NCBI GenBank assembly: GCA_951406725.2
Contig: OX597821.1
Span: forward strand, 60,388,001-60,452,000
DNA: 64,000 nucleotides
DNA from: Octopus vulgaris
Lineage: Eukaryota
Direction of reading: 5' to 3'
Within the stretch, counting starts at the first letter, position 1, and every line of letters begins with the position of its first letter. Under the pieces are notes generated by a model that did no database searches, was not told the DNA's origin, and saw only the letters and a list, made by a program, of their open reading frames with translations. Shown one piece after another: positions 1 to 64,000 of this stretch. The position numbers and the translations under genes are program-made.

Positions 1-201
1 CACACGGACGGTGGAATTGCTATAACAATACAGAAAAGGTAAATTGGTTTTTATTTTACTCTGTATATATTTTATTATATAATATTATATATAGATATAT
101 GTATATATAATTGCAGTATGAAACAGTGTTTATGTATAAACAGACGACACTTATATATAGTTATTATAATAAGAGATTAATAAATGTATGCATCCGTTTA
201 A
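1..201 (+). mobile_element. Internal part of the composite Helitron family
   Basis: Matches 36938-37117 (cacacgga.ggt.gaattgctataacaatacagaaaagg...aaatgtatgcatccgtttaa). Confidence 0.7.
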
Positions 202-512
202 CCCTTTCGTTACCAAACCGCCCGAATTTACCTATTCATATTTAAATGAGAATATCAGAGTAAATCTCTTTAGTACATTCGTGAAAACACGTATTATACT
301 TCGTAAACACTTCAACTACAGTTTTGTACAAAAATCGAAGTGTAATTTTAATTCCGTGAATTATGGGAGATTTTTTTCCGAAATTTGTTCCTATTGTGTT
401 TTCAAAATTTGTAATTCTGACAAAAAATGGATACGAATTTCATTATATCAAGCAGCGAGTCAGAATTCAAAGTATTTTCTACTGAAGACCTTCATAAATC
501 TAACTCTATGAC
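202..512 (+). mobile_element. piggyBac-like end inserted at TTAA
   Basis: TTAA|CCCTTTCG at 198-209; similarity to the 37 kb copy breaks exactly at this TTAA. The right TIR was not found. Confidence 0.45.
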
Positions 513-528
513 TGAAAAAAAAAAAGCA

Positions 529-923
529 TCTTTATATAAGAGTGAAGTTGTGTGTCTGTCTCCTACGATTTAGATTCGTAACTACTCCCACATTTTGCGG
601 TGCAGTTTAACCAAAACCGGGTATCTTATAGTCGTGATTCATATCGAGCCCTTCTGGGTATTAGCGCGCGTCTACGATAAGTCTACGATTTAAAAAAAAT
701 TTACCATCATATTTTTCCATTTTAATGCATTTTTTTCGTTTTTATATAAGGGAAGTAACTCTCTAAAAATATCTACGATGTGTCAACGATTTAAAAAAAA
801 ATTACCTTAATTTTTTTTTCAATTTTTAATGCATTTTTTTGCTATTTTTTGGCTATAACTCTCTAAAAATGCTTATATAGTTATTTCCCTTACAACCCGA
901 GCAACGCCGGGCGATACTGCTAG
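529..923 (+). mobile_element. Non-autonomous Helitron
   Basis: 5' A|TC, 3' hairpin CCCGAGCAACGCCGGG then CTAG|T, no TSD; related copies at 37229, 47126 and 48918. Confidence 0.8.
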
Positions 924-3059
924 TATATTTATACTTAAATATTCATTGCCTGAAAATCTTCAGTCTTTGCTTTCTTTCTGTTTGCGCACGTGTGCACGCG
1001 TACACACACACACACACACATGCACTTCCTAATTGGCGTTAGGAAGGGCATCCAACTGTAGAAACCTTGCCAGATCAGATTGGAGCCTAGTGCAGCTGCT
1101 TGCTCTCCTGACCTCAGTCAAACCGTCCAACCCATGCCAGCATGGAAAACGGATGTTAAACGATGATGATAATGATGATGATTTATACAATTCCTAATGA
1201 TATTTAATTATAAAAATATAGTAGGTTCTTTTTTTGGATTCAGTCCCACTGTGTGGAATGTAGTACCTTGGTTAAGTCTTCTACTATAGCCTCAGTTTGA
1301 CTAAAGCCTTGTTAATAGATTTGGCAGATGGAAACTGAAAGAAGCCCATTGGGTGGTGAAGTTCTAGTTTGGGGTTTCTGGTGTTGTGGAGAGTGTGGAA
1401 TCACCCTTTAATTGTTACTCTATCCAGATACATTCTGACTTGGAATGGTAGTACCTGTCAGGATCCAACTATGGGCTAAATAGGTTTCCCAGGGGTAGAG
1501 GAGGTTCCTTTTACTTTTGATAAAACCGTGAGGAAGGCAGCCCCTTCTAGGAGAAAGATAATTTGGCATAAAACTTGCAGTCAAAATAGTATTGGTCATC
1601 TTGCAATGCTTGTCACTGGAACCTACTGAGAGAGTGGTATATAAATAATTAGAAAATGAAGAAAACCACAGATAGACAAGCACATCAATTAAACCACATT
1701 TATAGCTTATTATTTAATACAAAACATGGCATAACATTTATGTAACATAGATTTGTAATGTGGTAGGGACAGTCTGCTCTGGGTGGCACTTCTAAAGGGG
1801 TGAGGTGACACCTTTGCAGATTTTCTATGGCTGGATGCCTTTCATCTCATGGACTCTTCACATGTTTCCAAGACTAGGTAAAATTTTCCCATGGCCAGAC
1901 ATGTTTTTCTTAGAACACTGGAACCAAAGAACTTCAGTTGTATAGCAGTGCTGCCCATTTACAAACATCACGTGATACACACACACACACACACATGATG
2001 GGCTTTTAGTTTCTGCCCACCAAATCTACTTACCAGTCTCAGTTTCTGGCCACCAAATCTGCTTACCAAAGTCCACATGTTTGGGAAGCAAGCTTCTTAA
2101 CTGTACAATCACACTTGCACCTATGTGTGAAAATATATTGTATAAAATAGTGTTTCTCAACTGGGGTCCCTATGAACTTTGGAAGTCCATATAAGATTTA
2201 ATTATTAAAATTTATGTGCAATAAATCAGTCATATTTCTACAATACATAAAATATTTTAGCATTTTTTTCATACAGTTCCTAATAATATTTAACTATAAA
2301 AATATAATGGGACTTTTTAAAACATTGAATGGGCATGAGGATCCTGTAGAGTGAAATAAGAATCACAGGGGTGCACAGATAAAAGGTGGTTCAGAAGCAC
2401 AGGTATAAAACATCAATAAGGATTTTTACTGCATAATCTCAATACCAAGTTTTCTTAGAGTTGTTGAATATTTCTGGTTTTTAAAATGATAAATCCCAAC
2501 ACCACCCTACACACAGCATTTGTTGAAATGTTTTCCCCACCCCCACACTTTATAAACACGGACACACAACTGAGTTTGAATCCATATAATTCTTCTTTCT
2601 TCTCTGTAGCATTGGAGAAGTTTCAATGTTTAAAACCCTATGGTTGTGTGGTTAAGAAGCTTGTTTTTCAACCACATGGTTTTGGGTTCAGCCCCATTGT
2701 ACAGCATTGTGGGCAAGTGCCTGCTTGTACAGCAGTTTGGCAAAAAGAGCAATAGAATAATTATGAAAGTTAAAAAATAATTACTGCAACCAATTTGTTT
2801 GAGTAAGTCCTTCGAGGTGGTGACCCAGCTGGCCACAGTCCAATGACTGACACGAGTAAAAGGTAAAAAACAAAAGATAAAGACAGTTATTTGTCCACCT
2901 CTTTTTCAATCTTCTGCCTCTTCACATCTCAATCTTCACACCTTTCCTGTGGGAAACAGTGATATAATTCATTGAACTGATTCTGGTGTATTAAGGTAGA
3001 TATTGTCAATCTCAGTCAAAAAATGACATCTAGCAGAACTTGAAGATAAATCGGGGTAT

Positions 3060-3927
3060 GTTTATAGTCTGGAGCTATACTGTTATCACACAATTACTTC
3101 TTTTATCAAACAAAATGCATTTTGGGAGGGAAAACCAAGCATCTACTTACTCCCTCCACAACACTATTCTCAAAAAGTCTTCGTGTGAACGTGACCTGGG
3201 TGTTATTGTCAACAGCGATTTGCTTTGGACAAAACAAATCGCTAAAATTGCCAAGAAGGTGTCTTGGCATCACTCACCAATCCTTTGTGAGCCACTCTCC
3301 GGCTATCTATCTGCGGCTTTATATAGTTATGGTAAGACCTCACCTGGAATTTGCATCACCAGTCTGGAACCCCTATCTTGCCCAGGATATTAATCATCTG
3401 GAAGCCGTTCAGCGACGTGCAACCAAAAGAATACCCTCCATCAGGCATTTGCCATATTCTGAACGCCTTACTTCCCTGGGCATGGACACATTGAAACTCC
3501 AACGTCTGGCAGCTGACTTGGCAGACACCCATAACATTCTTAACCATCTTACAAACAATAACTCTGAGCACCTTTTCAAACTCCACCTGTCTAACACCCG
3601 TGGACATATTTACAAAGTCAGGAAACAGCACAGCTCCCATGACTTTCGAAAACATTTTTTCACGCTGAGAGTTGCTGAAGCATGGAACAAACTGCCAGCA
3701 TCAGTTGTTAGTTGTCGGAGCACTGTATCCTTCAAAACTTCCATGCTTTCTAAGATTCGCCAACAATTCACCTGATTTTCTCCCCTCCATACACACGCAA
3801 GCATGTATCTGACTCGTACACTGTTCGCTTTCCAGACATTTGTACATTACTGCATATACTTTAGACGCACTTTTTGACAAGTTGTGGTGCACCTGAGCAC
3901 TGTATACAATAATTTCATTATTACTAA
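3060..3927 (+). mobile_element. CR1/L2-type LINE 3' fragment
   Basis: CERDLGVIV..L (frameshift) VRPHLEFASPVWNPY..LEAVQRRATK..LPYSERL..TRGH..RVAEAWNKLP, then a 3'UTR and (TTA)n-like tail. Confidence 0.9.
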
Positions 3928-4136
3928 TATTATTTAAAAATAGACAAGCAATCAAGATGCAAGGGAAATTACTGTGACCCGAGTTAGCTCCCTTGTCAAG
4001 GACAGCCGAAATCAATATTTGACATGGTTTTTGCTTAAGATTTCATCATTCCTATTTCATCATTCCTATTTCTGCATTCAAGTTTCGCTTCAGATATATT
4101 TCGATCTTGTAAAGGATCAATTACTGGCGGACGTCA

Positions 4137-4487
4137 GAGATAGGTCATCCACATAAGTTGGAATTTCTCCGTTTTGACGGGGATGATTTTTCAGCTAAAG
4201 TTAAAAAAAAAAAAAAAAAAATTCCATACACCATGAGGTTGAAAAATTTCTCTCTCTCTCTTTTAATTAAAAGGTTCTTCTCTTTGCTTTGAAGTGCATA
4301 GTATTCACAAAATCGATCAAACTCGGTTTAATAGTGGCGGTGGTGGAAGCGAAAAAAGTTCATAATTTTCTGAACATTTTTTTACTAAAACGATGCCCCC
4401 ACCATCATTTCGAAAGGCATTGTGAAAAAGATCTGAAGAATCCCCGTCAAAACAGAGAAATTCCAACTTGTGTGGGCGACCTATCCC
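4137..4487. mobile_element. MITE, possibly PIF/Harbinger-type
   Basis: About 48-bp imperfect TIRs (G.GATAGGTC..CCACA.AAGTTGGAATTTCTC.GTTTTGACGGGGAT), flanked by TCA/TAA. Confidence 0.75.
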
Positions 4488-4770
4488 TAACTTCACTCAA
4501 TTACTAATCAAAGCTGAAGTACTTTTTTGGCTATTAAGAAGGAAAATCGAATTTCTCTCGTGATGACGTACAAATTTATAAAATTTAAGAAAATATGAGA
4601 TAATGCTTTTTATTGGTTTTACGATATTTATCGTTTTTCATGGTCATCTGATATCTTTCTTATTTCTTTGTTTAATATTTTTCTTCCAATAAACGCATTT
4701 AATTGGGTAATGGAAACAGGTTTAACATACAAAAAAAAATCCAAGTATTATGTTAAAAATTCATAAATAT

Positions 4771-5142
4771 GGTGCAGGAGTGGCTCTGTGGTAAGTACCT
4801 TGCTTACCAACCATATAGTTCTGGGTTCAGTCCCACTGCATGGCACCTTGGGCAAGTGTCTTCTACTATAGCTTTGGGCTGACCAAAGCCTTGTGAGTGG
4901 ATTTGATAGAAAGAAACTGAAAGAAGCCCGTCGTATATATGTATGTGTGTGTATATGTTTGACAACCAATGCTGGTGTGTTTATGTACTCGTAACTTAGC
5001 GGTTCGACAAAAGAGACTGATAGAATAAATACTAGGCCTACAAAGAATAAGTCCTGGGGCCGATTTGCTCGATCAACTAAAGGCGGTGCTCCAGCATGGC
5101 CGCAGTCAAATGATTGAAACAGGTAAAAGAGTAAAAGAGTAA
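4771..5142 (+). mobile_element. tRNA-derived SINE family A, full length
   Basis: A/B-box head GG.GCAGGAGTGGCT.TGTGGTAAG..GGTTCAGTCCC, internal (TA/TG)n, GTAAAAGA tail. Further copies at about 8041-8552, 21570-21938, 27676-28052, 28537-28882, 32858-33236, 35300-36045, 52220-52742 and 63333-63745. Confidence 0.9.
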
Positions 5143-5312
5143 ACACCCGTGATCCCCAAAATATAGCAAATCAATTACTTAGTCACACCTTAAATTTCTA
5201 CTTTCAAGAAAGGTACCTTTGCAAATGGAAATTTTTTTCTACATGACCTTCTGCATGACCAAATAATGCCATCTGACAATTTGTTGTCTATCATTTCTCT
5301 CATCGGCCAATC

Positions 5313-5696
5313 GGAGGGGCAATGGCCCAGTGGTTAGGGCAGCAGACTCACGGTCATAGGATCGCGGTTTCGATTCCCAGACCGGGCGTTGTGAGTGTTT
5401 ATTGAGCGAAAACACCTAAAGCTCCACGAAGCTCCGGCAGGGGATGGTAGTGATCCCTGCTGTACTCTTTCACCACAACTTTCTCTCACTCTTACTTCCT
5501 GTTTCTGTTGTACCTGTATTTCAAAGGGCCGGCCTTGTCACTCTCTGTGTCACGCTGAATATCCCCGAGAACTACGTTAAGGGTACACGTGTCTGTGGAG
5601 TGCTCAACCACTTACACGTTAATTTCACAAGCAAGCTGTTCCGATGATTCGGATCAACCGGAACCCTCGTCGTCGTAACCGACGGAGTGCTTCCCC
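5313..5696 (+). mobile_element. tRNA-derived SINE family B
   Basis: Head GCAATGGCCCAGTGGTTAGGGCAG..GGTTTCGATTCC; 12-bp TSD CATCGGCCAATC (5301-5312, 5697-5708). Confidence 0.9.
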
Positions 5697-6118
5697 CATC
5701 GGCCAATCACATACAAAACAGTTGAGATCACTGGCATAGGTAGAATGTGTGCCACCCGGGGCAAGGAATTTTTTTCCCACAAGAGTTCCGGACCCCAGTA
5801 ATGAACTCATTTGCATACAACTAATCAGAACTCACCTTGAAAACCCACATACTGTGTACTACAACAGTACAGCCAATCAGACAGAATGGCGTATGCCACT
5901 CTGTGAGTACAGCATAACAGGTCTCACGTAAGAACCACAACTCCCCCCCTCCATCACCATCCTCATAGATCAATTGAGCACCATCTCTATATGGAGCTAA
6001 CATTAGGTACCTATGCTCAGACTGAGATTAGTGATACTGCATGTACCCATTGATATATGCAAGGAGGACGCCATATTGATTACGATGTTTCCAGATCAAC
6101 ACAAACTTTTAAAATTAG

Positions 6119-6119
<1 letters not shown>

Positions 6120-6159
<40 letters not shown>

Positions 6160-6377
6160 GTAATAATGAAATTATTGTATAGAGTGCTCAGGTGCACCAC
6201 AACTTGTCAAAAGAGCGTATAAAGCATATGCAGTAATGTACAAATGTCTGGGAAGTGAACAGTGTATAAGTCAGATACATGCTTGCATGTGTATGAAGGG
6301 GAGAAAAATCAGGTGTAGTGTTGGCGAGTCTCAGGAAGCATGGAAGTTTTGAAGGATGCAGTGCTCTGACAACTAAT
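6120..6377 (-). mobile_element. 5'-truncated copy of the same LINE 3' end with (TTA)n tail
   Basis: Reverse complement of about 3705-3925. Confidence 0.85.
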
Positions 6378-7463
6378 GTACAAAATCAGTCAAAAAATTA
6401 GGAAAGCACACACATTTACATTTTCTAGTAAATTATGCAAATTGGCAACACGTATAGCATCATCGGTGAGCAGCTCTCCATTCACTTTATACACTAAATT
6501 TCACATTTGTCCCCCCTATTCACCAGTTTAGAACAGTCGGGTTTTGCTCTGACGCACATTTTCCACCGAACTCAACTAGAGTAATTTCGTGACAAGGTGG
6601 ACACTAGTTTGATAGTTGAGCTCTGATTGGCTGTATGCAAATGAGTACACAAATAGGGTCCTGAACTCTCGTGGGAAAAGAATTCGCGCACATGGCGGCC
6701 CTTCCGTTTGCCGCATCGACTCCCCTCCTCCCCGCCAAAAAAACCCACGTATACGAAGCATTTACATTATATTATATCGTGGGTAATTAAGTGATGGCAG
6801 ACTATTTTAATGATTTTGAGGTAGCAAGTGAGAGAGAGAAAGAGTGAGTGAGAGAGAGAGAAAGAGGGAGAGAGAAAGTGAGTGAGTGAGTGAGAGAGAG
6901 AGAGACAGACAGACAGACAGCGAGGAGAAAGAGAGAAAGAAAGGAAACAAGAATGATTACTTATTAATGTTCTGTGTTTTATTAAAAAAAATATAATGAT
7001 CGAGTTATCGCCCCTGAAATAGTCCAAACCGAAAAGTAAGACATTTGCTACGGCGCTAAGCTTAATAATAAATAGACAGCTCTTTCCCCTGTGTTCAACG
7101 ACCACCCAACGCAAGCGGAAAAATCAGTAGAAACCGTATACGGCCTACACGAATCTCAATTACATAATCCCAGAAAAGAAACAAGTTAGGTTTAAAACTC
7201 CTAATTTTCATTTCCTCATTGTTGTACGGGAGAATGAATGAGTGGTTATAAACGTTGGTTAATTGGAGGCTACAGTAATGGGTTAATGGGTGTGAGTTCA
7301 ATCTCAGGGTCAATCACGTTATATCTAGTTCCATGCCGTGATTTCCCGAGTTAAGACAGTTTTGTTAGAACTTGTCCTTCCTTGATGCATTTTGTGCTGT
7401 TGCAGGTGAGTAACCCAGCAACAGGCCATACTAATCATTCATAGGTCCTAGGACTTCTAAAGT

Positions 7464-7846
7464 GGAGGTGCAATGGCCCAGTGGTTAGGGCAGCGGACTC
7501 GCGGTCATAGGATCGCGGTTTCGATTCCCAGACCGGACGTTGTGAGTGTTTATTGAGCGAAAACACCTACAGCTCCACGAGGCTCCGGCAGGGGATGGTG
7601 GTGATCCCTGCTGTACTCTTTCACCACAACTTTCTCTCACTCTTACTTCCTGTTTCTGTTGTACCTGTATTTCAAAGGGCCGGCCTTGTCATTCTCTGTG
7701 TCACGCTGAATATCCCCGAGAACTACGTTAAGGGTACACGTGTCTGTGGAGTGCTCAGCCACTTACACGTTAATTTTATGAGCAGGCTGTTCCGTTGATT
7801 CGGATCAACCGGAACCCTCGTCGTCGAAACCAATGGAGTGCTTCCA
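7464..7846 (+). mobile_element. SINE family B
   Basis: Near-identical to the 5313 copy; flanking repeat CCTAGGACTTC. Related heads or bodies on the minus strand at about 13965-14245, 40910-41240 and 61176-61474. Confidence 0.9.
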
Positions 7847-8941
7847 CCTAGGACTTCAGATGTAACTAAATAGCTCTGTACTCAGTTCTGCATTCCACAC
7901 GCCCTTCTGTCTATTGTGGTCAGACGAGGGCACATCAAACGACGACTCAGTATGAAGAATACAAGCCCCATAATCCTATTAATAAATTTCAGAAAACAAA
8001 TTTGGTAGTTTAAAATACCAAATATATTTTCTGTATTTTAAGGTGCAAGAATGACTGTGTGGTAGGTAGCATTTTCGAGAATGCAACAATCGGTGGGCTT
8101 TCTTTGCTTCTTCCACCAACCATTTCTTTCATGCCCTCATCATTGTGTTTTTGTCCAGCCCGCAGCTACTGCCTCTATGTATGGCTTTTATATAGAGATG
8201 GTTCTCACTAACCACATAGTTCTGGGTTCAGCCCCACTGCGTGACAAGTTGGACAAGTGTTTTCTACTATAGCCTTGGACTAACCAAAGCCTTGTGAGGG
8301 GATTTTGTAGATGGAAAGTGAAAGAAGCCTGTTGCATATATGTGTATATGTTTGTGTGTCTGTGTTTGTCCTCCCAACATCGCTTGACAAACAATGCTGG
8401 TGTGTTGACATCCCTGTAACTTAGCAGTTCGGCAAAATCAACTGATAGAATAAATACTAGGCTTACAAAGAATAAGTCCTGGGGTTGATTTGTTCGACTA
8501 AGGGAGGTACTTCAGCATGGCTGTAGTCAAATGACTGAATCATGTAAAAGAATATACTTACTTATTTCTTTATTGCCACCCCCGGGGGGGGGGGGGGGTA
8601 AACATACAGAAGACAAACAAGGACAGACAAAGGGATTAAGTCAACTACATCAATCCCAGTGTGTAACTGATACTTATTTAATCAACCCTGAAAGGATAAG
8701 TCGACCTCGGTGGAATTTGAACTCAGAACGTAGCAGCAGACGAAAGCATTTCACCCAGTGTGCTAAAGATTCTGCCAGCTCGCCACCCTTAAAAACAATA
8801 TATTTATTGATGTACATATGTTTTATCCCAACTATGACCTGAATATAGAACTATAACTACAGTTTTATGCCATTATTTTATAATATGATATTATTTATAC
8901 ACACACATTTTATGACATTACTGCTTGCTTTTATGCGATGA

Positions 8942-9416
8942 CTAGCAGCATAGCCCGGCGTTGCCCGGGTATGTAAGAGCCCCTAGTAGGCAACGACTAA
9001 TCCCAATCTAGTCCTTTCCCTCTAGGGAACGAAGGCGCATGTGTAGGTTGCAATGTCTTCTCTTCACTCGAATACTTCTGTGTATATGATGTTCCTAGCT
9101 GTCCCTTTGGGCGATAAAATGGTCGAGTTGTGTCCCCTGGACAGAAAATGTGTTGCATATAAAAAGCTTAGATTCTCGACTCCATGTGGAATTTATTGAT
9201 TCAGAACTGGGGGAACTTTTCAAAATTTTCACTGCGTTAGTTTTGAATTATGACATTGGGCTATGTGTGTGTCAAGTTTCATCAGAATCGGTTGAAAGCC
9301 GTGGTCAGGGTGAGGGTACAACCTGACAGACACACAGACAGACAAACTGCCGTTTATATATAGATAGATTGCCCCCCCCCCACAGACAGACAAACTGCCA
9401 TTTATATATAGAGAGA
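8942..9416 (-). mobile_element. Non-autonomous Helitron (second subfamily)
   Basis: A|CTAG..CCCGGCGTTGCCCGGG hairpin at the left end; TC-tatata terminus duplicated at the right end. Confidence 0.7.
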
Positions 9417-11553
9417 TATACGATGAGAATGATGATGATGATGAAGCTCTCTTATCAACTTTGCATTTTGTTTATCACAATTTTTCATCCAATCAACACA
9501 TCCATTGTGCTGTTTTTGAAATCCAAAGACATTTCTTAAAGCATAGCCATTTTGTATTTGGCAGTTTTATTTTTCTGCCACTTATATAATAATACAACTC
9601 TGTCCTTGAATTTGTTGATAATTTTAAAAGGTGTTATGAATAAATAAGTTTGGAAATTGTCAAAAACCTATCCAAAGTTTTCTGTACCCCTAATCTGTTG
9701 ATTTTCTTGGAAATGTTTATAACAATAAGTTATATAATGTCTGTCATAAGGTGTTTTAGGTACCTGTCACTATTGATTGACTAAATTTTGAAAACATTCT
9801 TGTTTGAATTCTGTTCTGAGCCAAATTATTTTTGTTTATGAAATTTAAGAGTTCGTTTTATCTTCTATCTTTAATTTGTTTCACTCAATACATTGTGGTC
9901 ATGCTGGAGCACCACTTTGAATAAATTGACCCAAGTGTAGTAATTTTTTTTTTAAAGCCTGATAAATTATTCTACTAGTCTCTTTTACTGATCTGCTAAG
10001 TTACAGGGGATGTAAACACATCAACACCTGTTGTCAAGTGGTAGTTGGGGACAAACACAGACACAAGTACTCACACACACGCACTCACAAACACACACAC
10101 ACTCATGCACATACACACATGTGTGCACACACACGTGCAGATGCTCACAAACACACACACATACACAATGGCCATCTTTCAGTTTTATATTTCTTTATTG
10201 CCCACAAGGGGCTAAACATAGAGGAGACAAACAAGAACAGACAAAGGGATTAAGTCGATTAGATCGACCCCAGTGCGTAACTGGTACTTTATTTATTGAT
10301 CCCCCCGAAAGGATGAAAGGCAAAGTCGATCTTGGCAGAATTTGAACTCAGAACGCAACGTTTCTGCCAGCTCACTGCCTGCTTTCAGTTTCTGTCTGCC
10401 AAATCTACTCACAAGGCTTTGGTTGGCCCTAGGCTATAATAGAAAAGACTTGCCCAAGGTGGCACACAGTGAAACTGAGTTCAGAACACAAGTCTAGGCA
10501 AGATCATTCATTGAAGACCAGTAGTTGCCCATGCATACCAGCCTCCCCTTTCCGTGCCACTGATGTGATTCAAGGGAAAGGCAAAACCCAATATAGCTTG
10601 GCACCAGTGATGTCACAACTCATAACTACAGCTGAGTGAACTGGAGCAACGTGAAATATAGTGTGTTGTGCAAGAACACAACACACAGCCTGGTCTGGGA
10701 ATTGAACTCACAACCTCATGATTGTGAGCCTGACACTTTAACCACTTTCACTTATGTATATAACAAGTATAAATTTATAGATTTCTTATATCTCTTCTGT
10801 TCTAAGTTTCATGTCTTTGTTAGCTGGTGGCCTGATTAAGGTAGCAGAGCATCAGATAAAGTGCCTTGTGGTATTTGTTCTGATTCTTAGCAATCTAACT
10901 ACAAATTCAGCCAAGTTCCACTTTCTTTCATTCTTTTGGTGATGGTGGTGGTGTGGAGGCAATAAAAAAGTACCAGTCTAGGGCTGGGGTTTGGTGAAAC
11001 AGTAAGAATATCAGACCAGATGCTTTATGGCATTTATTTTAGATCTTTGAGTTCTGAGTTCAAATCCCACTGCCTGATACATTGGGTGTCTTTAGTAGAA
11101 TCCTCTATGTTGCAATCATTTGTGCTACGACCCTGGTTTGAGAATATCTTCAGCCTTCACTCCCAACTACCAATTTTGGAGGCCCTGTAATGGGTGATGG
11201 TCACCGCTTTTCTTCCAGACTAAAAGAGAGAATATAAAAAATAATAATTTAGAGCTTTGTGTGTTGTATAGTTGTAAGCATTGTTGAATGCTGTAGATAT
11301 AGCTATGGGCACAGGTATGGCTGTATGATTAAGAATTTTGCTTTCCAACCATGTGGTCTCAAGTTCAGTCCCACTGCAAGGCACCATGAGAAAATGTCTC
11401 CTAGTATATTCCCAAACCAACCAAAGCCTTGTGAATAGATTTGATTGATAGAAACTAGAAGAAGCCCACTTTATATATATAACCCATGCCAGCATGAAAA
11501 ACAGACATTAAATGATGATGAAAATGATAATGATGATGATGATGATGATGATG

Positions 11554-11603
<50 letters not shown>

Positions 11604-11878
11604 TACCAAAATAGATTCAATATAGAGATAACGAACTTTAAAAAAAAATTCTGTTAGCTCGCTTTCCTCGATTTCAGCACGATGTGTATTTATAGTGAAT
11701 ATATATTGTAATGTGGAAATTGATGATTTAAAGTCTGTTCTCAGTATATTGGCATTGAAATAATTTTTCTATTGGCCTTGTTTATAAGTTGTTTATAATT
11801 TTAACCTTTATAGGTATTTTAATATGCTGCCACTTTTGATGAAATTTTTTCTGAAAAATTTTTTATCCTATATTAGTA

Positions 11879-11920
<42 letters not shown>

Positions 11921-11923
11921 ATA

Positions 11924-12155
11924 TATTATTCTTTAACAAGAATGGTATTGACAGTGACTTTGAAATTTCAGCCAGCTAAGCCATCATTGGGCTTTCTGAT
12001 GATGGTTTAGCTGGTCAAAATATTGAAGTCTCTGTCAATTACTATTCTTGTTAAAGAATAATAAATTTGTTCACTACAACAGTAAGGAGTAATTCTGCAG
12101 GTTAATGCAAAATTATTTTTAAGTACTACTGAACATAAAAACAAAAATTAATGTC
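11924..12155. mobile_element. 140-bp palindrome with degenerate hammerhead core plus tail, next to (TA)n
   Basis: Arms of about 63 bp (11924-11987 and 11999-12063). CTGATGA lies at 11996-12002; GAAA is intact only in the opposite arm. An unpaired tail of about 90 nt follows. Confidence 0.6.
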
Positions 12156-14484
12156 TATATATAAATCATCATCATCATCATCATTGTTTAACGTCCAACA
12201 TCCAGGAAGTTATGGCTGGTCATGTAGTGACCAGTGCTTAGAAGTATATATGAAAGGAATTGTTCTTGTTGTTTTGCTAGTTTATGAATAATAACTTAGT
12301 AAGTGTTCTACAGGTAAGTAAGGCTTAGCAATATAGACAACTCATCAGACTCAAATGGTTGAAGGTACATAACCTCTCTAGAATTAGAAAAAAAAAATAT
12401 GTAATGGTCAGTTAGCTTTGTAAACAAAAAAATACCTGTCTGTGCTGCGGGACGGGATTAGTCGGATGGGACAGATTTATCCCCCTTTCATTGGCTCTTG
12501 CCATGGTGCTATTTGAAGGAGCTGTGGTGGGACTATTCAATGAATAGGGAATTCCAAGTCTGAAGTAGGAAACGTTTTAGATGTGGGCATTAAATGAATA
12601 CCTCTTTCCTAGAGATTAAAATGGTCCCTGGGTCAAATTAGTTTTTTTTAGGATACTGGCCCTCTCAGAATCCTCCTGTTTGTATAAGCCCTGGTTGTTC
12701 AAGGAGCTTCCATTTAATTATGTACGGGGTTCTTTCTTTTTTAAGCACCATACATGGCTGGCCAATGATGTGATGGTGCGCCTTTCTGGTATTCTGGAAA
12801 GAAAGAGAAAGGAGAGAGAGAATGAAAGAGAGAGAGAGTGAGTGAGTGAGAGAGAGAGAATGAAAGAGAGAGAGAGTGAGTGAATGAGAGAGAGAGAGAG
12901 ATGTGTGAGGTCAATGTACAATGTGAATTTGTGAGAGATAGAACAGGATAAAGGAAAAGGATGTGTAGGTGTGCTGAATATGAATGGTGTGACAGATGAT
13001 AAGAGATAGCGTATGAATTGGACACAGAGACTATCAGTTCAGTGGAGGGGGAAGTGAAGGATGGAAATAGTGTAACATAGAAGATTGATGGAAGTATGGG
13101 TGTTAGAAGATGAGTTGTAGAAGGAGTCTTGACAAAACCTCACTTCTACTGAGATGAACGTGTCTTCTCAAGTACAGCAAATTGGTTTCAAATCCTGGAA
13201 CAAGGCCAGTGATTTCGGGGGAGAGGGTAAATCAATTACATGGACCCTAGTGCTCAACTGGTACTTACTTCATCAATCCTGAAAGGACAAAAGGCAAAAT
13301 TGACCCCAGTGGGATTTGAACTCAGAATGTTAAAGCAGAAGAAATGCTACTAAGCATTTTGCCTGGCATGCTTATGATTCTGCCAGCTCACCACCTTAAG
13401 CATAGCGTATTGCTATTTATCTCAGTCCCACCATCATTTTCTATGAGCTGATACAGTCTGTGTGTGTGTGTGTGTGTGAGAGAGAGAATGGTGAGAGACA
13501 AAGAAAGAGAGAGAGAGAGAGTATGGAGGGAAGAGTGGGAGGAGAAACTTCTTTGTTATCTTATTTATTGACCTCAAAAAATGAAGGGCAAAGTTGGCTT
13601 CAATTGGTTTGAAATTAAGATTGCAGTGAGTAAGAATAAATATTGTAACATATTTTGACATGCTAATGTCTTGTTGCGATGTTTTAGCATAAAATGAGTT
13701 ATTGCTTGAAGTTAGTATGTAAGGGCATCAGAGAAATAAACTGTCATCTGATTGGTTAGGATGCATGTTAGATGATGTAATCCCAGACACATGAATCCTG
13801 TGTGGCCGAATGATTAAGATGACTTCTTTGCAATTATGTACCTGCCTCCAGATTCGATGTTACTGTATAATTCTGGATGAATGCCTTTCTATAACGTCAG
13901 GTTTATCCAATTGTCATGAGTGAAACTAAGTAGAGGAGAAACTGTTTGAAAGCTTAGATGGATTTTAACTGGCACTCCGTTGGTTTTGATGACAAGTGCT
14001 TCAGTTGATCCAATCAATGGAACAACCCGCTTGTAAAATTAACATGCAAGTTGTAGTTCTCAAGGAGATTCAGCACGACACAGAAAGTGACAAGGCAGGC
14101 CATTTGAAATACAGGTATTACTAATTTTTGCCAGCTGGGTGGACTGGAGCTACATAAAATAAAGCGTCTTGCTCGAGGACGTACTGTACTGCTGGGTACT
14201 GAACTCATGGCTTTACAATTATGAGCTGAATACCCTAACCACTATTCCACAAGAAATACATACAGTGCAAGTTTAAAGCAGTTATGGGCAAACTGCAGTC
14301 CATGGGACGTTCTGAACAGCATACCTACTTTGAATTGATTTAGTGATATGACCTGCCTGATGATGCCATGTCTTATGTGGCCTGTTTCTCAGAAAAGATT
14401 GCTCATACCTGCTTTAGAGATAGACAAGCAATTGGTAGACGCTCTCCTTGGAATCATAAAACAATTACCAGTAATATGTAGAAA

Positions 14485-14850
14485 TATCATCATCATCGTT
14501 TAAATATCTGCTTTTCATGCTAGCATGGGTCGGACAATTTGACTGAGGACTGGCAAACCAAATGGCTGCACCAGGCTCCAATCTTGATCTGGCAAAGTTT
14601 CTACAGCTGGATGCCCTTCCTAATGCCAACCATTCTGAGAGTGTAGTGGGTGCTTTTACGTGCCACCGGCACGAGGGCCAGTCAGGCGGTACTGGCAACG
14701 GCCATGCTCAAATGGTGTTTTTTATGTGCCTTTTACATGCCACCTGCACAGGAGCCAGTCCAGCGGCACTGGCAACGACTTCACTTGAATGTTTTTCCAT
14801 GTGCCAGTAAGGTGATGCTGGTAACGATCACGTTCGAATGGTGCTTTGAA
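14485..14850 (-). mobile_element. SINE family D with internal tandem units and (GAT)n tail
   Basis: TTGGCGTTAGGAAGGGCATCCAGC..CCCATGCCAGCATGGAAA..GATGATG family; also at 1033, 15300, 23345, 26170, 30545, 37990 and 42830. Confidence 0.8.
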
Positions 14851-16059
14851 TCTATAATGAGACCAGCTAAAGATCTACTAATTAAACAAGAACTAATGTT
14901 TTTAATTACTCTTACATGCTTTCCCTGTGGATTTGTTTCACTCTTGTCAATGAGTATCAATACTCTACCTATGGGGTTAAATATACCCAACAGCTGGTAT
15001 CCTATTTGCTGACCTATACAGTTGAATTTAATTCACTGTTTATTTTTTTTACATTAAAATTTCTATGAAACTATAGATTTGATTGGTTGCAAATCATGAC
15101 CTTTTGACATTATTTCAAGAACCTGAAGCTAACATGTTTGTACTTCAGTTATATAACTACAGTATTTTAAAGCTATTTTAATGAACATGTCTATGGAGAT
15201 GATGACAAATGAGCAAGACTTTTGGTGATTTGTTGAGCTTGAGAAGGCACATCAAGCTAAGTGCTGGTGATTAAAAGTTACCTGTGCCACTGACACATGA
15301 AAAGGCATCCATGCTGGTAACATGTAAGAGACTGTTGGTATACTCTGTAGAGTGGTTGGCATTAGGAAGGGTATCCAAGCCATAGAAACCAGGCCAAAAT
15401 AGACCGGAGCATGGTTCACCTTTTCGGTTTCCCAGTTCTAGTCAAACCGTCCAACTCATGCTAGCATGGAAAATGAACGCTAAATGATGATAATTTGGTG
15501 AAATATTTATTAGATCATGAACTTGGGATTAAAATTTTCCCCTAAATGATGTAAAATTTAAGTAAAAATGAACCACCCTCATCTCAATAACAGGAACTCC
15601 TTAATTAGGGGAAAATACACCAAAGTGCTTAGAAGTACATATGGAAAGAACAATTCTCGCACTTTTGCTAGTTTATAAACTATAACTTAGCAAATGTTCT
15701 ACAGGTGAGTAAGCTTTTTTGGTCACAACATTCTTTGTCATCAGAGCAATTTTCAGTTTTGGATTCCGAGAAAATTCATTGATATAAAGGGTGTGTTAAG
15801 ACACAATGATAGGAAAAGATTGAACTATGACTAATAAATGCATCATACACAAAAATAACACTAATAATTCTGTAACGGAACTGGAACCGACATAATGCGT
15901 CACCTATAATACAGTGAATAATAGCATAAAATGAACTTAATATATTTTCGTAATATATAAATAAATAGTAAAATAATTTTTTTTTATTTAAAATTTTTCC
16001 AAAATAAAAATAGGTGAAATAATTTAACGAAACTGATTAAAAGAAATAATTTTTTTAGT

Positions 16060-16250
16060 GTTGCGGAAAGAGCCGAAGATGACGTCAATGTCGAAGTGAA
16101 GGAAGTGGTGGTGGTGCTAGTTGTTAGTCTATCAACAGCCACAGAGCTGTGACGTCATGGTGAATATGGCGCTAGTTGTTGTTACATGTGATCCTAAGAG
16201 ATCCGAATTTAATTCTGGGGTCTTTTGTACATGGTGGCTGATTTCGAAAG
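16060..16250 (+). promoter_or_regulatory. Putative OSER1 promoter and non-coding first exon
   Basis: Two perfect CRE palindromes TGACGTCA (16080-16087, 16150-16157), ETS-like GGAAGTG (16101-16107), YY1-like AATATGGCGC (16163-16172), locally CpG-retaining sequence, and consensus donor AAG|GTGAGT at 16250/16251. TSS position is not known. Confidence 0.65.
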
Positions 16251-16580
16251 GTGAGTGGAAATCTAGCTCTTGTAAATATTTATACTTTCTTTTCTGAGTA
16301 CACTAAAGCACACACTTCTCGGCATAATTATATTCTACGAACCTACTCATGGCTACTGTTCTATGTATGTATATATATATATAAATATATATAAATATAT
16401 AGTGTTTGTGGAGAGATATGTGCACATGTTTGTGTGTATGTATATATATATATATAAATAAATATATGTGTGTGTATATGTATCTGTATATATGTAGTTT
16501 AACGTTTACAAAATGTATATACTGCTGGTTGCAAGTTAGTAAAACGTAAATCTCTCTCTCCCACACACACACACACACAC

Positions 16581-16628
<48 letters not shown>

Positions 16629-17159
16629 TACATATATATATATAAATATATATATGGCTGCATCGCAATGTTTTTCTGTGTATCTTCCTCTATGTTTATT
16701 GTAAATAGCAAGAGTTATTGCGTATCTTCTCTGCATTGCTCTTGCTCTTCTCCGTGTCAAACTCTAGTATCACACTTGTCTATGTTGTTGCTGTCCTGGT
16801 TTGTTTTGCTCAACCATCGACAAGGTTAACTCGAGAAACTGTTTACTTTGTAAATGAAAAATCACTTGGATACCCATTAATATCCCCGGGTCCTTTAAAA
16901 TTTTGTCTTTCTGTCACACACGATGAATATAACATTGGTTGATTTTCGGTTCTCCCGAAAATATATATATATAAAAAAAAAAGTATTTGTTCTGAAATTA
17001 AGTGATCAGTAACTAACAGAACCTCAAGGTAAATGCATAATTTAATTTGCTATTTTTGTATCGCCCTCGACCCCATAGTTTGTTACTTAACACACACAAA
17101 AAAACAAGGCATGTATACATACACATGTTTGAAACATTAATTACAGCGTTAAATACACA

Positions 17160-17206
<47 letters not shown>

Positions 17207-18138
17207 TATATATGTGTGTGTGTGTGGATGTATTTATATAAATGATAAATCGTGTTAAAGTGTCGTATTGTATATCAATGCTTGTACTTCGCAACATACA
17301 AACTAAACACAATTCCCACATTTATTTATATATTTATGCTTAAAAGCGATTACAATTATTGAAATAAGTTATCAATTTAGCTGTGACTTTTGGGATTCTT
17401 TAATGTTTGTATTATTATTATTATTATATCTTATAAAAACGTGGTAAAAGAGTAAATTTTATTTTGTAAATTTTCATCTATATAAAACTTTTTATCTCAG
17501 AGGGGCACTGATCTAATTTTCGAGTTTATATCTTAATGAAGCATTCTTGTACAGCTATACTACAATGGTACATAAGTTTTTTGTTAACTTTAATTTTTAT
17601 ACACATTTATAGAATGTTCTATTCATTCGGACATTTATATTCCATTAGTAGGTATTTAACGCGCGTAATTAATTTTCAAAATACAAGTTATAAATTATAT
17701 AGGTTTGGGTGTAAAAATTATTTGCGTAAGATAAAAAATTAAACTGAAACTAATAATTTAAGTGATATCTCAAAATAGGAAAGTTAAACATGACTTAGCA
17801 AATTAATTCCTTTACCTTGTTACAGTATAAGAATTCACACACACTCAAAAACATACACACACACACACACACGGCAGTGACTAGTGATTTAAACAAACTT
17901 TTGATTTTGAACTTTTCAACTTCGACCTCTTTTCCGTATTCGCCTCGATCATTTTAAAATCTTGGTTCTCCGTAACTTTTTAATTCTTTCTCGAAAGTTT
18001 TTGACGGGCCGGTCTTCATCAATCCAATTTGTTACAATAAGGGTATAACTCCGTTGGAACTACATCGCTGTCACTTAGCAACTCGTTGATTCAATCTAAG
18101 AACTTTTCTTTGTTACATGGGCTTTTATTTTATGAACA

Positions 18139-18604
18139 ATTGAAGGAATCTATATCAGCGCTTAGCTTGCTAGAAACCGCAGCCATATCGCCTTCAATTT
18201 ACAGCCTCCCGCCTTGAAGAAGGGAAGGACATAATAGATATGAATGTATCCCTAGACATCATTAAAAAGTGGCCTTATCTGGGGCGCCTTCGAGCAAGGC
18301 TGATGAATTGGGGGTTAAAACCAGCGACAAATTCTTTACTAAATAACATAATGTCTTTAGTGCAGAGGGTTATTGAAGGAATCTATATCAGCGCTTAGCT
18401 TGCTAGAAACCGCAGCCATATCGCCTTCAATTTACAGCCTCCCGCCTTGAAGACGGGAAGGACATAATAGATATGAATGTATCCCTAGACATCATTAAAA
18501 AGTGGCCTTATCTGGGGCGCCTTCGAGCAAGGTTGATGGATTGGGGGTTAAAACCAGCGACAAATTCTTTACTAAATAACATAACGTCTTCAGTGCAGAG
18601 GGTT
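18139..18604. repeat. 233-bp tandem duplication
   Basis: Units start at 18139 and 18372 and differ at only a few positions; ATT(G/A)AAGGA recurs at 18605. Confidence 0.95.
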
Positions 18605-19428
18605 ATTAAAGGAGGGTAACTAACAACTGAAAGGAAGTTCGAATCAATGTTCTAGAATCTTACTGATTTGTATTAACTGATGGCCATGTGATAGATAACA
18701 TTTTAAACATCAATTTTAATGTAGTCTTTACATCAAAATAGGTTCACAATATGATTTGTTTAGTTTTAAGGAGACTTTTTGATCGACAGTATTCCAGCTA
18801 TGACCAAGTCATTAATAGGTTTGTAGGATTATGGTACGCTGTTTTTTTTTTGTAAGACGAATGCGATACTAGGGAGATTTGGCTACTACTTTTAGCTGAT
18901 CGAGCGATCGCGTAGATAGAAGCTTCTACAAGTTGATTTCTTTCTCGATACTGTTAATATGGGACAGTATCGTGGTTAGCGAAACCTCATCTTGCCATCA
19001 TTTGGAGCAGATCTTGACCATTCCTTATTTTATTGATAGTGTATTTAGAACTACCCTTTGTGTTTTTAACACATTAGGGTTTGATCTGAAGGAGATTTAG
19101 CTTATATTTCCAGCATGTCCAGCGACCGCGTAGAGGCCCCCTCGTTTATGTAAGATAAATTTACAAAGTATACTCAAAAATAGAGCAACAAAATGACTTA
19201 TTCTGAAAGACCGCCCTGACTCACATGTGAAGAAGGATCCTACGCTATCCAACGAGGGAAGATTTATCTCTCAAGTATTTAATTCCACAGAAACTTAAAA
19301 CTAATTCTGAGTACATATTAGTTCATTAAGAGGTTAACTGGAAATGTCTTCCTTAATAAATAATTGTTTTTTAAACAAGCATAATAATGATTTATATAAA
19401 CACGAGACCACACACATATATATATTTG

Positions 19429-19645
19429 GGTGCCGGTGTAGTATGTGATCTACATTCAGAATTTTGTTAAATCATAAAAGATTTTGGGGTTTATATACCA
19501 AACCAACCGGAAGTCGAGTAAATAAATAGATGAATTTTAAATGTAGATAAAAAAAAGTTGGTGTAGATCACAAACTATACCATTTGAACTAATGTAGATC
19601 ACAAGCTATACCAGAAACATATAGATCACATACTACACCGGTACC
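19429..19645. mobile_element. MITE, possibly Merlin-type
   Basis: TIR GGT(G/A)CCGGTGTAGTATGTGATCTA, internal TGTAGATCACA repeats, 8-bp TSD TATATTTG/TGTATTTG. Confidence 0.75.
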
Positions 19646-20118
19646 TGTATTTGTTTATATAGGCGTCGGAAATTAGTGTAGTGTAGTGTAGTGTGTCTCA
19701 AGACAAATGTAGCGAATTGACTAGACACGAAAATAAAAACCGATTCATTGAAAGCTTTATTTTTAATAGACACACACAAAGCATATATTGTATGAAACGA
19801 TGGTATTGTTATTTGAATCAACCACAACATATTTCCGACTGCATGTCGGAGTGTGCAGTACAATCCTTACTTTGTCAATTCTCTGACGTCCCTCATTTGT
19901 TTTAACACAAATTTCAAACAGTCTCAATGTTCCTGCATGCACTTATGCTACCCATCAGTTTTTTTTTTAATATTTTTAACGATTAAAGCGGAAAGCCTGA
20001 GCAGGGTTCACGGCACCATAATATTAATAACTTTTAGCAAGGTCTCTATTTGAAACGTCGAAATTTATATCTCGTGGCTCATGGTCGTATCTTGTTTTAC
20101 CAATATTATAAAGAACTA

Positions 20119-20560
20119 AGGCAGCGAACTGCCACAGGCGTTAGCACACCGGGCGAAATGCTTAGCGCTATTTCGTCTGTCTTTACGTTCTGAGTTCAAA
20201 TTCCGCCGAGGTCGACTTCACCATTCATCCTTTCGGGCTCGGTAAATTAAGTACCAGTTGCATACTGGGGTCGATCTAATCGACTGGCCCCCTTCCCCCA
20301 AAATTTCAGGCCTTGTGCCTAGAATAGAAAAGAATATTATAAAGAACTGGTTATCTGGCAGAATCGTTAGCACGCCGGGCAAAATGTCTAGCGGTATTTC
20401 GTCTGTCTTTACGTTCCGAGTTCAAATTACGCCGAGGTCGATTTTGCCTTTCATCCCATTCGTGGTCGATAAAACAAAATAGTTGAACACGGAGACCAAT
20501 GTAATCGACTTTCCCCACTCCTCCGGAATTACTGGCCATGTGCCAAAAATTGAAACCAAT
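20119..20560 (+). mobile_element. Two tandem copies of SINE family C (Nin/Deu-like core)
   Basis: GGCAG..CGTTAGCAC.CCGGGC.AAATG..TTCAAATT.CGCCGAGGTCGA..GCCTTTCATCC. Other copies at about 8560, 10190, 13185, 25322, 28283, 41310, 41535, 43913 and 53765. Confidence 0.85.
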
Positions 20561-20825
20561 ATTATAAAGACCATTGTTTTCGTCACTTTCACTACCACTA
20601 ACAAGAATAGCAATTACAATTATATATTGTATTCGTATCTGCTTTGATTTGTGAGATATGTTTAATATATGCCTTTCTCTGAGTAATTCTTTGTTTGTTT
20701 TTTTTTTTTTATTCTTCATTTTACAAATAATCGTTCTGCTAACTTACCAAATTTTTATATATTTCTTCGTTCTTAACCAAACAACCAACCACCCTACCAA
20801 CCAAGCAGTCGATCGCCAGTAAACA

Positions 20826-21199
20826 ATGTCAGAAATCAATAACAACATCACACAACCGCCTGTTGGTCTCATCAATGAGAAGAACGACAATAGCAGCCTT
20901 GGCGGCGGCGGCGTGACGGCAGCGACAGCTAGCACTATCATTGGTAACTCTACAACTGCAACTGAAACAGTTGCAACCACTACAACAATTACCACTACCA
21001 CTACTATTACTTCTACCACGAACAACAACAACAACAACACCAACAACAACACTAACTCTAACACCAACAGCAACAACAGCAGCACTAGTAATAGCAACAA
21101 CCACAGTACCGTAGAAAATATACAGAATGATTTCAGCAGCAACTCCGATCTTGGATTACACAATGCTTTCGAACTGTTGGAGCTCGACTCTAAAACCTG
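20826..21199 (+). CDS. OSER1: OSER1-like (oxidative stress-responsive serine-rich protein 1) coding exon 1
   Basis: ATG at 20826 follows a CAG acceptor (20806-20808). The ORF has a T/N/G low-complexity N-terminus and ends in LHNAFELLELDSKTW, resembling the vertebrate OSER1 N-terminal motif LQTAFKKLRVD. Donor TG|GTAAAT at 21199/21200 (phase 2) joins in frame to the exon at 39060. Confidence 0.8.
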
Positions 21200-24100
21200 G
21201 TAAATATCTTAACATTGTTCTCCTGTTTTCCTTCCTTTCCTTTTTTCTTTTTAAAAAAAATTCTTTTATTTATTTATTTTATTGATAATTTCAATTGTAA
21301 TTGTTAGTAATCCTAAAACTGGCATTGTTCTGATCAATAATCGCAACACTGTAAACTACCGATGACTAATAAATACACTCCTTTTTTTTTTTGCCCTCCC
21401 CCGTAAAATCGAACCTAAAAATAATGCCATGTCACCGCTCTTTCCGCCATTCATTACCACCAGTCATGCTATAATACATGCAGTTGACTCCTACACCCAA
21501 CTTTTGATCTAGCGTAACTGAACATTTCAATCAGTTAGATTCCCATTACAAAAACTGATTTGCTCTTTTAATTGTTTCAGTCATTTGACTGCGGCCATGC
21601 TGAAGCACTGCCTGTAGTCGAGCAAATCGACCCCGGGACTTATTCTTTGTAAGCCCAGTACTTATTCTATCGGTCTCTTTTGCCGAACTGCTAAGTGACG
21701 GGGACGTAAACACACCAGCATCGGTTGTCAGGCAATGCTAGGGAGACAAACATATACACACACATACACATATACGACAGGCTTCTTTCAGTTTCTGTCT
21801 ACCAAATCCACTCACAAGGCTTTGGTCGGCCAGAGGCTATAGCAGAAGACACTTGCCCAAGATGCCACGCAGTGGGACTGAACCCGGAACCATGTGGTTG
21901 GTTAGCAAGCTACTTACCACACAGCCACTCTTGCGCCTATTTATAAAAGACTATTTATAAAAGACAAATACCCTTGAGAATATTGATATAAGCCTTAGAT
22001 TCCTTGATTAAATATTAGAGGCAAATAGTTTTTAAGTCTTTATATTTTTTTACTTGTACCGGTGACTGGACTCCGACCATGCTGGGGCATCACATTGAAG
22101 AATTTTTAGTCGAATGAATTACTTCCAGTACTTATTTTTTGTTACTACTTGGTACTGTTCTGTGTCTGTCCCTTTTTACCGGACAGTTAAGTTACGGAGA
22201 CATAAATAAGTCAACAGTGGTTGGGGACAAACATAGACACACACACACCACGACTTCTTTCTATCAAATCCACTCATAAAGCTTTCTTCAACGCTGGCCT
22301 GTGGTTGTTGCCATTGGGTGGAACTGAACCCGCAACCATGTGGTTGGGAAGCAAACTTCTTACCAACATAGCCATGCCTGCGCCTAGTATTTAGGTTCGA
22401 AAACTGATTTTTCAAATTTAGATCTAATTAACGGTTAAAAAATTATTTTTTGTTTTTTCTATAGAGGACTGGTAAGAATAAATTTTTTTAGATCGATAAT
22501 CTAAACCTTGTTGAATGCGAAGAATTTTGAAATTGTTTAATCTAAGGGAGATAAATGTTACGTTTTAAATTCAGTGGTGAAACAATGGGATCCGTGGAAA
22601 CGGATGATGATGCGTCGTACACAAAAATGGAATAAATTTTTGCCGCGAGGAAGAAGACAACCCTAATGTTTCAGATAGGGCCATTTACCGGGTAGTTCTA
22701 TCCATAACGTTAGACTTCTTACGATAAAGTCCCAGATAGTATCCTCAAGTTCATTTAAGAAACCGGAAGAATATGGAAGGGACATAACTGTTTGCAATGA
22801 ATCAGCAGCTGTCATTAAGGCATTGTTTACTACGGGAATAGTTCAATATTTGTTCAACACACGGAATAATATAATCTTAGTTTTACCCTTAAAATAATGA
22901 AATAAAAATGTATGATGGTTACAGCTAGAATGACTTTGATCATCGGTCTGCCTGGTCTCAGTGTCGACCACAGGCAGTGAGTTTCAAAATTCTTTCCTCT
23001 TTAATCGTAAACAAAAACAGAATTGTAAAGTAATGCAACGATATAACGAATACTAGAATAACAAAAGTTAAAATCTCAAAATGCAACAAGAACGAGGCTC
23101 TAATTGTTTAATTTGACATAAATTTTGACTGTTTTTCTTACTACTTCTCATGTAACATTGCAAAATCAACGAGCATCTCCACATCTTCTAAGACATATAT
23201 GTAAGTACATACGATTGATTAAGGTGTCAAAGAGTCAAGGTGTGGATTGCTGTTGTAACATATAGATACTGTATTTGATAACTATAAGACAACTTTTTGT
23301 GAACTGAAGTTGTTTTTGTATACCTATACACACACACATATATACATCAACATTTAACGTGCGTTTTCCATGCTTGCATGGGTTGGACGGTTTGACAGGA
23401 TCTGGCTAGGTTAGGGACCACACTGGGTTCCATAGTCTGGTTTGGTTTCTACGACTGGATGCCCTTCCTAATGCCAACCACTTTACAGTGTACAGGGTAC
23501 TTTTTACGTGACACTAGCACCCAAACCATTGCTTTTAACATGACACCTCAGTTTTAGGATCTCAATTCTGTTGTAGTAGGCTGGTCTTCTTGAGTACAAT
23601 AACGTGCCAATATCTCAGTCATCTATCATCTCATTAGTAAGGTCCAGTGTTTTGAGATCGCCCTTCAATACCTTGTTCCATGTCTTCCTGGGTCTTTCGC
23701 TTCGGCAACTTCCCTATAATTTAAGTGTGTATATATAAATGTATATTTATGCACACATACATGTGTATACATCATCGTTGTTTAACATACGTTTTCCATG
23801 TTAGTATGGGTTTGACAGGAGCTGAGCAACTAAAGAGCTGAAGGCCCTCAGCTAACCTGGTTTCACTGGAGGCATTTCTATGACATGCTGATTAAGTGGG
23901 GACCCTATTAGGAGCTACTATTCCAGGCCAGATTAACCCCGGGAATAATAGTAGCTAAGAGGTGGTTCTGCATTCTTCAAAACCCTTTAACTTTTTAACT
24001 AGGGTCTCCCAGTACCTGATGCAGTTCAAAATCATACCTAGGATACATTATACTATATTTATTTATTTATTGCCCACGGGGGGGGGGGGGGGGTAAAGAT

Positions 24101-24484
24101 AGAGGGACAGACAAAGGGTTTAAGTTGATAACATCGACCCCAGTGCTTAACTGGTACTTATTTAATCGACCTCAAAAGTATGAAAGGCAAAGTCGACCTC
24201 AGCGGAATAACTTTTTATTTTAATATAATATATTGTTTAACATCTAAGTGTGTTGAGAGTTGTTTCTTGTTAGAAACACGATGCTGACAAGGTTCTCTGG
24301 TTCCATCTCTTTTTCTCCAATCATTTCAGTTTTAAATGTTGCCTGGGGCAATGCGTTGTTGATTGGCCCTTGATCAAGCAGGCTTATGACTAAAGGCATG
24401 CCAATTGTGACCATTCCATCATCTTTTTCAAGACAGTAGAGTATGATTTGAGAGATAATTGTCTACATTTTCTATGAGGGTGAT

Positions 24485-24947
24485 TCCCTTGTGTACTGTT
24501 TATTAGAAGTACTCCTATAGCTCTGCCTTGTATACTGTTTATTAGAGGTACCCCTATAGCTCTGCCTTGTGCATTGTTTATTAGAAATACCCTATAGCTC
24601 TGCCTTGTATACTGTTTCTTAGAAGTATCCCTATAGCTCTGCCTTGTATACTGTTTCTTAGAAGTACCCCTATAGCTCTGCCTTGTATACTATTCATTAG
24701 AAGTACCCCTATAGCTCTGCCTTGTATACTGTTTATTAGAAGTACTCCTATAGCTCTACCTTGTATACTGTTTATTAGAATTACACATATAGCTCTGCCT
24801 TGTATACTGTTTATTAGAAGTACTCCTATAGCTCTGCCTTGTATACTGTTTATTAGAAGTACTCCTATAGCTCTGCCTTGTATACTGTTTATTGGTACCC
24901 CTATAGACCTGCCTTGTGCACTGTTTATTAGAAGTACCCCTATAGCC
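24485..24947. repeat. 39-bp minisatellite, about 12 units
   Basis: Unit GCCTTGTATACTGTTTATTAGAAGTACCCCTATAGCTCT, running directly into a SINE A body. Confidence 0.95.
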
Positions 24948-25774
24948 CTGACTGACCAATGTTTGTAAGTGAATTTGGTAGATGGAAACTGTGGAAGTCT
25001 GTTGTGTGTGTGTGTGTCTTTGTACCTGTGTTTGTTCCACCCCTCTGCTTCAAGACTGGTGTTAGTTTATTTATGTCCCTTTAACTTACTGTGGCAAAAA
25101 TGACTGATAGAATAAGCACCAGGCTTTAAGAATAAGTGTTGGGGTTGATCTGTTTGACTAAAACTCTTTAAGGCAATACTCTAGCATGGCCACAAGCTAA
25201 TGATTGAAATAAGTAAAAGATACCCGACATAAAAGAAAAAACAAAAAAAAAACTAAGGTTTTAATTCCTGATCACACGATCAATAGTCCATTTAATTCTA
25301 CTGTCTTCTACAATTCCTTCCAAGGCAGTGAGCAGGCAGAAACATTAGCACGATGGGCAAAATGCTTTAGCGGTATTTTGTCTGTCTTTACATTCTGAGT
25401 TCAAATTCCGCCTAGGTCGACTTTGCCTTTCATCCTTTCGGAGTCGATAAATTAAGTACCAATTGTGTACTGGGGTTGATCTAATCGACTGGCCCCCTCC
25501 CCCAAAATTTCAGGCCTTGTGTCTAGAGTAGAAAAGAATTATTAATATTCCTTGTTGTGTAAGATGGCAATATAGCAGAATTGTTAGCTCATCAGGCAGA
25601 ATGCTTAGCTGCACTTTGAGTTCAAATTCCACTGAGCTACCTACCATGTTCTTTTTTGATTGTCTCTTTGCGTTAGTGAGACATTGCGTTACTTGTTTGT
25701 TTTCTCAGGCAGCATTAATGTTAAGTTTTTTTATATTGATGGATCCATGCAGTGATATGTACAAGTGCCCATTT

Positions 25775-26176
25775 GGTGACACATAAAAGTGCCTCTGAAA
25801 TCATGTGAACGTGCCCATGCAATTCCACATAAAAGTGCCTGTGCAGTGCCATGTAAAAGTGCCCATGCGGTGCCACGTAAAAGCCCCTGTGTAGTGCCAC
25901 GTAAATGCCCTGGTACGGTCCCACGTAAAAGCTCCCGTGTGGTGCCACATAAAAGCCCTCATGTGGTGCCACATAAAAGCCCCTGTGCGGTGCCACGTAA
26001 AAGCCCCCATGCGGTGTCATGTAAAAGCCCCCATGTGGTGCCACGTAAAAGCCCCCGTGCCATGCCACGTAAAAGTCCCCATGCAGTGCTACGTAAAATC
26101 CCCCGTACTGTGTCACGTAAAAGTGCCTGTGCAGTGCTACGTAAAGGTGCCCCTACAGTGCCACATAAAAGCACCC
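25775..26176. repeat. 24-bp minisatellite, about 16 units, inside SINE D
   Basis: Unit GTGCCACGTAAAAGCCCCCATGCG. Confidence 0.95.
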
Positions 26177-29100
26177 AGCACATTCTGTAAAATGGTTGAC
26201 GTTAAGAAGGGCATCCAGCCATAGAAACCATACCAAATCAGACTGGAGCCTCGTGCAGCCCCCTGGCTTGCCAGCGTGGCCAACAGACGTTAAATTATGG
26301 ATTTATCTGGTGATTAAGTTCTAGAAATAAGGGAGCTGGAAAAAACAACTAGTGACTGTGTTTTGGACTACAATAGCCTTATAATAATGTATTAGCTAAT
26401 GTTAAAGTGGTTACCAAGTATTTACAACAGAATCTCTGGCCATGCTGAATTGTGTCTCTCAGCTCATTTTTGCTTAAATTATGCAAATTATCTTGACCAC
26501 AAATGTGTTCTACTCATTTTGTATGAGTCTAAGACCCTTGGCTGCTGGAGATGAGGTTGGACAATTGCCATGTTTACAATGCTCATTTAGCTAGAAACAT
26601 GTCTCCTTGGCTCTCATCTCCAGACAATAAACCTATCCCTTTCCTTAATGACATGTCAGTTTTGGTGGAATCTTGATTCCGGAGATTATCTCCCCTTCTC
26701 ATAGGGCTGTTCTTAATTATCATTTGTTAATCATGACATGTCTCTAGAGGCAGAAGCAATTTTGATAAACTAATATTTATGTTGTATGGTATTTGATATT
26801 CCTGTATTTGTACATCTTGGCGTTAGGAAGGGCATCCAGCTGTAGAAACCTAGCCAGCATGGAAGGCAGATATTAAATGACGATGATGATGATGATGACT
26901 GATCTAATATTGATTTCTTTCTTATACACAAAGCTTCAGATTTTGGGGAAGGGAACAGTTGCTTATATCAGTGCCAGTATTTGGTCGGTGCTGTATTTAA
27001 TTGATTCTAGAAGGATGAAAGAGAAATTTGACTGCAGTGGGAATTTAGCTCAAAGCGTTAAAGGGTTGTAAATAAATATAGCAAGGCATTTTGTCAGACA
27101 TTTTATTGATTCTCCCAAAACAACTTGTTCTGATGGTGTTTTTTTTTTTAAATATTACATTAGCATTTCATAAATAATACAATAGTGTTTATTGGTGTTG
27201 TAATAGACAATGTAGTGTTATTAGTAATGTTGTATAGCTTAGCTTGTACCACATTCCTGGCATTAGCATTTGCTAATTCTCTTTTTTTCAGGTTTTCATT
27301 TGACAGTAATTAGCTCTTGTAGAATATAGAAAAACAATTTACCATATTTGATAGCATAAATGATGCACATGCATATTAGATGCATTCCATTTTCAACAAT
27401 GTGTCATCATCATTATCATCATTGTTTAACATCTTCCTTCCATGCTGGCATGGGTTGGACGGTTTGACAGGAGCCAACTAGTCATCATACTTCTGTGTCT
27501 GTTTTGGCATGGTTTTTATGGCTGGATGTCTTTCCTAACACCAACCACCCCACAGAGTGGGCTGAGTACTTTTTATGTGATTGAAGAAAAAAAGTTTTTA
27601 GTGCATTAAAGCTTGTAATATCCAAAGCAGTTTCATGTATAAGATCTGGGGTAATTTTTTTTTTTTGAGGCATTTTATACTTGCTTCAGTCAGTTGACTG
27701 CAGCCATGCTGGAGCACTGCCTTTAGTCGAGCAAATCGACCCCAGGACTTATTTTTTGTAAGCCTAGTACTTATTCTATCGGTCTCTTTTGCCAAACCGC
27801 TAGGTTACAGGTATGTAAACACACCTATTATTGGGTGTCAAGCGATGTTGGTGGGACAAACACAGACACACAAATATATATATACATATATATGACAGGC
27901 TTCTTTCAGTTTCCGTCTACCAAATCCTCTCACAAGGCTTTGGTCAGCCTGAGGCTATAGTAGAAGACACTTGCTCAAGGTACCATGCAGTGAGACTGAA
28001 CCCAGAACCATGTGGTTGGTAAGCAAGCTACTTACTGCACAGTCACTCCTGTCTTCAAATATAGTATAATGTTTTGTTGGTATTACCTGTGGATGTTAGA
28101 GGTTGGCACGGGCAAAGCATGTACAGTAAGTTTCAAAAAGCCTGGGCAGATGGTTAGTAGTTGAACACTTAAACTGCAACTGTTAAGCTTCTATTCACGT
28201 TAGGGTTGAGATTGTTTGTGTCGGGATGTGAAGAAATTGCAAGTAGGGGTTGGCAGTTGCCATTCCTCAACCAATTTATAAGATGAGCTGGCAGAAACGG
28301 CAGCATGACGGGTGAAATGCTTAGCGGTATTTCATCTGTCTTTACGTTCTAAGTACAATTTCCTCTGAGGTCGAATTTGCCTTTCATCCTTTTGGGGTCA
28401 ATGAATTAAGTACCAGTTGCATACTGGGGTTGATCTAATTGACTAGCCCCCTCCCCAAAATTTGCAGGCCTTGTACCTAGAGTAAAAAAATTTTAAGATT
28501 ACTTTATTTTAAAAAAAAGGTCAGATATAAGTCATAGGTGCAGAAGTGGCTGTGTGGTAAGTAGCTTGCTTACCAGCCACATGGTTCCGGGTTCAGTCTC
28601 ACTGTGTGGCACCTTAGGCAAGTGTCTTCTACTATAGCCTTGGGCTGACCAAAGCTTTGTGAGTGGATTTAGTAGATGGAAACTGAAAGAAGCCTGTTGT
28701 GTATATATATGTGTGTGTGTGTGTCTGCGTTTGTCGCCCCACCATCGCTTGACAACCAGTGTTGGTGTGTTTTCCTAGAATAAGTAGTAGGCTTACAAAG
28801 AATAAGTCCTAGGGTTGATTTGTTTGACTAAAGGCAGTGCTCCAGCATGGCCACAGCCAAATGATTGAAACAAGTAAAAGAATAGGTGAATTAAACATTG
28901 GTGATGCTTTGTCCCCTGCTGAAGCAGCAAAAACTTCTCTGAGGTATCGCAAGCTCCATCACAGTATCAGAAACCCTTCCATATCATCATTTGGTATCTT
29001 AGAGTCACAAGCATTTTGCCTCTTAGCTTTTATGCTTTGCTTGAATTAGTCTTTGCTTGCATAAAGGTTCCGGTTTCAGTTGTCATGCCTGTTTCTTTTG

Positions 29101-30689
29101 TGCTTTTCTTCAGCGGAAGTGTCTGGTAACAGAAAATATTCTTATATTTTAATAATAGTCATTTTATTCAGATGAACTTTGCAAGTGTTTCAATATCTTG
29201 TTGAAGTAGTGAGTGATAAAGACCATCACCCCTTACAGTATCAAGATGGTTGCAAGCTTTTGGTAGAAGTGAGGAAAACAAGAGCACAACTTTTTCTGCT
29301 AAGGAAGTTGAAATTTCTCAACAAATTCACTATTTTCCCACAAATTACATTTGCCATATTTGAATCTAATTTCAACTGTTTGATCCCTCTGTTACTTAAT
29401 GAAGATGTCCTGTGATGTTAACATTAGTTGCATTTAATCCCAGTGGATCCACCACCCAACCACCTACATTTCAGTGGGGTGGCTAGAGTGTGTGCCGCCC
29501 AGAGCAGTCCTTGAGTTTACTGCCCTCCACCCCATGTCCTCTATGCATAGAAGCTTATACACCAGACTCCAAAGTGACGCCCCTATAAATGTATCACCTG
29601 GGGTGGACACCTCTCCCAAACTACTCTAGCTATGCTACTATCTGGAATACTGATTTACCCTTTAGCATTTATTCTAAAATATTCTATCTGTTCTATGTTC
29701 AGCATCATCATCGTTTTTATCCCACTGCTTGACCCCTTAGATTAGTGTCTTCTGCTACAGATACAGGTTAACCAAAGCTTTGTGAGTGGATTTGGTAGAC
29801 GGAAACTGAAAGAAACCCATCACGTGTGTGTGTAGTTATGACTATCACCTTGTCTTGACCTGATGTGAAGTTGTAAATGAGTGTCACCATGATAGTGTCA
29901 TTTGTTTCCAACCTTTTATTAAAATGTTTTGTTGTGTTTGGGGAGAATCATTTTCTTTTTGTGCCATATAATTTAACACACTCACCGGTAAAATTTCCAC
30001 TTATTCCTTATTTTTATTTTCCTAAAATTTTTGTTGCGTCTTGCAACCTTTTCAATAGTCATGCTTCAACACATGAACTCGCATAAAGAATCTTGCAATC
30101 CAAATCCAATATTAAAATGTTTGGTTTTGAAGAAATATTGGCTTTGTTGAAAACAGTTGAAGGTTGGCAACAGTAAGAGTATCTAGCTATAAAAAATCTG
30201 CCTCAACAAATTCCATATGAGCTGTGTGAGCATTAAAATGGGGGTGATGATGGATGATGATATACATTTACAGAATAAATAAGCATTTAATTAATGCATT
30301 GCTATCAGTTGAATTAGTGATTTTTAATTACAAATAATTATGCAGTAATTTATAGTCAGATTCCCTTCTTGTTGTCAACCCTTGCCTGTTTTTCAAGTGA
30401 TTTTTAAAATTCTATAGCTGGAATATGGGTATTAAAAGATGATGTTGACAATCATGTTAGGTTTCTTTGGGATAATGTAATATTTTTAATAGTTACATTA
30501 TTGCCATACTGGAGTGAGTGCTAGTTTTTGTCTCAAGGTTGTAATAACATCATCATCGTTTAACATCTGCTTGCCATGCTGGCATAGGTTGGACGGTTTG
30601 ACTGAGGACTGGCAAGCTAGTAGGCTGCACCAGGCAAAGTTTCTACAGCTGGATGCCCTTCCTAATGCCAACCACTCTGTGAGTGTGGT

Positions 30690-31042
30690 GGGTGCTTTTT
30701 ACGTGCCACAGACACGGGAGCCAGTCAGGGGGCACTGGCATTGACCATGTTTAGATGGTATTTTTTATGTGCCATTGGCATAGGAGCCAGTCAGGAGGTA
30801 CTGGCATTGACCATGTTTGGATGGTGCTTTTTTACATTCCACTGGCATGGAAGCCAGTCAGGGGTCTCTGACATTGACCACGTTTGGATGGTGCTTTTTT
30901 ACATGCCACTGACACAGGAATCAGTCAGGGCACTGGCATTGACCATGTTCAGATGGTGTTTTTTATGTACCACCAACATGGGAGCCAGTCAGGCGGGCCT
31001 GGCATTGACCACGTTTGGATGGTGCTTTTCCGTGCCATTGGC
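30690..31042. repeat. About 57-bp tandem repeat (about 6 units) inside SINE D
   Basis: Recurring GGAGCCAGTCAGG..CTGGCATTGACCA.GTTTGGATGGTG.TTTTT. Confidence 0.9.
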
Positions 31043-33835
31043 AGTATTTTCAAGTTGGATGTTTGAATTAGTTTTTTTTAATTTTTTTTTTTTACTTAGA
31101 ATGTGAATCCATTATCATAGCATATAATGGGCTGGAGATGGGATGTTAGAGTATTGCGTGATGAAATTTAATGTTTTGAAATGTCCCATAGATGTATTAT
31201 GTCAAGTGTCTTTGTTCACGTCTGGTTTGAAATAACTACACTGTACTTTTGTTTGGTTCATTCATTTGGCAACAACTGCAAACAAAACTGATTTAGCTCA
31301 TGTAAAATAGTTCCCAGAAACTGTCTTTGTCTATTGTAATTGAAATTTTTTTTAAAGTTGCTATTAATATCATTAAGTGTATGTTTCACATCGTTGTCAT
31401 CTTCATAGAAATCATGTTTCCAAACATGGACAGGGCATTCACACCTATTCTCTGCAAGATATAAATTCTGTGTTGTCTAAATGTTTTCCTTTCTGACCTA
31501 ACACAGGTTTTTGCTTATCTTTACTGGAATTACTTTTTGATACCCAAGTTGGAAAATTCTACATAGTCACTTCATCTGCTTTTAATAGTAGCCACAAATC
31601 CCTCAAATACTTCTTATTCCATTTCCTTTTTTATCTTTTACTTGTTTCAGTCATTGAACTGTGGCCATGCTGGTGCACTGCCTAATCAACCCCAGTATTG
31701 GGCTGATACCTATTCTACTGGTCTCTTTTGCAGCACCACTTAGTTATGAGGATGTAAACAAACCCACAAATTGTCAAGCAATGCTGGGACACAAAAACAC
31801 ATACACACGTGCCCATGCACACATACACACACTATGGGCTTCTACATCTACCGATTCTTCTCACAAGTTATTGGCTGATCCAAAGCCATGGTAGATGACA
31901 TTTTCTCAAGGTGCCATGCAGTGGGACTGAACCTGAAACCATGTGGTTACAAAGCAAGCTTCTTAGCCACACAGCCATGCCTACACCTAAAAAAGACATT
32001 AGATAATGTAGTCCTAGATATATTTTTGTCTTGAGTCTGTAGGCTTATGAGGTTGCAGTTTATTTTGTTTTCAAGGTTTTTAGGTTGAGAGTACAAAACC
32101 CGCCTCTGGATAGGATGCCAATCCATCACAGGGTTAAGCCCTGGCTATTACTCATTTTCAGCCGAGTGCAATATATCAAAGTGAAATGAAGTTCCTTGTT
32201 CAAGGCCACACAACATACTACTTGATCATGGAATCAAATCCACAGTCTAATGATCGTCAAATCCTAACCACTAAGCCACCTGCCTTCTTATCCTAGATCT
32301 GTGCACTATACTGACAAAAATTGACTGATGGACACAACTAAAATGCCATTGGCTACAGGTCAGTTCAATAAGAGCTGACTTCATCAGCCCAACATATTTC
32401 ATATCGACATGCCCTAAACAGCTGGTTTTAACTCTTCAACATTTAAACTGGTAGAATATCTGACTCAAATATTCTATCTGTTTTATGTTAAACTGGCCAG
32501 ATCTAGCCTCTCACAATGTCATTCTAGAATTAAGCAATCATATCAGAATCTCAAAGCTACAAGATGCATGATTAATCCAAAATGCTGTGATTAAATATCT
32601 GACTGTAGAAACCTTGCCTGATCAGATTGGAGCCTGGTGCTGTCCATTGGCTTGCCAAATCTCAGTCAAACCATCCAACCCATGCCAGCATGGAAAGCAG
32701 CCGTTAAATGATAATGATGATGATGATTTGATAGAGTACTCTGAATGCTAAAAGGTTAAACAGTGAAATTTAAGGAATATTTGGTTGCTTTTTGTAGCTA
32801 GTCAAGTGACTATAGAGACTAATTTGTTAGCATGTCTAGATTTGTTTGTGTTGGTATTTTACTCTTTTACTTGTTTCAGTCATGTGTCTGTGGCCATGCT
32901 GGAGCACCACCTTTAGTCAAGCAAATCGGCCCCAGGACTTATTCTTTGTAAGCTTAGTACTTATTCTATCAGTCTCTTTTGCTGAACTGCCTAGTTACAG
33001 GCACACCAGCATCGGTTGTCAAGCGATGTTGGGGGGACAAACACAGACACACAAACACATATATATACACATATACGATGGGCTTCTTTCAGTTTCTGTC
33101 TACCAAATCCACTCAAGGCTTTGGTTGGCCCGAGGCTATTGTAGAAGACACTTGCCCAAGGTGCCACGCAGTGGGACTGAACCTGGAACCATGTGGTTCG
33201 TTAGCAAGCTACTTACCACACAGCCACTCTTATGTCTATTAATGATTTTAAATTTTGGCACAAGGCCAACAATTTTAAGGGGAGGGTTAAGGTGACTTAT
33301 ATCTATCCCCACAAGGATGAAAGGCAAAATCGACCTCGGGGAAATTTGAACTCAGAACGTAAAGCCGGAAGAAATAGTGCTAAGCATTGTCAGGCGTGTT
33401 AATGATTTGCGATTTTTAAATATAATCGGTTCATAGATTTTCATGAATGTACAGTAAGATTTGGAGCCAGTAACACTTTCTTCGTATCACTTTATGCATA
33501 TCTTTTGCACTTCAAATATTTTGGTGATAGTTGATGTATTTTTAAAAAACAATATTAATGGAGTTACTGTGTGCAGCTATGTATGTAAGGTGTATGTGTA
33601 TCAATATGTGTGTATTGATATATATATTTGTGTATGCATGCAGACATGTTTATATGTGGCAGTGTGGTAGATTTTTTAATCTTTAACCAGAATTTTTGGG
33701 TTCAGTTCCACTGTATAGCAGCTTGGGTAAGTGTCTTCTTTTATAAGCCCTGTGCCAGCAAAATCCTTTTGAGTGGATTTCATAGATGGAAATTAACAGC
33801 AACCCATTGTGTGAGTTTATTTATATACACGCACA

Positions 33836-34704
33836 CAGAGGGTGCATAAACTATCGTCTCAATTACACAAAAATGAAAATAACACTGACATCTTATTTTA
33901 ACAGATATATTTACCAAAATTACATAAAAATATCTTGAAATACTAAAGAGTAAATTTATTCAATAAAATCGCCATTGGCTTTAACCATGGCCTCCAGACA
34001 ACTTTGGAATCTCCTGCAACTCTTCTGGATGTTCTCTTCGCTTAAGTTGGTGAATGCTGCCATAATCCTTGCCATCAGTTTTGGTGTTACGAGGAATTTT
34101 GTTGGTCTCTTGCTCAACTGTGCCCTACACATAATAATCAAGGGGGTTGCAGTCTGGGGTGTTAAATGACCAGATGTTATGGGTGATGTCACAGAAATTG
34201 TTTGACAGACATGACTGGCTTCTCCTACTTGTGTGGCATTGTGCAGTCCAGATGTAGGATCTTCCAGCAGCCACCCTGTTAACCCAGGGCAGCACTACCG
34301 CCTCCAAGTACTTGATGTAGGCCTCTGTGTTGAGTCTGAGGTTCTGTGTGAAGATGAATGGTGGCATTTTATCACCATCATTAGTGATCACTCCGAACAC
34401 AATAATGTTGACTGGATGTTTTATTTTTGTCACTCTTGGTACATGTCCTCAGATTGCACTGTCCTCAGATTGACACCCAAACACTCTGAAATATTTGTAT
34501 TGGAACCTTCGGTGTGAATGCCAAGCAGTACAGCATGTTGTTTCCAAATTTCTAGCAGAGTGAATTGCATCATGGTGTTGTTTTTCCTACAGATGGTGCC
34601 CAACTGACCCTACTATACTATGTAGTTGAGAAAACCAAAAGCAAACAATGCACATGTACGAAATTAAAGATATAAAATGGTGACAATTTACCCATTGCAC
34701 CCTG
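33836..34704 (-). mobile_element. Internally deleted Tc1/mariner element
   Basis: Imperfect CAGGGTGCA TIRs, TA at the right end; transposase relics KHPVNIIVFGVI..YIKYLEAVVLPW..PDCNPLDYYV. Confidence 0.85.
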
Positions 34705-34777
34705 TATATATTTGTGTGTGTGTGTGTAACATCTCTGAATGACTAATATATTTTCCATACTTGGGGGTTTTTATGAG

Positions 34778-35897
34778 AAAGAATTTTGTGAAGCATCAGA
34801 CTTCAGCAGAATAAATATGGGTAGTTCAATCTTAGTTAAAGGTCTATAGCATTTGTCCATGTTATGTATAATTAACAACAGGTCAAAGATTTGTTTTCTC
34901 TCATTTTTAATCCATATAATCTCTGTTAATGCAAAGAATTCGCTCCACACTGAAGTGAATGCTAACGATGAAATAAATATTTGGTAACAACCCTCTGGTT
35001 CTTTTCGTTCAACATTGAAGTCCTCCCCACTCCTGTAGCTTTTGCTACATAACATGCAAACACAAACAACTTTTTGGCAGGATTTCAACTCTGAGCTATA
35101 TATAAATCTGCTAAGCTTATTTTATCCTGTTAAAAAGTCTGCATCCATCCCCCATATTTTTTACTAATCTAACTTCCAGTTTGCTAGATTGGTGGATGTA
35201 GTTTTCTTAGTATCAACATTACACAAACATATCAATTTCTCTTTACATTAGTCTCTATGGTGTCAATTAGTATTTGTGCATGCGTGTGTGTGTGTATACC
35301 TCTTTACTCTTTTCTCTCTTTTACTTGTCATTTTACAGTCATTTGACTGTGGCCATGCTGGAGCACCACCTTTAGTCGAGCAAATTGACCCCAGGACTTA
35401 TTCTTTGTAAGCCTAGTACTTATTCTACCAGTCTCTTTTGCCGAACTAAGTTACAGGGACGTAAACACACCAGCATTGGTTGTCAAGCGATGTTGGGGGG
35501 ACAAACAGACACACAAACACACATATATACATATACATGATAAAAGAATTTTGTGAAGCATCAGACTTCAGCAGAATAAATATGGGTAGTTCAATCTTAG
35601 TTAAAGGTCTATAGCATTTGTCCATGTTATGTATAATTAACAACAGGTCAAAGATTTGTTTTCTCTCATTTTTAATCCATATAATCTCTGTTAATGCAAA
35701 GAATTCGCTCCACACTGAAGTGAATGCTAACGATGAAATAAATATTTGGTAACAACCCTCTGGTTCTTTTCGTTCAACATTGAAGTCCTCCCCACTCCTG
35801 TAGCTTTTGCTACATAACATGCAAACACAAACAACTTTTTGGCAGGATTTCAACTCTGAGCTATATATAAATCTGCTAAGCTTATTTTATCCTGTTA
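34778..35897. repeat. 355-bp dispersed direct duplication
   Basis: 34778-35132 equals 35543-35897 (identical translated ORFs in the track); the second copy sits inside a SINE. Confidence 0.95.
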
Positions 35898-36176
35898 TAT
35901 GGGCTTCTTTCAGTTTCTGTCTACCAAATCCACTCACAAGGCTTTGGTTGAGCCAAGGCTATAGTAGAAGACACGCAGTGGGACTGAACCCGGAACCATG
36001 TGGTTGGTAAGCAAGCTACTTACCACACAACCATTCCTGTGCCTCTACATAATTTGTAACTTGTTTGTCAAAATTTTCAATATTACTTGAAAATAAGAAA
36101 TGTGGCCATTGATCACATAATTCTGAGTTCAGATTTTGTAAAAGATGTTATGTTTTCATTCATTATAACACACTGA

Positions 36177-37628
36177 TCTCTTATTATAAAAGGCAGATTT
36201 TATCTGCCTCCCTTTGTCTCTTATAGAAATCTACAATATAGGATTTCTTCAATTACAATTTACCTAGCATTTTTAAGAGTAGAATGCATCGGGTCGTGCC
36301 AGGTCCAGTTTTTAAAATTTCAACCCCAATTAAGCAAAATTTAGAGAAAACTCACATTGTGGTGTGTGAGAGTCAAGTGCTTTTCTTAGTGTGGGCTATA
36401 GCACATGCACACACACACACACAAAAAGGGAGCGATCTGATTCACTCACGCTATCATTCTAATTTCTACGACTTTCTCTTTGCAAGTTTGCAACGATTAA
36501 AGTGAAACTATTTCGATAAAACGAGAGAAGTGTACCTTAAACCACTACTAAAAAAAACAAAAAAAACACAGCAAACAGAAACAAATAAATACATAACGAT
36601 TTACTCCTCACACAATTTCTTCAATTAGAGTTTACCCATGATTTTTCAAAGTACTTCCATTGGGTCATGCCATACAAAATTTCTTTCAATTTTACCCCCA
36701 ATTAAGACAAAATTCGAGAAAACTCAATATTTTAACATTTCACTCCGAAAGCATTGATGTACATGTGTGCGTGCGTGAGTGTGTGTGTGTCATTCCTCAC
36801 ACACGCATACACATACATATATGACAGTGACAAACACAAACGTTTCAAACAACTACATACAAACACGTGTGTGTTTGTTATTAGTAAAAAAAGGCGCCAA
36901 AGCACAACTCACTTCTCATTCCAACACATTTGCAAAGACACACGGATGGTCGAATTGCTATAACAATACAGAAAAGGTAAATTGATTTTTATTTTACTTT
37001 CTGTTGTTAAATTTTGGTAGTATTAATTGGCGAGCCGAGCTTGCAGTATGAAACAGTGTTTATGTATAAACAGACGACACTTATATATAGTTATTAATAA
37101 ATGTATGCATCCGTTTAAAAGAAAAACCAAAAAATATTTTATTCTTTATAAATGTTGTGTTCAAAATAACATTTTCTTTTAAGAATGTGTATATAACAAA
37201 GTATGTGTATATAACTACGTGGCTTATATCTTTATATATAAAAGTGAAGTTGTGTGTCTGTCTCCTACGATTTAGATTCCTAACTACTCCCACATTTTGC
37301 GGTGCAGTGTAACCAAAACCGGGTATCTTATAGTCGTGATTCATATCGAGCCCTTCTGGGTATTAGCGTGCGTCTACGATGAGTCTACGATTTAAAAAAA
37401 ATTTACCATCATATTTTTCCATTTTAATGCATTTTTTTCGCTATTATATAAGGGAAGTAACTCTCTAAAAAATATCTATGATGTGTCAACGATTTCAAAA
37501 AAAAATTTACCATCATTTTTTTCCCATTTTTAATGCATTTTTTTGCTATTTTTTGGCTATAACTCTCTAAAAATGCTTATATAGTTATTTCCCTTACAAA
37601 CCCGAGCAACACCGGGCGATACTGCTAG
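36177..37628 (+). mobile_element. Composite non-autonomous Helitron
   Basis: Outer 5' A|TCTCTTATTATAAAAG at 36177, inner 5' TC end at 37229, single 3' hairpin + CTAG|T at 37625-37629. Confidence 0.75.
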
Positions 37629-38665
37629 TGGTTAATAAACTGACAGATATGTTCTAGCTGCAGGCATGGCTGTGTGGTTGAGACAAGATACAAGCTTACA
37701 TTGTACATTCACTGGAATTTACTCCCACACACAACCACTTGCCCCCTTCATTTCCTCTTCAACACATACCTTACCACCCAATAATTTTCAACTTGCTAGT
37801 ATTCACCTTCATACCTTTTGTCCTCCAAGCCATCTTTTAACACCAAAATATTCCAGTATTCCTCCATTGTAAGACACCTGTTTCCGTCCCACTTGTCATA
37901 TTTTAACCTTTCACCACCTGGCATGAAGCCACTCCACTTAATACTATCACTTCTTCATTTTAGAGGTTTTGTGTTGTGAGTTACTTGGTGACTTTACTAA
38001 TGTCGTTACCACATATAAAGCATCACTATACTCTGTAAAGTGGTTGGTGTTGGGAAGGGCATCCAGCCATAGAAACCATACCAAAGCAGACACTGGAACT
38101 TGGCACAATCCTCTGGCTTGTTGGCTCCTGTCAAACTGTCCAATCCCAACCAGAATGGAAAACAGATGTTAGATAGTGATGATGATAATGATGTATTATC
38201 TAAAATTAAAAAAAAAAGGTTATTTTTATATTGTTACTATAGTTACAGTGCTGATCCCTTCTTGAGATTTTATAACTACCTACTTTGCTTGTTGTAAATC
38301 AGTGACTGATGGCCACAATATATTGCTGGCTGGAGCAGGCCCTGGCTACCTCTAGCAATCAGGTACTTGTGACTGGAGATGAGCCAACCAGCTCAAAACT
38401 GAGTAAGTCTCGTGATCCTGTTGTCTGCTAGAGGATGGTAGCAATATATGAGGTAGCCTAAAAAAAAAAACATGGTACAAGACTTCTGATGAAGGTACAA
38501 GACTTAAGGGCTCAAAACTTTTCATACACCCTTCGTATATGTAATGTACTGGGCGGCAGCGCTGCATCAATATCCAGCTGGTGGAAGATTTGCCTGGGGT
38601 TAAACTAGTGGTAACATGAAGCAGCCTCTTCAGTGTAGCAATTAACTTTATTTATTTTTTATATA

Positions 38666-39015
38666 CAGGGTGATTAAAAAGTCTCCATACATAGGAAAAA
38701 TTTATCTTTTTATAAGATCCCTTGATCTGACCCCTCTTGATTTCTATCTTTGGGGGCATTTGAAAGGTATGCTGTATCGCGAAAAGACAAAAAGCATAAA
38801 TCATTTGAAGGAACGCATCACCAACTCAATTTGTACAAGTATCACCAGATGTGCTATTATGAGTTCACAATGAGTGGGGTAAATGTATTGCAATGTGTAT
38901 TCAAAACAATGGTAACCATACAGAGCCTGTTAAATAAAAAAGAAACTGTTCTTATAAACTGTTTCTTATAAAAAGATAAATTGTTCCTATGTATGGTGAC
39001 TTTTGAATCACCCTA
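38666..39015 (+). mobile_element. Tc1/mariner deletion derivative
   Basis: TA TSDs, about 30-bp TIRs CAGGGTGATTAAAAAGTCTCCATACATAGGAA, internal RSLDLTPLDFYLWGHLK. Confidence 0.9.
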
Positions 39016-39059
39016 TAGTTTATTTTGTTCTCAACAAACTTTTTTTTTTCTTTTTCTAG

Positions 39060-39867
39060 GAAACAGACTGAAGAAAAATCCTGTGATCGACTTCGGTCTC
39101 CAGCCCAATGTCAGCAAGAAGGAAACAAACTTAATTCTGACATTCTCACCAGGAATTCTATTGCAACTAGACCTAACGTAAGCTCTACAGAACTGATGAC
39201 TGGATGTATATCTTCACTTCAGAAGCTGAAGCTTATTTGTCCGGAATGCCAAAAGGCAGAATGTTGCAAAGTATATTTGAGAAAGAAACTGTCCTCCTCC
39301 ATGCTGGATAAATTTAACTTGGCCCGGTCCTTATCCAGTTGTAGAGGCGTCATAAAAGAGGCTCGGTTTCGACCTCATCCCTCTGACAGTTCCGAAAGGA
39401 GTGTATTGCGTGCTTCACGTTTAAAGTTTCTTTCACAGTTCAATGCAAATAAACGTGCTAAGCATGGTGTGTGTAAAAACAAATCTTCAAAACTAGAAGT
39501 CGGTGCAGTATTTGGCCGTTGCTCTGAGAGATCATCTACCAATTTTGCATCTTTGGCTCAAAACACCCCTGAAACTTTCAAAATTCCTGTCTTGACGAAC
39601 GATACCACAGCCCCTCAGTTTTTAGCTTATCAGCACAACTTATCGCGTGAAATGCTTCCTTGTCCCTCTATGAACAGCCAATCTCCATTTGAAATGCGAC
39701 TGTCGTCTCTGGCAGTAAATTCCATTTCTCCCCTTTCTATAGAAAAGACTTGTTCTTTACAAGCCAGACTTGATGATATGAGTGTCAATGAACTTGCTTG
39801 TTACTTTGAAGAATTTGTTCATATCCCTAAAAAAATGAGTGAAATGGCTGAAATGATGTACAGGTAA
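39060..39867 (+). CDS. OSER1: OSER1-like final coding exon (spliced product about 393 aa if no intervening exon)
   Basis: Poly-T tract + CTAG|G acceptor at 39059/39060; TG+G restores Trp in frame with KQTEEKSC. The C-terminus TCSLQARLDDMSVNELACYFEEFVHIPKKMSEMAEMMYR* matches the conserved OSER1/DUF776 tail (..IPKKMSxMAEMMYT). Confidence 0.93.
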
Positions 39868-40005
39868 CAATGAGGACGATGAGATGACATGAATATCATC
39901 CTCATTATTATTATTATTACTAATTATTATTATTTTTATTATTATTCATTATTATTTTTCTGTTATTTTCTTAAAAAAAATCTGAAATGTTTTATTAAAA
40001 TTATA

Positions 40006-40011
40006 AATAAA
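40006..40011 (+). terminator. Polyadenylation signal of OSER1-like gene
   Basis: AATAAA about 140 nt after the stop codon, in an AU-rich 3'UTR and followed by T/GT-rich sequence. Confidence 0.55.
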
Positions 40012-43000
40012 AGGTTATTTAATTGTTCCCATTGAGTTATAATCATTTCAGTTTTATTTTTTCCTTATTTTGATTTGGGTTTGATGTATCTTTCTGTGAT
40101 GTAGATTCTTTACATGCATCTTGAACCTGTGCCACCTCCTCTGAGAGGCCTAATATTTTCAGTTTCCAGTTTGACTTAACTCCATATAACTTAATGCTTC
40201 ATAGGTGCATAGGGCAAGGATCTGTGCTATGCACCCATGCACTTTTCCATGCTTCCATGCTTTAAGATGGGATTTGTCGAGGCAGATTTTCTGTGGCTGG
40301 ATGTCCTTCTTGTTGCCAACCCTCACCTGCTGGTAAATAGGTGCACACAGACCTGCATGTGAACACACACACACGACTAGCTTCTTTCTGTTTCCATCTG
40401 CAAAATCCTTTCACAATGCTTTTGGTCAACCAAAGCCTTTCTTCTATCCATTCCAACACGTTTTTAATATTCAATCATTTTCTCTACTTGTAAGTTAACT
40501 TTGCATGCCCAGCAGTTGATATTTAGCTCATCCTTCTTCGGTTTTACTCCTTTATATTTACTGTCCATATTTCAGAACTGTAGGACATTATTTTAAAAGC
40601 ATTCGAATACAATCTCAATGTATAAGACTTCTTTCACCTTTTGTGAACATTGGAGGAAGCCTCTATGTGGTTGCTTCATCTGCTAGAAAAAGCTGCCAAA
40701 TCTCATTGGATTAGTATTCCAAGGAAGGACACAGATGATGTAATCACTGATACATGGATGCTATTTAGATGAATGATTAAGAAGACTTCTTTGCTATCAT
40801 GTTGCCCCCAAATTTGATATTACTGTATAATTTTAGGTGAATGCCTTTCCATAACCTCAGGTCAATCCAGTTGTTACAACTGAACCAAGGTAGAGGAGGA
40901 ACTGTTTCAAAGCTTCTTAGATGGATTGTTACTGGCACTCTGTCAGTTACAACGAAAGTTCCAGTTGATCCAATCAACAGAACAGTCTGTTAATCGTGAA
41001 ATTAACGTGCAAGTGGCTGAGCACTCCACAAACATATGTAACCTTACATAGTTCTCAGGAAGATTCAGTGGGACACGGGATGAAATGCAGTTACTACTGA
41101 CTTTTGCTGGTCAAGTGGACTGGAACAGTGTAAAATAAAGTATTTTGCTCAAGGACACAACGTAACATCGGATATTGAACTCATAACTTTACTAATCATG
41201 AGCTGAACGCCCCTAACCACTTAGCCACATGCCCTCACATTGATGAAATGTACCTGAAATCAAAGGGCCAGCCTTGTTATACAGATTCTACATCAACAAT
41301 ACTGTGGAATATTCTTTTCTGCTCTAGGCACAAGGCTTGAAATTTTAGGAGCTAGTTGATTAGATTAACCCCAGTACACAACTGGTATTTAATTTATTGA
41401 CCCCTAAAGGATGAAAGGCAAAGTTGACCTTGGCAGAATTTGAACTCAGAATGTAAAGACAGACGAAATACTGCTAAGCATTTTGCCCGGCGTGCTAATG
41501 TTTCTGCGGCCTCACCACCTTAATACTGTGGAATATTTATTTCTTTATTGCCCACAGGGGTCTAAACATAGATGGAACAAACACGGACAGACAAAGTTGA
41601 TTACATCGAAGCCCAGTGACTAAATGGTACTTATTTAATCGACCCCGAAAGGATGAAAGACATAAAGACAAGACAAGATACTGCTGAGCATTTCGCCAGG
41701 CGTGCTAACGTTTCTGCCAGCTCGCGGCCTTAACACTGTGGATTATTGGAATACTGAATGGATTGCTGTGGAATATTGTCATATGCTAATTCAATGGTGA
41801 GACTGTTCTGTTGATCAAATAGTTGAAACAGTCATTGGAACCACGAGAAATCCTTTTACGTGTGTCATGAACTTTAGGACTCATAAGACCGAAGCTTAAA
41901 CCAGTGACTGCTGAGACTGCCCTTCATCCTTCCCGAACGGGATACTGGTTGGTAGCCGGGTAAACTTCCCAGCTATATGTGTTTTTAAATGGCTTACAAG
42001 CACTTTCCACGCTGCAATTGTTTTTGTTTCAGCACACGATCTCAGATCAGGTCACTTGTTATGCAAATACATCTCCGTAATTATTACTTTAGTTACATTA
42101 AAATTAACTTCTTGTTTTGTCAGTTTGTCATAATAAAAGTTGTTTGCATTTAAAAAAATTTTTTTTTGTCGAATCTTTTCCTTACCATTTCTACTGATGA
42201 AAGCTATTTTGTTATATTGTTGTCATCACTTAATGTCCACTTTTCCATGCTTGCATGTGTCAAACAGAATTTATTTAGAATGATTTTCTACAGTTGGATT
42301 CCCTTCATGTTGACAACCCTCATCTGTTTCCAGGCAAGATAATATTTTCTTACATCTAAATGTTTTCCCACAGAAGATTGGAAATGAACTTCAATTGTAT
42401 GGTGGTAACACTCGTTTACAACCATCAGATATCAGGACAAGGGTACACACAGACACACCAACACACAACGGTGTATATGATGATGGTGGCAGCTCTTTGC
42501 ATCCAAAGATCATAAGGAAGAGTGGCAAGTGCATAAGTGGCTATATAAACTGATTCATGAATGACAGGCTCTGGCACACTTGAGACAAATAATTAGCCTT
42601 TGGTCAGTTGGGGATCATGACGGTGACCCTTTATATCAGTGATTCAAAACCATTTGTTGCTGATGGACCCCCCTAGTCCCTCTTATGTCTAATTCCTTTC
42701 TCAAGATACTAACACTCTATCGAACATGTACACTTACATTACACATCCAGCAGAGCATACTAGTCTCATTTCTTTCTAACCTTTGCATGTCCTCTGCATT
42801 CAGGGCCCACGTCCCACTACCATGTAAGTTGCCAGTGCCGCCCGACTGTCTCCTGTGCCGGTGGCGAGTAAAAAGCACCCACTACACTCGAAGTGGTTGG
42901 CGTTAGAAAGGGCATCAGCTGTAGAAACCTTGCCAGATTGGATTGGAGTCTGGAGCAGCCTTCTGATTTGCCAGCCCTCAATCAAACCGTTCAACCCATG

Positions 43001-44125
43001 CCAGCATGGAAAGCGGACGTTAAACGACGATGAGGATGATGATACATGCATCGTACAATCTTAGATCATGCCCATGTCCTGAAATTTTGGGAAAGGGGGC
43101 TTGTCATTTACAATCCACTCCAGTCCTTGACTGGTTCTTGTTTTATCAACCCTGAAAGGATGAAAGGTAAAGTAGACCGAGATGGTATTTGAACCCAGAA
43201 CATAAAGCTGGAAGAAATGCTTAATACTGTAGATACTGTCATAGATTTGGTTCCATAGTTAAGATTGATGTAAAGTGAAAAAAAAAAAATACAACTCTCA
43301 AAGTAGTATGGGCATATGTTGAGGGATGAGGAGCATGTTCTGAAGAGGGTGCTAGAGTTTGAGTTAAATGGACAGCAACAGCAAGGCAGACCGAGCAAAA
43401 ATGTGGTGGAGGAGATTGGGAAGGTTGGCTTGAAGGGACGATGCCCGAAACCGGGCGAGATGGTGTGAGGGCGGTTGGTATGGCATTGAGGTAGATCCGG
43501 CCACCCCCATTGACGGGGACAAAACCTGGATTTAAAATGATGGATGGTGATGAAAGTAGTAGACGATAAAAATATAGAAGTCGCTTGAATTTATACCTTC
43601 ATTACTTCTACCTAGGTGAACTTTTACATTATCTCAAGAATCAAATGATTCAGAAAACTATATAATTGCATCTTAAAATTTTCAATATAACCATGGAATT
43701 CCTCCTGGTATCATCAGTCCTTCATTAATTTTAGAAAAGTTTGCGTAATTATTTTCAAGGGAAGCAACTCTTTGTTCGACAATCTAAGGGACATAACTAT
43801 GTATTGAGAGCTTGAAATGTGCAACGATTGTTTACGTCTAAACACACACACACTTTCATGAAGACATAGGATGCATATATATCCGTATCATATTGACCCA
43901 TTATGCAAGTCGACGAGCTGGCAGAATCGATAGCACACCGGGCGAAATGCTTAGAATATTTCGTCTGTTTTTACGTTCTGAGTTCAAATTCCGCCGAAGT
44001 CGACTTTGCCTCTCATTCTTTGGGGGGACAATAAATTAAGTACCAGTTGCGTACTGAGGTCTATCTAATCAACTGGCTCCTCCCCTCAAATTTCAGGCAT
44101 TGTACCTATAGCAGAAAGGATATAA

Positions 44126-44354
44126 CCCATTAGTGTTCAATTTTTTTCTTTTAATTTATTACAAAAAATCTTTTTTTTTTTTATAAAACTTTATCTGATA
44201 CTAAATATATATAAAAAAATTGATCACAATATTTGAGAGACACTCCAGTCTTGATGATTAACTAAAGATATCTCAGAAAAATCCAGGTGTTGCAGAAATA
44301 TGATGGATTATCCTTTTGGTCCTTAAAAAAAAAAGGACCATGGGCGCTGATGGG
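44126..44354. mobile_element. piggyBac-like MITE
   Basis: ATAA|CCCATTAGTG...CGCTGATGGG|TTAA. Confidence 0.5.
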
Positions 44355-44699
44355 TTAAAGAGAAATATTTCATACACTCCTTAAGTAAATAATAAAAAAA
44401 GGAATAAAATAAGCAATTAACAACAAAATACCTAATATAAAACCAATAAAAAGTAAAAAATTCTTGGTACCATCGAATTATTTCCCTTTTGAAAACTCTG
44501 TGTGTGTGTGTGTGTGTGTGTCTTATTTAACGTGAATATACTGTAAGAGAATCTCGTATAGACGTTTGGTGCTAAAAAGTCCAGAAGTATCAGGAACAGA
44601 CGAAAAAAGGCTGTGGAATCGCCAGGTCTCGGGATTTCTGCGGATTTGCGCGTCATTGAGAGCAACTATCCACTATCAGTCACATGAGAAGCATGCAGC

Positions 44700-45455
44700 T
44701 GATAACACTGGTCAGCAAAATTAAATGTATTATACTCATTATGAATGCAAACCAACATTTTCCGATTAATTTTTCATGCTAATTTCAAAATTTCACTCCA
44801 TTTGTATGCAGCACGTATCAGTTTTTCAGTAGATACATGCAAATATTTACATATTTGTATATATGAAATCATTAACGTAATAAATAAGGACATATTACTT
44901 TTAGAAAGTAAATGAATTTATTGAGTTAAAAATCATCACTATCATTCTTCAAAGAGTGAATACGCAAAAAATGTCAGACAAAGTTAGAACAACAGAGTTA
45001 GAAACATTGTAATTTGGATTTCCTGCGGTGTTCCTGATCTGGTTGATCACAGTAAAGTGTCCAGCAGTAGTCAGCCAGCTTACTGTCATTCCAGAAGCCT
45101 TGGTACCATTTCTCCATAGCACTAATGTCCTGGTGAAATCTTTCACCATGTTCATCAGACATTGCTCTAAGGTTATCTGCGAAGAAATTCAGATGGGAGT
45201 CCTAGAAGTGAACTTTCAATGACATGCGACAACCCATTGCTGAGTAACATTTCAGAAGATTCTTTGTAGTCCATTGCCTTCTTGTTGCCCAAGAAGTTCT
45301 CATAGATTCAATTGAAAGCATTCCAAGCAGACAGTTCCAGTTCATCCAGTGTTGTCTTGAAGGCGACATCTTTGAATACTTCTTTAATTTTGGGTCTGAC
45401 AAAGATATCCTCTTTCAACTTTGTGTAATTTTGAGAAATTTTTCTATAATATACT
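44700..45455 (-). mobile_element. Decayed DNA-transposon transposase C-terminus (tentatively Sola-like)
   Basis: Broken frames give GCRMSLKVHF..SHL.., SDEHGERFHQDI..ME.WYQG.W...LADYCW. Superfamily assignment is uncertain. Confidence 0.6.
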
Positions 45456-45489
45456 CAAACCCTTCTCTTCCCTAGTGTTTTACAAACTG

Positions 45490-46950
45490 TTTCATCAGTC
45501 CTAGCATTCTGACCCATGATCTCTGTCTTTTTCAGGCCGAACTCTTGGCAGGCATCCGCCAGGGAGCTGACCAGCCTCTGGAGACCCGGCTGGTTGTGTG
45601 ATGTTAGGGCGGCATCGTCAGCAAAGAGGATCTCTCTGATCAGCACCTGACGGACTTTGGTCTTAGCTCTGAGGCGCGCAAGATTGAACAATCCACCATC
45701 AGCCCTTGTGTGGAGGAACACTCCGTCGTCGGACGTTCTGAAGGCATAGGACAGGACAAGGGAGAAGAAAATTCCGAAGAGCGTCGGCGCCAGAACGCAA
45801 CCCTGTTTCACTCCACTCTGGATGGGGAACGACTCCGAGGGCGATCCGTCAAACTGCACTGTTCCCTGCATACCGTCGTGAAAGGAGGTGATGAGTTTCA
45901 GCAGTCTGGAAGGGCAACCTATCCTACCCAGGAGCGCAAACAGCCCCTCCCTGCTGACTGAGTCGAACGCCTTAGCCAGGTCGATGAAGGCCACGTATAG
46001 GGGCTGTCTCTGTTCTCGACTCTTTTCTTGAAGCTGCCTGAGTGAGAAGATCATGTCGATTGTAGACCTCTCTGCCCTAAAGCCAGACTGAGACTCGGGG
46101 TACACACGCTCTGCAAGCATTTGCAACCTCTTCAGGACCACCCTGGCAAATGCCTTACCGACAGTGCTGAGCAGTGATATGCCCCTGTAATTATTACAGT
46201 CACTTCTGTCCCCTTTGTTTTTATACAGTGTGATGATGTTTGCGTCACGCATATCCTTAGGGACAGAGCCCTCCTCCCAGCACTGACAGAGCAGCTCGTG
46301 GAGATGGCCCAGAAGGGCTGGCTTCCCGCACTGGATGACTTCTGCGGGGATGCCGTCTTGCCCTGGTGCCTTGCCCCGAGCGAGTGAGTCAATTGCTTTG
46401 CTCAGTTCTTCCTTTGTTGGAGGCAGGTCAAGCTCCTCCAGGCAGAGCAGGAATGCCGGCGAGGGCAGACCTGGTGACCACATTCTCAGTGGAGTAGAGG
46501 TTCTGGTAATGCTCGACCCACCTCTCCATCTGCTTCGCTTGGTCCTTGATGACCTCGCCATCCCTGGACTTCAGTGGAGCAACCTTGCTGACAGTGGGCC
46601 CGAATGCTTTCTTCATCCCCCCGTACATCCCTTTCACGTTACCACTGTCAGCACAGCACTGGATGTTCTGGCATAAGTTCTGCCAGTAGATGTTGGCGCA
46701 ACGTCTGGGCGTCGCTTCTGGCTGTTCTCAGAGTAGCCAGGTTCTTTTCTGATGGGTCGCGCTTATAGTTGACCAGTGCTTCCCTCTTGGCAGTAATGAC
46801 AGGCTCCATCTCAGGCAGGTGAGCTTCAAACCAGTCTTGATTTCTCCGCTCCCTCTTTCCTAGGGATGACATGGCTATTCTGCAAGTGGTGTCGCGAATA
46901 AGCTGCCATCTCTCCTCGATGGACGTGGCTGCGTGATCTTTAAGGGCCTC
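45490..46950 (-). mobile_element. RTE-clade LINE RT fragment
   Basis: KAPGQDGIPAE, NYRGISLLS, PESQSGFR, FIDLAKAFDSV, GVKQGCVLAPTLF, DGGLFNLARLRAKTKV, LFADD; frameshifted and truncated at both ends. Confidence 0.95.
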
Positions 46951-47125
46951 CTCCATACATACACACATACATACATACATACATACACGTATACACACAC
47001 ACACAAACGGTCACTATATCTGGAACCATAAAAATCTGCAAGACTTTCTTAAGATTTAAAAGTCGATGAACAAAACAAGATGCCTTCCTTTACAACTTTG
47101 CTACAAAGTAGGTGGCCAGTCGAAA

Positions 47126-47638
47126 TCTATATATATAAAACTGTAGTTGTGTGAGTGTCTGTCCCCTTCGATTTAGATTCCTAGCTACTCCCACATTTTG
47201 CAGTGCAGTTTAACCAAATTCGGGTATCTTATAGTCGTGATTCATATCGAGCCCGTCTGAGTATTAGCGCGCGTCTACGATCAGTCTACGATTTAAAAAA
47301 TAATTTAAGATCATTTTTTATTCTATTTTAATGCATAATTCTTCGTGTGTCGATGGCGGCGGAGTTGGCGTCCATGGTCACACCTGCACCTGTTTGCTTC
47401 TCCCCCTTCTTCCCTCCCTCCTGAAGCTGTGGGGAAGGGAGTGTAAGGAAATCAACGTCGTAAAGCGTTGTCAAGGAGACCAGCGTTCTTTTAGAACAAC
47501 GACTTCATGGCTTGAAGACACCAAAACAGAAATGGGTAAGAAAGCCCGAATTGGCATCTATAAGGGAAGTAACTCTCTAAAAATGCTTATATAGTTATTT
47601 CCCTTACAAACCCGAGCAACGCCGGGCGATACTGCTAG
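47126..47638 (+). mobile_element. Non-autonomous Helitron
   Basis: A|TC...hairpin...CTAG|T. Confidence 0.8.
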
Positions 47639-48702
47639 TTTCTTCTAAAATAAAACGAGAAAAAGAAGAAGGAACACAAACACACACACACACAAACATA
47701 CGCACGCACAAACTCATATACATATTACATATGGTGGGCTTCCAGAGTTTTAGCCAAGCAAAATCATTCACAAGCCATTGGTCAGCCCGGGGCTATTGTA
47801 GAAGAAACTTGCCCAAGCTTAGAGCCTAACAAAATAGTATGTATGACATATTTTGCTTATTGATTTAGGTGCCTGCATAACCGTGAGCGCATAGAAACAG
47901 TCTCTTGGCTCTTTCACCTATGATTCAGTTGGACGGGAGGTCTGACAGCTGTGGGGAGAGAGAAAGGAGGAGAAGGAGGCTGCAGCAGCATTCAGCTGGT
48001 ATTTATTTTCAGCTGAGCTGAGTGGAAAACGTGAAATGATTTACCTTGCTCAAGGACAGAATGCGCCGTCCGGTTCAGAGATTGAAAAAAAGACAAACCC
48101 ACGTTTTTTTTTTCTTTACATAAAAAGTGATCTTATTTCTTTTAAACGTTAGCATGATTTTATGTACGTAAAGATCGAATCGCAATGTAATTACAAGGAC
48201 AATGATAAAAAAAAGGTTGGGGTGGAGTGGATTAAGCAGCAGGAGATGGTGGGTGGGTGGCTGGGGAGAAAAACGGGTTGTACCTCTCTGAGCAAATGAT
48301 ATGATTCTAGAGCCGTTACCGTGGAGAATTGCCAGTGACACTCGTTGCAGCAACCACCCCACCACGCATAGTTAATTTCTCAGGCAGACAACAGCTATCC
48401 CGATTTTGCGGGCGAAATCGGTTGTGCGGGGTTCGCGAACACCTGACGTCTTGACGGCGACAGGTACAAACTGATAGCGGCCGGTTAGGTTCATATAGTT
48501 AATTATTTAATCTTTTATTCTTTTACTTGTTTCAGTCATTTGACTGTGGGCATGCTGGAGCACTGCCTTTAGTTGAAAAAAATCGACCTCAGGACTTATT
48601 CTTTGTAAGTCTAGTAATTACTTTATCAGTTTCTTTAAATATTATTTTTTAGGGAATAAAAATTCCGGCATAACAGAGGTTCAAATTCTTCTCAATGAAG
48701 AA

Positions 48703-48916
48703 ATATATTTTAATTTAGAGATAGTAGATCCCTACATCTCACCAAATAAAAAGAATTTTTATTTTTATTTTAAATACCTACTGTTTTATCACTTGGCAAC
48801 ACGACCTCATGAAACACGTGTTGCCAAATAATAAAACAGTAGGTATTTAAAATAAAAATAAAAATTATTTTTATTTGGTGAGATGTAGGGGGTCTACTAT
48901 CACTAAATTAATATAT
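48703..48916. repeat. Long palindrome with about 95-bp arms inside a split SINE
   Basis: taatttagagatagtagatccctacatctcacc... mirrors ...ggtgagatgtagggggtctactatcactaaatta. The centre contains GAAACACGTGT. Confidence 0.85.
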
Positions 48917-48917
48917 A

Positions 48918-49448
48918 CTAGCAGTATTGCCCGGCGTTGCTCGGGTTTGTAAGGGAAATAACTATATAAGCATTTTTAGAGAGTTATAGCAAAAAAATGC
49001 ATTAAAAATGGAATAAAAAATGATGATAATTTTTTTTTTAAATCGTTGACTCAGTGTCTTCAAGCCATGAAGTCGTTGTTCTAAAAGAACGCTGGTTTCC
49101 TTCACAACGCATTACGACGTTGATTTCTTTACACTCCCTTCCCCACAGCTTCACGAGGGAGGGAAGGGGGAGAAGCAAACAGGTGCAGCTGTGAGCGTGG
49201 ACGCCAACTCCGCCGCCATCGACACACGATGCATTTTATGCATTAAAATGGAATAAAAAATGATGTAAAATTATTTTTAAAATCGTAGACTCATCGTTGA
49301 CGCGCGCTAATAGTCAGACGGGCTCGATATGAATCACGACTATAAGATACCCGAATTTGGTTAAACTGCACCGCAAAATGTGGGAGGAGTTAGGAATCTA
49401 AATCGAAGGGGACAGACACTCACACAACTAGAGTTTTATATATATAGA
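48918..49448 (-). mobile_element. Non-autonomous Helitron, inverted relative to the 47126 copy
   Basis: Reverse-complement copy with the same termini. Confidence 0.8.
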
Positions 49449-49749
49449 TATATATATCCGACGGGCTTCTTTCAGGTTCCGTCTACCAGATCCACTCACA
49501 AGGCTTCGGTCAGCCCGAGGCTATAGTAGAAGACACTTGCCCAAGGTACCACACAGTGGGACCGAACTCGGAACCATATGGTTGGGAAGCAGTTTATTCT
49601 TTTTACGACATTTATGAGTTCAATTCCTGTTAAAGGAGTTCGAGGTCTCTTTTCATGGAGATAGTGTAGGTTTGGTGCGAGGCGTTTAGGTTGCATGTAA
49701 ATGACGTCTGTATTCAGAAAGTTAAGGAGAAGAGAAGACGTGTATTATT

Positions 49750-50950
49750 TATATAGGATAAATCTTTGTGGGAAGTGATGTGACGGAAAATAAGTCATTG
49801 ATCCAACTTGACATGGATGCTTTGTCAGAACACCGAACACTGCGGCACATAGATAGTAGCAGACGAGAACGTCTGTCACGGGCGCCAGAATTCTCATGTC
49901 ACATAATTTCGGTGTGCTGGACCTCATCAGTGCAAGGGGTCCGGTCACCGCATGCCAGTCAAGTCTCGTTGCTTCGATATGTAGAATATCAACATCTTTT
50001 TAGACACTGATGCCGCAAATATCCACCAAGCTAGTAAAAAATTAATTATTAGTAACGTAAGCAGTATTAATATGTCCAGCTTAAAATGGCTGCCTTGTTA
50101 GTATGCCGAATACTGCGTTATTAGCCTTGAAAAATCCTCTCATATAGGCGCCGGCCGAAAAGTATGAGGTTGAAGATAAAATCTTGGGGTATGCCAGAGT
50201 TGAAAGGTGTGGGTGAGAAATAGTATATAGCTATGATAGTTCGATCTGACAGGAAAGTTCTTGATCCAATAGATGAGAGATCGATGGAGCTCAAAATCCA
50301 GTGGTTTAGCTAGATTTACATGGCGAGCACAACCGAATATTTTTTTAATGTGCCACGATATTGTTTCCAGAAAGTTTTCCGAGGGCGATGACACATTGAT
50401 GAGCGATGTAGGAGACAAGGTCTTGTGTAGGTCTGGCTTTACGAAAGTGTATTGGTGGGAAGTGTATTGGCGGCAAGTGTATTGGTGAGAAGTGTATTGG
50501 CGGGAAGTGTATTGGCGGGAAGTGTATTGGTGGGAAGTGCATTGGCGGGAAGTGTGTTGGTGGAAAGTGTATTGGCGGGAAGTGTATTGGTGGGAAGTGT
50601 ATTGGCGGGAAGTGTATTCGTGGGAAGTGTATTGGCGGGAAAAGTGTTGGAAATTGTAGCTGCGTCTAACATCTTTCAGATGCTGGAAGTAATAGTTTGT
50701 ATTACTGATGTTGTGCAGAGTCCATGACTAAAAAATTTACCCCTCTCAAGCTCTCATTCAGTTTGGTAGCAAACAAGCTGTGTAAATTAGTTTTGCTACA
50801 CTTCTCAGATCTGTGTGAGAGTTTGAGACTGATGATGCCCAGCTTAAAATATCTGCGGATCGTGATTGGAACCGGATGTCTGGTACGAATTCTTGCAACA
50901 GAATGACGTCGTCTATAGAAACCGAAAGACATGACAGTGGTGGAGATAAA
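49750..50950 (-). mobile_element. Possible decayed Penelope-like 3' region
   Basis: Minus-strand CTGATGA-GGT-loop-ACC-GAAA at 49907-49930 (stems I and III broken). Upstream broken ORFs resemble a PLE linker/GIY-YIG region only weakly. Confidence 0.35.
50445..50652. repeat. 15-bp tandem repeat, about 13 units
   Basis: Unit GGAAGTGTATTGG(C/T)G. Confidence 0.95.
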
Positions 50951-51249
50951 CCGGACAGCGTGTTAGGCCGCCTTCCCTCTTACACAATTGTTAGATCGGG
51001 TTAGGGAAAATAGCGTACATGTGAGTATTGGGTGGGTGGGACAGAGGAGCACTTCTGTCGAAATCTACCCTCTGGCAGGACGTTTAAAGTTAAGTTCGAA
51101 AACTGGTTTGTTTTCTATTATAATTTCATTCACACATAGAAAATATTATTAGAATATAAATCGGTCCCCAGGACTTGATTCCTTGAATATGTAATCATCA
51201 ACGCACTGCATTTTATATATTTGTCCCCGTTTGAGCGTCCTGTATTTCA

Positions 51250-51582
51250 ATGAGGTGATGATAGTGGTGGTGGAGGTGGTGAAAGTGGTGACGGTAGTGG
51301 TGGTGATTGCGGCGATGATGGTGGTGGTGGTAGTAATGTTGGGGTGGTGGTGGTAATGTTAGCGGTGGTAGCGGTGATGATGATGGTGGTAGTGTTGGTG
51401 GTGTTTGTCGTGGTGGAGGTGATGGTTGTGTGGGGTGGTGGTGATTGTGGTGATGATAGGGGTAGTGGTGATGGTGTTGGCCGCGGTGGAGGTGATGGTT
51501 GTGTGGGATGGTGATGATGGTGATGGCGGTGGTAGTGGTGCCGGTAACGGTGGTGGTGGTGGTGGTGGTGATGGTGGTGTTA
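51250..51582. repeat. Degenerate (GGT)n low-complexity tract
   Basis: GGT/GAT triplet runs. Confidence 0.9.
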
Positions 51583-51924
51583 TCCTCAGCTTTTGGGACG
51601 GTGTTAAGAGGAACTGAAAATGATATTTAAAAGTTATTGAGCTTTGTGTATGTACTTGCACATTCACTTAGTGAGGTGGTGGACGATGGAAGTGATGTTA
51701 GTCAAGGGAGTGGCAGGTGGGTGTGGGTGGTCGTAAACTTTGGTGAATATGTTTAACGATGGTTATGGTGGAGTTGGAGGTTAACGAAAGAGGTTGTCAG
51801 TGTTGCAGCCAGCATTGGCAGAACCATTTCTAAGTGAGAGTGCGGATGTTTGAGTCTTTAACTCTCTAGCAACTTCGGGACGGGAAACTGCATTAATATG
51901 AATTAATGAAGTTAACGCGCGATC

Positions 51925-51975
51925 GTACGCACGCGCACACACACACACACACGCACGCAGGATCACACACACACA

Positions 51976-52007
<32 letters not shown>

Positions 52008-52091
52008 CACACACACGCACGCACACACGCATGCACGCACGCACACACACACACACACATGCACACACGTACACACACACACACACGCACA

Positions 52092-52123
<32 letters not shown>

Positions 52124-52135
52124 TACACACACACG
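51925..52135. repeat. (CA)n/(CGCA)n compound microsatellite
   Basis: Directly visible; many other (TA)n, (CA)n, (GA)n, (TAA)n and (CATA)n tracts occur across the window. Confidence 0.95.
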
Positions 52136-52353
52136 ATTACACACTTTCTGATTTAAGTTTTGCTGAAAATGTTTGTCTGAAGCACGCAGACACACTCTAA
52201 CCCTAACCTTAACCTACATAGGCTTAGGAGTGGCAGTGTGGTAAGTAGTTTGCTTACCAACCACATAGTTCCGGGTTCAGTCCCACTGCGTGGCACCTTG
52301 GCCGACCAAAGCCTTGTGAGTGGATTTGGTAGACGGAAACTGAAAGAAGCTCG

Positions 52354-52415
<62 letters not shown>

Positions 52416-52416
52416 T

Positions 52417-52540
<124 letters not shown>

Positions 52541-52869
52541 CTTATGTGTCTGTGTTTGTCCTCCCAACATCGCTTGACAACCGATGCTGGTGTGCTTACG
52601 TCTCCGTAACTTAGCAGTTCGGCAAAAGAGAACGATAGAATAAGTACTAGGCTTACAAAGAATAAGTCCTGGGGTCGATTTGCTCGACTAAAGGCGGTGC
52701 TCCAGCATGGCCACAGTCAAATGACTGAAATAAGTAAAAGAATATAAAGAATATAATTACATAATTAATTTTAAATGTAAATCTGGGTTTTCTTTTTCTT
52801 TGGTTTACGAGAGACCTGCAGTTTGCTTGTGCAAGTGCTGTCAATCGAAAGCATCGCATACTGGACGCC

Positions 52870-53500
52870 TGTAGGTTTCATGGGGGTCATCAGGAGAGAA
52901 TGCACATCGTTTCGGGTCCTTCCTCTCACTTACTGAAGAGGGGCTCTGCTTACTGATGAGGGGCTCTGCCTATTGGAGCGACGAAATAGTATTCGATTTT
53001 AAGTCACTCAGCTCGGGATCTTCAGTGCTATTCAAACTGTGGTATCATGCAGGTCGGACTTGCTATTCAGACAAATAGATATCAGTCTCACACTTATATT
53101 CAGAATAGAATAATAAGGGAAGCATGAATATAATACTCAAGTATGTGTCTTCATGGTTTATTAGCAAATGATCTAAAATTACGAACAATAGTAGTTGACC
53201 TGACACGTGAAACTTAAACATCTTAGTTAAAAACATTAATTAAACACATTAAAAATTTTATGTGAGACGATCTAAAAACGGCTAATGAACAAATACTAAA
53301 ATATGCAAATGTAGCTAAGGGCCATTTGGAAATTACGATGCTTCAAAAATCACTACGAAGACACAGAGGCTCTTTCTATCCAGATATAAAAGAGATCTGG
53401 AAAGGAGTTTTCGATGATTGCTTTATTCTTTGGATTGAAAGTAAAGAAAACTCAAACAAGTTTGATATCTTACTTAACGAAATAAATAATAAAATACACA
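52870..53500 (+). mobile_element. Degenerate Penelope-like RT fragment with hammerhead relics
   Basis: IWKGVFDDCFILW..SKEN..KF..LLNEINNKI resembles the PLE RT W.RY.DD.F.IW region. Upstream tandem CTGAAGAG/CTGATGAG...GCTC/GAGC...CGAAA at about 52930-52990. Confidence 0.6.
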
Positions 53501-53642
53501 CATACATACAAAAATGCCCTGTTGATGTTGTTGAAATTCCAATGAAGGAGCTTTGGATCTTGGTTAGAAACCGGCTCTTTCACTATTGGCATGATATCTT
53601 AAAGTAAAACTAAATAACGACATACATACATACATACATACA

Positions 53643-53674
<32 letters not shown>

Positions 53675-54426
53675 CGTATGTATGTATGTATGTATGTATG
53701 TATGTATGTATGTATGTATGTATGTATGTATATAAACGTGTGCATACACATAGATACCTATGCACATTTCTTATTTCTTTACTACCCACAAGGGGCTACA
53801 CTCAGAGGGGACAAACAAGGACAGACAAGCGGATTAAGTCGATTATATCGACCCCAGTGCGTAACTGGTACTTATTTAATCGACCCCGCAAGGATGAAAG
53901 GCAAAGTCGACCTCGGCAGAATTTGAACTCAGAACGTAGCGGCAGACAAAATACCGCTAAGCATTTCGCCCGGCGTGCTAACGTTTCTGCCTTGCATAGC
54001 GTGGTTATTAACAGAAGGAAGTGCGCTAAGACTAATCAATACAAATAAGGTAGTGTCTCACATAGTTTAAAACAACAGGTTGAGAAAATTCGATCAACAA
54101 TGAGTATCCCCAAAATTTGTTTAAAATTTTTTTATTATTCTTTTTTATCTAAGTAGTGTTTAAAATTAAAAAAGAAAACAAGCAAGGCAAAGAGCGAAGG
54201 CTTTATCCTGGCTGCTCAAAACCAGAGCTTATTGACCCGGAACTATCAAGCCAATGTGATGAAACATGGAGTGGCTGTGTGGTAAGTAGCTTGCTTACCA
54301 ACCACATGGTTCCGAGTTCAGTCCTACTGTGTGCCAACTTTGGCAAGTGTCTTGTACTATAGCCTCGGGCCGACCAAAGCCTTGTGATTGGATTTGGTAG
54401 ACGGAAACTGAAAGAAGCCCGTCGTA

Positions 54427-54493
<67 letters not shown>

Positions 54494-54530
54494 GATCAAA
54501 ATAAAATAAAAACATGATGCGAAGGATTCA

Positions 54531-54606
54531 GCGGTACATATGTTTCGGGCCTTTATTAGACATTTATAACAATGCATAATGTATGTCTGTGGCCTTCTTC
54601 AGCCGC
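54531..54606 (-). ncRNA. Type I minimal hammerhead ribozyme (mirror copy in left arm)
   Basis: Exact reverse complement of 57514-57589 (gcggtacatatgtttcgggcc...ggccttcttcagccgc). Confidence 0.75.
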
Positions 54607-57513
54607 GCACAACAGCTTCCACAAGGACATGTGTTACATCAAAAATTCTTGGTTGGGGATGCAAATCCTCTCATTCACGTACGACATAATGCGGCAGCAG
54701 CATAGAATTGAAGCGTCCATCTCTTTCTTCTCCCAATGTAGAATGAGGAAAATTGGATGTTGAGGTAATGTAAATAAATAAATACATATATAGAGGTGAA
54801 GATGGAGGGGCGAGAGTTCGGGACGAGGGATAAAAAATGTATAAAAAGTGTAAGTATAGAATAATATAAAAATGTAGAGGATAAAGATATAAAGAGTTGT
54901 AAGGAGATGTAAAGGGGGTATAAAGAAATATAAAGAAATATAAATAAATGTAAAGGCATAAGGTTATAAAGTAAAAATAGAAATAGAAATAAAAGTAAAA
55001 AAACCTGATAAAAACATGATAAAAGTGTAAAAGAATGTAAAGATAAGGGATGTATATAGGTTACGGACCAAGCATGGTGGTCAGGAGATTGATAAAATTT
55101 AGTTGTAGAATTGTCAGTAAATCAACAGTTTCGTCTGGGGACCTAATGCGTTGTAAATCAGAGCTGATGAGCATTTAATCTGGTTCCTTGAATTAAATGG
55201 ACTTCTAGTACATACATATCATCATGGATACATACACCCACATACACGCGTACATATACGCCTCCAAGCCTATAAGCATACACACGCACTCGTGTGTAAA
55301 CACGTACATAAACACACACGCACCCACACGCACGCGCGTACACACACATACATACAACAGAATATCCGCATGTATACGCGGACATTATACGCGTACACAC
55401 TCACATGTATATACGCGCGCCCATCACTACATACACACACGTATATGCCCACGCATCTAGGTCTAGGTATAAGATATTAAAGGATGTGTATAAGAACGTA
55501 TGTAAAGAATCCCGTACTCATGTCTATACGTGCACGCACACACGGCTGTGTGTCCGTATGTGCGTGCACCTATACACTCATATACACACACAGAGACAGA
55601 GACACACGCGCACATGGGTATAGCTATAAGATATCGAAGTATGCATGTACATATATGCGCGTGCATATGTATGTATGCGCATACACACGTACGCGGACGC
55701 TCGTATAGTCAAAAAGTGGATCCATAGGTAAGTAAATAAACGTATATAGAGGTGTAAAGCGATAAGTTATGGGTAAGAATGAGGGTAAGGGTAAAGATTA
55801 GAAATAAAAAATACAGTATAAAATAAGAAATACAATGTAATAGTTAGAAATGAAATATAAGAATTATAAAAATTATAAGAGTTAAGGTAAGGGATGAAAA
55901 TAAAAATGAGAATAAATGGAAGTAGAATAAAAGTAAAAATAAAATTAAAAATAAAGATAAATGGAAGTAGGATAAAAGTAAAAATAAAAGTAAAAATAAA
56001 AATAAAAATAACATAAAATAAGATAAAAATATAATTTGGTAAAGTTTAACATGAGATGAAGGTGGTTGAAAGTTAGAGGTGTGTGTTAAACGTAGGGGCG
56101 GGCGGGGGGAACTGAAAATTGGAAGGGTGGGAAGTGGAGTTTGGCGTTGTGCGTTCAACATCCGAGTTAGAAATGTGAAAGGGTATAGATATAGGGAATT
56201 AAAGAGACTACATAGGGAGGATATGGGTGTAGGAGAAGAAATATTTAGGGAAAAGAAGTCATATATGGGAGACAAAATATTACATTGTATTTCTTATTTT
56301 ATACTGTATTTTTTATTTCTAATCTTTACCCTTACCCTCATTCTTACCCATAACTTATCGCTTTACACCTCTATATACGTTTATTTACTTACCTATGGAT
56401 CCACTTTTTGACTATACGAGCGTCCGCGTACGTGTGTATGCGCATACATACATATGCACGCGCATATATGTACATGCATACTTCGATATCTTATAGCTAT
56501 ACCCATGTGCGCGTGTGTCTCTGTCTCTGTGTGTGTATATGAGTGTATAGGTGCACGCACATACGGACACACAGCCGTGTGTGCGTGCACGTATAGACAT
56601 GAGTACGGGATTCTTTACATACGTTCTTATACACATCCTTTAATATCTTATACCTAGACCTAGATGCGTGGGCATATACGTGTGTGTATGTAGTGATGGG
56701 CGCGCGTATATACATGTGAGTGTGTACGCGTATAATGTCCGCGTATACATGCGGATATTCTGTTGTATGTATGTGTGTGTACGCGCGTGCGTGTGGGTGC
56801 GTGTGTGTTTATGTACGTGTTTACACACGAGTGCGTGTGTATGCTTATAGGCTTGGAGGCGTATATGTACGCGTGTATGTGGGTGTATGTATCCATGATG
56901 ATATGTATGTACTAGAAGTCCATTTAATTCAAGGAACCAGATTAAATGCTCATCAGCTCTGATTTACAACGCATTAGGTCCCCAGACGAAACTGTTGATT
57001 TACTGACAATTCTACAACTAAATTTTATCAATCTCCTGACCACCATGCTTGGTCCGTAACCTATATACATCCCTTATCTTTACATTCTTTTACACTTTTA
57101 TCATGTTTTTATCAGGTTTTTTTACTTTTATTTCTATTTCTATTTTTACTTTATAACCTTATGCCTTTACATTTATTTATATTTCTTTATATTTCTTTAT
57201 ACCCCCTTTACATCTCCTTACAACTCTTTATATCTTTATCCTCTACATTTTTATATTATTCTATACTTACACTTTTTATACATTTTTTATCCCTCGTCCC
57301 GAACTCTCGCCCCTCCATCTTCACCTCTATATATGTATTTATTTATTTACATTACCTCAACATCCAATTTTCCTCATTCTACATTGAGAGAAGAAAGAGA
57401 TGGACGCTTCAATTCTATGCTGCTGCCGCATTATGTCGTACGTGAATGAGAGGATTTGCATCCCCAACCAAGAATTTTTGATGTAACACATGTCCTTGTG
57501 GAAGCTGTTGTGC

Positions 57514-57589
57514 GCGGCTGAAGAAGGCCACAGACATACATTATGCATTGTTATAAATGTCTAATAAAGGCCCGAAACATATGTACCGC
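57514..57589 (+). ncRNA. Type I minimal hammerhead ribozyme
   Basis: Stem I GCGG/CCGC; core CTGAAGA 57518-57524; stem II GGCC/GGCC (A.C at its base) extended by AGACAT/ATGTCT; GAAA 57574-57577; palindromic stem III ACATATGT; predicted cleavage after GUA at 57585. Confidence 0.75.
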
Positions 57590-57708
57590 TGAATCCTTCG
57601 CATCATGTTTTTATTTTATTTTGATCAATTTACTCCACCACCTACACCACCAAACGGTATACACAGGTGCTTATAATTATCAAGTACTCACCCCGAATTT
57701 CTATACTC

Positions 57709-57802
<94 letters not shown>

Positions 57803-58024
57803 GTGTGTATGTTTGTGTGTCTGTGTTTGTCCCCCCAACATCGCTTGACAACCGATGCTGGTGTGTTTACGTCCCCGTAACTTAGCGGTTCGGCAAAAGG
57901 CACCGATAGAATAAGTACTGGGCTTACAAAGAATATGTCCTGGGGTCGATTTGCTTGACTAAAAGCAGTGCCCCAGTATGGCCACAGTCAAATGACTGAA
58001 ACAAGTAAAAGAGTAAAGAGTAAG

Positions 58025-59397
58025 AGAGACCCAAAGATGAAATAGTGGACCACCTAATCTCTGGGTGTAAGGTTTTAGCAGGAAGTAAATGTAACAGTTC
58101 TTTGGGACTTTCCAGTATGTACAGATATTGTTGCGAAAGACAAAAGCAATAAAGTCTGTTTATTGAGTGACATGAGCATACCCTGTGATTATAATATCTC
58201 GGCAAAAGAATTTCATTAGCTCAGAACATGTAAAGGTTTGCTAATCGAAATCGAAAAGATGTGGTATCTCAAGACGGTTACGATGCCAGTGATTGTAGGA
58301 GAATTTGGAATGATCAAAAAAGGAACTGAAAATGATTTGCGAATCTCAGAAAAGATCTATCAAAATAACAAACACAGTACCTAAACAACTCTGGACTTCT
58401 ATAACGACTGAAAAGGTTACCCTGTCACTGTAAAAACTAGACAACTAGAAGTCACCCGGGCACGACAAGATCCTCAACTTCTGGTTAAAATATCTAACAG
58501 GGATACATAAAACGCTGGCTAAGAAATTTAGCAGAGCCAGAGACAATGCCTGAATGGCTCACGGAAGGGAAAACTATCATAATTCCTAAATCTACTGACA
58601 CGGTAAACCTACAAAATTACAGACTGGTATCTTGTCTCGCTATAATTTACAAAGCCTTTACTGCAATAATATCGCAGAGAATGGGCAAACATCTGGAAGA
58701 AAACTACCTGTTTCCAGAAGAACAGAAGGGATGCTACAAGAGCTCATACGGCTGTAAAGATCAGCTACTGATCAATAAAGCCATAACTGAAGACAGCTGC
58801 AGAAAGAAGAAGAGTCTAAGTATGGCCTGGAACAATTACCGAAACACTAGCCACGAACAAGGTAGCACCAATAATCATAAAATATATAAAACATTCCATG
58901 AATAAATGGCAAACAGTGCTACAGCTCCAGACAAAAGTGGGACTCATAAAAACCAAAACTATCCTCATTAGAAGAGGAATATTCCAGAGTGACACGCTCT
59001 CTCCACTCCTTTTCTGCTTGGCACTGACACATTTATCTGACATGCTAAACAGAACTGGATGTGGATACAACTGTTACAGCAAAACAATCAGTTACCTCTT
59101 ATATATGGATGATCTTAAAACTGTATGCTACAAATGATTAACAGCTGAAACATTACTACAGACAGTACCATGGATTTACCAAAGAAATAAACATGGAATT
59201 TGGTTTGGAAAAATATGCCGAGGCAAGCCTGAAAAGAGGAAAACTAATTTAGAGTAACAACATCACATTAGATAAAGCAAATGAAATAAGAGAATTAGAT
59301 CATAGCTAGACATGCAAAAACTTAGGAATTAATGGACTAGATACGATAAAACATATACAAATGAAAGAGAGGCTAAGAAAGGAATACTACAGACGAG
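58025..59397 (+). mobile_element. R4/Dong-like (RLE-type) non-LTR retrotransposon fragments
   Basis: PEWLTEGKTIIIPK, EEQKGC, YGCKDQLLINK, RGIFQSDTLSPLLFCLAL and LLYMDDLK, preceded by C-terminal pieces VDHLISGCKVLA and IEIEKMW..PVIVG. Confidence 0.85.
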
Positions 59398-59573
59398 TTA
59401 TATATATATATAGAATGGGTGAAAGCGCTAATACATGATCTAAGTCATATGATGTATAAAAACATGTAATATACAAATAAATATCTGTAAATATAAAACC
59501 ATCCGATTTTCTGAGTACCTCATTTCTTCTAATATATATATATATATATACATATATATATACACACATACAC

Positions 59574-59639
<66 letters not shown>

Positions 59640-59827
59640 ACATGTATGTATGTATGTATGTATGTATGTATGTATGTATGTATGTATGTATGTATATGCA
59701 CCGTTGGTAATGTCCTGTACCCATATATGCATACACACACATGTGTATTATATATTATTTACTATTTATTATTCAATTGAACACGACGCGTCCATTTCCA
59801 AGTAAGTATTATATATATATATATATG

Positions 59828-59902
<75 letters not shown>

Positions 59903-59904
59903 TG

Positions 59905-60212
59905 AGGGAATATTATTCCAAACTTACAGGGGAAAATTAAATTTAGAAATACTAAATCAAATTTCACAAAATATAATATATATCTATAAATTAATAAAAA
60001 ACCCAACTTTTATCAATTCAATAATGAAAAATTAAGTTATACCATTTAGAAAAATTACATATTAGAGAACGATTAAATATAAGATAAAACATATAGCAAT
60101 GATTAAGTAATGTGCAAAATAATAAATAAAACGTAATATGTAATTTTTCTAAATGGTATAATTTAATTTTTCATTATTGAATTGATAAAAGGTGTTTTTT
60201 TTCTAATTTATA
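59905..60212. repeat. AT-rich element with internal inverted repeat after (TAA)n
   Basis: About 59988-60064 mirrors 60136-60211. The 5' part (agggaatattattccaaacttacaggg..aatttag) is shared with the element at 60790. Confidence 0.7.
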
Positions 60213-60221
60213 TATTATATA

Positions 60222-60708
60222 TATATAAATAAATGAAAGAATGTAGTCGAACGAAGATGTTAACAAAATTCCTTTACTCTCGACATATGTTTGTTTTGTT
60301 TACCATGTAGGCAGTCATCGAAATTTTTGTTTGTCTTGTTGTCGAGAGAGGCTCCCTTTCTTTCCTGATGAGAAGATTGCATAATGCACCCTTTATTCCT
60401 TTGGAATGAAAACATGTTGTCTTCGAAACATATGTCGAGAGTAAAGGAATTTTGTTAACATCTTCGTTCGACTCCATTTTATTTTTTAAAATTTTATTTT
60501 ATCTAGTTTCAGCTCACGAGCTGTGGCCATGCTGGAGCACCGCCATTCTTTCATTTATTCATATACAACACACAAATTTCTGCACATGAACCCGGAGTTT
60601 CTACCCTTGGACAGGTCGCTTCAACCGTGTTTCTGACGTGAATTTGCTACCCAGGTTTCGGTTAAACGAATTTTCCATGCTGAGGATAAACATAGGATAA
60701 TTCATTCA

Positions 60709-60710
<2 letters not shown>
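60222..60710. mobile_element. Palindromic hammerhead-bearing element between (TA)n tracts
   Basis: 60239-60293 is the reverse complement of about 60424-60478. Pairing resumes to about 60564 after a short SINE-tail insert flanked by ccatt, followed by an unpaired tail up to (TA)n at 60711. Confidence 0.7.
60355..60447 (+). ncRNA. Type I hammerhead ribozyme, canonical core
   Basis: Stem I CCTTTCTTTC/GAGAG(T)AAAGG; CTGATGA 60365-60371; stem II GAAGA/TCTTC; GAAA 60425-60428; stem III ACATATGT; predicted cleavage after GUC at 60436. Confidence 0.85.
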
Positions 60711-60789
<79 letters not shown>

Positions 60790-60794
<5 letters not shown>

Positions 60795-60938
60795 GGGAGT
60801 ATAATTCCAATCTTACAGGGAAAAATTCAATTTAGTATTAAATCAAATTTCACTGTATAATTCATATAAAATATGAATTAGAGATAAAACCACTATTATT
60901 CAACTCAAACAGTGATAGACATAAACCAATACATAAAT

Positions 60939-60991
<53 letters not shown>

Positions 60992-61022
60992 TGTTATTTA
61001 TGTAACCAATACATAAATAACA

Positions 61023-61080
<58 letters not shown>

Positions 61081-61152
61081 TGTTATTTATGTATTGGTTT
61101 ATGTCTATCACTGTTTGAGTTGCATAATAGTGGTTTTATCTCTAATTCATAT
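60790..61152. repeat. AT-rich element with internal inverted repeat between (TA)n tracts
   Basis: About 60872-60945 mirrors 61077-61151, with (TA)n at the centre; same leader family as 59905. Confidence 0.7.
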
Positions 61153-61494
61153 TATGTATGTATATATATATATATCACCGTGGCCGACCAGGCTGTCAGA
61201 TATTGCTACACATCACTTGTCACAAGGCGCTTCGCATTGTTTTAGCCTTCAAATGACGCCACCTCGCTGGCTAAGCGAGCAGGCCAACAGAAGAAAGAGT
61301 GAGAGAAAGTTGTGGCGAAAGAGTACAGCAGGGATCGCCACCACCCCCTGCCGGAGCCTCGTGGAGCTTTAGGTGTTTTCGCTCAGTAAACCCTCACAAC
61401 GCCCGGTCTGGGAATCGAAACCACGATCCTACGACCGCAAGTCCGTTGTCCTAACCACTGGGCCATTGCGCCTCCATACACACACACACGCACG

Positions 61495-61564
<70 letters not shown>

Positions 61565-61639
61565 CATACTTTAGTCCGCTAAAAGCCCATAAGTCAGGAA
61601 AAAGATGCACTCGTATATCTGTCAACAGAATGGGTATAT

Positions 61640-62706
61640 TATCCAAAGTGTACAGTTATTATATATTACCAATTGGTTTCGCGCTAGGTGTACGACGGTG
61701 TGTTAGGTAACAATCTGATTATATAACCCTACGCTCCTTACAGGTAGGCGGTATGAAATGACTTATGGAGACTGCTCTCTATTGTTGGAAGTGAAAGGAC
61801 ACATCCAATTTGTGGTTGCTGTGAAGAGGTGATGAAACGAACCGGGTAGGGGGTGTAGTCAAGAGTTATGTCTCTTGGTACTGAGACATCGCCACTGTAA
61901 GTCGGTAAGAGCTATCACGAAGTGTTTGTGGGAATTGTGTGCGTCTTTCAGATTGGTGTTCTTGTGGAAATAGGATATGTGTAGTGGTACTGAATGTATA
62001 ACTTTTGCAGGGCGTGTAGTTATCAATTACTGTTTGCTAGTGTGTTTTCTTTCTGTATTGGTTAAGGTCATGGAGGTTTCATGTGTGCATGCAGTATGTG
62101 TAGGAGTACAATGTGTATGTATGTGTGTGAGTTTATATTGGAGGTGGTAGGAAACGGTCTATTTGGTAGGTGTCCGCCGTCTTGGGGCGTGCGTATTTGT
62201 GGGTGCGTTGGTGAATGTGTATGTGGGTGTGTTGGTGAATATTCTGGTGAAACTCTTTGCCGGACTCCAGAGAATTGGTGAAGAGCCGATGCTTGGGGAC
62301 TGGTGGTTGTAGTCATGATGGGACACGCACGGGGGAAGAGCATATCAACTAAGCTAAGAAAAACCTTACATACTCGAGTTTTAACATTTAAAGAGAAGGG
62401 TGGTGTGAACCACAACACTTTCCGATGTCGCTTTCTCTTGGAATAGTTAGGTTTTGGCGTGTTACTAATTCTATCCTTGAAACCGCTGGCAGCCAGAGCC
62501 TCATTGTAGTATGGGGTGGCAGCATCAAAAATCTCTGCTTGAAGGTAAGTTGGAGATTCTTCTGTTGACGCCCTTTACTTGGTTCTTGAAAACTATGGCT
62601 GGATGATAGGAACCTGTGTTAATGTATGATAACTTCTCGTTTGGCTTCTTAAAGGGTATATGGGCAACAGACTCCAAGTCCAGGGTCACATCAAGGAAAT
62701 CCACCG
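61640..62706 (-). mobile_element. Penelope-like retroelement fragment (RT thumb + 3' non-coding region with degenerate hammerhead)
   Basis: The minus strand encodes TVDFLDVTLDL..PFKKPNEKLSYINTGSYHP..RRISNL..YYNEALAASGF..RKVLWFTPPFSLNVKT (frameshifted). Downstream, stem GCGTAGG/CCTAGCGC + GAAA + ACCAATTGGT lies at 61667-61748. The fragment abuts (TA)n. Confidence 0.8.
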
Positions 62707-62770
<64 letters not shown>

Positions 62771-62879
62771 TTATTCTTTTACTCGTTCCAGCCATGCGGC
62801 TGGAGTCATGCTGGAGCACCACCGTGGTCCTTCTGATTTCCTCAGTCTGGGGTGTTTCATATCACCACTCCTATACGTG

Positions 62880-63230
62880 ACTTTGTCTAAGCTCTCTTAA
62901 CCCGTTTGGTGTATAAGGGAGTTTGATTCCGCTGCCCTCGTCTGCGCCTCATGTCGGGCTGTTGGCTCATCTGGTATTGTGGAGAGGAGGATGTCTAGTT
63001 CCTTTTTGAAGACATATACTTCCACCTTATGCAGATTTCTTAATTTTTGTGCCAGGGCATTGAAGAGCTGTGGGCCTTTGAACCCTAGACTATTGCAGTA
63101 CCTAGCCCTGAATTTAGACGGAGTGGATGGTACCTTTGGTACAATACAATGGTGGCCAGTTCTGGCATTTGTATAACACACAATGCTGAAATTAGGTACT
63201 AGCCCTTCTAGAGTTTTCCATATGTAGATT
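62880..63230 (-). mobile_element. LINE ORF2 C-terminal fragment (CR1/Jockey group)
   Basis: IWKTLEGLVPN..GPQLFNAL..FKKELDILLSTIPDEP..RAAESNSL. Confidence 0.75.
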
Positions 63231-63332
63231 ATATATATTTTATAATATATTATCATTAATATCAGGAAATCAATATTAGCAAATTCTTCAGAAAGATATA
63301 TACGTGTGTTAAATAAATGTTGTGTTAAAAAT

Positions 63333-63745
63333 AGGCGCAGGAGTGGCTGTGTGGTAAGTAGCTTGCTAACCAACCACATGGTTCCGGGTTCAGTCCCACT
63401 GCGTGGCATCTTGGGCAAGTGTCTTCTGCTATAGCCCCGGGCCAACCAATGCCTTGTGAGTGGATTTGGTAGACGGAAACTGAAAGAAGCCTGTCGTATA
63501 TATGTATATATATATATATGTGTGTGTTTGTGTGTTTGTGTTTGACCCCCTAGCATCGCTTGACAACCGATGCTGGTGTGTTTACGTCCCCGTAACTTAG
63601 CGGTTCGGCAAAAAAGAGACCGATAGAATAAGTACTGGGCTTACAAAGAATAAGTCCCGGGGTCGAGTTGCTCGATTAAAGGCGGTGCTCCAGCATGGCC
63701 GCAGTCAAATGACTGAAACAAGTAAAAGAGAAAAAGAGAGAAAGA
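63333..63745 (+). mobile_element. SINE family A, young full-length copy
   Basis: Same head, body and tail with CpGs retained. Confidence 0.9.
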
Positions 63746-64000
63746 GTATATAAATATATGTAAATATGTATAATATATATGACAGTTTAAAAGTTTTGAA
63801 TGAAGTTTTTAAAGCATCTTACGATCGTTTCGTAGAAGTGCTGTCCCTATGATGGAATCCTATATTGATAAACATTTATAGACAATATTAATAATAATAT
63901 ATTATTAAATATATATATCATCGCTCGTATTAAATACATAAATACTTTAATAGTATTAATACTTTGATACAATAGAGCATTCAATATAAATTCAGTATAT

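Follow-up and report, generated by a model that had tools for sequence, protein, structure and literature searches.

Craig et al. 2021 (PMC8557442) characterise Penelope-like elements (PLEs) of the Hydra clade by the motifs DKT, CxCX5C, CxxC and CxH and by the lack of CCHH, and list one member, Penelope-13_HM, with a 5'-truncated inverted copy. The sequence described here is an insertion in a 64,000-nt stretch of the Octopus vulgaris genome (assembly GCA_951406725.2, contig OX597821.1, positions 60,388,001 to 60,452,000; hereafter the window), and its parent element is like that clade in having a single frame with an RT plus a GIY-YIG nuclease at its C terminus, DKT and CxCX5C without CCHH, CxxC and CxH near the end of the frame, a hammerhead near the 3' end, and (TA)n flanks. 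The parent differs from the clade in length (a unit of 4.7 kb, of which 2.0 kb are 3' UTR, whereas the clade's elements are 'generally under 3 kb', a trait that is typical and not diagnostic), in having RWA in place of RWK, in a loop II of about 40 nt where the listed Hydra motifs have 3–10 nt, and in a tail of about 80 nt instead of 30–40. Judged by eye against the same source, Hydra-1_Obim belongs to a different family, with another N-terminus and another hammerhead.

Insertions of endonuclease-bearing Penelope elements that combine inverted pLTRs with a one-sided tail have been described before, and PMC3846280 and PMC8557442 (fig. 2 legend) give them the same build as here: a 5'-truncated copy placed head to head, with a tail that is the start of the next unit. 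Compared with these published insertions, the present one has long arms, which are due to the long 3' UTR, a junction without a palindrome, and a target duplication that is unreadable in a microsatellite. How Penelope elements make inverted repeats and tails is presented as an open question in PMC8557442.

Biochemical data come from PAc, a Poseidon element from Anolis (Frangieh et al. 2024, PMC11167929). In that work, the Penelope protein cut and extended both target strands in vitro, using two internal start sites that bound the tail; it is predicted to form a dimer, and hammerhead cutting was dispensable. The octopus family shares with PAc the two 3' end sites on either side of the tail and the AT-rich target. 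PAc, however, belongs to another clade and has a shorter tail. In the octopus family both start sites are in the leader, ahead of the ATG, with 1–4 nt of likeness to the TA flank. The rule of one site per strand described below is not among the PAc results in the parts of that paper covered here, which report no strand difference in start site.

The hammerhead agrees with the minimal metazoan PLE hammerheads of Cervera and de la Pena (2014, PMC4209133) in being of type I, with a 4-bp helix I, an extra base between positions 9 and 10.1 and a palindromic helix III; its loop II is longer, and the motif is known here from sequence. Opposite-strand hammerhead pairs in Schistosoma were already noted in that paper. 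Non-LTR retrozymes (10.64898/2026.07.22.740005), which are related to PLEs, likewise carry a type I hammerhead and no protein. They are, however, tandem direct repeats with one ribozyme per unit, whereas the present unit is unrepeated and its two motifs lie on opposite strands. A retrozyme identity was rejected on these two grounds.

Structure of the insertion

An earlier note on this DNA had proposed a foldback element, with two 1353-bp inverted arms that differ by one substitution and enclose a 435-bp spacer. Alignment bore out these coordinates. Copies of the family stop at two fixed sites about 80 nt apart, site A before the tail and site B after it, and these sites mark the outer ends of the two pieces of the unit (54490–57713). 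The unit and its flanks consist of the following features.

54268–54432, plus strand: 5' half of the host SINE, the target (54268–54447 matches the uninterrupted copy at 63340–63519 at 92%)
54433–54489, no strand assigned: left (TA)n flank, read from the sequence
54490–56278, minus strand: left piece, 1789 nt; 5'-truncated parent 3' UTR that ends at site A, tail absent
54490–55842, minus strand: left arm of the inverted repeat, 1353 nt
54531–54606, minus strand: type I hammerhead motif found by descriptor, predicted cut at 54535
55843–56277, minus strand: spacer, 435 nt; the part of the left piece missing from the right piece
56275–56278, no strand assigned: inner junction, overlap of 1 nt exact (4 nt with one mismatch)
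56278–57713, plus strand: right piece, about 1436 nt; a 5'-truncated 3' UTR, shorter than on the left, with the tail attached and its end at site B
56278–57630, plus strand: right arm of the inverted repeat, 1353 nt
57514–57589, plus strand: type I hammerhead motif found by descriptor, predicted cut after 57585
57631–57713, plus strand: tail, which corresponds to the initial ~83 nt of the leader (152 nt) ahead of the ATG in tandem and full-length copies
57714–57743, plus strand: (TC)15 run directly 3' of site B
57744–58020, plus strand: (TA)14, (TG)n and the 3' half of the host SINE (92% match to 52473–52749)

The arms are 99.9% identical, with a single difference at 54733/57387. In a BLAST/repeat search they reach 1356 nt with two mismatches, the extension being due to chance. 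While the 435-bp size of the spacer stood, its status as a separate part did not, since it is continuous with the left piece. At other loci the reverse complement of the spacer runs directly into the arm, the left piece has an unbroken 93–98% match to other copies across all 1789 nt, and the loose ends of contigs at 56278 run on into parent sequence. The spacer is thus, by these alignments, the unduplicated continuation of the left minus-strand piece. The inner junction has one exact match in the genome, namely the window itself. The tail is confined to the right arm, as had been claimed, and there the match to the parent extends up to about 57713.

The unit splits a SINE at its internal microsatellite, which agrees with the proposed insertion into SINE (TA)n: the two halves are 92% like other copies and are in register with each other. 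The host SINE has putative tRNA-like A and B boxes. Frame scans detected no RT-like frame inside the unit, again as claimed; the window has no coding frame of the element only because both pieces are truncated within the long 3' UTR.

The parent element

In other copies, an RT and C-terminal GIY-YIG frame lies upstream of the same 3' UTR, which supported the Penelope-like origin that the earlier note had proposed. The parent unit measures 4684 nt and comprises a 152-nt leader (the distance from the arm end to the ATG), an 836-aa frame with RT and C-terminal GIY-YIG, and a 2022-nt 3' UTR with the hammerhead near its end. Copies attached to such an ORF, which that note had proposed to look for, therefore exist, and the whole 836-codon frame is found in five of the 15 listed ATG-bearing copies (L121, L122, L123, L125 and L130).

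A Pfam scan of the parent frame returned neither an RT nor a GIY-YIG domain; its sole match, a weak one to Desmo_N, fell short of the cut-off. A PDB sequence search with this frame gave no match. The domain assignment rests on motifs and homologues: proteins with PF26215, PF28514 or PF01541 are among the homologues to which the RT and nuclease motifs can be aligned. There were 1377 homologues among 7989 scored candidates, and those with a name were from marine invertebrates. The parent protein has DKT instead of DKG, its linker is of the form CxCX5C, CCHH is missing, and both CxxC and CxH are present; its RT motif resembles Hydra sequences in the PMC8557442 supplement. At the RWK position the parent family has RWA and its homologues have RWK, RWR or RWQ. 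A TA run lies within 30 nt of 74 of the 76 A ends and 69 of the 74 B ends, and the family includes pLTRs from partial tandems, inverted 5'-truncated copies and the one-sided tail. From its sequence, the parent is an autonomous, endonuclease-bearing Penelope-like element with Hydra-clade motifs. Clades Naiad and Nematis/Neptune were considered and dropped on the clade features given in PMC8557442. The family is a new, young one of a known clade, and its architecture has already been described.

One full-length copy with a whole frame (L123:2938–3015) starts and ends at site A and represents an exact unit-length insertion. In another family copy, a 1549-codon open frame is inserted (L037:2503–7149). 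Older relatives of the family, with 73–82% DNA identity, occur at L201 (L109), L202 and L204. The L201 hammerheads have kept the core and stems, and their loop II is longer; in L202 a long insert rich in Asn precedes the nuclease, and L204 carries a more distant Hydra-like frame.

Copy number and recurrence of the inverted layout

To establish how common the sequence is, the last 331 nt were used as a query against the octopus's own genome. This yielded 1696 candidates, and the 40 that were scored were all 98–100% identical. A 28-mer from the hammerhead had 1547 exact genomic matches (771 + 776), compared with none for the control. The first 100 listed matches of this 28-mer fell into 70 clusters: 28 outward-facing inverted pairs that span 145–5141 nt, 41 single motifs and one inward-facing pair. 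Extrapolating from 1547 matches at 70 clusters per 100, we arrive at roughly 1,100 family insertions.

Junctions differ across 44 pairs, with the exception of one duplicated locus. Three loci (L120, L125 and L126) have one 5' junction and a 3' flank in common; a mobile inverted unit was considered for this common junction and rejected in favour of segmental duplication, since the flank is shared as well. The left arm of L126, together with its flank, duplicates the right side in inverted orientation, so that a long inverted insertion lies at a rearrangement. The earlier note had raised the question of whether the inverted layout recurs with the same breakpoints. The layout does recur, in 28 of the 70 clusters, but the breakpoints scatter, and inverted pairs are therefore a common outcome of insertion and not a mobile foldback unit. 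The suggested non-autonomous family was contradicted by the RT/GIY-YIG frame of the parent, by inner breakpoints that do not recur, and by the junction being unique in the genome. The locus itself is ordinary transposon debris.

Inverted insertions pair two different end sites

Ends were located at 158 other places, where 76 were of type A, 73 of type B, eight were read-through and one was of another type. Unpaired ends were split 32 to 32 between A and B. Among the 43 inverted pairs, 41 were A+B, one combined A with a further end, one was A+A and none was B+B; in 42 of 43 inverted insertions, one end thus lay before the tail and the other after it. As 17 of the 43 pairs had been picked with a tail-bearing query, the other 26 were tested apart, and 25 of these were A+B (P = 4e-7 versus a coin toss). 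The sole A+A case is L126, which duplicates L120 in rearranged form and has a flank in common with it. Four further short inverted partners were all of the complementary type, and at 20 further loci eight of the nine inverted partners were A, the remaining one having no assigned end type. No second piece was found at 57 of the 61 resolved unpaired ends, and the idea that every insertion consists of an A piece and a B piece was ruled out by these single ends.

The longer piece was tail-less in 14, tail-bearing in 21 and equal to its partner in eight of the 43 pairs, with the window counted. Junction overlap ranged from -25 to +12 nt in 40 of 44. Across the 17 insertions with arms >930 nt, the median arm difference was 0.33% within and 3.6% between insertions, and the partner arm was the nearest sequence in only 13 of the 17. 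Two substitutions and a 2-nt deletion are private to the window's arms, being found in none of 32 other arms. The earlier view of a very recent insertion of an inverted pLTR with a one-sided tail was supported. Target-site duplications are unreadable in the (TA)n flanks, and short flank words were shared in L005 and L049 only.

Proposed mechanism and alternative explanations

We consider it very probable that the locus is a single recent insertion of an autonomous Hydra-motif Penelope-like retrotransposon, consisting of two 5'-truncated 3'-end copies head to head, and likely made by priming reverse transcription twice, once per cut target strand. In this scheme, the template would be an RNA that reads through past the hammerhead into the leader of the next unit. 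The protein, possibly as a dimer, would nick both strands of the TA-rich target, and one cDNA would start at B and the other at A, on the same RNA or on RNAs of the same donor. Both cDNAs would stop early, after 1436 and 1789 nt, short of the coding frame, and the joining of their ends would involve hardly any microhomology or none. Copy-back along the longer piece cannot yield a tail on the shorter one, and two priming events on the RNA of one donor therefore fit best. From the end counts we infer that the two events are coupled. The variants shared by the arms could also come from gene conversion between them.

An element of the same identity could alternatively have gained its inverted arm through self-priming or copy-back, the template being either the first cDNA or an antisense strand; endonuclease resolution would then have left the tail. 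For rotifer Penelope elements, palindromes seen at inverted junctions led to such a proposal (PMC3846280), and it would explain both the near-identical arms and the equal piece lengths in eight of 43 pairs. An arm made in this way cannot hold sequence that is absent from the first arm, yet in 14 of 43 pairs, the window among them, it is the shorter piece that bears the tail, and most junctions have an unduplicated spacer and not a palindrome. We therefore regard copy-back as improbable. An artefact, either a foldback read or a misassembly, would also produce arms that are 99.9% identical; the locus rests on one assembly, and no listed contig from four other DNA runs spans the inner junction. 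Nevertheless, the asymmetric ends follow the rule of the family, the arms differ at one site, the SINE continues in register to the left and to the right of the unit, and the same build, with small arm differences, is seen in 43 other inverted pairs, which makes an artefact highly improbable.

We give hardly any credence to the idea of a non-autonomous foldback element, whether one mobile as a whole or one retained as a hairpin under ribozyme control (a switch, siRNA source or ADAR substrate). The lack of a coding frame in the unit, the intact cores of both hammerheads and the 1.35-kb duplex that a read-through RNA would form are all compatible with such an element. It is largely refuted by the junction that is unique in the genome, and the breakpoints scatter, the whole sequence is parent 3' UTR, and no host gene was seen in the 114 window frames scanned. 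Intact cores are moreover expected in so young a copy, as they were kept in 138 of 152 sampled motifs, a sample selected for likeness. The insertions of this family record how Penelope elements make inverted repeats and tails, and the family could serve as a Hydra-clade substrate in the in vitro assay that exists for the Poseidon element.

Simple repeats at the primed end

A CT run is absent from 11 listed SINE microsatellites of the window, and the (TC)15 run next to site B was likely added at insertion. Elsewhere, (CT)n follows five of 74 B ends and none of 76 A ends, and for one B position searched genome-wide there were 50 CT-type versus 761 TA-type ends. In 20 of these 50 CT loci the run had 6–25 units, and the other junction, as located, lacked a CT/GA run in 20 of 20, five of the 20 not being traced to their true end. 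TA runs were compared in 52 non-inverted copies, leaving out 12 (10 with an adjoining inverted piece and two unresolved). At the 3' (primed) end these runs had a median of 35 nt and were absent in one of the 52 copies, and at the 5' end they had a median of 9.5 nt and were absent in 18 of the 52.

Addition of repeats by the RT at priming would explain both the CT and the TA runs. They would equally be explained by slippage at a later time, or by a need for long TA on the primer side combined with its loss opposite. More tentatively, Hydra-type Penelope enzymes may insert by a coupled two-primer reaction in which each cut strand would be assigned one of two RNA start sites and the RT, stuttering at first over a template of 2 nt, would extend the primer by (CT)n or (TA)n much as telomerase does. 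The pairing of one A with one B end in 42 of 43 pairs, the CT runs after B ends and the longer TA runs at the primed end speak for such a reaction; we consider it possible but rather doubtful. If it is true, the element itself would have made part of what is reported as a '(TA)n target preference'.

Hammerhead motifs and the predicted hairpin

The claim of a hammerhead in each arm held, as our own type I descriptor returned both. This descriptor was written after the motif was known, and its false-match rate was seven in 100 shuffled windows and one in 2000 shuffled arms. On the window it gave three motifs, the two in the arms and an unrelated one at +60361–60440. The motif at 57514–57589 has a 4-bp stem I, an extra A after the first core box, a long stem/loop II and a palindromic stem III. 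The lowest-energy fold of the 76-mer has the three-stem shape and is no stabler than shuffles (z -0.17). An Rfam scan listed 48 matches at E<=1, none of them to a hammerhead, which the long loop II probably explains. Core and stem I were kept in 138 of the 152 complete motifs in the sample, which was selected for likeness; both window motifs have intact cores and lack 2 nt of the commonest form. We infer that the hammerheads are passengers of the pLTR.

Each strand of the unit carries one sense ribozyme, with no dimer partner in cis, and whichever side a read-through RNA came from, its antisense arm would be transcribed first. Predicted energies were -12.7 kcal/mol for the hammerhead's own fold, -9.0 kcal/mol for the stem III dimer helix and -143 kcal/mol for the antisense-arm duplex. 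Minimal PLE hammerheads are described as inactive as monomers and weak as dimers in PMC4209133, and the PAc hammerhead needed protein according to PMC11167929. In a read-through transcript, the long duplex would most likely trap the sense motif and leave it uncut. The self-cleavage switch suggested in the earlier note is thus unlikely on these predictions, because the antisense arm would be made first and pair far more strongly than the motif folds, each strand holds a single sense motif, and minimal motifs are inactive as monomers.

A role as siRNA source or ADAR substrate would be plausible only with read-through of the locus, and would then apply equally to hundreds of sister insertions. 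No run recorded as RNA was listed as containing the sequence. Four runs presumed to be RNA hold family contigs whose copies of origin are indistinguishable, and these contigs carry no weight here for expression or editing; two of them cross the tail, the leader and the start of the frame and show no intron-like joint. The family seeds the genome with several hundred near-perfect hairpins, which could feed dsRNA pathways where they are transcribed.

Neighbouring and related sequences

The scan of 114 window frames revealed no host gene, although short exons would escape such a scan, and gave only three matches, all to LINE-type RT. These LINE-type RT fragments (Pfam RVT_1), at 58498–59134 and 45458–46570, are unrelated to the unit.

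The unrelated hammerhead at +60361–60440 lies in a region (60222–60565) with short inverted copies of the motif's 3' part, of 53 and 22 nt, just upstream. By its sequence, this region is an older Penelope-type inverted remnant, 2.6 kb away from the unit. Many different type I hammerheads of other families were also observed in the flanks of L026, L033, L042, L048, L103, L107, L114, L123, L132, L146 and L181, several of them as opposite-strand pairs. The window additionally contains a 0.5-kb inverted pair with 87% identity (47125–47639 and 48917–49449) and a 355-bp perfect direct repeat (34778–35132 and 35543–35897).
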